Of a stretch of 64,000 nt of DNA, positions 1 through 64,000 are shown piece by piece; position 1 is the stretch's first letter; each line of letters begins with the position of its first letter. Source of the stretch: Massalongia carnosa. Its lineage: Eukaryota. The notes under the pieces are model-generated. The model had not been told where the DNA came from. It did no database searches and was given only the letters and a program-made list of their open reading frames with translations. Location of the stretch: NCBI GenBank assembly GCA_965645245.1, contig OZ287082.1:1612001-1676000 (forward strand). The letters run 5' to 3'. Both the position numbers and the translations under genes were made by a program.

Positions 1-446
1 AGAACGGGTCGAGGTGTAGAATAAGGGCGGCGATCTTCCAGCCCAATGTTGCTTGGTGCGGGTGAAACAGCAGATTGAAATATAGAAGCAAGGCGGTCTT
101 CTGGTTCAACACTGGGAGGGACCAGCTGAAGAACAGATTGAAATGAGAAAGAATGACGATCTTCCGGCCCAACGTTGCAGGGAGCGGGTTGAAGAACAGA
201 TCGAGATGTAGAACAAGGGCGGGCTTCTGGCCCAATGCTGAAAGGCATCGACTGAAGAACAGATTGAGATGAAGAAGAAGGAAGCCTCTTCGACCCTCTT
301 TCATTTGATTCGGACGGTCCTGGTAGTATTGGGCGAAAAGAGGTCGCTGATAGCGGTGCACGTGAGGGTCGTCCTCTTTTTCGAATACGTGTAGAAGAAG
401 CATTAAGCAAATGCTTTGGCATAGAAGGATTGAAAGAACTGGCCAT
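1..446 (-). CDS. Partial ORF running off the window start; AT-hook plus degenerate ~21-aa repeats, possibly a transposon protein N-terminus
   Basis: Manual translation from ATG at 446 is open to position 1: MASSFNPSMPKHLLNASSTRIRKRGRPSRA..., then ~4 copies of SVLQxxPxxVGPEDR (~63-bp period). Confidence 0.45.
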   Translation of the reverse strand, partial: MASSFNPSMPKHLLNASSTRIRKRGRPSRAPLSATSFRPILPGPSESNERGSKRLPSSSSQSVLQSMPFSIGPEARPCSTSRSVLQPAPCNVGPEDRHSFSFQSVLQLVPPSVEPEDRLASIFQSAVSPAPSNIGLEDRRPYSTPRPV

Positions 447-793
447 TTTATAAAAGCTGTAGGCGAGAGAATTAACCTCGAAAAAACAGCTCTTGCCACT
501 TTAAAAACATAAAAGACGGAGAAGAAATTGCAAAGGCACTCCAACCTTTTAAACAAGAACATGAAATTTCTTCCATCAGCAGAATAGGACACGTGAAGGT
601 CAATGAACCATCGATGAACGTTCCATCTACGGATGCCCTAGATGGACCGTTGAGGTTAGACTAAAGGCTTATCGCATCCATTCATAAATAGTCCATCGTC
701 ATATGTCTACCACATGATAGATTTCCTTGAGACCATGACCACCGTGACACGAAGATTGTTCGGAACGACAAAAATCCGAATGTCCGTATTAAT

Positions 794-892
794 GACCAAT
801 TAGAGCACAGAACCGGAGGATCGAGAGCCAATCGTTTCGCAAAACCCGACCAATGAAAACACAGAACCGGAGGATCGAGAGCCAATCATTTC
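794..892. repeat. Two-copy tandem repeat, 54-bp period
   Basis: gaccaat...cacagaaccggaggatcgagagccaatc(g/a)tttc begins at 794 and again at 848. Confidence 0.8.
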
Positions 893-1581
893 AAAACGCT
901 GAGCGTCAATCATTTGCGGAGGCCGAGCCCACCCCGTTTCTTCCTTCCATAACCCTTTCACTTACGTTTCAGGACACTTACGTTTCAGGGCAATGCTAAT
1001 TTTGCTCAACAGAAGTCTTCTTCACTTCATTCCCGACTCGCAAAGAGTGATGATCAAGCATGTTGACTAAAGACCGCAAATGCCAAGTCAGCGCTATTAG
1101 TGCTGTTGGAATACTCGCTTAGCCCCATTAGTTCTAGCTCAGCCCTGCAGGCTGCCATACTGCTATAAGCAGTCACCTCTGTAGTAATTTCAACATTATG
1201 CCGTCAACTGTTTATTTAACAAGTGCGAGATAGGCGCATGGTTCGGGTTACTTGCTGGCTGAAGGGTTTTGCGGATACAGTCTGAAACGTGGCCAGTAAG
1301 GAGGAAACCAGCGGGGACTGGGTGTGATATATCTGTACTGTGTACATGTGTCTCGAGACTTCGTTAATCAGACTTGTTGCACAGAGGCCAAGGTTGAAAC
1401 TCGTTGTTTAGTTATGTTTCAGGGATTACTTATCTTCTCAAGTGAAAAGTCCCATTATCGTAGTTCTTCTTTCTCTCCGCTTGATTCATTAATCCTTTCT
1501 GTGCTGTTGTCGGTTTATTATGCTTTGTATCGTTTGTGATCGGTTGCTGACTTGTTCTGCTTTCGTCTTTTCCTCTGAAGC

Positions 1582-1871
1582 TGTTGAAATAGTTATATTA
1601 CTATGGGCTATATGGCTATGATAAAATGGTATGTATGACCGTGATGTTAAAAATGAAGAGTACTGTTCAGCAGTCTTTGTCCCATAACTGGTCACCCTCT
1701 GCTAAGCGAGGTGATAAGATTATCCGAGCCGATCTTATCTAATCTATAGGCTAAGCCTAATACGGCATCTACGGTTTCTGTAGGTGCTCTGTCCATCTTG
1801 GGCAGTCGTAGGTGCTATGTTCAATGAACTGATAGGTGTTCACTGTACTGGTAGGAGTTGAATATTCAACA
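1582..1871 (+). mobile_element. Solo LTR (family X)
   Basis: TGTTGAA...TTCAACA termini with 5-bp TSD GAAGC on both sides; homologous to 1986-2257 and 46352-50941. Confidence 0.92.
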
Positions 1872-1985
1872 GAAGCATTGCCTAAAATGCAAATGTAACA
1901 TCTCTCTCTCTTACTGAAGACAATATATTAATAACGATCAAGTTCGCATTACTCTCCGCTACTTCATGATTCTACATAGCTATGA

Positions 1986-2257
1986 TGTTGAAATAGGTAT
2001 ATTACTATGGCTATATGTCTATGTAATAATAAAGGTATGTATGAGCGTGATGTTAAGGATGAAGAGTTGCTATGCAGCAATCTTTTCCTATTACTGGTCA
2101 CCCTTCTAAGCGAGGTGATCTTATCTTATCTTGGGACTAAGCCTAATGCGGCATCTACGGTTTCCGTAGATCATCTGTCAATCTAGGGCAGCCGTAGGTG
2201 CTATGTTCATTGAATTGATAGGTGTTCATTGTGCTGGTAGGAATTGGATATTCAACA
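1986..2257 (+). mobile_element. Solo LTR (family X)
   Basis: TGTTGAA...TTCAACA termini with 5-bp TSD TATGA; internal hairpin atctacgg-ttt-ccgtagat. Confidence 0.92.
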
Positions 2258-2667
2258 TATGATTTTCATCTAAATATCTCCCGACTAATTCTACTCTCAA
2301 TGCTTTAAATCCAGGATTGATTTCTCGAACTCTCACGATTTTGGCCAGAGATATTATATTCGATTTCTGAACTACGTTAGATAAAAGCATTAAAACAAGC
2401 CTTTTTCTATTACTCCAAATCCTTTTGAAAAGTTCAACGCGGAAAAAATAATAACCTTCAAGGAGAAATGGCCAGAAATCAAGCAAGCCGAACGATAGGA
2501 AAGCATCGCTAATCTGCTACGCTAGGATTTCTCAATTACAAGCTCCTGCGTTCTCAGAATGTCTCGCGCTGCGCCTACTTCTCTCGAGAAGAAAATAGGA
2601 GACTGATTTGAAAGCAGCTGTATATGAAACATCGCCGTTGTAATAATGATTGATAAAGGACTTGATA

Positions 2668-3112
2668 TCAAGAAGATTTCATGGCTGCCTCCAGCAACTG
2701 TAAGCCCCTATCGTGAGATTTCCTCAATACCTGCAGCGAGCTGTCTTCCACGTTCATGTTCTCTCCTTCATCCTCTTCCACGTTCATGTTCTCTACTTCA
2801 TCCAACAACCACTGCATCGTCTTCTCGTAACCTTCCCTCGATGCCTGCAGCGAGCTGTCGTTGACGTTCACCCCGTTATTCAACAAAAACTGCACTGCTT
2901 TCTCGTGATATCTCGATGATGTACTCAGTAATACGATATCGTCAATTTCCCAATTGTATCTCAATCTGCACTGTATTATCCTTTTGTGACCTTCCGACAA
3001 TGTCATCACCAGCAACTTGTGGTTAACACCATTTTTCAACAACAACTGCATCACCTTCTCTTGACCTTACATGCATGCCTTCTGCAGCGCGCTATCGTTA
3101 ACTACCGCTCCG
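2668..3112 (-). pseudogene. Degenerate ankyrin-repeat tail beyond the NLR stop codon
   Basis: A shifted frame after TAA 3113 reads [30 protein letters not shown]...HEKAVQFLLNNGVNVNDSSLQASREGYEK. Confidence 0.65.
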
Positions 3113-6100
3113 TTATATCAACAGCTGCACCACCTCTGCATGACCTTTCGATGATGCCCCCTGCAGCGCGTTGCCATACTCTCCGCCTTGCGCGTTCATG
3201 TCCGCTCCGCTGTTCAACAGCAATTGTACGATTTTCTCGTGACCTTCGTGCGATGCCCCCTGCAGCGGGTTGCCATAGTATCCGCATTGCGCGTTCACGT
3301 CCGCTCTGCTGTTCAACAGCAACTGCCCGATTTTCTCGTAACATTCGTGCGATGCCGCCTGCAGCGCGGTGTCATACTCTCCGCCTTGCGCGTTCACGTC
3401 CGCTTCGTTATTAAACATAAACTGCACGATTTTCTCTGGACCTTCGTACGATGCCGCCTGTAGCGCGTTGCCATACTCTCCGCCTTGCGCGTTCACGTCC
3501 GCTCCGCTATTCAACAGCAATTGCACGATTTTCTCGTGACCTCCGTGCGATGCCGACTGCAGCGCGTTGCCAAAGAATCCGCCTTGCGCGTTCACGTCCG
3601 CTCCGCTGTTCAACAGCAACTGCACGATTTTCTCGTAACCTTCGTGCGATGCCCCCTGCAGCGCGGTGTCATACTCTCCGCCTTGCGCGTTCACGTCCGC
3701 TTCGCTGTTCAACAGCAATTGCACAATTTTCTCGTGACCTCCGTACGATGCCGCCTGCAACGCGTTGCCAAAGAATCCGCCTTGCGCGTTCACGTCCGCT
3801 CCGCTGTTCAACAGCAATTGCACGATTTTCTCTGGACCTCCGGACGATGTCGCCTGCAGCGCGTTGCCATACTCTCCGCCTTGCGCGTTCACGTCCGCTC
3901 CGCTGTTCAACAGCAATTTCACGATTTTCTCGTGACCTTTGTGCGATGCCCCCTGCAGCGCGTTGCCATACACCCCGCCTTGCGCGTTCACGTCCGCTCC
4001 GCTGTTCAACAGGAATTGCACGATTTTCTCGTGACCTCCGTGTGATGCCGCCTGCAGCGCGTTGCCAAAGAATCCGCCTTGCGCGTTCACGTCCGCTCCG
4101 CTGTTCAACAGCAACTGCACGATTTTCTCGTGACCTCCGGACGATGCCGCCTGCAGCGCGTTGCCATAGCCTCCGCCTTGCGCGTTCACGTCCGCTCCGC
4201 TGTTCAACAGCAATTGCACGATTTTCTCGTGACCTCCGGACGATGCCGCCTGCAGCGCGCTGCCATACTCTCCGCCTTGCGCGTTCATGTCCGCTCCGCT
4301 GTTCAACAGCAACTGCACGATTTTCTCGTGACCTCCGGACGATGCCGCCTGCAGCGCGTTGCCATACTCTCCGCCTTGCGCGTTCATGTCCGCTCCGCTG
4401 TTCAACAGCAACTGCACGATTTTCTCGTGACCTCCGGACGATGCCGTCTGCAGCGCGTTGCCAAAGCGTCCGCCTTGCGCGTTCACGTCCGCTCCGCTGT
4501 TCAACAGCAATTGCACGATTTTCTCATGACCTCCGTACGATGCCGCCTGCAGCGCGTTGCCATAGTCTCCGCCTTGCGCGTTCACGTCTGCTCCGCTGTT
4601 CAACAACAATTGCACGATTTTCTCGTGACCTCCCGATGATGCCCCCAGCAGCGCGTTGCCAAAGAATCCGCCTTGCGCGTTCACGTCCGCTCCGCTGTTC
4701 GACAGCAATTGCACGATTTTCTCGTGACCTCCGTACGATGCCGCCTGCAGTGCGTTGTCATAGCCTCCGCCTTGCGCGTTCACGTCCGCTCCGCTGTTCA
4801 ACAGCAATTGCACGATTTTCTCGTGACCTCCGTACGATGCCGCCTGCAGCGCGTTGTCATAGCCTCCGCCTTGCGCGTTCACGTCCGCTCCGCTGTTCAA
4901 CAGCAATTGCACGATTTTCTCGTGACCTCCGTACGATGCCGCCTGCAGCGCGTTGTCATAGCCTCCGCTTTGCGCGTTCATGTCCGCTCCGCTGTTCAAC
5001 AGCAATTGCACGATTTTCTCGTGACCTCCGGACGATGCCACCTGCAGTGCGTTGCCATACTCTCTGCCTTGCGCGTTCATGTCCGCTCCGCTGTTCAACA
5101 GCAACTGCACGATTTTCTCGTGACCTCCGGACGATGCCGCCTGCAGCGCGTTGCCAAAGTGTCCGCCTTGCGCGTTCACGTCCGCTTCGTTGTTCAACAG
5201 CAACTGCACGATTTTCTCGTGACCTCCGTACGATGCTGCCTGCAGCGCGTTGTCATAGCCTCCGCCTTGCGCGTTCACGTCCGCTCCGCTGTTCAACAGC
5301 AATTGCACGATTTTCTCGTGACCTTCGTACGATGCCGCCTGCAGCGCGTTGCCATAGCGTCCGCCTTGCGCGTTCACGTCCGCTCCGCTGTTCAACAGCA
5401 ATTGCACGATTTTCTCGTGACCTCCGGACGATGCCGCCTGCAGCGCGTTGCCATATTCTCTGCTTTGCGCGTTCATGTCCGCTCCGCTGTTCAACAGCAA
5501 TTGCACGATTTTCTCGTGACCTCCGTACGATGCCGCCTGCAGCGCGTTGTCATAGCCTCCGCCTTGCGCGTTCACGTCCGCTCCGCTGTTCAACAGCAAT
5601 TGCACGATTTTCTCGTAACCTCCGTACGATGCCGCCTGCAGCGCGTTGCCATAGCGTCCGCCTTTCGCGTTCACGTCCGCTCCGCTGTTCAACAGCAATT
5701 GCACGATTTTCTCGTGACCTCCGTACGATGCCGCCTGCAGCGCGTTGCCATAGCCTCCGCCTTGCGCGTTCACTTCCGCTCCGCTGTTCAACAGCAATTG
5801 CACGATTTTCTCGTGACCTCCGTACGATGCCGTCTGCAGCGCGTTGCCAAACACTCCGCCTTGCGCGTTCACGTCCGCGTCGCTGTTCAACAGCAATTGC
5901 ACGATTTTCTCGTGACCTCCGGACGATGCCGCCTGCAGCGCGTTGCCAAAGTGTCCGCCTTGCGCGTTCACGTCCGCTCCGCTGTTCAACAGCAATTGCA
6001 CGATTTTCTCGTGACCTCCGGACGATGCCGCCTGCAGCGCGTTGCCCAAGTGTCCGCCTTGCGCGTTCACGTCTGCCCCTTCCTTCAATAAAATCATGAT

Positions 6101-8962
6101 AATGAAAAGATGACCGTATCGACTGGCAATAAGCAGTAATGATTCATTATTGTTATTACGTGTCTCGACATCGAAAACGGCCGTTTCCCACCAATCGAAT
6201 ATGATATTGTTGAATCCGAACGCTGACATTGCCAGTAAAGTTAAAGAAGATGGACTAATATCATGACGAACTTTATTTACCAGACTAGTATCAAACACCT
6301 GCATATAATTAAAATATTTCATAGTTTTATCCTTGTCTATTATTTCATGCCAACTCTTGTACGCTGGGCTGCTTTCGTTGAAGGATCCAAGGAATTGCTT
6401 TAAAATTATCGTTAAACGAGAATCAATCCTTCCTTTATCATGATTTTTTATGTGATCTGCCCAATAGAATCTTGCGTAGCGAATAATGTCATCGAGTTCT
6501 TTGTTTTCGTCTTGCAATTCGGTATCCCGTTTTTGCTGAACTGAATCATTCAACAAAGACAAACATACTTTCGCTATTAGAGCATTCGCGTCATGGTATC
6601 CCCAGTATTTTTCCAGATATTCCTGAACTGATAAGTGGGAAAATCGACATATATCTAGCTTAGAATCAACGACGATTAAGTTTTGGCAAGCGTCGAGAAC
6701 AAAACCGATCTCGACATCCACAGGATCGACGACGTCCGTGTTGGGATCTTGACAAACCCCAGCGACTAAAGCTTCTGGCGATAAGGGGATAACGGAATAC
6801 ATGATCCATTGAAATGCACGATTGGCAATTTCGGGCGCACTTCCGTCTTGAGCCTTAATTCTGCGATATATTTCGTCATATGCCGCATCAAGGTCCTTCG
6901 GAAGTTTGCCTAGTCGCTCTTCAATATCGCGTCTACGGGGCGGAAGTTTATGGAGTTGAATAATCTGCAGAGACGCCCACTGAAACCTATTCTACTCTTA
7001 GAAAATCAATGCTAGTGGCCGACAGTTATAGAAACTTACATTCCGTCACTTTTGCTCACCAACGTCTCGGAGATGAGCTCTCTAAGTTCGGAACTTATCT
7101 TGCAATACCATTCCTTTTTATCTTTGATCTTGTCGTCAACAAACTTTGCTATGTCCTTCTCATTATCCGTTGCCCTGATTTCCATGTTTGGTCCACCACT
7201 AAAGCGGTGTTTGATATCTAGGTCTGGCCTGCTCGAGATGAAAATTTTTACCAAGTTAGAAGACTTGCCGCTTACCAAGATGTCTAACATTTCCATGAAA
7301 GGGGCCCTCGTTTCCTTGTTGCACTCATCCAAAGCGTCCACAACTAACGTGATTTGAGGATAAATTTCAACTAGCTGACGTAGAAGATCAAAACTTTCCT
7401 CAATCTTGAGCCCTCCTGAGGCAAAGGCATTTCTCTGCTTCAAATCATAACTTTCAACGATCGGACGCCGAATCTTATTGGTTTTTTCGACTCCTGATAG
7501 TTGTCGCACAAAGCTGCTCATGATTAATGTTGGGTCTTGACGATTAGGCTGATTGCGATCGCAATAAAAGTAAGCCAGCGCTTCGTCATTAGGTTGCTCG
7601 GCAAATGTTTTAATCAAGTCGTCGACGACTGTTGACACAAGTTTAGTTTTGCCAGCGCCAGCTAATGAACACAGTCAGTAAGAAATGCTAGATATTGTAT
7701 ATACACTTACGCATTCCGTGTAGCCATAATATTGTAGATGCGCTAGACGCACGCCATTCTACATGTCGTTCATGATTCAGCAGCCACTTTCCTGTTCCTT
7801 TTGTCCATCCTTTGCGAGCAACATAGTGGATTTCCTCGTATGGAATGTCGGATACCCAAGAAAGTATTTTATTTCGCTTGTCCACTTCATATTCATCGCT
7901 CAAAGCACTCACTCGAGGATCGACGCGCAAGATTGGACTTCTCAAGTCTTCAAATAAGCTCTTTAGCTTCATATTTGCCTCTCGATCTTGTATGCGATCC
8001 AAATTTCTTGCCTCCGTATCTACTTGGGTTTCTAAGTCCTTACAACTCTCAACAAATTCGAGAACTTTCGAACGCAACACACTCCCCAGAGTTCGAGATA
8101 CAGATCCTTTATCATATAATTTCTTCGCACAGGCGAGGAATCTTAACACAACGAGATACAAGGCTGTCAACGCCGTTGTCAAGTTCTCCATAGCAAGTGT
8201 GGACGGTCCGGATACCTCAGAAGAAAGGTAAAGGAGTTCATATACTGTGCACCGATTGATAAGTTGCGTCACCTTCTCTCCCCCAACAAGTAAAGCTGCC
8301 ATCAACTCGCTTTCTCCCACCGCCATCTTTTTCAGAGTTAGATCTTTTCAAGATCATGTCAAAGGAAGATCCAATCTCACCTGAAGCAAAAACCTAACTC
8401 CCGCCCATGGCAACGCAGCATGAACAGGATCAAAATTTACCGCGACGTCTCCAATTTCCTTGAATTTGTTGAGCCCAAAGATAATTTTCTCCGCTAAATC
8501 GCGAAGTATGATTTCTCGGCCTTGGAAACAGAATTTCCATTGCTTTTCGCGGCATTCATCTCTTTTCTGCTGAACAACACCGTGTAATTGTTCCACGATC
8601 TCTAGTTTTGAATTCAAGGATGTCTGTTGAACAGCCGCTCTGTCTTCTGATGATAGTTTCTGCAGCGTTATGTCCCAGAGACTACTCCGAACATTCAGAA
8701 CTTGCGCACCCGCTGAAGAAGATGTTTTGATCGATCTCGCCTCTTCAGTTGAATTCGGAACCGATCCGGAGCCCGTGTTCACCTTGACAGCTGATGTCGG
8801 AATAGAGGCAGAATCAGGTTTCGTTGATTGTGATGTGGAAGATCCTTGCACTGAAATTTCACTAGAGTCCTGTTTTGCCTTATTAGCCTTGTGACTAAAC
8901 AAGGACCTCAATCGCTCCCGTTTCCTTTCACGCGAAGAGCTTTCCATCGAATCCTGCATCAA
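3113..8962 (-). CDS. NLR-like protein 1: helical NWD/Goodbye-like N-terminal domain, NACHT, ankyrin repeats (4 exons)
   Basis: Exons 8962-8381, 8326-7711, 7661-7040 and 6986-3113 joined by GT-AG introns. Splicing rebuilds Walker A HGMPGAGKT and [11 protein letters not shown]; Walker B is [10 protein letters not shown]-terminal [16 protein letters not shown] motif is typical of fungal NACHT proteins. Confidence 0.92.
3120..6090 (-). repeat. 30 tandem 99-bp (33-aa) ankyrin repeats with high internal conservation
   Basis: Counted 30 copies of [33 protein letters not shown] units nearly identical. Confidence 0.95.
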
Positions 8963-9503
8963 ATAATGATAGTCGTAGACTAAGGTATTGCGCTGGCAAC
9001 AGTAGACTCATCAAAACAATGCTGAGGTGTACTGGTGGTCAAGAGAGAGTAAAATTTCTCCATGACAGGTGGGCGCAGCCTGCTGCTTTCTTAGCACTGA
9101 TTGGTCCAGCACGTTTCACCGGATGCATCTAGGCGGCGTAGTCCAGACATGTCATCGCCAATGATTTTCGAGGTCGTCGTTGGTAGATAAGATAAGGCTG
9201 CATGTTGTTGCGCATGAAAGATTTACAATAAGGATTCTTCACAAGAGCATAATCGAGTTAAACGGGAACGAAGACATTTTATGTTATCAGCATTCCATCA
9301 AGTCCATCAAGTCCATAGAATAACTAGTACTAATGATTCAACTTATCCGATTATGCATAACGTGATTCTAACGCTGCTTGACGTGGAAGTCGACTTGTCG
9401 AATAACGATGTTCATGCACTAAGCATTCGCTCACTGTGTCACAACTTTCACGTTCTGTGCGCGACAGCTCAATATCAAAAGAATGCATTCTGCTTTTAAA
9501 ATC

Positions 9504-9752
9504 TGTTAACCGATTAGACCACACTAATTGGTAGGTGGCCTGCCAATATCACCACTAATAGAAGTGTCACTCGGTTAGCAAGTGTTGCACTTAGTGAATG
9601 GCTGGCTACCGAGTACACACAAAGGTGATGGGATAAGATAAAATAGATATTTAGCTAGAGATGATTTCTATCATCAACAACCATCCTAGATAAACCAGAT
9701 CAATTTATCAAATCCAAAACGAGTCTCCTTTAGAACGTAAACCTACCTAACA
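9504..9752. mobile_element. Candidate solo LTR
   Basis: TGTTA...TAACA inverted termini, 249 bp; no clean TSD. Confidence 0.35.
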
Positions 9753-10813
9753 AATAAGCTGGAAAGCTTACGCATATCTAAGCGATAACCAGCTTGATAA
9801 AATCTATTATGCTTTATGCTTACGTACATTGCACTTACTCCACGAGGTTCGAATCGTGATTACAGAGTACTACCTCTTGCTTTGGCATTATTCTTGTCAT
9901 CATAATCGTCCGTTCTATGTATTGTCTCTTGATCCATCACTGGGTCATGAGCAAGGTGTTCCTTTAGTCCCAACTTCGCGCCAAGGAACCCAAGCTTCAG
10001 CAGATCGTTGTCGATAATCTCCTGCTTGTGGGCCTTCATTTTGTTAATCCTAATTCACGAGATATGTTTGGAGCGGGTAGAACGCGGAGTATATAAACTT
10101 GCGACGCGAGTTAGTACAGTAAGCATCAGGACCGATTGATGTTGAGCCGACATGATCATTCAAGACGGAATCTATCGCATTCGCGTGAGAATTGCTCATG
10201 AATGAGTTCTCCGACGGCTCCGAGAAATTACAGAAGCAATGGGTTGAAATAATTACTGATTACATTTGGGGCTCTCAGAGCAACAGCTTCTTGAGGGTCA
10301 TTTGTCATGGGACTTCATCCTTGCCATCGATGGCTCGATTGGGTCCGTTTCACAGATTGAAGGAAAGAGGGTCCAGTCGCTGGCAGCGTAACAGTAGGAT
10401 AGCAGGCTTCTCTCGGTCTCGTTGAAGCGGAAAGCCTTTTTGCGTGGTGTCAGAGCGCGGATATGGGCGGAACTGCCGTCAACGTGATTATTGCTACAGG
10501 TGTAGTGGGTGGAGGAGTTACCGCGCTCGTGATAGCGGCGGTAGTAGGATAAAGTGGGACCTCGGATGTAGACGGGCTTATGAAAAAGTTTAGAGAGGTA
10601 TATAAAAGGGGAAATCTCAGAGACGTCCGAGGGCGTAGCTCGATAGAATAGATAAAGAAATGATAGCTGCGGGCCTTGTGAAGATCTTCAAGTTTGATGA
10701 TGAAGTATGAGGGGAAATACATGGGAGAAGGTGGTTCTTGTGAGCGCATAATGCAGCGAGCCCTGATGTCCTTCGGATGCTTTCCCCATTCAGCCACCAA
10801 TCCCCGGAAGAAC

Positions 10814-13800
10814 TGTTGAGGATAGCCGAGATGTCTGCTTATAGAAAATGGCACTAACCCCAATGCGCACTAGCTATTGGAAGTATTTGGATTGGCCACC
10901 TTGGGATTTATCATCAACATCCCGCGTCTGATATTCTAGGAGACATTCGAACATTCTACAGTGGATTGATAATGAGGCAAATATGTCAGCTTTGAAACTC
11001 CGACAAAGACGAGCTTACATATCAGCATTTGACTGACCGATCACATAGAAAGTGGGAGAATCGTGCTCAAGGCAGGCAGCGGTATATAATGGGCTATATG
11101 CCCCCATAGATAGCCTCAGTCATTTTCAATCAATCATTAGTAGCCTGCCATTGGATCAGCTTGATCATCGCACGTACTTTTTGCTGTTGTTTCCTACTTC
11201 CACCCCTATAATCCGTAGCCTCCGCAACAGGTTATGAGCCCGGTCAGCCAATAGGAAAAACAGTCTGAAAATCGACTCGAAATGTCTTCATCCACCCCTC
11301 AACAAACGCCCGGCCCCGAAATCGTGGTCAAGGATAGATCAGATGGGGCCGACGGTCGGATCACGTCCGGAGCAGGGGTAAGGGATGTTAAAGTTCCCAA
11401 ACTAACCGAGGAAAATTATCGTACATGGAGTAAGATAATGAAGAATAACCTGATAGGTAAAAAGCTCTGGAGCATCGTCATTGGACGAATAGTATGCCCG
11501 GACGAGACTCGGCCCAGTGATCTGGAAGCATGGGAATTCAACAATGCTACGGCCATGACATACATCATGACGGCCGTAGATGACAGACAGCTTCAACACA
11601 TCATCCGATTGGACACAGCCAACGATCAGTGGGAGACACTAAATCGTATTCATAGGGATATCGGACTGACACGCCTTATACCTCTTTCTAGACGGCTTTG
11701 TGGTTACAAAGCCGGCCCATCAGACTCCGTTGAGCAAATAGCTTCGGAGCTACGAACCATTGCTGCTGTAATGGCCGAAATTCGACCCGGGGAGGAACCG
11801 TCGGAGTTTCTTCTAGCTCGAATATTGATGGATTCAATTGACGGGACCCCGTACGCCATGGCTAGGGCCCTGTTGGAAGACAAAGGAGAAATAACCATGA
11901 CCATGGTTATAGAAAAGTATAAGGAGGTGGAATCAAGAAATAAAGATGAGATAAGCACCCCGGAAATTGCTAATAAGGCCTCATCTAGCCGAAAATTCAC
12001 TGGAAAATGTTTCTATTGTGATAAGGCTGGCCACATAAAAACGGACTGTTTTCAATGGTTGAAAACGGATGAGGGCCGAGAGCACAAGCGGAAAAATGAA
12101 AATGCTTATCAAACCAATGATAGTAAGAGGCGGGGGAAATCATCAGGGAGTCGGGGCCGAAAAACGAAGAAATCGGACGAAGCACGACTGACCCAGGAGA
12201 ATGATGCCCGATCTGAAGAAAGCGACTCGGAATACGCCCGTGCGGCTACCGAAGTCGAAGATTTTGGCCTGATGGCTCAAAATAAGGACGCGGTCCCTGC
12301 TCAGGAAGAATTTGCCCTGGTGACTCGAAACGATGACGCGGTCCCACTCGAAAAACTCAAGGAATGGGTTATTGACTCCGGAGCGAGTCGACATATGACC
12401 CCTGATAGGGGAATATTCGTCAACATGATGTTGATTAGAACGACAGTGCGTGTGGCCGACGGAACGGTCATCTCGTCAATTGGTCGAGGAGATATTCTCA
12501 TTCGGATGAGAAACGGGGAGAAAATACGATTAACCGAGGTGTTATACGTCCCCGAGCTCGACACCAATCTTCTGTCCATACGAGCTCTTCAGACAAAGGG
12601 AATTTCTGTCCGCTTTGGTCTGAATGGAGTCGAAATAACCCGAGGGGATGCCTTACTGGCCACGGGAGTCCTGATTGGATCGTCGTACTTATTGAGGCCT
12701 GCCAGAGAAGATGTGGCCCTAGTCACCGACATGATAACGACGAAGAAAAAGCATATTCCGAATCCGAATCGGGACGGATATCTTTTGTGGCATGCCCGAA
12801 TGGGTCATGTCGGACCAGGGAGGCTTGAAAAGCTCCCATTTCTGACCACCGGAGTCGGAAATTCAATAAAGCATCAGCATGATGGCGAAAAATGCGTCAC
12901 CTGCAAATACACCAAAATGACGAAAATAATCAGTCGAATGCCCCCATTAAAAGCCACACGCCGGGGGGAACGTACATACTCGGACTATTGGGGCCCGTAC
13001 AAAGTAATGAATTTACAGGGGTCCCAGTATTTTTTATCATTCATTGACGACTACACGCGTCGGTCAGAGGTGTATTTCGGGCCCAGATCAAGCCTGAGGG
13101 AGAATTTCTATCGATACAAAGCGAAATTCGAAGCCGAGACAGGGGAAAAACTGGCCCTGATTAGGAGCGACAATGCCAAGGAATATCATGCTCTGAAAAA
13201 AGACCTTTTGAATGAAGGCATTCTGATGGAATTTACTGATCCGTACACTCCCGAGCAAAACGGGGTCGCTGAGCGGATGAATCGGACACTAATGCAAATG
13301 GTTAGGGCCATGCAATTATGGGCCGGATTACCCAGAGAATTTTGGGGGGAGGCCCTGATGGTAGCCAATTATTTAAGAAATCGGCTACCAACGAATACTC
13401 ACGGGGGAAAAATGACCCCGTATGAGGCCTGGTATGGCCGAAAACCGGACCTGAATCACATACGAACCTACGGATGCTTGGTGCATGCCCGTATCCCCAG
13501 TGAAAAAAGGGATAAAATGGATGTCGTGTCATTTCAGGGAATTTTTGTTGGTTATCATTCGTCGAAACAGTATCGAGTCTATAACCCCGTTACGAAGAAA
13601 ATCGGCTGGCATGCGGCCCCCGAATTCTTCGAGGACTGGCCCGGAGGGCCGTTATTGAATGCTCCGAGCCGGGCTGGGACTAGAGATTATTGGTTAGAAA
13701 TGAGGGGGGAACATACATCGGTCATTTGGCCCATGGTCCTGGGGACGGGCCCCGGAGACGACACGGATAGTCGAGGATATGCGAGGGCATGAAGTTATTC

Positions 13801-14236
13801 AGACATTCTCGGAGTGGGAGTGTTGAGGATAGCCGAGATGTCTGCTTATAGAAAATGGCACTAACCCCAATGCGCACTAGCTATTGGAAGTATTTGGATT
13901 GGCCACCTTGGGATTTATCATCAACATCCCGCGTCTGATATTCTAGGAGACATTCGAACATTCTACAGTGGATTGATAATGAGGCAAATATGTCAGCTTT
14001 GAAACTCCGACAAAGACGAGCTTACATATCAGCATTTGACTGACCGATCACATAGAAAGTGGGAGAATCGTGCTCAAGGCAGGCAGCGGTATATAATGGG
14101 CTATATGCCCCCATAGATAGCCTCAGTCATTTTCAATCAATCATTAGTAGCCTGCCATTGGATCAGCTTGATCATCGCACGTACTTTTTGCTGTTGTTTC
14201 CTACTTCCACCCCTATAATCCGTAGCCTCCGCAACA
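10814..14236 (+). mobile_element. Copia element A, lacking RT/RNaseH
   Basis: 416-bp LTRs at 10814-11229 and 13821-14236 (TGTTG...CAACA, no differences seen); TSD AGAAC; PBS GGTTATGAGCCC; PPT GGAGTGGGAG. Confidence 0.95.
11282..13792 (+). CDS. Copia Gag-protease-integrase polyprotein (836 aa)
   Basis: Zn knuckle CFYCDKAGHIKTDC; protease WVIDSGAS; LWHARMGH; integrase SDYWGP, RSDNAKEY, PEQNGVAER. No YVDD or RNaseH motif. Confidence 0.92.
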   Translation: MSSSTPQQTPGPEIVVKDRSDGADGRITSGAGVRDVKVPKLTEENYRTWSKIMKNNLIGKKLWSIVIGRIVCPDETRPSDLEAWEFNNATAMTYIMTAVDDRQLQHIIRLDTANDQWETLNRIHRDIGLTRLIPLSRRLCGYKAGPSDSVEQIASELRTIAAVMAEIRPGEEPSEFLLARILMDSIDGTPYAMARALLEDKGEITMTMVIEKYKEVESRNKDEISTPEIANKASSSRKFTGKCFYCDKAGHIKTDCFQWLKTDEGREHKRKNENAYQTNDSKRRGKSSGSRGRKTKKSDEARLTQENDARSEESDSEYARAATEVEDFGLMAQNKDAVPAQEEFALVTRNDDAVPLEKLKEWVIDSGASRHMTPDRGIFVNMMLIRTTVRVADGTVISSIGRGDILIRMRNGEKIRLTEVLYVPELDTNLLSIRALQTKGISVRFGLNGVEITRGDALLATGVLIGSSYLLRPAREDVALVTDMITTKKKHIPNPNRDGYLLWHARMGHVGPGRLEKLPFLTTGVGNSIKHQHDGEKCVTCKYTKMTKIISRMPPLKATRRGERTYSDYWGPYKVMNLQGSQYFLSFIDDYTRRSEVYFGPRSSLRENFYRYKAKFEAETGEKLALIRSDNAKEYHALKKDLLNEGILMEFTDPYTPEQNGVAERMNRTLMQMVRAMQLWAGLPREFWGEALMVANYLRNRLPTNTHGGKMTPYEAWYGRKPDLNHIRTYGCLVHARIPSEKRDKMDVVSFQGIFVGYHSSKQYRVYNPVTKKIGWHAAPEFFEDWPGGPLLNAPSRAGTRDYWLEMRGEHTSVIWPMVLGTGPGDDTDSRGYARA

Positions 14237-14283
14237 AGAACAATTAAGGAACTGCTCCCGCTAAACTGGCGGTTTGCTGTGCA

Positions 14284-14519
14284 AATGGCCTCTTTAGCCG
14301 CTTCCCTCAGGGCCATATATTCGGCCTCGCAGGTGGATAGGGCGACGGTGGGTTGGAGCTTGGAACAGTGAGAAATCGGGGCGCCTGCTAATAAGAATTT
14401 ATAGGCCCCTGTCGATCTTCTCCCATCTTTCGTTCCAGCATAGTCGGAGTCCGAGTACCCCACAATGTCATCCTCAGTGTCTTTTCTAAATACGAAGCCT
14501 GTATCTAGGGTACTGGAGA
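14284..14519 (-). pseudogene. Copia RNaseH fragment, probably the 3' part of element C
   Basis: GYSDSDYAGTKDGRRSTG...QPTVALSTCEAEYMAL. Confidence 0.85.
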
Positions 14520-14770
14520 AATCAAGCTGTATGGGCTAATGTGGAATATGGGTGAAAAGGAGTGGTGTGTATTGATCTATGGGATGTCTAGGCTAGCTAA
14601 CTGAGGGATATCTCATAGGGGTTCGTGGGTCATGTGACCCATGGCGGGTCATGTGACCCCTAATCGCCTGACACACCCCCCCAGCTTTGACCAAAGTTGC
14701 CATGACCGAAAAACCTATATTAGGTGAAAATTTCCATGTTTTACTTTGATTTCTAGTGATTTTGGCCGAT

Positions 14771-17700
14771 TCAATTTGTGGCCGTATTTCCCTTCTTCTG
14801 ATTGGCCAATTTCTTCTGATTGTTGACCAGGTCCATGGCATTGACTAGCCCTAATAGCTTGACGAAATGTTGATGCTTTTGAGGAGGTAGGATCTTGGTT
14901 AAACCATCTGCGACCATCTGATTGGTCGGCACATAGTCAACACATAATTCCCCCCTTTGCACAGATTGCCTAAGCCAGCATTGGGCGACGTCTATATGCC
15001 TCAATTTAGTGTCAGTTTTTCCCATTTCGGAGGTTAAAATGCGAATTGTCTGTAGGTTATCGTTATAGATAACTATATCTTGATCCGGGTTAAATTGTAG
15101 CTTTTCAAATAGATGTATCCACCATATGAGCTCTTTACCCGCATGAAGCATAGACAATAACTCTGCCTCAGTGGTTGACGTGGTCACGGTCAGTTGCTTC
15201 CTAGCGGCCCAGTCAATCATCCCACCAAATAGCTTGAATGTATAGCCCTCGGAGCTTTTCCTATCTGGGTTATTTGCATAGGATGCATCAGCCGTTGCCT
15301 CAAAAACCTGCTTATTAGCCGGAACCGGTCCATGATTTGCCATAGTAGTGATTTCACCGCCCCCTTTGGCCGAGTACTGGATTCCCAGATATTTCGTCCC
15401 ATATAGATAACGTAGGCAATGGTCTGCAGCCCTCATATGACTAGGTCCCGGGTTGGTAAGATATTCAGCTAATTTTGAAGCTGATTTTGCTATATCTGGC
15501 CGAGTCATAATAGCTGGGTAGCATATTGATCCAACTTTCTTCCTATATAGATGCATTCTGGCCGGATCCACCTCCCCCTCATATGGCGCCAGTTCTTCAT
15601 TGAATATGGGCGTTAGAGGTGTTTTAGCCTCCGACTTTTCATCTATGTCATACTCCTTGGCTAATTTATTCATATAGGAGTCCTGAATCAAGTGGATCGT
15701 CTTTTCTTCTATGTTATGAATGACCCGTACGCCTAGAAAATAGGTTAATGGACCCATATCCCGTATTTCGATCATCTTCATGAAACGTTGCACATATTCC
15801 TCGACTTCGGCTTCTTTTTCGGGCCGATACGCCATTACTATGTCGTCCACATAGAAGAATAGTATGATTCCCTCCGTATAGAATAGGCATGGTTCGCCTG
15901 GCACCTGTTTTAAACCTAGTTCTATGCATTTGCCTATTAGCATTCTTAGCCATAGAAGGGGTGATTTTCTTTGACCATATAGCGCTTTTTTCACTTTTAG
16001 CACATTCTTTCTAAGCTTAAAACCATCAGGCAAAAAGCAGTAAATAGGCTCGTCATTGTGAGCGTTTAGAAAGGCGTTAATAGCGTCCAACTGCCTCGTT
16101 TTCAGCCTGAATGCAGCAACTAATGCCATTAATGCCCTAAACACCTTGAAGGCTAATGTAGCTGCATAAACATCTTGAGCATTATCTTGCTGTAGGTCAC
16201 CTCTAACCACTAGACGTGCTTTGAACTTTGCCAAATAGCCGTCCGAATCAGTCTTATAGGTGAAAACCCATTTGAGGGGCAATATTGGCTGTATAGCCTC
16301 ATCTTGATCAACTATTTCCCATGTTTCTTTGTGGAAAAGTGCCTCCCATTCAACGTTAGCTGCTTTCATGAAGTCATCTGCATAGGGATGCCTTAGCAGA
16401 GCTCGCCAATGAGATGGGGGGTCGGGCAAATCATCAGTTCGGAGCTGATTAGTCATTCTCGCCGTCCCCGCCATAAACGCTGTATGAAATTGAGGGAATT
16501 TCGACATTTCTTCTGCTGACCAAGCTCCATTTGCAGCGTATCTAGGGTTTGGTTTCCTAGTACGTTTTCCCTCTATAACGTTTGCCTCATTTATCCCATC
16601 GCTCCTTTTTCCTGATGATTGCTCTATTTCCGTCACATTGAGGGGCGTTCGGCCCGTTTGCGGGAGTTGTGAAGGGTCAATTGTTGATGCCCTCACCTTT
16701 TTGGCCCTTCTTTTATCTATGGAGACATTAGGGCTGATATCTGGTTCAGGTGTTTCTATTGGCGTTTCCAGTTGCATGGGCGTTGATGAGGGAGTTATTT
16801 TCTCCTGTATTTCGTCCTGACTAGGTGAGTTATCTTCTATGGTCAATTGCTCTATACGCTTATTGACTGATAAGTCTAGCCATTCTTCTTCCTCACTATC
16901 TATCTCCTGAAATGCGGGGCGTGGTTCAACTACATGAAACTCTATAAAGCTCGCTTTTTCAGTCTCCTTTAGCAATAGCTCCTTATTCGACGTATAGGCG
17001 CTATAAAGCTCATCTTCGTTGAATATGACGTCTCTATAACCGCTGACATATCCCTTTTCTGGATTCCATATCCTGAAGATATTGGTTGAATCATAGCCAA
17101 CCAAATAGCCAACAAATGCCCTAGGTTTCAACTTATTGCTTTTGGGAGGAGCATCGGCCCCTTTTAGCAATGAATACGCCTTGCAACCAAACACTTTTAG
17201 ATGAGCCAGCTCGTATCTGACTGATTGACCCGGATTGGTCAGTTTCTGCAATTTGACCAATGGGGAGTCCCATTCCAGAGCTTTATTAGGGGTTCGATTC
17301 ATCAGATGGGCTGCAGCTAAATAGCACTCCGGATACAGGTCTTCTGGCATTTTTGCATATTCCCTGATGCATCGAGCTTTTTCAGTTAATAGGGCTCCGA
17401 AACGCTCCGAAACGCCATTTTGCTCAGGGGTATTCTTTGCTGACCATGACCATTCTATGCCTTGCTGACTGATCCATGCTTCTAGGGCTTTTCCTATTGA
17501 TGTTTCTTGCCCCGTGCGAATCGTGGTTACCATTGAATTAATGGAAATGCCAGCTCTATCGCATTGATTGATCAAGCTTTTGAAGATGGGCAATAGGGTC
17601 TTTTCCTTATGATCATTCAATGGATAAACCCATACATATGAGGTAAATTCGTCCGTAAAATGAGCTATACAGCTCGTTCCATCGAACCCCTTATCATTGA

Positions 17701-17953
17701 TGGTTAGGTCAAAATGAAGCACCTGATATGGCTTGATGGCACGCCCTGACGGAGCTTTATTGATGACTCTATGCATTTTGGAGACTGCACACGTTTCGCA
17801 TTGAATGGTCCTAGGTGCGTTTTCACCCCCTACGCCTTTTGAAACTGTCACCTCATCGATCTTCTTTAGCTGGTCAATCACCTCTGGCCGGCAATGACCG
17901 AGGCGAAGATGCCATTTCCATGGAGTTGCTTTTGACGTATCGCGTGGCTGCAC
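14771..17953 (-). CDS. Copia B integrase-RT-RNaseH
   Basis: KWHLRLGH, PEQNGVSER, KARLVVRG, KALYGQRKSP, FFYVDD, ADASYA, HIDVAQCWLRQ, MVADGLTK. Confidence 0.92.
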   Translation of the reverse strand: MQPRDTSKATPWKWHLRLGHCRPEVIDQLKKIDEVTVSKGVGGENAPRTIQCETCAVSKMHRVINKAPSGRAIKPYQVLHFDLTINDKGFDGTSCIAHFTDEFTSYVWVYPLNDHKEKTLLPIFKSLINQCDRAGISINSMVTTIRTGQETSIGKALEAWISQQGIEWSWSAKNTPEQNGVSERFGALLTEKARCIREYAKMPEDLYPECYLAAAHLMNRTPNKALEWDSPLVKLQKLTNPGQSVRYELAHLKVFGCKAYSLLKGADAPPKSNKLKPRAFVGYLVGYDSTNIFRIWNPEKGYVSGYRDVIFNEDELYSAYTSNKELLLKETEKASFIEFHVVEPRPAFQEIDSEEEEWLDLSVNKRIEQLTIEDNSPSQDEIQEKITPSSTPMQLETPIETPEPDISPNVSIDKRRAKKVRASTIDPSQLPQTGRTPLNVTEIEQSSGKRSDGINEANVIEGKRTRKPNPRYAANGAWSAEEMSKFPQFHTAFMAGTARMTNQLRTDDLPDPPSHWRALLRHPYADDFMKAANVEWEALFHKETWEIVDQDEAIQPILPLKWVFTYKTDSDGYLAKFKARLVVRGDLQQDNAQDVYAATLAFKVFRALMALVAAFRLKTRQLDAINAFLNAHNDEPIYCFLPDGFKLRKNVLKVKKALYGQRKSPLLWLRMLIGKCIELGLKQVPGEPCLFYTEGIILFFYVDDIVMAYRPEKEAEVEEYVQRFMKMIEIRDMGPLTYFLGVRVIHNIEEKTIHLIQDSYMNKLAKEYDIDEKSEAKTPLTPIFNEELAPYEGEVDPARMHLYRKKVGSICYPAIMTRPDIAKSASKLAEYLTNPGPSHMRAADHCLRYLYGTKYLGIQYSAKGGGEITTMANHGPVPANKQVFEATADASYANNPDRKSSEGYTFKLFGGMIDWAARKQLTVTTSTTEAELLSMLHAGKELIWWIHLFEKLQFNPDQDIVIYNDNLQTIRILTSEMGKTDTKLRHIDVAQCWLRQSVQRGELCVDYVPTNQMVADGLTKILPPQKHQHFVKLLGLVNAMDLVNNQKKLANQKKGNTATN

Positions 17954-17994
17954 TGAGTTAGCAAACCCTATATCTATGGATTCAGGGTTATATT

Positions 17995-19611
17995 CTATGA
18001 TTGAGAGCCCATAGTTTCACATATTTGTTGCCCTGTCTCCTTAACTATAAGGGTATCAGTGAACATATCCCAGAAAAAGCCTCGTTTTTTCAACTTATTG
18101 GCCGAAACCAACGTCACTGATGAATCAGGAATATAAGCTGTTCCTTCGAATAATAGCTCCCTTTTCTGGCCATTCAATAGGCCATTTACCCTCATTGTGC
18201 CATGACCATGGATTTTCATCTCCCCGTCGGGGGTGTCCACCCACATGTCTGACGAAGTTGGGGTTATCTCTCCTATAAACCGTGATTTATCATAGGTCAG
18301 AGGGTTATCGCATCCAGAGTCAAAGATGACGCTTTTATGCAAGGGGTTATTTGCCCTAGATGTAACGTTCGCAAACGAGAAGGATTGACTAGGCAATTCA
18401 ATGTGATTGCCCTGATTATGTTGATCATTCTCTGCTTTTTGAGAGCTCTTTTTGACTGACTCCTCAGTTATTCCATCTAGTATGTTGGTGTCGGTGACCT
18501 TCTTAATGGCCATGAAAAACCGAATGTTTGACTGAATTTTCTGACGTATTTCATTGCGTACGGTTTTATCTTCCTTCCATGCAGGGGGGCGAGCTGATTT
18601 GACGATATATGGGCATAGCCTGAACAGGTGTATTTTCCCACATACGCACTTTCTATCCTTGAATCTGGCCTCTTTTGATTGGCCATTCCATTGACTTGAT
18701 TGGCTAGGCCCCGGACCTTTATTTTCGTCCTGCATTTGCCCCTGCAGCGAGGCTGCATTAGCTTGATTTCTAGACGTTGCTTGTGCCTCATTCAGGAATG
18801 ATTCCACGGCTAAACGATATTCCCTGGTTGTCTCGTAAAATTCAACCGTCGTCTTAGCAGCCCTATGCTGCATTACCCAGTTTTCACAGAAATTGGGCGC
18901 CCATTTCTTCCCTGATTGGAGAAATTCATTGATGAATATGGTCTCGGAGCCAAATAGGCCCGTTACATTGAGCTCAACAATTTGTCCCTTAATATTCTCC
19001 CAATCAGCTACCCATGCCTCTATTTTACCTTTAATGGGCGGGGTTTTTAGGGCTAGAAATTGCTCATGCAATTGCTCTATGACTTGGTCATCTGACCGCT
19101 TATATCTTGCAGCCAGAATTTTCACTATTTCTCTAACCGATGAAGCCATCTTATTGGGGGGGATGTATGCTCGTGCGGAGCTCTTTAGTGCATTGTCCAC
19201 TATTCTGAGTCCTTGGGCGACCTTCTCCACCTGTTTTTCCTTCATCTTATAGGCTGATATCTCCATTTTATAGTCCTCCTTTTGCTCAGCCGATAAATCG
19301 CCGTATTTCTCAGCCGATTTCGTGGCTATTACAACTCCACCTTCTATAATGGGGTAAGCAACTCCACCTGCTGGCTGTGCTTGAATAGGGACTTGATATT
19401 GTGAAACTTCCGGATATTCTCCCTCTTCGGGCTCCGGTTTTGAACCATTGGGGTCCACATATTGCCATACCTTCGCTTTCTTGGATATTCCTTGTAATTC
19501 CCTAATCCATAGATGATAATTCTTGGGAGTTAGGGCGATCATCGTTGCTTTGTTGGTCTCCTCCATTTTGATCGTTTTGTTGGATCGTTTTGGGAAGAGG
19601 GTTTTATTCAA
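17995..19611 (-). CDS. Copia B Gag-protease, out of frame with pol near 18015
   Basis: CVCGKIHLFRLC knuckle and IFDSGC protease; the protein continues in another frame as YGLSIIEYNP...VQPR. Confidence 0.85.
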   Translation of the reverse strand: MNKTLFPKRSNKTIKMEETNKATMIALTPKNYHLWIRELQGISKKAKVWQYVDPNGSKPEPEEGEYPEVSQYQVPIQAQPAGGVAYPIIEGGVVIATKSAEKYGDLSAEQKEDYKMEISAYKMKEKQVEKVAQGLRIVDNALKSSARAYIPPNKMASSVREIVKILAARYKRSDDQVIEQLHEQFLALKTPPIKGKIEAWVADWENIKGQIVELNVTGLFGSETIFINEFLQSGKKWAPNFCENWVMQHRAAKTTVEFYETTREYRLAVESFLNEAQATSRNQANAASLQGQMQDENKGPGPSQSSQWNGQSKEARFKDRKCVCGKIHLFRLCPYIVKSARPPAWKEDKTVRNEIRQKIQSNIRFFMAIKKVTDTNILDGITEESVKKSSQKAENDQHNQGNHIELPSQSFSFANVTSRANNPLHKSVIFDSGCDNPLTYDKSRFIGEITPTSSDMWVDTPDGEMKIHGHGTMRVNGLLNGQKRELLFEGTAYIPDSSVTLVSANKLKKRGFFWDMFTDTLIVKETGQQICETMGSQS

Positions 19612-19815
19612 CTAGATCAATGAGTAGGAATTGAAGCTTCTATGCTCTCCGGGCTCATAACTATCAAGCTGTATGGGCTAATGTGGAATATGGGTGAAAA
19701 GGAGTGGTGTGTATTGATCTATGGGAGGTCTAGGCTAGCTAACTGAGGGATATCTCATAGGGGTTCGTGGGTCATGTGACCCATGGCGGGTCATGTGACC
19801 CCTAATCGCCTGACA

Positions 19816-22728
19816 GAGGTTCATCGAGGCCCTCATTGTCCTCGCCTCTTGCCAGGGTTGCTAGCACCCGCATCATGTGTTCATGGGACTGGGGCACCTG
19901 ATTTGACCTGAATACGGTGTTGATGCTAGAACGGATGTTCTCCGGTGCTCTTTGACTGGAGACCCTCATTCGTCTAGATCTTCGAGGTTCGATGGGCTGG
20001 CGAGGAGTGTCCTTCACTTCATCGGAGTCATCCTCCCCCTCATTCTCCTCGTCTTGGCCTCCCCCCGAAGCATTTACTCCCATTGAATGGAGCACTATTC
20101 ATGGTGCTGATTGGGTCGTTTCATTTTGAACTTCCGAAATCTCGATATTTCAGAGCTCGGAATTTTCGGAGACAATGAAGAAGGCGGATTATGACTTATG
20201 TTTTCATCAACAAAATCATCTGCGTCATCAAACAAAGCATCATCGTTTTTCTCTCATGGAATGTCGGCTAGTTCCCAGGCCTTTTTGTCCTTGGGTTCAT
20301 ATATATTGCCTTCGTCGACGGTGATATTGCGACAAACATGGACTTTTCCAGTGAGAGGATTGTAAATTCGATACTGGTTGTTTCCTTCATATTCAACAAA
20401 TATCCCCCGCCAGGACCGATCGTCCAGCTTCTTTCGCTTCTCTTTTGGGATATGTACCCACGCCCTAGCCCCGACCGTTCTCATTTGGCTGAGGATGGAT
20501 TTCGCATTTTTCATGCGTTCATATGGAGTGACCTCGTCGACCCCGGGACTTCTTTTCTTGATGTACCCGGCCGTCTTCAGGAACTTCCCCCAAAGGGACT
20601 TTGGGAGCTTTTTAGCCTTCATTATGGACCGAGTGGGAATCATGAGGGTATAGGTTTGCGTTTCAGCCTTCCCATTCTGTTCTGGCACATTAGGTGCCCA
20701 GGCCTCCCACTGGATGCCTTCATTCTTTAGGAAATCCTGGAAGTCATCATTGGTGTACCTCCTAAGTCGCTATGCACTATTCCGAGAAATTCTATTGCTC
20801 GGGTTCGTGGAGTGCGATTTATTTTCCGCTATTGTCTTCCCATCATGCATGAGTCGCATACTTCTTCTGGTATGGGTCCTTCGATGGTAACTTCATTGGC
20901 TAAGTGATTTAATTTTAGGAAGTTGGGGTAGCTCAGGTGGCCGAGTCGTTCGTGGATAGGGGCCTTTGCACCGTTTATAGTGGTGAGGGCCAGTGCTTCG
21001 GTAGCGCTAATAGTGGTTGCCTGCAGAACATACTGATCGTTTATTGTTTTGGCCATGCACCAGTTGAACGGGCTTGTCAGCCGCCATCAGGTACGTTGAT
21101 ATGCCCTTTTTACCGAGTTGAATTGTGCTGATGAGGTTGAATTTATGTCGGGGGCGAAAAGGAGGTTGGTTAAAATGAGATCCGTTACACGTCCATTCCA
21201 GCGTCCAGTGGTACGAGCAGAGAGCCTCTTCCCTCTGTCGATAAAACCTCTCCGGAACCTGTTTCTAAGCAGCTATTTTCGTTCTGAAAGGTCCCTTCTT
21301 GAAAGAGATCTTTATTGCATATAATGTGCGCGGTGGCACCGGAGTCGATCAATAGATCGTGGGCATTTTTGGGGCCTCGGTACAGATTTGCCATACAAAT
21401 AAGCGGTGCTGCCTAGGACTTTCTCCCGAAACATCCCCTCATTGTACAGACCATTTGGGGTTTAAAGATTTCATTACTCCTTCCTCGCAAACGCCTTCCA
21501 AGTACCCTACTTTACCTCATTTTTTGCTTTTAAAGTCGATATACCTGCATGTTCCGGGGTGAAACTTCACGCAACAGTTGCATTTGATCTTACCCTCTCC
21601 AGACCTTGTTCCGTAGGGGTGTTTTTTGTTGTTGGTCTTCCCTTTTGTCTTCAGCACATTGACTGTGGCAATGGGGTCCTGGCGCATGCGAGCTTCCTCG
21701 TCCTCCAAGTTTTTCAACATATCATCCAGCGCAGGGAATTTATCCTCTCGCCGGGCTTTCTCGTTCACTATTGTAAAGTAAGTGCTGAACGAGTTTCCTA
21801 GTTCATTCAGAAGCCTGAGCACGACTATTTGCTCGACAGTCAGAGTCATATCGGTGATCTCGACCTTGATGTCCCTGACAAGGCTTCCATACTCTTCGAT
21901 AAACTGCACTTTTCATACTTTATTTCCTCTAGCCGGTCGAAGGTGCCCCATTTGGCACTCCAATTCTTTAGAATGTACCAGGTTTCTAAATTTTCTCAAA
22001 GGTCTTTTGGATCCCAGACTGCTTCATTAGCTAGGTCCCTCATGAACAGGAATTCTTGCTGCACATCGTTCGTGCATATCTTTCCTATCTTATCAACTAC
22101 CCTCCTTTGTTTCTTCGAGAACTCTAGTCGTTAAAGGTCCCTTTGGTCTCTTTTGTCGAGTTTTTCTTCTGATTCTGATGTTTTCATCGGGTCTCTCTCT
22201 TTCTCACCAGGTTTCTTAGATGGAAAGGGAATCTTTCGGGGCATTTTCCGAGCACCAGTCTCATAATTTCAGAGTTTCGCTTCATGCAGGGCGAAGGCCA
22301 TGTCTCTAGACCATTTCTTATAGTTACCACTCCCCATAAGTTTGGGGAATGTGTATAGACTCTCCCCTTTGGCCATTGTTATTTCGGGTCTGCGAGGAAC
22401 TCTTTGACCATGCCAGAGGGAGTGGTGTAGAAAAGGAGGAAGGGTCTCCTGATATAGGGGGGAGATATTGGCAGGGAATATATATATAGTATAGGATGGA
22501 TAGATGGGAGAGGTGGAGGTATGTTTTGACAATCAATGTGGGGCTTTATCCGACGAAGTGGAATTGAGCCAGGCTCATAATCTCATGAATAGTAAAAATC
22601 ACGTATAGGTATAATAGCATGATTGTCATTGAAGATAATTATCTATGTGGGCTATCTACCTGCTTTTATAGCAGTGACATATCAGTCACATAACAGGATG
22701 CTGTAGACCTCTCATAACTGCCTGTTAG
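19816..22728 (-). mobile_element. Degenerate Copia element C (5' LTR remnant, gag, PR, IN), host of element B
   Basis: PBS-like TTATGAGCC at ~22572-22580; FPKLMGSGNYKKWS, LLIDSGATAH, HERLGH, PEQNGKAE; several frameshifts. Confidence 0.85.
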
Positions 22729-23473
22729 ATTGGTTTCGTCAGGCAAACCGATCATAAAGATATATATCTCTTCAAAGCAGAAACCTTGTACTCTAAAAGA
22801 GATTACGGCGATTGTGGATACTTCTATGTCTTTAGCTCCATAGGTAATCTCTTCTACAGAAGGCACGGATTATTGGGAGCTGCATAAGAGAAAATATTGA
22901 AGCGAGAATGGGGGAAGCAATAGTCTCATTTTTATAATCGTCTATTAAAGCACTAATTTTTTGTCTGTAATGTACGCAGTTGCGTTCAACGAGGCGGTGT
23001 CAAAAACGGTAGTCAATATCAACTTGGGCTCCCGGAAGGCCCAGACAGCCAAGTTGCTCTCTCTTTCGGCTTAGGAGACCCAACCCCGTAAAACGTATAT
23101 GAGACTTTCGAAATAAGACAATCTGTCACTGACAAAGAGACATGTTCTAATCAGACGCTCACACGATATTACAAAGTTTTGTAAGTTTGATTGACAGGAG
23201 AACGAGACATGAAGATAATGCTCTGTGCTTCTTTTTCATTTAGAATTAGGCTTCCTCCGACCTTGCCAAGTAAGATGATTATGTGACAGTGTGGCCCCCA
23301 TCTGATCATTCTGGGCACCCCGTCGTGCATAACTTGTTGGCGATGCGAATCGAAACCTTCCTCTAGGCGACGTTTAGGACGCCGAGTTAATCGCGTAAAA
23401 TCTACTGAATAGATACCCTGAGAATATTAACGGTTACACGATTCTTGCTCCTAATGATGTTGAGTTCGTCAAG

Positions 23474-24703
23474 TCAGGTCGTAAAATGCTTGTCAAAGCA
23501 GCTCGAGTCATCCACAACCTTAACGCCAATGACCAAGCAAGACTTTGAAAAAAGACTAATTCCAAATATTTCTGGCCCAATTTCTTCTCGCAACCCAAAA
23601 GTGATTGGCTCTTTCTGAACAATACCATTGTTCAAAAGTGTCTTTTTAAGATATTTCGAATTTTTGCAGTCGTTCAGTTTCTGACAGATGGTCTCGTCGA
23701 GTTCAGACTCAGTGTCAGACTCTTCCGAGATTGTAATCAAGATAAGACGAAGCATGAGGAAATTTTCCGGATTGAATCCTCGAAATAGAAATTCAAAGCG
23801 ATCATAGGACCAAGCTTCGCCCCAAGGATAGGTGAGGTACATTTCCGCTACACAGCTGGGTAAGATATCATGAAGAGATGTACCAAATTGACTGGATAAA
23901 GTGACATGCTGTAGAACACGAAACTCCTGAAGAGATTGAAGAGAATAAGCTGTATTGGTAAGAAATTCCAGACCTTTAGACTGTTCCGGGAATGCTTTTT
24001 CAGAATAGTCCAGATATCGGAGTGAAAGTCGTCATTACATCCGTTCTCGGCGTTCCAATAAAACGTCTCTAGATTCGAGGAGTGCAATAACGCTGATAGG
24101 AACTCCGAATCGATACATATAGTAATCTCAAGTGTTTTTAGTCGAATAGGTAATTGATACGATTTCCAAATATGTCTGAAATTATGCAAACTTCCACAAA
24201 AAGTCGTATCCTTTCTAAGATGAATCGAGTCTAACTGAGCTAGAAGACGTGTTGAAATTACTGCTAAAAGATGACCGGAAGACATTATGGGGTTCAAGCT
24301 CTTGAAAGAAAGTGCGGGAAATAAAGGACTAAGCTCTTGAAAGAAAGTGCGGGAAATAAAGGACTAAGCTCTTGAAAGAAAGTGCGGGAAATAAAGGACT
24401 TATTGCTTCAATGAAGCGCTGATTTGTAAAGATTGTCGACTTTCCAGTCACACAAAGACGCCTGGCATAGAAAGAGATTCGTGGATTTTTGAATATCTCG
24501 GACAAAATCCTTATAGTGTCTTGCTCTTTCTTTATTTCTAGCTCGATTTTGTGATAAGGTTTCATAGATTGCTGCTCTCGTAGACGTGATACAGAGCATA
24601 GATAAACAAACTTGCAAGTGGATGCGAAATTTAAGATATCACACGGATCGATGTAGGAAATAATTGATGTCATAAGCTCGATAGGCATAGCCATTAAAGT
24701 CAT
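23474..24703 (-). pseudogene. F-box protein gene frameshifted by a 35-bp triplication
   Basis: F-box LMAMPIELMTSIISYI...ILNFASTCK. Intron 23927-23973 joins the 24297 and 23842 ORFs; a single repeat copy would give an open frame. Confidence 0.75.
24296..24400. repeat. Perfect 35-bp x3 tandem repeat
   Basis: aagctcttgaaagaaagtgcgggaaataaaggact at 24296, 24331 and 24366. Confidence 0.95.
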
Positions 24704-24932
24704 CTTCTATTCAATTATGTCAGCGTTATAGATGCTTTTCGTGGATTCAGTGATTTTATTCCCAAGAGCATCTATTACGTTGGTTGCTTCTGTTCGTTTC
24801 TCCGTGGGCACTGCTTTATTAAATCGACCGTGATATTCGCTATTGAGAGGTTCACACTCGTGTAAGAATACTATGCAACTGAGCAGTCGGCAAGCATGTC
24901 TGAGGGGAAGATTAATTAAAGATTCAACCGAA

Positions 24933-24987
24933 TGTCATGAATATGTTGACTCACGTGTAGGTATAATAGCATGATCATCATTGAACA
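24933..24987 (-). mobile_element. LTR fragment related to the element C LTR
   Basis: tcatgaat...cacgt(g/a)taggtataatagcatgat matches 22583-22634. Confidence 0.6.
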
Positions 24988-25998
24988 TGAACACGAAAAA
25001 CTTCGGCCGGGGGAGCACTTCCCTAAGCATTCCTGAGCCGACCCTGAGCTAGGTGGGGCAGTGCAGGGTCGTAGCATACGGCAGCCTGAAATGGCTGCGG
25101 CTGAGTCTAGGTAGCAGGCCTGCTGAACTTGTTTAAAAACAATACTGGCAGCTCAAGCCGAGCCCATTGCTGCTTAACTTAACCTCTGCAACTGTCATAC
25201 AACCATCAACTATGATGATGATGACTCTTTCTGACCTTTCAATGATACCCTTTCCTTGCAACATTCAGAGTAGAACAGCAACTAAAATAGAATCAGAATA
25301 GAATTAGAATAGAATGGGTTCGACATCACCCTATCGGAAATGGCAGCCTAAATGGTAAGACAAAGTGCTACTTGATAGGGGCTGTCTTTGAGCTGAGTTG
25401 GTTTTTAACCTACTGCGGCCCCGAACTGCCTAGATGGGGCTGCCTACGTTTCAAAACACCCTGGAGGGGCGCAGCATGCGGGACCCTGAATTGGCTACCT
25501 TATGCTCGGTCCAAGCTGCCAGTAAATTTGTCAAAGATGTTCAGCCGCTCACCAACGGCATTTGGTGAGCTTTGATCGCATCACTTCTAGTTGCTCTGCA
25601 ACTGTCATAAAACCATCGATTTCCTCTTACATCAATAATTGACATAGAGAGTCTTGTTCATAGCATCGCTGTGCAGATCCAAGTCTATGGAGCCTTATTG
25701 GCGATCCTCAAAATAGCGCAAGCACAAGGGGCGGACAAGCTGGTGGTGATACATATCACTTAGTGGTAGTTAGTACTACCAGATTCATTGTCGTTCAATC
25801 TCTAAAACTGACTTACAAAGTCCTTATCACGGAGACATCGACGGTCTTATCGTGGCGAATGGTATGAACTAATATATTAGCTCCTCTTCTTTTCATGTCG
25901 ATAATGCTAATCCTCGTAAGTACGCGTCGCATTACGCGCGCGAGCGTCTCCGCATCATGTTGATGTACTCCTAAGCCTATGTTAGACTAACTAGATTG

Positions 25999-26201
25999 TG
26001 TCAGGCAGTTGATGACTGCGATTGCCCGGTTAGGCTATTGCATTCTTAGGAGTTTAGGTAAAATCTCTGCGTAAACAGAAGATCTATGTCAAGCAAGCAA
26101 TAATCGAAGCGAGTCGGCTACTAACTAGTTTCTTGACACGATTAGATAGATGGAAGGTCAGATCAGGTCAGGTGATAAGTCATGTCAGGAGGACCCTGAC
26201 A
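25999..26201 (-). mobile_element. Solo LTR (family Y)
   Basis: TGTCAGG...CCTGACA termini; flanks GATTG/TATTG (one mismatch); ends match the reverse complement of 54464-54668. Confidence 0.7.
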
Positions 26202-27273
26202 TATTGATGTGTTGCAGTGTTGCTGTCTTTCAAAGTGAATGAGTGCATCACTCTACTATGTGAAGTGTTTACGGTGATTCACGTCCGCATCTCAACGAGT
26301 CAAAACCCATCATGACATCGCTTTTACTTTCTTCCGTCCTCATCTCACTCGGCGATAATATATGCCCCAGAACGGAGATAATACAAATAAATAAATTAAA
26401 AGGTAAGTCAACTCCATCCTACCGACCATTCTCCCTTCTTAGCGATTGGCGCATCCATCCTCCACTTCTCTCTTTCTTTCCACTCGATTCTCCATTTTCC
26501 TATTCTTCAGGCTCCCTCAGCAGTCTCCGCATCGAATCGAGATCCATCATACTCGAGAGATCTCATCATGTCTAACAACGCCCCTGCAGCACCATTGATC
26601 TCGCCGAACTCGATATCATCATCCATCACTAAAGTTCTTGGGCTGTTTCGATAATCTAAAAGCGTCGATTGACTAAAAAGGGGGTTGACGCGTTGATATT
26701 CAGATGAGTTGACGACTAATTACAGTAACTTAGAGAGCGTATGATCGTATTGTGTTTGTTTGCCAGATGCGAGGCGGAATCTCCACGCTCTGTGGGAATC
26801 GAAATGAAGACACTTGCCTCAAAAAGTACTCGAAATCTTTGGAAAACTAGCAGTGCCTCGGTTGAACCCTAAAACCTCATCGAGGCATAACCCCTGCATC
26901 GGTTGGGGGAGTTATTTTTTAGCACTATTGACGCCTCCAAGCCGCCTGCGATAGATCAGAAGAGGTGAGTAACTATGACATGTATGGCCTCTTTCATCGA
27001 AAGATGATCATACATCTTTCACCTTCTAACCAGATCGTCCATCGAACGCGGCTTCAGGATGAAAGTTCAAGTTGGGAGGAGAAGGGATACTCGGAGACAA
27101 GTCAAGCGGATGCGGCGTCTTACAATCTTTTGAGCCCAACCATTTAATGCATTGAAATCTGTCTTTAGACTGTAGTGTAGCTCCTTTGTCTCAATAATGA
27201 GTTCTTTTATAACGAGCCGTAATATAAAGAATGATTCCTTTATGGTCTATCAAATGCTCGCTAACATTGTCAG

Positions 27274-27966
27274 TTAAGATATATATCTCTTCGAAAAAGC
27301 GAGCTTTCCGCCGATATGTCTACGCCAAGACCGCTGGCGGGGCTCTTTGAAGAGACGCTTTCGGACTGAATCATTGCGTAAAGCTGTAGACAGCTTCCAT
27401 CGTTTTGCGGAATGCGGGCCATCATCTTTGTGATCCCCATCTTCCTTCTCCTTTTCCTCCTTGTCTTTTTCATCCTTATCCTCACCCGAAACCTCAAGGA
27501 TAGGATCACAGGCTAGCTTGCCAGGATCATTACAGTCAAGGTGGTTATGACTTCGTTTATCGGTCTCGTCTTGCGAATATTGACTGAGAGAGCGGGGGAT
27601 GGAATTGCCGGGGTAAGAGGTAGAATTTCCTTGTTCAAGAGACAGTAGGCATCCATTATTCTCGCTATCTCTGCTGCCGTCATCACCTCCGGGTGCTTTA
27701 GAAGTGGAAGATAGGACTGAAAGCCTTAAGTCAAAGCCGGTCCCACGTTTTGTCTCAATTTCTGAGCTCTGAGGGGAAGCAGCTCCGCCTGTTTTCCTGT
27801 CGCTGTTCGGTCTGATCGCAAGAGTGATATGAGTTTCCTTAGAGTCTAGACAGCCAGCTCTGGTTCTTCCGTTAGGATCACAGTTACAGCCATCATCAGC
27901 TGACACTGCATCATGCCTTCTTCCAAAAAGAAAAGGGTATTCCAACGCTTCATCGTGATTCGTCAA
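27274..27966 (-). CDS. Hypothetical low-complexity protein or gene remnant
   Basis: 230-codon ORF with a non-ATG start, acidic/basic tracts and an NLS-like AKRWK; no domain recognised. Confidence 0.25.
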   Translation of the reverse strand: MTNHDEALEYPFLFGRRHDAVSADDGCNCDPNGRTRAGCLDSKETHITLAIRPNSDRKTGGAASPQSSEIETKRGTGFDLRLSVLSSTSKAPGGDDGSRDSENNGCLLSLEQGNSTSYPGNSIPRSLSQYSQDETDKRSHNHLDCNDPGKLACDPILEVSGEDKDEKDKEEKEKEDGDHKDDGPHSAKRWKLSTALRNDSVRKRLFKEPRQRSWRRHIGGKLAFSKRYIS

Positions 27967-29111
27967 CTCGTAACCCGGAAAGGCTGGAGGAAGTAGTGCC
28001 CAAGATTGGCAGCTCTATGGCGAAATTTATCGTGAATCAAGGTGTGCCATCAAATCGCTCTTGGCAAGACACATTTCAGGACCTCCTTCAAGGCGTCAAT
28101 TCTCACTACAATGAAGAAAATCCGTCTCATGCTTGGGCCTAGAGCCTATAAGTTGCATTTCCGATACACTCGGTGAAGGATGGTCATGTGTAGCCTGTCA
28201 CATTGTCTTGAATACCATCATTATCTTTCCCGCGGCTGCCGCTGCGTCCAAATCTAGGCAGTACACAGGGCCATGCCTAAGCGCCGTTTTGCATAGATGC
28301 CATCTTATTCTCCTAATCTATCAGATCAGCAAAAGCTGCCTTGCCTGATCGTAGCGGGTTCGTCTCACGATACCTTATAAATTGGATTCCATATTATCAA
28401 AGGAGGAGTAACTGAAGTCCGAAATGGCTGGCGTTAAGCTATCATGATTGAAATGATGCAATGAACTCCCTTGACGGGTCATTGGTTGAACAATGCTGCT
28501 GCTGCTGACTCAAAACCTCCACGTTCATCCTATTGCCCATGCCGCACTCCTGCGCGTATCTGCGATTTTTATTCTTATCAAATGTACTCTGTTGAATACG
28601 AGAACGGCCGCGTCGTCGATTGTATTGCTCGCTGTCATTGATCCAGGAATCGCCGATTAGCCTATCAAATCACCGCGGTGAGAGGCTTTATGTGTAATTA
28701 CGTATGCGGCTCTTAGGTCAAGCCCGCAGAGCTGTATCCCTCGCAAGATTCGAGATATCAGCGCTATCATTACTCGATAGAACGTTCAGAGCAAGCACAT
28801 CCAGTTGTTGACTAACAAATGCTAGTGTGAGCTACACATGCGGTAGTCAAACTCCGTCTGATGGGTGCCCCTTAGGTATTGAAGGAGGTGTAGGAGCATT
28901 GGCGTGGAGGTGATGATTTAACGATGAGAGGGTGAGAGAGGCTAATCAGATATTGGCTACCTTCAAGAAGGTGCATATCTCTATACGCTAAGCCCTTTCT
29001 GAGCTAGCGATTGGACTGAGCGCACGCAAAACTCATACGTGTCTATGCTCCCGCAGTAGAGAGATGCGACAGCCATCTGGCCGTGAAAAGGTAAAAGAGT
29101 ATTCTTTATTC

Positions 29112-30464
29112 ATGCTTCTAGATGCTAAACACTTAAGTAGCTTGATAGCGCCTTTGAAGACTTTAGAAGAAGACATTCCGTCCACAACACTGGAGCATTT
29201 TTAAAAGACTGTCTCCAAAAACTCTCCAATGATGAATCTCTCGCAGAAGCTACTCATAAACAATGATAAGAATACTGACCATAACCCCATATCCGAGTCT
29301 TCGCAGACGCAAGATTTAAATCCTTCGAAGGACTGTATTTAATCTCGGCCTTATCGATGCAAACTTGGCAAACTTGGCAAAATTAGAAAAAGAGCTGCGT
29401 TCAACGTCCTCTGGGTTTTATTTAGTAAACCCCGCCTCAAAATTGCCTTTGAAGCGAGGAACATTACAGTTGCAAAGCTTCTCAAAACAAACAGCGGGTC
29501 TTCTCACCTTATATCAGGAACTAAAGGGTTATCCACATTTGGGATGGTTCAGAGAGACATTTGATGTGCAATGTTTTCTAGTCTCACAATTCAATTCTGA
29601 GTATACCGACTTAGAGACGCTATTTGAACCAATAGGATGAATTAGAGTGTAACAATAATCCTCATGAGTATTTGACCGCGACAGGTTACTACGCCGATGT
29701 TCGCAAAATCTAGGACTTCCAGAATTGCCACTTCAACCTGGCAATCGTCTGTTAAAAACTCGCAGGCATTCATTCAGAATTCATATACATTTCTCGGTTG
29801 ATATTCGGCTTCGCGGCTCACTCCGAAGATTGCCATCTACCATCGGCAAACATACTTTATGAAGGAGCACCCAAACTCTGGATAATGGTTAATCCCAGAT
29901 CGAAACACGATTTAGAAAGTCGATTGGTTAAAAAACTTTGAATACGATCGAGATGCGATCAGTTTCTTAGAGTGTGCTTCTTCGCCCTTCTCTATTACGT
30001 CGTTGGGAAATCGGATTTGAAGTTGTTCTTCAGCGATCGGGATTTTTAATGCTATTGCAGTCAAACGCAATTCACTGGGGAATAAACTTAGGAGCCAACA
30101 TGGCAGGAGTAATCAACTACGCCAAGCAAGAATAGGACATGCCTTCTCTATACGTTGAATGCCAAGAGAGCTATGGAGTTTCGCCTATACTTGTGGCCGA
30201 CATGAAGGTTAGCAGGCTTAGACGCCTCGAGATTGACACAACATGGGAGAATCGTCCCAAGCCTGCATCCTTATTTATATCACCATATCCCCTTCTAGAA
30301 TCTGCATCATCGTCTACGGCATCTTTCACACTCAAATCTGCGTCCCCAAATGTCGAAACTGCGTCTCAACCTAGGTCCCCGAGTGTCGGAGCTGCGTCTC
30401 AAACTCATGACCTCAAAATCATTAAAGTGGCTTGGTCAGTCAAGGCCATCAGGGAGAAAAAGCG
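29112..30464 (+). pseudogene. JmjC-domain (KDM4/JMJD2/Rph1-like) demethylase pseudogene
   Basis: Manual translation: YYADV...AGIHSEFIYISRLIFGFAAHSEDCHLPSANILYEGAPKLW...CDQFLR...LLRPSLLRRWEIGFEVVLQRSGFLMLLQSNAIHWGINLGANMAGVINYA. HxE at 29819-29827, distal His at 30073; contains stops and frameshifts. 5' boundary is approximate. Confidence 0.8.
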
Positions 30465-30941
30465 TCTTCTACTTCAGCTGATTGAAATTTATCCTCAAAT
30501 CACGCTAGTTGTGGACGCTTTGGATGAGTGCAACAAGGAAACGAGGGCCTCTTTCTTGGAAAAGTTAGACATCTTGGTCAGCGGCAAGTCTTCTTACTTG
30601 GTAAAAATTTTCATCTCGAGCAGGCCAGAACTAGATATCAAACACCGATTTAGTGATGAATCAAACATGGAAATCAGGGCAACGAATAATGAGAAGGACA
30701 TAGCAATGTTTGTTGACGACAAGATCAAAGATAAAAAGGAATGGTATTGCAAGATAAGTTCCGAACTTAGAGAGCTCATCTGCGAGACGTTGGTGAGCAA
30801 AAGTGACGGAATGTAAGTTTTTATAACCGTCGGCCACTAGCATTGATTTTCTAAGAGTAGAATAGGTTTCAGTGGGCGTCTCTGCAGATTATTCAACTAC
30901 ATAAACTCCCGCCCCATAGACGCGACATTGAAGAGCGACTA
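30465..30941 (+). pseudogene. Inverted duplicate of the NLR1 NACHT segment (7387-6911), intron included
   Basis: [21 protein letters not shown]...[14 protein letters not shown] is nearly identical to NLR1, and the intron sequence is conserved. Confidence 0.95.
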
Positions 30942-31242
30942 TGTCACGGTGCGAGGTCAGGTAGGAATTCAGGTGGTGCAAACGTATTACTTGATTGTCT
31001 AGCTAGGAGGATAAGACGTTCGACAAGGAGAAAAGAAACAGAAAATCAAATCCAATTTCCCCCAAGTCCCGGGAATGACACTATCGCCATGACACTATTG
31101 ACAACCGGAACACTTACCTTTGCCCTAGCTGAACCGGACTAAGCTTAGTCCCTTTCGGATCGGCTAGCCGGCTAGTGCTTCGTTCAAGCAGCTAAAGTTG
31201 GTTCAATGAACTAACTGGCAGGTGCCCAGTCACTCCATGACA
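30942..31242 (-). mobile_element. LTR truncating the NACHT duplicate
   Basis: TGTCAC...ATGACA termini; ends resemble the Gypsy LTR at 45944-46145; flanks GACTA/TAAAT do not match. Confidence 0.65.
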
Positions 31243-31830
31243 TAAATAATACAAAAAGCCGATCAGGGGGGCCATCGAAAAGGAGAAGGAAGGTATTAAG
31301 GGGGAATGAAGCATTTTGAAGAAGGGAAAGGAAAAAAGAGGAGTTGAGAGAAGTAACTAGACGAATAAATAAATTGGACTGGCTTGTGTTGAGTTAAATA
31401 GGTAGGTAATAGTATGTGTGGGAAGGATTGATTATTCTATCTAGGTGGCTATCTACTATGTTTATATAGCTAGATAGGTGAGAGATGAATAAGATAGAGA
31501 GCCAGGCACAGCGGCAGGGCAGGTTTGCCTTGAATCTCCCTGCCGTACCACCTCATTAGCTAGCCGTGTGCGGATCACTTGAGACGTTATTCCCAAGCCG
31601 TTATGTTGCCGTCTGGCACAGCACATAGGATGGCTGTCTCATCTAACAGCTTGAAAGCTCATACTGAAACCCGAGGCTTGATTAGCATGTTTCGTATATG
31701 ACATTTCTTGCTTCAGTAACTCAGATCTGTCTTAGAAGCCGACATGCATTCCGTCCGTTTCGCTCACGGTAAAAAACAACAAATGTGCTGGGTAACTCAA
31801 ACCTAATGTTGACTCGCGAATCTTGCGGAT

Positions 31831-34467
31831 CTAGTCTAACTTCAAATGCTCCTGCGTAGAAGAAGCACCCTCCTCTACCATAGGTGTCTTCGAAGGCGTC
31901 GATGAAGGCATGGTCCCATACCGTCGGTTCGCCTTGATGGCTCTTTTCTGCGCCATATCTCCTGTCATGTCCCCAAAAACGAGTTCCAAATGCTCGCCTT
32001 CGCCTTGCTGGTCGTTGATGGCCAAAATCCGCACCATGGTTTTGAAGATGTGGATTTCGGTAATGCCGGCGCACGTGTTGCGTAAAATGGTCGTGGAGTG
32101 GGAATTCATCGCAAGCGCAGTCACTTCTGCGATGGAATCCCAGCATGTTGAGCTCACACCTGGAGAAAGAGAAGGTGAGGTTAGCGTTTCGAAACAGAAG
32201 ATATTGACAGATAAAGAGCATGAAAAATATGACGCATACCTGAAATGCCGCTGTAGAAGCAGTGCATGACCGCCAAGACGCAGTATGTCAAGAGGAATGC
32301 AATGGAGATTTTCGACGATGCACCCCTGGTGTTGTAGGAGTATCCTTCGATAGTCGAGTCCACGCGAAGCTTCACCCAATCCTTGCTCTCCACGGGGTCC
32401 ACTGCGAAGACGTCGCCTTTTCCCTGAACCCAGTACGTGCTGTCAGGTATCGTTCTGTTGCCACCGTCTCGAGTCATTTTCATGCTGCCTTGGAATTGAC
32501 TAGCAAATCCCACCCTTGCTAGTCCGTTAGCCATTAGACCGCTGACGATGTATTGAGTGACAACTTCTTGTGGTATGACCGAGTCCGACATTCCTTTCAA
32601 GAGAAAGTCTATCACGCTCGTGTTTTGAGCGGGAACCCAAGGATTAAGATATTCTGCCCAATCCTCATCAATCTCAATTGCCTTGGCAGGGTATAGCGGA
32701 GGATCGTAGTAGGTCGACCCAAAGTTGTTGGCCTGAAAAAGGGTTTCTCCATTCTGCTCTGGAGAGGAATCGTCACTATACAAAGTGCGGAAGCCGATAT
32801 TATATTTGCTTGAAGTAGCACTTATATCAGATCCGAGAGTTGTCAAGTTAATCGTGCTTGAACCCCACCCTGCACCAACATTGCAAATCACCATACTGGT
32901 CGTTGCATTATCTTGAGCCACATCGTCGAGCGTAGCTTGAGGCAATAACACAATAAGCCCGATAGAAATGCCGGCGAATGTGCTCTGGGGCAATTGAACC
33001 CATTTGACTCGATTGTTTGATTTCGCACCGGGGAGCTGGAGTAGCTCTGCCCGACGAATGAAAGGATATTCTGTTGCCGGATATCCTGAGATGGAAGCAT
33101 TGATGTGTTTCAAAATCCCAGGTTCGGATGTATAATCGACATAAACCGAAACTGGGAAAGCCATTGATCTTTGATCGTTCGAACCGTAAACTTTGTCACG
33201 TAGGCAATACGCCTCAACGTAAGGCTGATAAGAATCCTTTGCAATACTATGTATTGCAACTCGATGGTCATTTGGAAGCGCGCCATGTCGATTATTAGGA
33301 TTAGCATAATTTATAGTTAATTTCCACAATGCACCGGCTTCGTTAAGAACATCAGCAATAGCCGCCTGCTGCGTTGTCGCGGATGTGGTGGTGAACGATG
33401 TGTATGAAGAGGTATTTTCCTCTCGTGCATTACTGCTACTAGAATCTTCTTGGGTAAATTGGCGAAGTGAACTTTTCCCACTCAACTGAATTGTGTTTGG
33501 GCCGCTGTCGTAAAAGTTCAATACAATGGACTCGTTTGTGATGCTCTTCGGAAGAGAATGATCAACCAACGACAACCAAGTTTGCATGAATTGCCATTCG
33601 CTTGAAGGACATTCATTGGAGACCGACTGATCGAGCGAAAGGGCGCAGCGTCGGGGAACGGTAGCGCCGCTCAGTCTATCCCATGTTATTCACATACTAG
33701 ATTAACTACCCTCGAGCCTGAATAGAAAAGTATTCGACTAAACTTGTCGGATAGTAGGTATCGAAAAATGAAACTCACCGATCAGGCCAAAGATCATGAA
33801 AAGTTGCATTGACCCATACATGTGTTCTCCCAGCGGGCCAATAATCCAAGCGTGGGATGAGAAGAACTGCGCTGGACGATCCGCTGACAGTTGCTAGCAC
33901 GAAACAAACACCAAGGAAAACGGCGGTGAATGCTTTTCTTCGAAACGACACGTGGCTGGAACTCAGGACCCCCCAAAATTCCATCGACCATAAATAACTG
34001 ACTTGATTCATTTGAAGACCCGAAAACAGAGCACCAAATGGAATTCCATTCCCAAGCACCATTTCATGACGAACGTAGGAAAACACAATGGCCGCCAACG
34101 AGGCTTGTATCAGCATTTCATGCGCTTTTGCGGCCAGTTGATAATAAAATAGACGATACATCGTGGATCCCACGTAGTAACTACTCCCATTGAGTGTGAC
34201 CTCCCATATTGCTATCCCCACTGGAAGAACATGAATCAAGGCTCGTAGCAGCGCTACTGATCGGTTTTTCCGGATGGCTATTTTAATTGGCTCTTCGAAT
34301 CCTCTGCCTAAGGGGTGACGGAGAGATTTGAACGCTGAAACAACCACGTTCAAACCGATCGCTCGAAACAAAATTGCGCTATTCTCTTTCGCTTTTGACC
34401 AGAGCTGTCTGGCTGCTTTCAGCGGCTTCATGGGCGGAGAAGCAGGCCTTCTGTAATGCTTAGCCAC
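31831..34467 (-). CDS. Uncharacterised fungal multi-pass membrane protein (at least 3 exons)
   Basis: Introns 33676-33778 and 32160-32239 join the three ORFs in frame; hydrophobic segments; motifs QLAAKAHE, PFGAL, YLWSMEFWG, WDSIAEVTALAMNS. True start uncertain (34467 is GTG). Confidence 0.8.
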
Positions 34468-35572
34468 TTCTCGTCATGGTGGTGAAGGAAATAATTACCC
34501 TTGATCCTGGGCCGTTGGAAGTGCCGAAAGCCATACGAATCCGCGAACCCTGCTTTTCATGCCTAAGGTAAACTTCGGAATTCTCTATTGTCACCGGGTT
34601 CTTTGAAGAAGAAATATTGACGGAGGAATATGTTTTAACGAAAATGGACAGTGTTCGAGAAAAGAGAATTAGGATACATGTCAACAGAAACCACGACTAG
34701 TCTTGACAAGTGCACTCCTAAAAAAAAAGCGTTCGTTCACTGGAAGTTGTGAAGCAAAGACGTATTAGACAACCGCAGGCAACATTTGACGAGCGGGCTG
34801 CATAAGACAACAGCTGAAGCTGAAGTCAAGATGTATCGTCGTACGACAGAATGACGCGGTTTCATCGTCTGCAGGGGCAGTAAATCCGTTGTCCTCGTAC
34901 CACGATCAATCAGCTCTCGCTATTCATCTAGCCAGCATTGCCGCACTTTCTCATACGGAGCATTTTGCCTCATGTTTATGTGTTTTGTATTACTGCATTG
35001 ATCTCACTCGTTTTCCTAAAATATATGCCTTTTTTTTTCATGTCACGTTGTATTATTTTTACACCTCTTCCTTCACACATAGCAAGTAACTGAATTCCTC
35101 GCAGTACAAGTAAAGGTCATTAAGAAGAATTGGATTCAAAGCAAAGCTCTTATTTGACTTTTCGACTAGGACAGGCTGTAACCCTTAGCTCGAGGCTAAC
35201 CTGAAGGGGCTTAGCGGGCTCGTAGTGCCACGCACGTCTGAGGTACTGAGGCAAGCACTGCATAGAAGTGAACGCTTTGCCGGAAGATTGGCATATGCAT
35301 CTTACTGTCCGCCAATGAAACTGATCTTTCACTGTTAACCAGATTTTCTCTGAATAAACCAATAGCCCGAGGCCGTACAGAGCAACCTATACAGCCTCCG
35401 TATCCTCAAAAATCAACACGGCTAGAGCGAACAGGTTTTAAAATATATCACTTGGACCGATATCTGCATATTTTCGCTCTAATCTGAGTAGTTATTCCTC
35501 ACAAAGGCATATTCAATCATGAGATTCGAACATCGGAAAGCTAAAACCGTCGCAGTCAGAATCTCGGAGCCC

Positions 35573-35716
35573 CTATGCATACGCCGCACAACGGGTTAGG
35601 TTTCTCTATTGAAAACCCAACCCATTTGTGGCAAACCGTATGATTTTTGGTGTCCAGGTTGAGTTTTGAAAGAGAAACCCGGTGGCGAAAAAGTAATTTT
35701 GGGTTAGGCTATGCAT
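35573..35716. mobile_element. Degenerate MITE-like insertion, possibly hAT-derived
   Basis: 8-bp direct repeat CTATGCAT at 35573 and 35709 flanks an imperfect inverted repeat ggtttctctattgaaaacccaacc / ggttgagttttgaaagagaaacc. Confidence 0.4.
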
Positions 35717-36289
35717 CATTAGCGACTGATACATAAGGGGCTCTGCCTCTCGCGAAGAGCTTCGTCTATCATCCTTCAGCAATAAGGCTGTGGAACTCTG
35801 TACGAATGAATGACATCATACCCGAAAAGTTAAAGAATCATTGGCCGGAAAATCTCCCTGGTTTCTTCACTGTTGCTTTTTTGCTTCCACTTCGTTAATC
35901 GCCCTCCCTTTTAATTGACAACGCCTTGTGCTTGCTGCGAAGTCTGGCGTATCGATGATCTTCACGGTTGTGCGACGTTTCGCAGCAGAAGACGATAATC
36001 TTAGCCTTCTTCAGTCTGTTTTCGAAAAGCTTCTCGTGAGGCACTGATTTGACGTGGCAATTCAGCTCGTCAATGCCGTTATGATTCATTGATATTATGA
36101 TCCTTTCCCACTCTAACTATTTCGACAGGCACAATCTTCCCGTTTCAATCCCATTTCTTTAAACCTCTTTCCCCGCCAAGAAATATCGTACGTTATTTTC
36201 AGACTTTACACGTTATCTGCTTCTTTACCTACATATATCCCCCACATTTCACCCCCTTTGAATAATAAAATTCAACGTCAACGAGCACG

Positions 36290-36827
36290 ATGCAGTTTAC
36301 GAACACAATATCGCTCGCTTCCCTGCTACTGATCCGCTTAGCCGCTGCCTTATCCCTGAGCGACGTCCCACAGTGCGCAGTCGACGAAGCCCTGGCCTCC
36401 CTCGGCGACACTGGGTGCGATATCTCAGACTTCACATGCGTCTGCAAACATCATGACTGGCTGCAGAGCCTCGTGCCAAAAGTCCACCAGGACTGTGGAG
36501 ACAATGACGTGACTGGTGCGTTTTCTCCCACTTGACCTTGGAGTTTTTATCCGTTGGGGGGGGGGGAAATAGGAAGACAGGGCTAATCGTACCGGCGGCT
36601 TGATCACAGAAACTGTCGATATTGTTCCCAAACTCTGCGAATCTGTCGGCGTTCAAGTGACACTTTCCCTCTCCTCCTCAGCCTCCTCCTTGACAGGGAC
36701 TGGCACCCCCAACATCCCTACAGCTACCCCAGTTAGTCAAAGCGCTTCAGGGTTGGGAATGAGCGCGATAGCAGCGAAATTCCGAGCAATTATTATGATA
36801 GGGGTGATTGTGGGGATTTGGTGGTGA
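36290..36827 (+). CDS. Secreted, probably GPI-anchored CFEM-domain protein
   Basis: Signal peptide; PQCA...GCDISDFTCVC...DC...LC; intron 36516-36609; S/T-rich stalk; hydrophobic C-terminus. Confidence 0.85.
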
Positions 36828-37291
36828 TAAAGCGATTTAGCCCCCAAATTGCGTCTTGATATTAAGCACCGCATTTCTGTAAACATCGAAGGAGTTTAAC
36901 TTCATTGAGTGGAAACAAATCTTGTATCATACAATATCAATTTATAAGAAACGTGTTGTGTTTGTGAATAATCATCGTTATGAACCATTCACATTTTGAA
37001 AAGTAGTCACACAAGAAAGTCTAAATATTTACACTGTAGACCTCTCATAACGGCCTATTAGTCGCCCCTAGAGATGCTAGACTGACACCCGTTGAGGCTC
37101 ACGATGAATGCTCATATGATGATGATAGCCTGACCAGCTAAATGATGGTAGCCTCATCATCTAACAAGAACCACCACCTCCCGCATCACATGGTGTGAAC
37201 CTCACGTCGCGAGCTTACTATCCCCGCCTTCAAAGATGTCCCAGTTGTTGAAATCGACCGCGTCTTGGGAGGTCGGTGTATCCGGTGCTTT

Positions 37292-38016
37292 TTAGGGTGG
37301 AAGAACACCCGAGCCGGCAAGGAAGGCATTTCCTACAAACGGGTTCTCCGCCACGTAGGGAACCGTGGGCAACTGGCTATCGGATGAGGATTGGGTTCCG
37401 ACGGTGAAGATCGTCGGCGCGGTGTCGTCAAATCCGGCGACTGGCGCTTGGCTGAGCGTTTGGTCGAGTGGTGTTGTATCTGCAGCCTTAGGATCGATGA
37501 GGTTAGGGCTCGACGACTCGGCATTGTTTTTGCTGTAAGGGTTCCCCGTGTAAGGGGCCCAGGCCACACAGCATTGCTGTAAGTAATTGACGACGATGAC
37601 GGTGAATTGGTACGTTGCTGCGGGACGAAATCAGAGAACAATCCATCACGAGCGGCTTGGTGGACGACGGTCACCCACATTTATCTTGGCGCTGGAGGCA
37701 CATGGACTCATTGTCCACGAAGATTTTGGGCTCGTCCTGGGGCCATTGCAGTTCTCTCGTGCAATGCCTCCCCGGAACGTCCAAATACTTGAAATCGAAA
37801 GTGGCTTTCCCTTTGTTCCTCGTCTGATGAGAGTTGAGAAAGCTATCTAGAGTCACGCCGTCTATCTGAATGGTTCCCTCGGTGTTCGACATGTACTGTG
37901 TGGACCGTGTCAAAACATTTCAATGATAGAGAGTGCGAGGATCGATCTAGCAGAGTACGTACTATGTCGGTCGCGGAAGCAATGCAAGCAAACAAGAACG
38001 AAGATATCTACAACAT
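37292..38016 (-). pseudogene. Probable decayed small secreted protein gene
   Basis: ATG TTG TAG followed by signal-like ISSFLFACIASATDI, a GTACGT donor and ACACAG acceptor, then broken downstream frames. Confidence 0.35.
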
Positions 38017-39144
38017 GATGATGTGTAAAGTCAATCTGTAGTCGGTTTGTGAACTAGACACGATGAATAAAGTAGCGTCGCTGCGCTCTTAGGAATCCAG
38101 AGAAAAAGAAACAAGCTCTCAACTTATATGTACAACGCTTCAACCTTGCAAATAAGATTCACACCTTGAAACAAGCGAACGGGAAGAATAACAACACGTC
38201 CACTCAGAAAAGAGTTTACAACGTTCCCGTTGTTTTTTTGTATATTAGCTTCGCGCCGGGCGGAAGACAAGTTCAAACAAAAAACGAGTTCGCGGCATAG
38301 CTAACTAGCAGATCACAAGCTCTTCGATTTAAATACTCCATAATTTGATGTAAAACGGAATCGAGACCTCTAGTTAGTCTCTTGAAGCACGAATCACCTC
38401 GAAATAAGAACATGATTGCTTGTGTTGAAACTGTGACCGCGGCAGGCGAAATGATGGATAGATTTATTATTGATACAGACTTCTCTTGTCGAGATAGATG
38501 TAAATTGCTCTGTCAATTATTTCCACATCAAACGTTGATTGCTCGTTTTAACATCTTCTGCATTATGATGAACTCCGAAGCTTTGACACGAAAGGGGATT
38601 CGTGTGCCGCTCTTTTCGTCACCCACGTGTCTGTACAGAGTCTGTGCTCCGTACTAAGGATAGTTTCTTTGACGCGTGAGTCATAACGGTTCGGAGCAAG
38701 TTGACTGCGCCCGTGGCTAACTTAGCACGGAGTAAGTACGCCGTGCCCGGAGTAAGTACGCCGTGCCCGGAGTCATACGATTATTCCCCGAACGTTGTTT
38801 GCAATGATGATTCGGCACTTATAGACGGTGCACAGGGAGCTCGGGGCACAAATGGGGCGGACATTCCAGAATTGCCAATGAAGCTTTCTGCGGACTTTGG
38901 GTAGCCGAACTCTAAAAAGCAGCTTCATCATGTCGTCTTCTTTCATAAGTCACAGAATAGAGAACTCTTACACTCAAGATAACATCATTCAGTCGTTAAT
39001 AGAGTATGTGTCAAACTACGATTCTCGTTACATCAACTCATCCTCATACATTAGCTCTTAGTCGTCCAGCCTTGAAATTTAGTTGTACGTCTTGAGTTTG
39101 CCTTTTCAAGGTAGATGTAAGGTAAGATGATGATTGGCCTCCCG

Positions 39145-40093
39145 TAAGACCTCGTCGGCGAGCTCATCCTCGTCGACATCGACCAACACCGCTGCCGCGC
39201 GCAAATTCTCGACTTCTCCGATGCCTCCTATCTCTCTCACGAACGAGTCAAGCACGGGGATCATGGTTCTGCAGGTCAAGCAGATATCATCATAATTACA
39301 GCGGGCGCTAAGCAGAATCCTGGAGAGACAAGGTTGAATCTCGTGGATAGAAACTTCAAGATTCTGAAAAGTGTGCTGGGGGGGATGCAGCCGATTAGGA
39401 AGGATGCGGTTCTACTGCTTGTGGCGAATCCCGTGGCTGGCTTGACACATTTTGCGCAGGAACCTTCGGGACTGCCGAGAGAGCAGGTGTTGGGGAGTGG
39501 CATATTGCTTGATTCTATCAGACTGAGGAGTCAGATTGCTGAGAAGCTAGGAGTGAGTTGCTCGGTGTCCCGTTGAAGATTAGAGGGCTGATGGCGGTGT
39601 AGGTCGCAGACTCAAATATCAGTGCACATATCCTCGGCGAGCATGGAGACTCTCAATTCGTACGTCCCACCTTTCCCTTCCTTTGCCGCTCTACTCCCAC
39701 GGAGCTCAGGTCCACTGGTCAGCCGTCTCTGTCGCCGGTGCTCCACTCTCCTCTCTCCTCACGCTCACCCTTGACGAACGTCAAACTATCGCAACAACCA
39801 CCAAGTCTAAAGCCATAGACATCATCGCCTCCAAAGGCTTCACCGCCTACGGCATCAGTGCAGCAGCGACCTCGATCTGTGAAGCTATCGTCTACGATCA
39901 GCATCAGATCTTCCCACTCAGTCACTGGCAAGAGGATTTACAGTGCTGTTTGAGTCTTCCAGCGGTTCGGGGGAGGTCAGGCATTGTGAAGAGAGTGAAG
40001 ATACAGTTGAATGAGGAAGAGAGAAGGCTCCTTACAGAGTCGGCGAAGCAGTTGAGGAGTGTGATTGAGCATTTTTTGAAGAATCATTCGTAG
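39145..40093 (+). pseudogene. ldh: L-lactate dehydrogenase, 5'-truncated
   Basis: ELILVDID, ADIIIITAGAKQNPGETRLNL, LVANPV, LDSIR, ILGEHGDSQF, IIASKGFTAYGI; introns 39553-39602 and 39660-39709. No GxGxxG exon found upstream. Confidence 0.85.
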
Positions 40094-40679
40094 CTCGATT
40101 TATGAAAGGATTGAGATGATGTTTGAGTCGAGCAAAGTGGAAGAATCTGGCAAAAAGTGACTGACTATTGTGGATTGATGAACATGTGAAACTCTGCTAA
40201 ACACGAAAACCAAATTGCCTTTACCGCATTTCTAATCCAACACGTTCTTTAGGAAACCGGATACCCCATGATTGAATCCGGGTTGCTTGAGCGAGCTGAT
40301 GAGACAGTAAGATTTATAGTCATCAAAGTTAGACCCGACGTAAGTGGTCTTATCCCTCTCGCTGGTACACGGGCATCCCCCCCCCCCCTTCAAGCTAACC
40401 ATTGTTGGCTAGAAAGTGCTAAATCTTAAAATATCTACTCAATCAGTTTGAACTTGACTGATCCTATTTACAAGAAGTACAAATTTTCAACTACTTCAAT
40501 TATTCGTCTCAATTCATATGAATAACTTTTCAACAGCTAGATTTTCTACAGCAGGACCTGATTTAATGACAATCTTCACAAGTTCATGTAATCTGAACAT
40601 TTCTTCGTATTCTTTTCCGTTCATTAACATTTCTTTTCCAATCATTGACTTTTCTTTTCGTCTCGAAAATCGTGCCAGA

Positions 40680-43600
40680 GGGTTTGAGAAAACTCGACTG
40701 ACCGCATAGGATCCGATGTTTCGATCGTCTAACTTGACGGTGGGTCTCGCTGTCTGAAGATTCTTTGTGTTTAACCATACCATATCACCCACTTTATAGC
40801 GGGGGCATGGTCGGCGGTTTGCATTGGCAGTGGATTCATAGATGGCTTGAGCGATTAACATTTCATCATGAAGATGAGTTTCTAAGTCTCTCATCCTGTC
40901 CGCGAACTTACTAGCTGCGATCAGATTATTTCGACTTTGAGCGGTAATGTCCGTCGGGAGAGGCTCGGAGGGTTCGAATCCTATACGGGGGTGTTGACCA
41001 GAATTTGCTAGAAATGGCGAAGCAAGAGTTGTGGAAGAGTCCGTATTATTAGCCGCGAATTCGGCGCCTGGTAGCCACTTGGCCCAATCATCCTGCATAT
41101 GGTTGACATAGGCTCTAAGGTAATGCTCCATGGAGGCGTTGGCTCGTTCTGTCTGGCCATCGGTTTCCGGGTGGTATCCGGTGGACAACCGTGCGTCGAT
41201 TTTTAGCCGCTTACACAGCAATTCCCATAGTTCCGATACGAACTGCTAACCTCGATCTGATACGAGAACATCAGGTAGGCCATGATGCTTCCATACATTC
41301 TGATAAAAGGCATCTACGGCTTCTTCGACTTCCATGGATGTGACTGGAGCCAGATGGCGCATCTTGATTAGGCGATCTATGAAAACTAGAATGTACCGAT
41401 AGGTGATTCCCATGAAGGTGCTGGCCGAGAGGGGTCCGACATAATCCATAGCAACATCGCGCCAGCGACGCTCAGGTGGAGGTAAGGGCCTAAGCCACCC
41501 CTGATAACGTTCACGGGAGGGTTTGGCTCTTTTGCAGACATGGCAGTTTCTGACGAATCGTTGCACCGTTTTGTGCATGCTAGGCCACCAATAAGAGCGA
41601 CTGATGAGTTCATAACATTTGGCACGGCCTGGGTGTCCACCTGCGACACTATTGTGAGCGAGTTGTAGGATTCTTAGGCGAAGGCTATCTGATTTGGGTA
41701 CGTATTGTCGATTTCTGAAGTACAAAATCCCATTTCTGTCTTCGCACTCTACTAGTTGTATACCGCTATGATATCTCGATCCGTTTCGAAGCATTTCTAG
41801 AACACGGGGTGAAAACTTATCTCTATCCAGGGCTCGGTTCCAAAGGTCCTGAGTGGCCACGTCCATTGGGTCATCGTCGGGGTTTAGCTGATCAGTAACT
41901 AAGTCTAGTTGTGGTTCTTCATGATCCGTCTCTGTGTCATCATCCTCGTCAAGATCTTGTTCTTGATCAAGAATAGCAGGAGCGAGCACTATGGGGTCTG
42001 GGGAGGTTCTAACCACGGTTGAATTGAAGCTCTCGGCTACTCCGTCGTCTAGGTTATGCGTTTTCAGTATCGTCTGATGCTGAAATGAGTTCCGCTCATC
42101 GGTTTCATCCCCTTCTTCAGGGAGGTCTCCTAACCGTCGAGTTAGGGCATCCGGTTTACCGCCGGCTATCCCAGGTCGGTAGACTATCTTATAGTCGAAT
42201 CGAGATAGAAACTCACTCCATCGAGCCTGGCGCCAACTCAAAAGCTTGGTAGAGGTGAAATATTTCAGGTTCTTATGGTCTGAAATAACATCGATGGGTT
42301 GGGCGGAGCCTTCTAGTTCAGGTCTCCATTCCTCGAAAACTCGAACTACAGCCATGAGTTCTTTGTCATAGATCTCATAGTTACACTCGGCATGGTTATG
42401 CTTTTTCGAGAAGTATGCGACGGGACGCAAGATATCTTTTTCATCATATTGCGATAGGATACCCGCCGATACAAAGTCGGAGGCGTCCGTTTCGACCACG
42501 ATTTTCTTGTCTGGATCAAAGTGCATGAGAATAAGATCGGAGGTAAATGCTTTTTTCATCGTATTGAAGGCTTGCTGACAATCGCTAGTCCAGGCGAATT
42601 TCCCTTCTTGGTTAGGTTCGTCAACGGCGAGGCTATTTTACTGAACCCCAATACGAAATGCCTGTAGAAATTGGCGAATCCTAGGAAAGCTTTGAACATC
42701 CCTAACGTTAACGGGCGCAGGCCAATTGATGACGGTATCGATCTTGGCAGGATCCATCTTGACTCCCTTAGTAGTGACGATGAGACCCAAATAGGGGACC
42801 TCGGTGACTCCGAAGGCGCACTTGGTGATGTCCGCTTGGAGTCCGGCCTCTCTGAGTTTGACAAGGACTTGTTTTACATGTAGGTCATGCTCGATTTCGT
42901 CATCACTATAGATGAGGATGTCATCTAGATACGCGGTGCAGAATCTATCTAGGTATTCCCTCAGGGTGTCATTGATATAATGTTGAAACGAGGCAGGTCC
43001 GTTGCACAGACCGAAAGGCATGACAAGAAATTCGTAGAGACCGAAACGAGTCCGGAAAGCAGTAAGTTCTTCGTCTCCCTCTTTGATTCTCAGGCGATTG
43101 AATGCTGATATAATATCCAACTTGGTAAATATCTTGGCTTTGCACAAACGGTTGAGGTCTCGGTGATTAGAGGTATTAGATAACGATTTTTTATGGTGAC
43201 AGCGTTTAGTCCTCGGTAGTCGACGCAGAATCGAAGTCCTCCGCCGGGCGTCTTAACAAACATAACCGGGGAGACTGCATGTGAGCGGCTAGATCGAATG
43301 AATCCTTTGGTGAGATTCTCATCTAGATAACGATGAAGTTCCTGGATCTCATCACGACTCATCCCGTAAAGAGCTTGATTAGGTGGTTGCAAACCTTCTT
43401 TTAAGACGATGGCGTGATCATAGGAGCGGTGTTCCGGTAGTTTATCGGACTCCTTTCTGGGAAAGACATCTAGGTAGTCGTGGTGTTGCTTTGGAAGCAG
43501 AGGTGCCGGGACAACGTTCTTTTGCTGCCGAACGTGCTCAAGTTCTTCTTGAGTGACGGAGCTTTCTAGGGTGAGTTCATTGTGGATTCTGCAAATGGCT

Positions 43601-46145
43601 AGGTGCATGTCCTTATCACTTGGACAGGCCTTAGTGTTAAAAGAGGAGAAAACTTGGGTTGCTATTAACTTAATAGATAACCTGGAGCTAGGGCTAGGGG
43701 GTTTTAAAGGCGATTCTATACCTAAGAACTGGTATATTTCTTGGAGGGAGATACTGAATATCTCGTGGTCCTTCTGTCTTGCGAGGCGGTCGAATGTGCC
43801 GGCGCTCACCTCACTGACTCGAAGCTGGGCTGGGTAGGTTGGTGCGGATTCAACCGCGGTTAGTTTACTGGGTAGGGGGTTTGAGGTATGTAGGCGAGGT
43901 GCTAAACGAACGTAGCTCCCGGACCGGTATCGGATCCTAGGGGAGACGTCTTTTTACATGACGGTTAGGATTCGACTGGGACCATCTTCAGCCTGAAAGT
44001 CAAATTTCAATGGTTCTGTTTGACTAGATTGCAGAATGGCTTCTTGATCTTTAGTCTCCCATACCTTCTGACTTTCGGCAGGCATAAGGAACTGTTCTTC
44101 CTCGGCGGTGGTTGAATGAACCATAACGGGGCCGGAACAGCAATGTGCTAGGCAAAATGGGGAGGATAATGACAGGTTATTATTGGCGAAGTTAGTGATA
44201 GCGCCATGTCGACGCAGCCATGGGTGTCCTAGGACGATGGGGTAATGTCTTAATCCGGTCACATATAGGAACAGTTTCTCTATGTGTCCATTGAGATCCA
44301 TGGTTACTTCTACCACATGGGTGATGTTTCCGGTCAGAGCAGGCTGACCATCGAAACCTAGGAGTCGGCGAGGGTATTTAAGGGGGCGAAGGGGGAATTG
44401 ATGAAGGTGCGCGAATTCTTTGTCGATGAATGAGTAACCTGATGCACCACAGTCCACGAAAATTAAAGCTCTTATCCTTGCTTGCAGACGACGTAATATA
44501 CATGAGACAACCATCTGGCTGTCTTTGAAAGTTTCATCGTTTTCAAACAAGGTCAAAGCGGACGCTGCAGAAAACTGAGCGTTGGACATTAGGGGGGGTG
44601 AAAATGATGCAGAAAGGAGACATGCAGAAATCAATAAATCAGACTTTCGAAGCCCTCGTATGCGACTGAATACGGGGGGAAGGCTTTTCCCGCTGCATCG
44701 TCAGATGCGTCGGAGTCGTTGTAAAGGACAAGAGACCGAATAGTAGACGGGGCCTTCTTGTTGGGACAGTCGATTGCGGTCTTCCCAGGGTGCGATTGCT
44801 TACAGTAGAAGCATAGTCTCCATTGCTCGCAGATTTCCTTGACTCCGGGGACTTTCAGGCATTGGCCCTTACAGCGGCCATGGCGGAGCTGAGGTCTATC
44901 GGATCCCCTGCGGGAAGAGAAGGAACCGCAGCAGGGGTGACGGCTGGAGCGACGACGATGATGGAGGAGCGGGGGGCAGGACTCCTGACAACGGCAGTGG
45001 TGGTGGCGACGGATGCCCCATTTTTAGTTGAGGAGTTGCTAATTGATGCTCCAGAGACTTGGTGTGGCGAGATATGCCTGATTTGACGAATTTTCAATCC
45101 GTTTGGGGCCCACATTGCAACATGTTCGTCGAAGGTGACGGGCTCCTGGTTGGTTCCGGGGATTCGATAATGGATGGCCGCTGTTTGGGTGGTATAGTTG
45201 ATGTTGGCCTTCATCGCATCGATGAGGGAGGCGTCTTCCATTCTAGATCGTTCCTTCTTCTGAGAGAAAAGGTTGTAATATTCCTCAAAGGTTAGGTTAC
45301 CCTGTTTCAGGGTGTCTCGCAAATATTCACGGGCATCCTCTTGCTCGAAAGGGTTACCACAGGCCAGACGAAGTTTCGCTCTCCAGTCCGAAATCGAGGT
45401 TGGGCGGCATAAGCCATCTATCCGGTATGGAGTCATGAGCAGATGGGCTCGCTTGTTGATGGTGAGTCTGCTCTCCGCATAAGCTATCTTAGCCTCATCG
45501 GAAAAGTATCGGTCATGGTTAATGTGCATTTTTTGAATTAGATTCTGTTCCCAAGCATCGAGTTTGTCCTCGTCACCGTCATACTCCGGTATGTCAGGAA
45601 GTTTCTCGGACCTGGGCGGAAACGCTGGTCGTTTCATTAGCTGTTCTATAATGGCGGCCGGAACGGAAGGAGAAGGATTTGATGACGGGGTTGCCAATAA
45701 TGGGTTGGAAGACGTTTGATTAATGGCTGGAGGAACCGCGTTTCGAATCTCAGCTAATTGTCGTTCCAGGTCTCGATAGGCGGCGATGAACTCGTCCGGG
45801 TTATTGCTGACATGTTCTCGCTCCTTTTGGGCTACCTCAGATTCCTGAGGCAGATTTGCGGTTTCTTCTTGAAAAGACATGATTAACAAACGTTATAGGG
45901 GATAGAGAAAACAAAGAAACACTTGAATGTAGGTCGGACGTAATTTCACGGACAAGGTCCAGATAGGGAGATATGCAAGAGTTACTATCAGAAAGCTAGG
46001 TCTAGGGATAGTATAAAAGACGTCCGACGAAGAGCTCCAAACACCTGAGAAGCCACATAGGTTTTATAGCCATGCAGTCACGGCAAGAGAGCCTGTTAAA
46101 TACTAACCCGATCAGGAAACGTGGGAGCGAGGTAATTCCATGACA
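40680..46145 (-). mobile_element. Decayed Ty3/Gypsy retrotransposon, 3'-truncated
   Basis: Gag 45889-44855; [63 protein letters not shown]. Frameshifts and stops present; 5' LTR at ~45944-46145; no 3' LTR. Confidence 0.92.
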
Positions 46146-46819
46146 TAAACATCGAAGAACGTCTTTTTACAGCGATGACACGATTTACAGAAAACGAATT
46201 TGAACTCTTACTTCGTCGAAAGTCAATCATTTCAGAAATTCGAGAAATCGTCGACGAATTAAAGATAATTGAATTTTTAATTATTGAAAATCTTCGACAA
46301 CTGAAGACATGAATAAAGCACGACGCACGACGCGCAAATCGTGTTTGATATTGTTGAAATAGGTATATGACTATGGCTATATGGCTATGTTCTATGACCC
46401 TTATCGGTGCCGTTACCTTCGCTTGCGCTGGGAGGGGCTTTTAATTGGATGAATTGATTTGAATGCTTGAATTTGATTGGGCATGGGAACGACACAGGTC
46501 AGCCCGGGCAGGCCTAGGCACGTGACTCGGGGTCGGTGCTGAGGTGAGAACCTCATCTTCTAGGCCCGAGGCGTCTGCTGACGCTCAACGATCCGATAGA
46601 TGATGCCCGACGGCAGTGCCCGACGGCGATGATCTAGATGGAGGTGCCCGGCGGCGCTCCGGATCGATGCCCTGGTTGACCTGTACGCCCAATGGAATGC
46701 CCAATTGAGTAGGGGTAGGAGTTTGTAGGATTCGTCTCGGCGACGACAGCACGTGGGACTGCCAGAGGGATGCCTTTTTGAAAACTGAGGTTCAAATTGA
46801 ATAGTGAGGCCTGGGACGT

Positions 46820-47797
46820 CTAAAAGTATAGCTGAAACGCGTTTGATGACCATCTTCCGAGTCTCTGAATACTCTCGTCCAGCATCCCGTGGTCGGCGGC
46901 GTGTTGTGCTGCTCCTTTTCTGAAGCTGTGTCCCGAGTATGCCGAGTCGTTGATGCCGGCGGCTATCAGTCTCTTTTTCAGGGATGCTATGACGGAGGCT
47001 CTGGTGAATGCGGTGCCGAGACGAAAAAGCGGGGATGTAGATGGCTGAGGATCATTTCTGAAAAGACGCCGTAGTGCTGTCACGGGGCAAGTGCTCTCAT
47101 TGGTCGCTGCCAGCACTATCTGAACTCCTGAGTGATTTGTGTCTGTTTTGCTTCTTTTGAGACGTAATGTCGCGAATTGATCGTTCTCGGCGAATGAGAT
47201 GTCACCTCGTGTAGGTTTCAATCTCTGAAAAGATGTCTTCTTACGATCGGCGACAGTGTAGGTGATTTGCCCGAGTCTGAGGAACCCTGCCCATGCAACT
47301 TTGAATGTCGCGTCGATGTTGAGGTCTTCGGCCGAATGAGCGGGAATACTGGTGATTTTTGTCAGTAATTCTTTTGAAATGGGTAGGCGTCTTCTTTTTG
47401 TCTGAGAAAAGATCCTTTTCCCCCCTTTCAGCATCAATTGAAGTCTCGGCCCCTCGAATGGGGTGAGGCCGTATCCTCGGTCTACATGGTATGATCTGAG
47501 GCCGGCGAGGTAGCTCGCTGCCGTCTCTGGTTTTATCTTTCCCTGCTTGGGTGTGCCGCCCCCGTATAGTCGACCGGCTAGCCATTCCTCGAGGGACTCG
47601 GTTGTTGCAGGCCACGACGTGCGTCCCGTCGTCGCGCAGAATGCCTCGTATGAGTCGATCGCCGTCCCGTACCCTTTTCTCGTGTCCGCCGAGTGTCCGT
47701 GCCAGACGAGGCGTTTTACCAGGGCTGACCCTGGTGTGGAGGATAGGTAGGTGGAGGGAGGTTCATCGAATTGTATGGGTTCTGCCAATGAGGGCAA
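46820..47797 (-). CDS. Tyrosine recombinase
   Basis: AGFLR, LKRSKTD, TCPV, GHSFRKG, LGRWSS and LY cover the catalytic R-K-H-R-W-Y set. The TAG may be premature, since the frame continues TSQASLFNLNLSFQKG. Confidence 0.92.
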   Translation of the reverse strand: MPSLAEPIQFDEPPSTYLSSTPGSALVKRLVWHGHSADTRKGYGTAIDSYEAFCATTGRTSWPATTESLEEWLAGRLYGGGTPKQGKIKPETAASYLAGLRSYHVDRGYGLTPFEGPRLQLMLKGGKRIFSQTKRRRLPISKELLTKITSIPAHSAEDLNIDATFKVAWAGFLRLGQITYTVADRKKTSFQRLKPTRGDISFAENDQFATLRLKRSKTDTNHSGVQIVLAATNESTCPVTALRRLFRNDPQPSTSPLFRLGTAFTRASVIASLKKRLIAAGINDSAYSGHSFRKGAAQHAADHGMLDESIQRLGRWSSNAFQLYF

Positions 47798-49418
47798 AAG
47801 TTAGCCAATCTTTCATCATCAAAACGTGACAGGGCATCTGCTAGTCCATTGGAAGTGCCACTGATCCATTGACAACGTAGTACGATGTCCCACTTTGCAG
47901 CTATGGACAGTATTTCTCGTAGAGGCGCGTTGGCCGGTCCCTTGAGGGTTAGATTCGTGAATCCTGTGTATGCTGTGTTGCTGTCGGTAAAGACAAGGAT
48001 CTGTCGATGTCGCCATGTCGGCGCCCATTTCTGAAGGATTAGAAGGATAGCCTCGACTTCTCGGACGTTTATGCTCGGTGATTCTTCCTGATTGAGGACT
48101 AGGACTCGGGCCTACATGCGTTTTTTTGATTCACGAGCTCGTTGTCTTGTTGAAAATAGCCTCCGAGACCCGTGAGGCATGCATCCGTATGCACCTTGAT
48201 CGTGTCTCGTGTTGACGTCTCGAAGAAGACAATACCGTTGAAGTCCACTAAAAGTTTGTTCCACCAGATGAGATCCTGTCTGACCCATGTGGGAATTCTT
48301 CTTTTGACCCGACGATGACTGCCCGAGGGAAATGAGGCTATAAAATTCCAGAATAATCGTAAGAAGACTCGGCCCAATTTGACTGCCTGTGCGCAGAAGC
48401 TTAGGAAGCCCGCTATTGACTGCATGTCGCCGAGGCTGATTGTCGTCTCGTTTAGTGCCTTTGTAGTGATGATTCTCGCTTTTTCCAGCTTGTCCGCTGG
48501 CAGACGAATAAGACTGTTGATGGTGTCGACCTCGAGTCCGAAGACTGTCGCTGTCGTTCTCTCGGCGTCTTTTGAGTCGTTTCTCGGGATGCCGAGAATG
48601 TCGGTGAGAATGTTGTAGGCTTTTGTTTCTTGGTGCAATCGTTCTGACGATGTCTCGGATGGGAAAATTGCAACGAAGTCGTCTAGATAGTGATGTAATC
48701 TCCATTGTAGAAAGGATTCCAAAATCCAATGAAAGCCTTCCGCAAAAAGATTGAAGATGAACGGGGCCGTCGACAGTCCGAACGAAAGGCATGTCTCGGT
48801 GTAGAATTCGTCATTCCATCCGCAACCCAGAAGCCATTGATGATGAGGTGCGACGGGAACGTTTCGAAAGGCGTCTTTGACGTCTCTTTTCACTATGACA
48901 GCACCTTTGCCCTCTGACAGAATCAATTGAATAATGTCGTCGAGTCTGGCGTATTGTAATTTGGATGCCTCTTCTGGAATATTGTCGTTGACTGATGTTT
49001 GATTGGGATGAGACAGATGATGAATGCGTCGCCATCCTCCGTCATGTTTCGGGACCAAGCCGAGGGGGGAGGCCACAAATGGCTGACTCGGGGCGGCTAT
49101 TCGTCTGACTCGGCCCTTCCTGAGGTCCTCTTGAAGCTTATTCTCGATCGTTTCCGGGTCCTCATTCGCTGATGTCAGATTTTTTTCGATCCGAAGGATG
49201 TCTGTGGGGCCTTCGTATCCGATTTGTACTCCGAAACGAAGGATCATGGGCAGATGGACTCGGAGGGGGCCCGGATACTCTTGAAGTAGGGTTGCCCATG
49301 CGGACGGTACGAGGGGAGATGGGCTGTCTTTCAAACGCTGACGAGATGCGTCTACGAGTTGAAACGAAGGGATTGTATTTGGTCTGATTGGTGCAGGTAA
49401 GCAGGGATGGGACGTCAT
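47718..49418 (-). CDS. DIRS/Ngaro-type RT-RNaseH with one frameshift near 48110
   Basis: SPLGLVPK, WRRIHHLS, DVKDAF, LSFGLSTAP, HYLDDF; RNaseH HTDAC, then in the shifted frame INVRE, FTDS, LADALSR. Confidence 0.9.
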
Positions 49419-49463
49419 GAATTCAGCTATTGAAGCTATTCTACTGCCTCCTGCACCAACCCC

Positions 49464-50477
49464 CTATTTCTTCGTTGGGCATGTCTTCTGGCCATGCCCA
49501 GCCACGCCGCACGATTTGCATTTGTGCTGTCGGTAGCACGACGGCCAGGTGCAGGTGCCGCTGTTGTACTTGTCGCAGATTTCCCCCGCTGCCTTCTCGG
49601 CCCTCTCGGCCCTGTCTCCTCTCGGGGTCGGTCGTCGGGACGGCGGGGATCGTGAGCGGCGACGGCGTAGGACTGTGAGGGGGGTGCAGAATCGAGCTTG
49701 GAATTCGTCGGGCATTTTCCATTGGGATGCGTCGGATGGCTGAGACGCGATGATGTGGGTGTGGGTTTCGATGGCGAGGGGGAGGACTGCTTCCTGCCAC
49801 TCGTACACCTTGGCCAGCGTGAGGATTTTTCCGTGGAATGCCGACATGGTGGCGTGAAGCTGTTGACTCGATTTCCCGAAAAGACTGACCATGATCGAGG
49901 TGTAGTTGATGAAGCTCTCGGTCTAGACGTCATGAACTGTCTTTCCGAAATCTTTGTAGGTCCCGGATGCCTTTCTCAACCTCAAGGCGCCGTCTTCGAT
50001 GCCGATGCGGTCTTGATCCTTGTATGACTCGTATTGCATGCCGTGCATGTGTCGGAGGCGGGAGAGGTTGATGGCTTTGAATTTATTTGAAAAGATCTTG
50101 ATGATCTCGTCCTGTGGTAGGCCCGCGAAACGGGGTGCTATGCTTCTTACTTCGAGAGGGATCTCACCTAGGTCCTCGTCGTCATCGCCGACGACACGAC
50201 TCGGCTTGCCAGCAGGAATGACGGCCGCTATTCGGGCGTCAGATTCTCGGCGCATGCAGTCGATTTCTAGCTGCATTTTTTCCACCTCCTTCTCGGCGAC
50301 CAATGCCTTGGACTCGGCAATTCTAGCCTCAGCCTCGGCCGCCTTCGCTTCCGCCTCGGCTTTCTTCTTTTGTAGGGCGAAGATTTGATTGGATTGGGCC
50401 TGCGTCAAGCCGACAATCTCCTAGGGGTCGGGGACTATGTCGTCCATCAAGGTGCTTTGGGAACGGGTGTTCGTCAT
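49464..50477 (-). pseudogene. Gag-like ORF1 of the YR element with two in-frame TAG stops
   Basis: ATG at 50477 is in frame with ORFs 50408-49923 and 49892-49464; coiled coil; C-terminal CDKYNSGTCTWPSCYRQHKCKSCGVAGHGQKTC zinc fingers. Confidence 0.8.
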
Positions 50478-50994
50478 TGGGAGGTAGGGGCACCGAGACA
50501 ACGTGAGGTCGACGACGAGTCAGTGAGATTGGAAAAGCAGCAAGCACTGACAGCGAGGTAGGGGCACCGAGACAACGTGGGGTCGACGACGAGTCAGTGA
50601 GATGGATGAGGCCGAGTGAGAAGAAGTGAATGAGGAAAGAATTTTCAGAGGGTGATTCTTAATTTACTTTGACTCAGGGGCCTCACGTGACATAGAACCA
50701 TCTCAAATAATAAAGGTTTGTATGACCGTGATTTTAAGGATGAAGAGTTGCTAGGCAGCAATCTTTTCCTATTACTGGTCAACCCCCTTCTAAGCGAGGT
50801 GATCTTATCTTATCTTGGGACTAAGCCTAATGCGGCATCTACGGTTTCCGTAGATGATCTGTCCATTTAGGGCAGCCGTGGGTGCTGTGTTCATTGTACT
50901 GATAGATGTTCATTGTACTAGTAGGAATTGGATATTCAACAGATATGCTTTAGAATTTAAAGAGAACATACACGATTCGATCATTTGTGTTTAA

Positions 50995-51209
50995 TGTTCA
51001 ACTTCTACCAGCATTGCCTAGCCGATAGATTAGATAAGATCAGATCTAATCTAATCGCATAGAGGCTCGGATAAACTATTATCATCTCGCTTAGCAGAGG
51101 TGACCAACATACGCAGATTGCTCTGCACTCCGTAGCAACTCTGCATCATGGTCATACAGGCCCCTATCTTTACATAGTCATATAGCCATAGTCATAGACC
51201 TATTCAACA
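50995..51209 (-). mobile_element. Diverged family X-related LTR, reverse orientation
   Basis: Reverse complement begins tgttgaataggtctatgactatggctatatg and contains gtcacctctgctaagcgag; left boundary uncertain. Confidence 0.7.
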
Positions 51210-51705
51210 ATTTTGACACACGACGATCTTTGAAATGATCGAAGAATTTCAAACAAGAGTGATTCAGCTGAAAGTAATAATGAAGTATTAAAAAAAAGAA
51301 TTGACGAGAGTCTCCTCTTAACCCTGAGCAGAATCATGCGATCTTTACACATAAAAATCCGGCTCTTCACTGTCGAGAGCCTTGATTGCACGGTCTGAGC
51401 CTTCAGCCAAATTGCGCGCTGTGCGCCTATAACTGTCCTCTTTCATGACCACTGACCCTCTGTGAGCCAAAAGCTTGGTTGCTGCCCTGTATCCTAAGCG
51501 GGCAGAAATGATGCAATGGTATATGGCCAAGCATATTCATCAACTCCCCTTCAGCTCTATTATCAACCGTCGCATTTGTAACAAGAGATCCTTGTATGGC
51601 ATCGAGAGGAAGGAAAGTAGCGATAGAAGGGGAGCTTGATTGGATCTCTGCGTCCACAGATCAGACGTGAAAAGGGGTGTTGACCCATTACAACACACTT
51701 TAGCA

Positions 51706-52570
51706 CTAGAACAAAACCCGTCTTGCAGCCTGTATACCTGTGATGTCCCATTTTTTCGGCGCGGTACGGTCCATCCACACTTGCCAATCTTTATAGCCAT
51801 ACCCAGGTCGCATAATGTTAGCATACTCCCAATAATCTGGATACCATCCAGCCGCTTCCCAGTCGAGAATGCCAATAATGCGATGGGTTTCGTCCACCAT
51901 AATATTTCGTGGAGCTATGTCGCCATGTGTGAAGACAGAGATATCGGAGCGAGGAAGCATGCTAGGAAGCTCCTTAGCATACTTTCGGCCACCATAGTGT
52001 AAATAGCGTTCTTCTATGCGGGCTCGTAAGGCAGTGTCATTGAGAAGGGGTGTCGGAGGGTTGCTGAGATCTTGAATGAGCGGATCATAGGTAGGTGAGC
52101 CGTCAGCAGAGCATTGGAAGAGGTGGCCTAGCTCAGCGGGCTGTGGAATCTGTCGCAACATCGCACTTATATCCCATATTTCACGGCAGACGCGCTCCTT
52201 TGTATGCTCATCAAGCCCGTTCCATGAGGGCAGAAGGGGCGAACCTGAAACCATTGTCATGCCTAAAGTGCCCCCATCGGAATTGTACGCCGAGAAATAA
52301 TATCGGGAATCGGAATGTCCGTGTATTGCTTCACAAGCCTCATGGCCACTTCTTCAGTTCGCCGAACTCTATTGCCAGATTTGGAGACAAGAGAGCTGTC
52401 GAGCGCTAGGACTATAGCTCCGCCCATCTTGCTCAGGACGCGTATATCATCAGCTGATGAGCATAACGTGGAGGGTTCGACGAGTGCAGAGCCTATATGG
52501 GTGTTAACGCTCACCAGGATGGAGTTGTTCGAGGGAGAAATTAGTACTAGAATTGGACATTTTGCAGATG
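51706..52570 (-). pseudogene. APH/choline-kinase-like phosphotransferase, frameshifted
   Basis: EEVAMRLVKQYTDIPIP, FTHGDIAPRNIMV, ILDWEAAGWYPDYWEY; frame break near 52290. Confidence 0.8.
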
Positions 52571-53700
52571 TCTGATTGAGAATAGGCTCGTGAGAGGAAC
52601 CATGAAACTGGGTTAGGTAGCAAGAGAGCTTTACGGTACAGTTGGTTGCACAGAGACACAGAGAAAATGTGTACGTGTGTGGAGTTGCCTCGTCGCAAGC
52701 TGTCTGGCCTGATGGGCTAGTGGATGTACCATGTTGATTACGTAATAACGCCACATATCAGCCTAGGCAATCAGCTTGTCTTGTCGTTTTCAAACCTGCC
52801 ATCTGCCACACCAAGATGTAGAAGAATAACCCAAAGATCCTGCTAGAAAGAAGGATCCTTATTGGCAGATCGAGAGCCGGATTGGGAGGACGCATGGGGC
52901 TTATCGTGTGATTGAATAGGTACACAGAGTATCTTTCGCTAGTAGATGGGCACGCAGCGTCGATATCAGATGGATACGCAGACGATACATAGTCGGGCAA
53001 GAGGGCAATCTGATGTATTAAGTATCCGAATGAGTCAGGTATCTAGAAGTAGGGTATCAAGGTATGTCTTACGTCTGGTGGCCGTGAATGGTGAAACGGT
53101 TTTGCCAATCTCTAATTTCCAACAGCTTTTCCAACGCTTGACGGCCACCTACTATAGCGACTGTACCATACCTCTGGCACATCGTCGTCGTCGGAGATGA
53201 TAGGCGCGTTTTCGATTCTCTTCATGACTAAGTTTTCTCCTAAACCTATTGTACCTTGTACCCAATAGTAGCCGACCCGAGCGCAATAGTGAGTTCTGTG
53301 ATCAACGCGAAGCCTTGGATGAAGGCATAGTGAAGACGAGTCTTCGCCTTCTTTCAAGACGAAATTAACTCATTCTCTTGCGGAGGAAAGAGGCGAGATG
53401 GGGGTAGAAGGGCAATGACATGTTGCTTCCGTGCATCCAAAGAAGTGGGATCGGACTCCATCACGATGAGGAGTAATAAAACATATAATATGAGGTATAG
53501 CATAAGTGGAAGGGGAGATTTAGGGAGGGCAAAGGGTTAGGACAAGGGCAAGGGCAAATGGTAAGTGAGGGTGAGGGTGAGGGTGAGAGTATGCTTTATC
53601 AGACCGAGTAGGGTAATTATTAGTAGCAATAAACACGTCATCCGATTTAAACCGAAAAGAGTTTAATGTGCTGTTGACAGCTGCCTTACTAGCTTGTACG

Positions 53701-55996
53701 CAGTCGAACCCCGCTATAGGGAAGTTCCGTACAACGAAAACCTCGGCATAACGAAATAATTTTTGGGATTTTTTGTAGTTATATGGTAAAAACCTCATTA
53801 TAACGAAAAAACCCTCCGTTACGATATAACGAAATTTATATTCATATTTTTAGTGACCTTCGTTACAGCGAGGTGGTAAAACTATCATATATTTGCTACG
53901 ATTCTGCTGTAAATATGTCTCGAGAATGGCCTGCCTCTATGTCTTTGTCAACTTCTCCCCCTCGAAAAAAAACTCATCATGAAATCACGACTATTCAACG
54001 AAAAGCTCTTCGGGACTGGTACAATGATGATTCAAAGGATAAAGTGACTCAGAACAACTGTCGCATGTGGTGGAAAAGAGAGTATAATTATGTGCCTGGG
54101 AGTGCATCTATCAGCGAGATTCTTAGTTCCAAATATGCTTACTTGGATGATAAAGAGGAGGCGAGTTCAATCAAACGGGAGGTTATTCCCAAATGGCCTG
54201 TGTTAGAAGATACTTTGTTCGAATGGGAGCAGCGATATGAACAGGCCAGTCTCACTGTTAATGCTGACGTGCTACGGACCAAGGCCACCGAGTTGTGGAA
54301 CAAACTGCCTCAGTATGAAGGTATTCCCACTCCGAAATGGAGCAATGGCTGGCTGGATCGGTTGAAAAGACGACGAGGACTCAAACAACGCATTCATCAT
54401 GGCGAAGCTGGTTCAGCTGATCAAAGCGAAAATGTATAGCAGATAATGACTGATCTTCGTAAATGTCAGGGTCCTGGCCTGACCCGACATGCTCTGATGG
54501 TCACGGGACAGCGTGACTCGCCTAAGCAGTAGCGCGCGGCGCTTGACTGGCTAGCGCACCACGGTAGATTATGTTTAGGAGTTCAGCGATGATTATTCTT
54601 TCTTTCCTTCCTTGTAGTTAAATTCTAGTTCATAGCTACTGAATAATATCAGGGCAAGCTGCCTGACAGTAAATTAGTATCTGAATATGCTGCCAAAGAC
54701 GTTTATAACATGGATGAAACAGCGCTTTTTTGGAAAATGGCACCCGATCGATCTCTTGGTACTGAGAGGCACGCCGGTCAGAAGCAGGATAAGGTGTGTT
54801 TTTCACAGTAAGCTGCTTCGATTTGGCAGAGTTCTAATTTTAACAGGCTAGAATCACTACCTGTCTCACATGTAATGCTGATGGGTCGGATAAACCTGAT
54901 ATCTGGTTTATTGTTAAGGCCAAAAGGCAAAATTGTTTTCGGGATGCCATAATTCATGGACTGGAGAATATGGGTGCTGTTTGGAGGTATAATCCCAAGG
55001 CCTGGAATAACAACATCATTATGAGAGAATATTTGCATTGGTTAAATGTTTATATAAATGGACGATCGATTTTGTTGTTGATGGATAATTTCAGTGCTCC
55101 AGAATTGGCTGTGAAAACTTTGATGGATGAAGGTAAATAAATCAATGTGTTAACGTTCACAGTTATAATTAATCATGATATCATTTCTAAAATTCGTCTA
55201 TCCAGGTGTTTTGCAGAATATTCGCATTGCGTGGCTACCTGCAAATGCCACCTCATTACATCAACCTTTGGATCAAGGCATCATACAAAACTGGAAGGTC
55301 TATGTACGAAAACAACTCGTCAAGTTTATGGTAAGTTCTTTCGATGCTGGAAAAGATCCCACTGCCTCCATAAATGTTCTTCGTGTCATTCGATGGGGCA
55401 TTTCAGCATGGGAAAACGACGTCAAACCTTCTACCATACAGAACTGCTGGGGGAGATCAGGAGTCATTGATTGGGGTTCAGCACCCTTCAATCAACCAAG
55501 AACCTCGAGATGGGTCGAGTCCGAGACTGTTTTGCAAGAGATTACACAGGACATACGTCAGATGCAGGTTATGGGTAGAATAGAAGAGGCGATGAACATT
55601 CATCAATTTATAAACCCGCCCGAGGAGGCTATAGGGGACACAAATGAAGATATTATGAATGATATCGTTTCACGATATGCGGAGCAGGAAAGACTCGCTG
55701 AGACTGATGAAGAGGTGGAAGTTACACCTGTTATAACGGTCTGTCAAGCACAGGAGGCTTGTAGGATCCTGAGACTGCATGAAGAACAGCAGTTGAAGGG
55801 CGATATGGGCATGCTTCGTCAATTACGAAGGCATGAACGGGGGCTGTTTGAAAGACGGCAAAACAGTCAAAAACAATCTACTTTAAGCACTTGGGTAGTT
55901 GCTGGGGCCAAGGGGGGGGAATTGGAGTTTATAGGGGGGCAAAGTAGTAAAATTACCATGATTTTCCCCATCTCCCCTGATAAGGCTCCATTATAG
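53701..55996 (+). mobile_element. pogo/Tigger-like DNA transposon (CENP-B HTH plus DDD transposase), inactivated
   Basis: TIR-like CAGTCGAACCCCGCTATA; WSNGWLDRLKRR; YNMDET, LMDNF, QPLDQGII; two introns; stop at 54437; LTR insertion; right TIR not found. Confidence 0.85.
54464..54668 (+). mobile_element. Solo LTR (family Y) inside the transposase gene
   Basis: TGTCAGG...CCTGACA termini with TSD GTAAA. Confidence 0.92.
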
Positions 55997-56498
55997 GGCT
56001 TCTCTATGTTACGAGACCTCATAACGTTGTCTCCATCAAGTACTTTTGCACCTCTTCTAAGCTGCAAAGTACTATGTATACATGTCCAAAACATATTGTC
56101 CAGGGTCCGGCTCTGATCAAGCACAAGTACCTGCACGCCTAATCTACCTGGGATAGTACGTGAGTACTTACATGCCAACGGCATTGCCATGCTATGCCAG
56201 CTTGATAATATACTTAACACGAGATCACAATCCCTCATATCTCAATCCTGGTTATCTGGAATTCTTATTTATATGCGGTATCACTTCGTCTGCTAGGCGA
56301 AGATGTATATTCTAGCTAGTGCTGCGGCTGGGCGGCAGCCTGTTGTGTCTGATGTCATCCAGACGAGGCTGCGCATGCGCCTGCGAGCCTTGTCAATACA
56401 TACACAGACAAGACGCCATGCCAGCTTGACAACTCAATAATTTTCATCGATCTCAGCTCCCTCCTATCTTCATCTTGGACATTTATCAGTAGTGATCA

Positions 56499-59400
56499 AT
56501 GGACCCTTTCAGTGTCCTGGGCGTGGCGGCAAGCATTATTTCCTGCATTCAGCTTACAGAAAAGTTATTGAACCGTGTGGGACCGTCATCCCACAGTAAG
56601 GGTGATCTGAACCGCATCTTGAATACCATCAATGGTTTTCGTCGGTCGTATGATATCTTCAAATTGTTCTTGGAAATCAACGAGGAAGATCAAGTCAGGC
56701 TTTTTGCGCTTCAACATCTTAAAGAGCCGCTGCAAAAATGCAATGAGGCGTTGGAAACCCTGCGAAAAAGATTAGACGGCGTTACGTTCATCGGTCAACA
56801 TCTTGTAGGGATTGCTTGGGATACTAAGTTGAAGAAGTGTTTAAAACGATTGAGTGAAGCAAACGAGTTGTTGAAACTAGCTATGAGCAAAGATCAGTCG
56901 TATGTATCGACATTATCATACTTCTTACAGGCTAATCAATCTCAAATATCTAGCATCATATTAAGCGCTGTTGAACACTATCTACGCAATGTTGCTGAAG
57001 ATGTTCGAGACGTCCAAATCGATGGAAAATGCATTCTAGATCATTGCGAGGGCATTGAGAATGTCATCAGCGAAAATGGTAAGCGCGTGGTCGATATCAG
57101 TGACGATGTTCGCGACATCAAGAGACATGATGGGGAATGGAGGAGCGCAGAAAATCAAAAGATTCGACGTAAGAAAACAAATCTTCTTCGCGCAGAATTT
57201 GGTTTATGAGGAAATACTGACGCGATCTGGCAGATCAAGATCGAGATGAGATTTTTCAATGGCTTCTCAAAGCAGATCCTTTCATTGAACACCACGCCGC
57301 ACGGGCAAAGTCTGAGCCAGAAACAGGTACTTGGTTTATTGACAGTGAAGATTACCAGCAATGGAAAGAACAAGCCAGCTCATTCCTCTGGCTCCATTCA
57401 AGTGCGGGCTGCGGGAAGACAATCTTATGGTGAGTAAACTGGTCTGATAATTGCAAGCTCCTATTAATGGTAGCCTAGTTCTACAATAATTGACAATCTT
57501 CATAAATCCTGCGTCATGCAGAATACCTTAGTCGCATTCTTCTACTGTACGTTCACTGACTCGAAGAAACAAAACATTTACAATCTTATTTGCTCGTGTC
57601 TTCTTCAGCTTGCTCGAGGATTGCCTGAAATTCCGAGCAGTTTGATGCATTTATACAATCAACACCAATACGCGCAGCCATCAATTGAAAGTCTTAAAGC
57701 GACGCTTCGATCTGTGTTAGAAAGATCCGGACAATCTTTTCTCGTCATTGATGCTTTAGACGAATGTGTCGATGAAAATGGAAGTCGAACAGAAATTCTA
57801 GCTCTACTCAATGAGCTCTCTCACTGGGCTCTTCCTGAGGTTCATATTTTGGTGACAAGTCGAAAAGAATCGGATATTGATAGGGCATTAAACTCCTTGA
57901 CAATGCTCCCCTCAATCTGCATTCAGACTCAACAGCAAAGTGACATCACTTTATATATCAGATCTATTCTGGCAACAGACTCTGATTTACTAAAATGGAC
58001 CGATGAAGTAAAGGAAGAAATTGCAGAAACTTTGATCAGAAAGGCGTTTGGAATGTAAGGATCATTTCTGTTGTGCCACTCGCTGTAATTATAGGCACTA
58101 ACAGTATACATGAAGGTTTCGATGGGTCTTCTGTCAAGTACTTTCTCTAAAAAAATGTAAGCGCCGCAAAGACGTTCGGAACACGTTGAGCTCTTTGCCC
58201 AAAACTCTCGATGATACCTATGCGCGGATTCTTTTGAGCATTGATGATTCAAATCGTCAAGAAGCTTTCACTGCTCTTCAGTGGCTTGCATTTTCGAATC
58301 GGCCTTTGAGGGTTGAAGAGTTGGCTGAAGCCGTTGTAATTGACCCACAAGCTGAAACGCCGTTTGATGCGGAAGATCGCTTTCCAGATCCGCTTGATAT
58401 TTTGGACTTTTTGTCCAGTTTAGTAACAGTATCCACAAACCATGATAAAACTACATCTCGCTCAAATAGGCTCTACGGACGACACGAAATCCGGCTAGCT
58501 CATTTTTCCGTCAAAGAGTACCTTTTGTCTGAACGAATCCAAGTCGGGGCAGCTTCTAGGTACAGAATTCAAGAGATACACGCCCACACAGTCATAGCTG
58601 AAATCTGCCTTGTGTATCTGTCACAGTTTGATCTTTTCGACTCGGTGGTTTCTATTCCAACTATCGAAGAATTTCCACTGATCGATTATGCAATGGAATA
58701 CTGGTTTCGACATGCCCGAGCAGTTGAAAAGCATTGTGAGAAATCTTTATCATTAAGCGACCAGCTTTTTTTGTGCAAAAGAGAAGCCTTCATAAACTGG
58801 ATTTTGTTGTATGATTTGGAGGATCCTGGGCCTAGATTTAGGGCTAGAAATGTGGATTCACGCGATGAGCATTGGACCGCAAGAAAACATGAGGAGACCA
58901 ATTATCATGCTTTATATTACGCGGTACTCGCTGGATTACCTAATTCGGTGCAATTGTTGTTGGACAAAGTAGTCAACATTAATGTTCAAGGCGGAAAGTA
59001 TGGCAATGTCTTGCAGGCAGCGTCTTGGGAAGGTCACGAGACAATAGTGCGATTATTGCTTGATAAAGGAGTCGACGTCAACGCTCAAGGCGGAATTTGT
59101 GGCAATGCGTTGCAGGCAGCGTGTGATTTGGCTCATGAAAAGATAGTGCGATTATTGCTTGATAAAGGAGTCGACGTCAACGCTCAAGGCGGATGGTATG
59201 GCAATGCGTTGCAGGCAGCGTCTTGTAACGATCATGAAACGATAGTGCGATTATTGCTTGATAAAGGAGCCGACGTCAACGCTCAAGGCGGAATGATGGG
59301 CAATGCGTTGCAGGCAGCATGTTATAGCCATCGTGAAACGATAGTGCGATTATTGCTTGCTTTAGGAGTCGACGTCAACGCTCAAGGCGGATGCTATGGC

Positions 59401-60123
59401 AATGCGTTGCAGGCAGCGTGTTTTAACGATAATGAAACGATATTGCGATTATTGCTTGATAAAGGAGTCGACGTCAACGCTCAAGGCGGACAGTATGGCA
59501 ATGCGTTGCAGGCAGCGTGTTCACGCGGTCATGAAACGACAGTGCGATTATTGCTTGATAAAGGAGTCGACGTCAACGCTCAAGGCGGAAAGTTTGGCAA
59601 TGCGTTGCAGGCAGCGTGTTATAACGGTCATGAAACGACAGTGCGATTATTGCTTGATTTAGGAGTCGACGTCAACGCTCAAGGCGGAAAGTATGGTAAT
59701 GCGTTGCAGGCAGCGTGTTCGAAAGGTTATGAAACGATAGTGCGATTATTGCTTGATTTAGGAGTCGACGTCAACGCTGAAGGCGGAAAGTATGGCAATG
59801 CGTTGCAGGCAGCGTGTTCGAAAGGTTATGAAACGATAGTGCGATTATTGCTTGGTAAAGGAGTCGACGTCAACGCTGAAGGCGGAAAGTATGGCAATGC
59901 GTTGCAGGCAGCGTGTTCGAAAGGTCATGAAACGATAGTGCGATTATTGCTTGGTAAAGGAGTCGACGTCAATGCTCAAGGCGGAAGATATGACAATGCT
60001 TTGCAGGCAGCATCTTCAAAGAGTCATATGACGATAAAGCAGCTGCTTCTTGACTATGGAGCTATTGAGAATGAGAATGAGAATGAGAATGAGAAGAAAA
60101 GCAACGAAATGACCCACACTTAA
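56499..60123 (+). CDS. NLR-like protein 2: HeLo-like/SesA-type N-terminus, NACHT, ankyrin repeats (5 exons)
   Basis: Introns 56900-56953, 57169-57233, 57430-57478 and 58055-58115 give one open frame. MDPFSVLGVAASIISCIQL; P-loop HSSAGCGKT; LVIDALDEC; GMFRWVFCQ; AHFSVKEYL. Confidence 0.92.
58966..60060 (+). repeat. 11 tandem 99-bp ankyrin repeats
   Basis: GVDVNAQGGxxGNALQAACxxxHETIVRLLLDK, 11 copies counted. Confidence 0.93.
60067..60095 (+). repeat. (GAGAAT)n coding microsatellite
   Basis: Encodes ENENENENE at the NLR2 C-terminus. Confidence 0.8.
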
Positions 60124-63100
60124 CAAAATTCTCATCACTCAACTTGTGATGAGATAAGTAAATAGATACTCTAGAAACAGATATCGGCAACTTGTAATGA
60201 CACATCACACACATATTGAAGAAGGGTAGTCGTGGTTGATGCGTGTCGTGATTAATCAATGATGGTGTCATCGAGGCATCAAGCAGGTGAAGAACAAAAC
60301 GAACAAACAAACAAACGAACGACAAAAAGACAGACACATCAGGTCAGCTATGTGGGTAACGGTTGACATTGACTATTTGACTGACTAGCTGATGCACTGA
60401 CTGACTAGAAATAAAGGTGGACTGGTGAAAAGAACGACAGATGATCGATGATGAATTGACAGGTGAGCGACCGACACATTAAACTCAGCGCTCGGTGGTG
60501 TTACATGACTCGACTAGCTCGGGCCCATGTAGAAGACACTAGAAGCAGTCATCCGACCAATCATATGGGGTTAGTCCATCCCACCCCATCACATCATCCA
60601 CAGACCCCCATTGATGCCGTCCCCTGGCATCAACTCTAGGGTTAGTCCTCCAGGCAGGCCATCCAATCAGTAGGCCTCCTACTCCATCAGGTCAGGTGAG
60701 CGACTGTGCTCGCTGTGACCCGTCTCGTCAACACAAAACAAACAAAATAGACAAACTGGACTCTTAAAACGCCGGGTGGGGAAGGAACAGATGGCCCTAT
60801 AGTGGACCTCCAAAACAGCGGAGAAAACTCCCGAAACAACAGGCAAAATCAGTAGAAACAGCGGGCAAAATGACCCAAACGACGTCAAAACAAAAAAAGT
60901 CCCACGTCAGCAAGCCCACAGGCCCGGCAGATTAAATCGCTGGCAGCTAAGCTCGATCGGTGCTAGTGTCCTCGAAGCAGCGGTGGTGGATTACTGACTG
61001 CATGCAATTGACTGAAAGATGGACTTATAGACCTTTGACAGTAGGCGGTAGCTGATTGGCCAATGGTGACGGTGATGACAGCGGAGGGTGCTCCGGCATT
61101 GAGGCTGAAAAGGAAACAAAACAAACAAAATATGACTGTCAAGGTGGCGGTCACAGCGGAAGTAGAATATTGTCTATATCACAACTAGCCCTCCAATTGG
61201 CTGGCAACGCGGCATCATTCGGGATAGCGCGTCTCGGTCACTTCATGTGGTAAAATAGCATGCATATCAAACTGAACAATGGGCCATCTCGCACGACGTA
61301 GCAACACAAGTGCTTATTGGACAATTTTGAAATTATGCTAGCGAATGACGGTGCTGGACGGGACGGTAGCAGCTCTCGGACTAGCGATGATGACGGTGGT
61401 GACACTGACAGCGAAGGCGGAACGGATGGTGATTTGTTGGAAGTCGATAGAGACAGTGAGGTCTTGCAAGCGAGGTGCTGATGATGGAGAAACAGCAGGC
61501 AAAACAGGCGACTTTTGCTGATTATCTCGCTCGGTGACAGCAGGTGAAACTACGCTAAATGAAGGTGACTGAGGTCCCTGCCTCGGCAAGATTGACTCAG
61601 TACTAGTATGAACTGGGCTCGATGCGGTTAGGACAGGCGGTGATGACAGGTGGTGCAGCAGATGAATTGATCAATGATAGCGAGATGCTTAGGGACAGTC
61701 CCCCCCCGACCGTCCCCCTCTGTGTAAATCTTTGCTAGTAAACAGCCATTTCACTGCTCAGGGTGCGTACACAGTACAAGCTAGTAATGCAAATGCCAAC
61801 AGCACATTAACGTATATGCGAATTGGAGACCTATAGCCTGCCATCAACACGGTCCTAGGACCACCCTACGGATAGCTCACAGGGCATCATATTAGCCGGA
61901 GATCACCCCTATTTTTTCATTTCTACAATTAAACATGGAACCAAATTGTTTATAAATCGATTTCATATATACGGATCGGAGGTGATTTTGTCATAATTTA
62001 TTGAATATCATTAAATTCATGAAATTATCATAGCGTTATAAACTTAGGTTGCATACGCTCGATGAATAAATAAATTAAAAAACCCCGAGTATGCATCGAT
62101 TTCTTGTCTTATTTTAGTTAAAGTCCAATTATCTTTCAGCAGTGCGCTTATTCTCTACCACGACACCCCCACTGCCTCATCCACCCTGGACTTGTTCTTT
62201 TACGCCGACAAATCTCGACGCATTCGTTCTCGTAGAAGCATGTGTTATTATTTATCGCAAGAAACTACATGTTTAACTATCAACTCAACACTTTTAGTGT
62301 CTCAAGAACATGATGATCGAACCGTGAATAATGAATAATGTAAACGATAAACGATAAATAAGAAATAATACGTTGAGAAGACAAGAGATTAGAAGTAAGA
62401 GGTTGAGTGCGAACAGAACGATATATTTTACTATAAATACTGGAACTTACAGCCCTATTGAGGAATACATTAATTATGTAACATGCACTCGTTTCTCGAG
62501 GCCTTGAAAACAACATTCTTATTTCATGTAACTAACTACAGAACTTCGCAGACTGCTTTTCCAAACGATAATTCAACTACACTGGATAAGAATCACGAGT
62601 GTTTTATCTATATCGTGGTCCTTTACATAACCAGTACCGAAGATCGCGCCCCGTTTACTTTCCCCGAACAGTCCGACTTTTCGTTGACCGCGAGTTATAT
62701 CCGTCGATTGAGAGAAGAGATATCTCTCTATCTATCTAGCTTTATAGAGCCCGATGGCTGGCTAGTTAAAAACAGAAAATGGGGTGTGGGCCGAGGCAGG
62801 GAAAAGTCTTGATTAGTAGTTAAGATATATAAGTTAACCGCTAAAATTAACCAAGCACTCATGTGCAGTATGTACATATATCTACATGACCGACCCCCCG
62901 CGACAACTCGTCGACCAGAATACACAACTAGATAGGTAGTCAAACTCACGACTCGCTAACAGCAACTTTCCCTGAAGCAATTTTTTACAAAAAACTACGC
63001 ATTGAGATCTTCTGTGAGCTTTTTATATAAAGTCTTCCCTTACTCCCTCTTCTTCTTCTTCCGGTTGAGCATAACTTACACGACTAGCCAAGGAAAATCG

Positions 63101-64000
63101 TTTTTCGACGAGGAAAGACCGACTAACTAACTGATTCTTGACATCGACTTAACTAGTTACTTGCAAAATGACATAAAAAGATGCAAAAAAACGCGGCTGG
63201 CTAAACAAAGTGAAAGTTTGATGATTTCCTCGTAAAAGATTCTTTTTTTTGGAAAAGTAGGTTTTTTAGAAAAATAGTCTTTTCTTTCTTTCTTTCTTTT
63301 TTTTCGTCAATACTGTCTGTCGTGTAGCTCATTCACAGGCTTGCTTCTTGTCGTGTTAGCTGAACATATATATATATTTTAATTTTCTATCTATGTTTGA
63401 GCAAATCCCCCCTCCTCCTCTCCTCCCCTCGCTGCTTGCCCCACCTGACGCTCAGTTTTGCTGAGAGGCCTTCTTTCTATAATTAATGGCTTTTGTTTTG
63501 GCAGCAGTAAGGGGGAAACTCCAGCAACTACCTATGCGGCTGATTCAGGGACTGAGTGGGCAAAAGACTTTGTAGTGCTGAACTCCGAATCAACGATGAT
63601 GATGATACAGAAGAGTGTCAAAGAGCTGCCTATTTATGCCCCTTCATCTCCCCTCCTTGTCTAACTATTTGGACATCATAACCCTTCGGCCTCCGGCCTT
63701 CGTCGGCTATCGGCGGCCTGCCTCTACTCGGTTTTGGCATTATCTTTCGCCCTAACCGAATTACTTTTTTTTTTAGAGATGTGCATTCCTCTCGTTTTGA
63801 TGAGAGTGGAACAGGATTTGCTGTGACATGGTGACGTCGCCTGAAGATTATTGTTAGCTTACATCCTTGGTTCTGCGTTTTTGGAAGCTTTTTTTTTCTT
63901 TTTTCGTTTATACTCTTGCCGTTTTCTGAATAATGTGCCTCTATCGTACATGTAGTAGAATAAACACTGGAGTTTCTCACTACAGATTTGTGCCTTTTCG

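Follow-up and report, generated by a model that had tools for sequence, protein, structure and literature searches.

A probable Ngaro-like tyrosine-recombinase retroelement inserted in an LTR and a candidate recombination site predicted at its joined ends

The window, i.e. the whole 64-kb stretch of DNA that was analysed, carries a tyrosine-recombinase (YR) retroelement of 4315 bp on its minus strand, of which no further copy was found within these 64 kb. Its ORFs follow each other on one strand in the order gag, RT-RNase H and YR (Table 1). The identification as a YR retroelement, already made in the initial annotation, was borne out by the RVT_1 match on the minus strand and by the relatives that were found, 422 for the RT and 350 for the YR. 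The catalytic residues of the recombinase (R175, K218, H291, R294, W317 and Y325) show no variation across an alignment of 30 sequences and are intact here, while a PDB sequence search with the YR returned only a weak match to Cre, located at the C-terminus (E 1.2). No methyltransferase could be identified between RNase H and YR, and no Dam-like Pfam match was obtained; there is no room for such a domain, because the pol frame, which ends at 47716, overlaps the YR frame, which starts at 47800.

Table 1. Features of the retroelement and of the host LTR that it interrupts, in window coordinates. L004 and L005 are related loci, X6 is a public sequencing run.
Feature	Position	Strand	Remarks
Whole retroelement	46391..50705	-	Alignment with sibling LTR; empty-site joints in 3/4 runs; second copy with the same ends
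Host LTR, left part	46352..46390	+	95% identity to sibling over 39 nt; LTR start backed by loose ends before 46352
Host LTR, right part	50706..50944	+	92% identity to sibling over 239 nt
Left arm CATAGA, final 6 nt of the sense strand	46391..46396	-	CATAAA in L004, directly before spacer
3' untranslated region	46397..46819	-	429 nt including left arm; fold z -2.85
Tyrosine recombinase ORF, 326 aa	46820..47800	-	Phage_integrase (Pfam) 0.0023, below cut-off; overlaps end of pol
RNase H part of pol ORF	47716..48111	-	RVT_3 (Pfam) 0.006, below cut-off; out of frame
Reverse transcriptase	48099..49463	-	RVT_1 (Pfam) 5.5e-12; YLDD at 48678-48689
gag-like ORF	49464..50447	-	CCHC knuckle at 49479-49520; no Pfam match
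Two 49-nt repeats, 98% alike	50481..50603	-	50481-50529 and 50555-50603, within a 74-nt duplicated leader unit
5' leader hairpin	50598..50705	-	Sense nt 1-8 pair with 101-108, nt 20-27 with 93-100
Right arm TCTATG, sense nt 10-15	50691..50696	-	TTTATG in L004, TCTATC in L005
Spacer TGAGATGGT, sense nt 1-9	50697..50705	-	TGGGAATGT in L004, TGAATTGGT in L005; unchanged in X6 copy

The window copy, located inside the LTR, is dead. Two TAG stops, at 50421-50423 and 49923-49925, interrupt its gag-like ORF, and 1 nt is missing from pol at about 48110. Contigs of the sequencing runs have a G at 50423 and a C at 49924 in other copies, giving CAG and TGG instead of the stops, and other copies also carry an extra C behind 48110. 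An intact RT-RNase H protein of 567 aa (P0001), with 99% identity to the window RT, reads through the latter position, and a second protein, P0121, appears to be an intact recombinase of the same family. The clusters of P0001 (59 members) and P0121 (54 members) are large and 99% identical to the window copy, and the family can therefore be regarded as young and successful. In the protein atlas, a basidiomycete 'DNA breaking-rejoining enzyme' family forms the nearest feature cluster, and the host of the element is probably a basidiomycete. A metagenome scan with a single protein query yielded only two distant loci with 25-27% identity, and a scan of viral contigs for relatives yielded none. Five loci were found by the genome-contig scan, all of them on fungal-type contigs inside bacterial MAGs; when the same MAGs were searched with the non-coding ends of the element, nothing was found beyond those contigs. 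Such fungal copies of the family, binned into bacterial MAGs, can serve as a contamination flag.

The insertion point was fixed by alignment of the interrupted LTR with a sibling LTR at 1980-2262, and the break lies after ...ctatgt and before aataataaagg. For three of the four public runs, Logan contigs of the empty site (two in X1, eight in X4 and one in X6, 11 in total) connect 46390 directly with 50706, without a single shared letter. Therefore neither a TSD nor microhomology is present, in agreement with the earlier claim that the element has no TSD; this joint was not found in the X5 contigs. Run X6 also contains a second insertion with other flanks, whose flanks reach the element at 46391 in one contig and at 50705 in a second, and contigs of X4 and X5 likewise stop matching the element at 50705. 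The ends that had been derived from the sibling LTR are thereby confirmed and now exact, and the other copy, for which an extension past them had to be considered, ends at the same two places; neither end of the window copy is truncated. The 3' end is visible in only two insertions. Next to the 3' end, an arm-like CTATG/CATAG motif is seen in both of these, and the 5' flank is AT-rich in three out of three insertions, L005 included. The initial annotation had further described the target as a solo LTR. That the LTR is split is evident from the sibling alignment and the empty site, but its solo state is unproven, as a Ty3/gypsy-type gag-RT-RH-IN array on the minus strand (40514-45892) adjoins it.

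Repeats that might link the ends to each other or to the interior were searched for throughout the element. Direct repeats fall into 41 families, and only one of them, the 49-nt leader pair, is longer than 26 nt; the longest of the 42 inverted pairs has 25-nt arms with 76% complementarity, and no pair among the 25 listed of these 42 links the extreme termini. With blastn-short, the last 150 and first 150 nt matched within the element only themselves, the leader repeat just named (over 48 nt) and stretches of at most 12 nt. Split direct repeats, with A1 at the 5' end and B1-A2-B2 at the 3' end, were not encountered in the window copy, and the ends of the X6 copy coincide with those of the window copy. 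Nor was a DIRS-type arrangement found, with ITRs and an interior stretch complementary to each tip, the terminal inverted repeat being just 6 bp long. For the window copy, the reported lack of a long ITR/ICR and of split direct repeats is thus upheld by the repeat search and by blastn-short. An 8-nt match of the joined ends, in inverted orientation, to the 3' UTR was discarded as lying at about chance level.

The 230-nt leader is predicted to fold with -56.7 kcal/mol (z -3.56), and none of 200 shuffled sequences was equally stable. Other copies carry a single leader unit, as visible from a joint in X4 (50462 to 50535) and from a loose end in X6 before 50535. The 49-nt leader repeat shows complementarity to nt 1-8 and, at 13 of 15 positions, to a 15-mer ending 13 nt from the 3' tip. 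It was considered as an internal complementary region and rejected: the 3' tip itself is not reached, and L004 and L005 have no counterpart. We read this complementarity as part of the leader hairpin or as chance. A primer-binding site (TGG, sense nt 6-8) was also dropped, not being conserved in L004.

What the two ends do share is the terminal inverted repeat of 6 bp, TCTATG at 46391-46396 and CATAGA at 50691-50696. Arms of 8 bp around a 7-nt spacer had been proposed earlier. Inverted arms are present, but they measure 6 bp and the spacer 9 nt, as the GT at 46389-46390, inside GTTCTATG (46389-46396), belongs to the host LTR; the X6 copy has CA at this place. Joined ends are predicted to read CATAGA, the 9-nt spacer and TCTATG, with the break at the boundary of left arm and spacer. 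Taken alone, the 6-bp arms are weak evidence (p about 0.05), since an inverted repeat of 6 bp, lying no further than 20 nt from either end, was also present in 5.3% of 20,000 random internal 20-mer pairs; they are strengthened by the relatives. The 8-mer GTTCTATG is not enriched, with four occurrences in the window against 1.99 expected, and at least four in 12 of 100 shuffles. These figures would fit a reading in which the terminal hexamers arose by chance and the element is an ordinary degraded copy of DIRS order, whose ends would be uninformative on a recombination site.

Against this stands the related locus L004, which shares 45% RT identity with the window element and no alignable non-coding DNA. 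It contains an uninterrupted 21-nt site, CATAAA / TGGGAATGT / TTTATG, at 4538-4558, with the same 9-nt spacing and in the homologous place, following the YR stop at 4285 and preceding the gag start (at about 300 of the contig, whose ends overlap circularly). By manual count, 16 of 21 positions are the same as in the window site, including six of nine in the spacer, and the G>A change in the left arm is matched by a C>T change in the right arm, so that the palindrome is kept. L005 begins with TGAATTGGTTCTATC directly after unrelated AT-rich DNA, and its spacer TGAATTGGT agrees with that of the window at seven of nine positions (manual count). L003 has AAACATA-N8-TATGTTT at 2943-2964, in the same relative place. 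The pattern CATARA-N5-13-TYTATG is absent from the 64-kb window (0.15 expected) and occurs in one of seven loci. In favour of chance, the non-coding parts of the more distant L006, L007, L012 and L013 hold no site motif within three mismatches, the sole match of this kind in L006 falling in coding DNA on the antisense strand. At the termini, no variant letters are seen among the 40 listed of 48 differences in four runs, which speaks against chance. Altogether, chance is an improbable source of the hexamers. The joined ends form a compact att-like site with inverted arms, conserved in relatives with co-varying arms, and this is probably the site of the recombinase. The earlier proposal of such a site gains support from its uninterrupted presence in L004 and its conserved start in L005.

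The lack of a TSD and the presence of extra letters at one end only would also suit a Tn916-like coupling sequence, carried from the previous insertion site and differing between copies. However, the X6 insertion, with its other flanks, shows 0 differences over 50535-50705; the spacer is identical in this second insertion and therefore not a variable coupling sequence, which settles the question raised before of whether it is fixed. The similarity of the spacers in L004 and L005 also speaks against this reading, which we regard as very unlikely.

On balance, we favour the view that the element is of Ngaro type in unit-length form and inactivated by mutation, its class being assigned from ORF order and domain content. 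The YR would bind both arms on DNA whose 3' end is connected to its 5' end; possible forms are a circle, a tandem and, within a split-repeat copy, the internal junction of B1 and A2. Strand exchange would take place at the spacer edges with a non-homologous target, and replication of the mismatched spacer would keep the 9 nt at one end only, with the target neither duplicated nor deleted. The unit-length copy (A-internal-B) may have lost A2-B2 by recombination of B1 with B2, or may derive from an inserted one-unit circle. In the literature, Ngaro, PAT and VIPER elements are described with A1...B1A2B2 repeats, which many copies lose (PMC9210276, PMC6681497, PMC3783388, PMC8547959); for Ngaro and VIPER, split repeats are reported to be missing from copies and even from consensus sequences of families in which other copies retain them (PMC9210276, PMC6681497), and basidiomycete YR retroelements are classed as Ngaro (PMC3783388). 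The missing split direct repeats are most likely a property of this unit-length copy, and probably not of the whole lineage. The L003 and L004 contigs, as assembled, extend past the junction and break off within the leader (that of L003 about 200 nt past its palindrome; in L004 the first 117 nt recur at the contig's end, the repeat beginning 1 nt inside the right arm). This would fit an assembly path A1-internal-B1-A2, although a circle or a tandem, neither of which needs split repeats, would explain the L004 contig equally well.

Against the Ngaro-type reading, A2-B2 is present in neither of the two insertions with a visible 3' end, where some would be expected if split repeats were the rule. 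This observation favours instead a lineage natively devoid of repeats, with the unit-length element as the functional form and full-length cDNA joined end to end with no terminal redundancy, the joint creating the 21-bp 6-9-6 site and the YR integrating the circle. The exact ends common to both insertions are in line with this, as are the blastn-short result, in which no repeat of more than 12 nt ties the ends to an internal place, the numerous intact relatives in the P0001 and P0121 clusters, and L004, where joined-end DNA exists in a relative. On the other side, the 3' end is seen in just these two insertions, and L003 and L004 stop in the leader past the junction, as split-repeat elements would. 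We also know of no mechanism by which exact ends could be regenerated from RNA without redundancy. Repeat loss from copies is moreover common in known families (PMC9210276, PMC6681497). A joint leading from the 3' end back to the 5' end (46391 to 50705) was not seen among the 15 listed of 53 joints, which is weak evidence either way. We hold such a lineage possible but doubtful. In its specific form, it would be a basidiomycete YR lineage without split or inverted repeats, the 21-bp joined-end site being the sole terminal cis element, and a one-unit circle would have been inserted beside the arm-like CTATG/CATAG motif, the opposite flank being AT-rich and the spacer staying behind at one end; this too we put forward only tentatively. 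The class of YR retroelements circularising without long repeats that the initial annotation had suggested is consequently not established, given two 3' ends, the repeat loss common in known families according to the same sources, and the contigs that stop in the leader.

Among known systems, the element resembles Ngaro-like elements (DrNgaro1 and the fungal Ngaro clades 1-4; Muszewska et al. 2013, PMC3783388) in its order of gag, RT-RH and YR, the lack of a methyltransferase, the overlap of YR with pol, the absence of a TSD, a length of about 4-5 kb and the basidiomycete host range. It differs in that the window copy has no A1...B1-A2-B2 split direct repeats and in its 6-9-6 palindrome at the joined ends, which the Ngaro literature covered here does not mention. 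With DIRS-1 and DIRS-like elements it shares the YR and RT, the lack of a TSD and ends thought to be joined before integration by the YR, but not the ITRs of tens to hundreds of bp, the ICR, the methyltransferase or the gene order. PAT-like and VIPER/TATE elements are YR retroelements as well, and 3' repeats are often missing from the copies and Repbase consensus sequences of these groups (PMC6681497). Complete copies in both groups, however, have split repeats; PAT-like elements also possess a methyltransferase domain, and VIPER/TATE is restricted to kinetoplastids. Cryptons, the YR DNA transposons of fungi and animals, are likewise eukaryotic, mobilised by a YR and without long terminal repeats, whereas the window element contains gag and an RT and is not flanked by a repeat. 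The layout of the candidate site recalls FRT of the yeast 2-micron Flp system and loxP of Cre, in which inverted recombinase-binding arms surround an asymmetric spacer and exchange takes place at the spacer edges. In those sites the arms are 13 bp and the spacer 8 nt long, against perfect arms of 6 bp and a spacer of 9 nt here, which is longer than the 6-8 bp of characterised YR sites and counts against the mechanism favoured above; the target of the window element also has no homology to the spacer.

To our knowledge, no defined DNA site has so far been assigned to the integration step of eukaryotic YR retrotransposons. The exact ends, the empty site, the second insertion and the co-varying relatives together provide a 21-bp candidate site with a candidate cleavage position at the edge of arm and spacer. 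With this candidate site and the apparently intact P0121 recombinase, the site-specific step therefore becomes testable. If the whole family proved to be without split repeats, the currently accepted, repeat-dependent replication model for Ngaro, PAT and VIPER would need an alternative.

The ends of the tyrosine-recombinase (YR) retroelement were mapped by comparing Logan contigs of four coded public sequencing runs (X1, X4, X5 and X6) with positions 46000-51100, and the joints and loose ends mentioned here are among the 15 of 53 and 19 of 343, respectively, that were listed. Alignment with the sibling LTR (1980-2262) extends to 46390 on the left side of the element and resumes at 50706 on its right. 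Position 46390 is joined to 50706 without shared letters in two contigs of X1, eight of X4 and one of X6, and this joint is absent from X5 among the joints listed. These contigs are uninterrupted LTR copies, and therefore the insert is exactly 46391-50705, without target duplication, loss or microhomology. Among the loose ends listed, one X6 contig carries 255 unrelated letters followed by the element from 46391, another follows the element as far as 50705 before 56 unrelated letters, and matches in X4 and X5 contigs likewise end at 50705. Thus, at least one further insertion with the same two ends exists, although the two X6 flanks come from separate contigs and not necessarily from one insertion. 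The possibility considered in the initial annotation, that this copy is deleted, was not borne out for its ends. The target adjoining the 46391 end reads CTATG in the window and CATAGA in X6. In these small numbers, arm-like motifs lie in opposite orientations beside this end in both insertions, and the opposite flank is AT-rich in three of three (window, X6 and the related locus L005).

The interrupted LTR may be the 5' LTR of a Ty3/gypsy-type array directly to its left rather than a solo LTR; a matching LTR at the other end of the array was not found within the window. The host LTR occurs twice more, at 1582-1871 (80% identity to the query) and 1980-2262 (100%), with about 110 nt between the copies. 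An inverted LTR fragment and an APH-family frame follow to the right of the element, and an ankyrin-repeat frame is situated within a GC-rich island (0.56-0.60; window average about 0.45).

Features of the YR retroelement and its neighbourhood
Feature	Position	Strand	Remark
YR retroelement	46391-50705	minus	4315 bp
Leader		minus	258 nt; 5' part in sense
Leader duplication	50481-50603		74-nt unit
Gag-like frame		minus	after leader in sense; CCHC knuckle 49479-49520
RT frame	48099-49463	minus	YLDD 48678-48689; Pfam RVT_1, 5.5e-12
RNase H part	47716-48111	minus	after RT in sense; Pfam RVT_3, 0.006, sub-threshold
Tyrosine-recombinase frame	46820-47800	minus	overlaps RNase H part; Pfam Phage_integrase, 0.0023, sub-threshold
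Tail		minus	429 nt; 3'-most part in sense
Ty3/gypsy-type array	40514-45892	minus	directly left of interrupted LTR
Array, gag-like frame	44855-45892	minus	
Array, RVT_1	42638-43252	minus	
Array, RNase H and integrase zinc domain	41246-42637	minus	
Inverted LTR fragment	51070-51209		72%; just right of element
APH phosphotransferase-family frame	51706-52353	minus	2.3e-13; about 1 kb right of element
Ankyrin frame	3113-6991	minus	1292 aa, almost wholly ankyrin repeats (Ank_2, 2.9e-196)

The gag-like frame had no Pfam match, and a methyltransferase domain was neither matched in Pfam nor has room between the frames. In a large protein collection, 422 of 5818 candidates were RT relatives, the best being P0001, an intact RT-RNase H protein of 567 aa (99% identical, representing 59 member sequences). 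Many RT relatives come from contigs measuring 4.0-4.9 kb, close to the length of one element, which suggests that such elements often assemble in metagenomes as isolated units or cycles. For the YR, 350 of 2613 candidates were relatives, led by P0121 (387 aa, 99% identical, 54 members). When 30 YR sequences are aligned, R175, K218, H291, R294, W317 and Y325 show no variation, and the recombinase frame of the window copy is therefore catalytically complete. The closest feature cluster in a protein atlas was a basidiomycete family.

The window copy itself is dead. Its gag is broken by two TAG codons (50421-50423 and 49923-49925), while every other copy covering these sites in the Logan contigs has G at 50423 and C at 49924, giving CAG and TGG. 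It also lacks one base at about 48110, where an additional C is seen in other copies. Transitions make up most of the changes that separate it from them.

Neither a repeat search nor blastn-short with the joined end regions as query and the element as subject revealed a split direct repeat, long inverted terminal repeat or internal complementary region. Apart from a 49-nt pair in the leader, which belongs to the 74-nt duplication and is single in other copies, the element has no sizeable repeat. This duplication is polymorphic, with one unit in some X4 and X6 copies, and in X5 17 nt are inserted behind 50480. RNA folding pairs leader nucleotides 1-8 with 101-108 (z -3.56).

In sense, the element ends in the six letters CATAGA and begins with the nine letters TGAGATGGT, followed by TCTATG; joined ends would form a 6-9-6 site, which the integrated element breaks precisely at the boundary of left arm and spacer. 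The initial annotation had described 8-bp arms around a 7-nt spacer, with GTTCTATG as left arm. The first two letters of that arm belong to the host LTR, whose sequence up to the break is ...ctatgt; their place is taken by CA in the X6 insertion. Apart from these two letters the observation as a whole is real, and the proposed att-like site gains support from relatives once its arm length is corrected. In the 64-kb window the 8-mer shows no enrichment. Among 20,000 pairs of internal 20-mers drawn at random, 5.3% contain a 6-bp inverted repeat, and the symmetry of the window site, taken alone, is weak support. No palindrome of this kind at Ngaro ends was found described in the literature searched.

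Scanning prokaryote genome contigs with a profile yielded five fungal-type contigs in bacterial MAGs, belonging to different families, with non-coding DNA alignable neither among themselves nor with the window element. These loci (L003-L007, in G001-G003) were binned with MAGs labelled Kribbellaceae, Solirubrobacteraceae and Bacteroidetes, G003 alone having 12 RT matches, and look like eukaryotic contamination. Sequence comparison with these relatives makes the end site credible. Locus L004 (45% RT identity; 4670-nt contig with its first 117 nt repeated at the contig end) carries CATAAA-TGGGAATGT-TTTATG at 4538-4558, between the YR stop (4285) and the gag start, with the architecture and spacing of the window site and 16 of 21 letters matching by manual count. 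Relative to the window it has A for G in the left arm and T for C in the right, a double change that preserves the palindrome. A degenerate pattern, defined after L004 was seen, matches only L004 among seven loci and nothing in the 64-kb window (0.15 expected); by rough calculation its chance in the 534-nt non-coding stretch is well under 1%. In L005 (50% identity), 385 nt of unrelated AT-rich DNA precede TGAATTGGTTCTATC, which marks the 5' end of an integrated element, positioned as in the window. The palindrome of L003 (2943-2964, AAACATA-ATCCGGGG-TATGTTT), about 190 nt past the YR stop and followed by a CT-rich leader-like stretch, is only suggestive as a counterpart. Distant elements (about 36% identity) had no such motif. 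One distant relative, L006, has 66-75-nt tandem repeats (4-6 units, 885-1290) within an open frame (939-3077), just upstream of the RT domain.

According to excerpts of six papers (PMC3783388, PMC4157794, PMC9210276, PMC6681497, PMC13465315, PMC8547959), Ngaro, PAT and VIPER elements are defined by A1...B1-A2-B2 split direct repeats, to which replication is tied. The same excerpts report many copies without split repeats, a DIRS-54_XT consensus lacking repeats that two copies have, Repbase VIPER and TATE consensus sequences without 3' repeats, and isolated A-B units. We lean slightly towards the window element being a unit-length copy of a Ngaro-type family. B1 x B2 recombination would leave such an A-internal-B copy. 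In a relative, L004, joined-end DNA is present, and the contigs of L004 and L003 continue beyond the junction to end after 117 and about 200 nt of leader, respectively, where an assembler would halt if the path forked at the end of A2. However, A2-B2 is absent from both insertions with a visible 3' end among the loose ends listed. This absence would fit a natively repeat-less lineage, which we regard as possible but rather doubtful. The new class without long repeats put forward in the initial annotation is the less likely reading on present evidence; repeat loss is common in known families.

The shared ends are exact and free of duplication, the family has an intact YR, and its conserved, co-varying 6-9-6 site is split at the arm/spacer edge. 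The YR would act on DNA whose 3' end abuts its 5' end, exchanging strands at both spacer edges with a target lacking spacer homology. The mismatched spacer would then segregate at replication, each daughter retaining a single spacer of the element and a single uninterrupted stretch of target. Such segregation would place the spacer at one end only, with no duplication or deletion, exactly as observed. In L004 the terminal repeat starts at the opposite edge of the spacer, one letter into the right arm. As a single case, this is compatible with the segregation model's prediction that some insertions form a second class, carrying the spacer at the 3' end.
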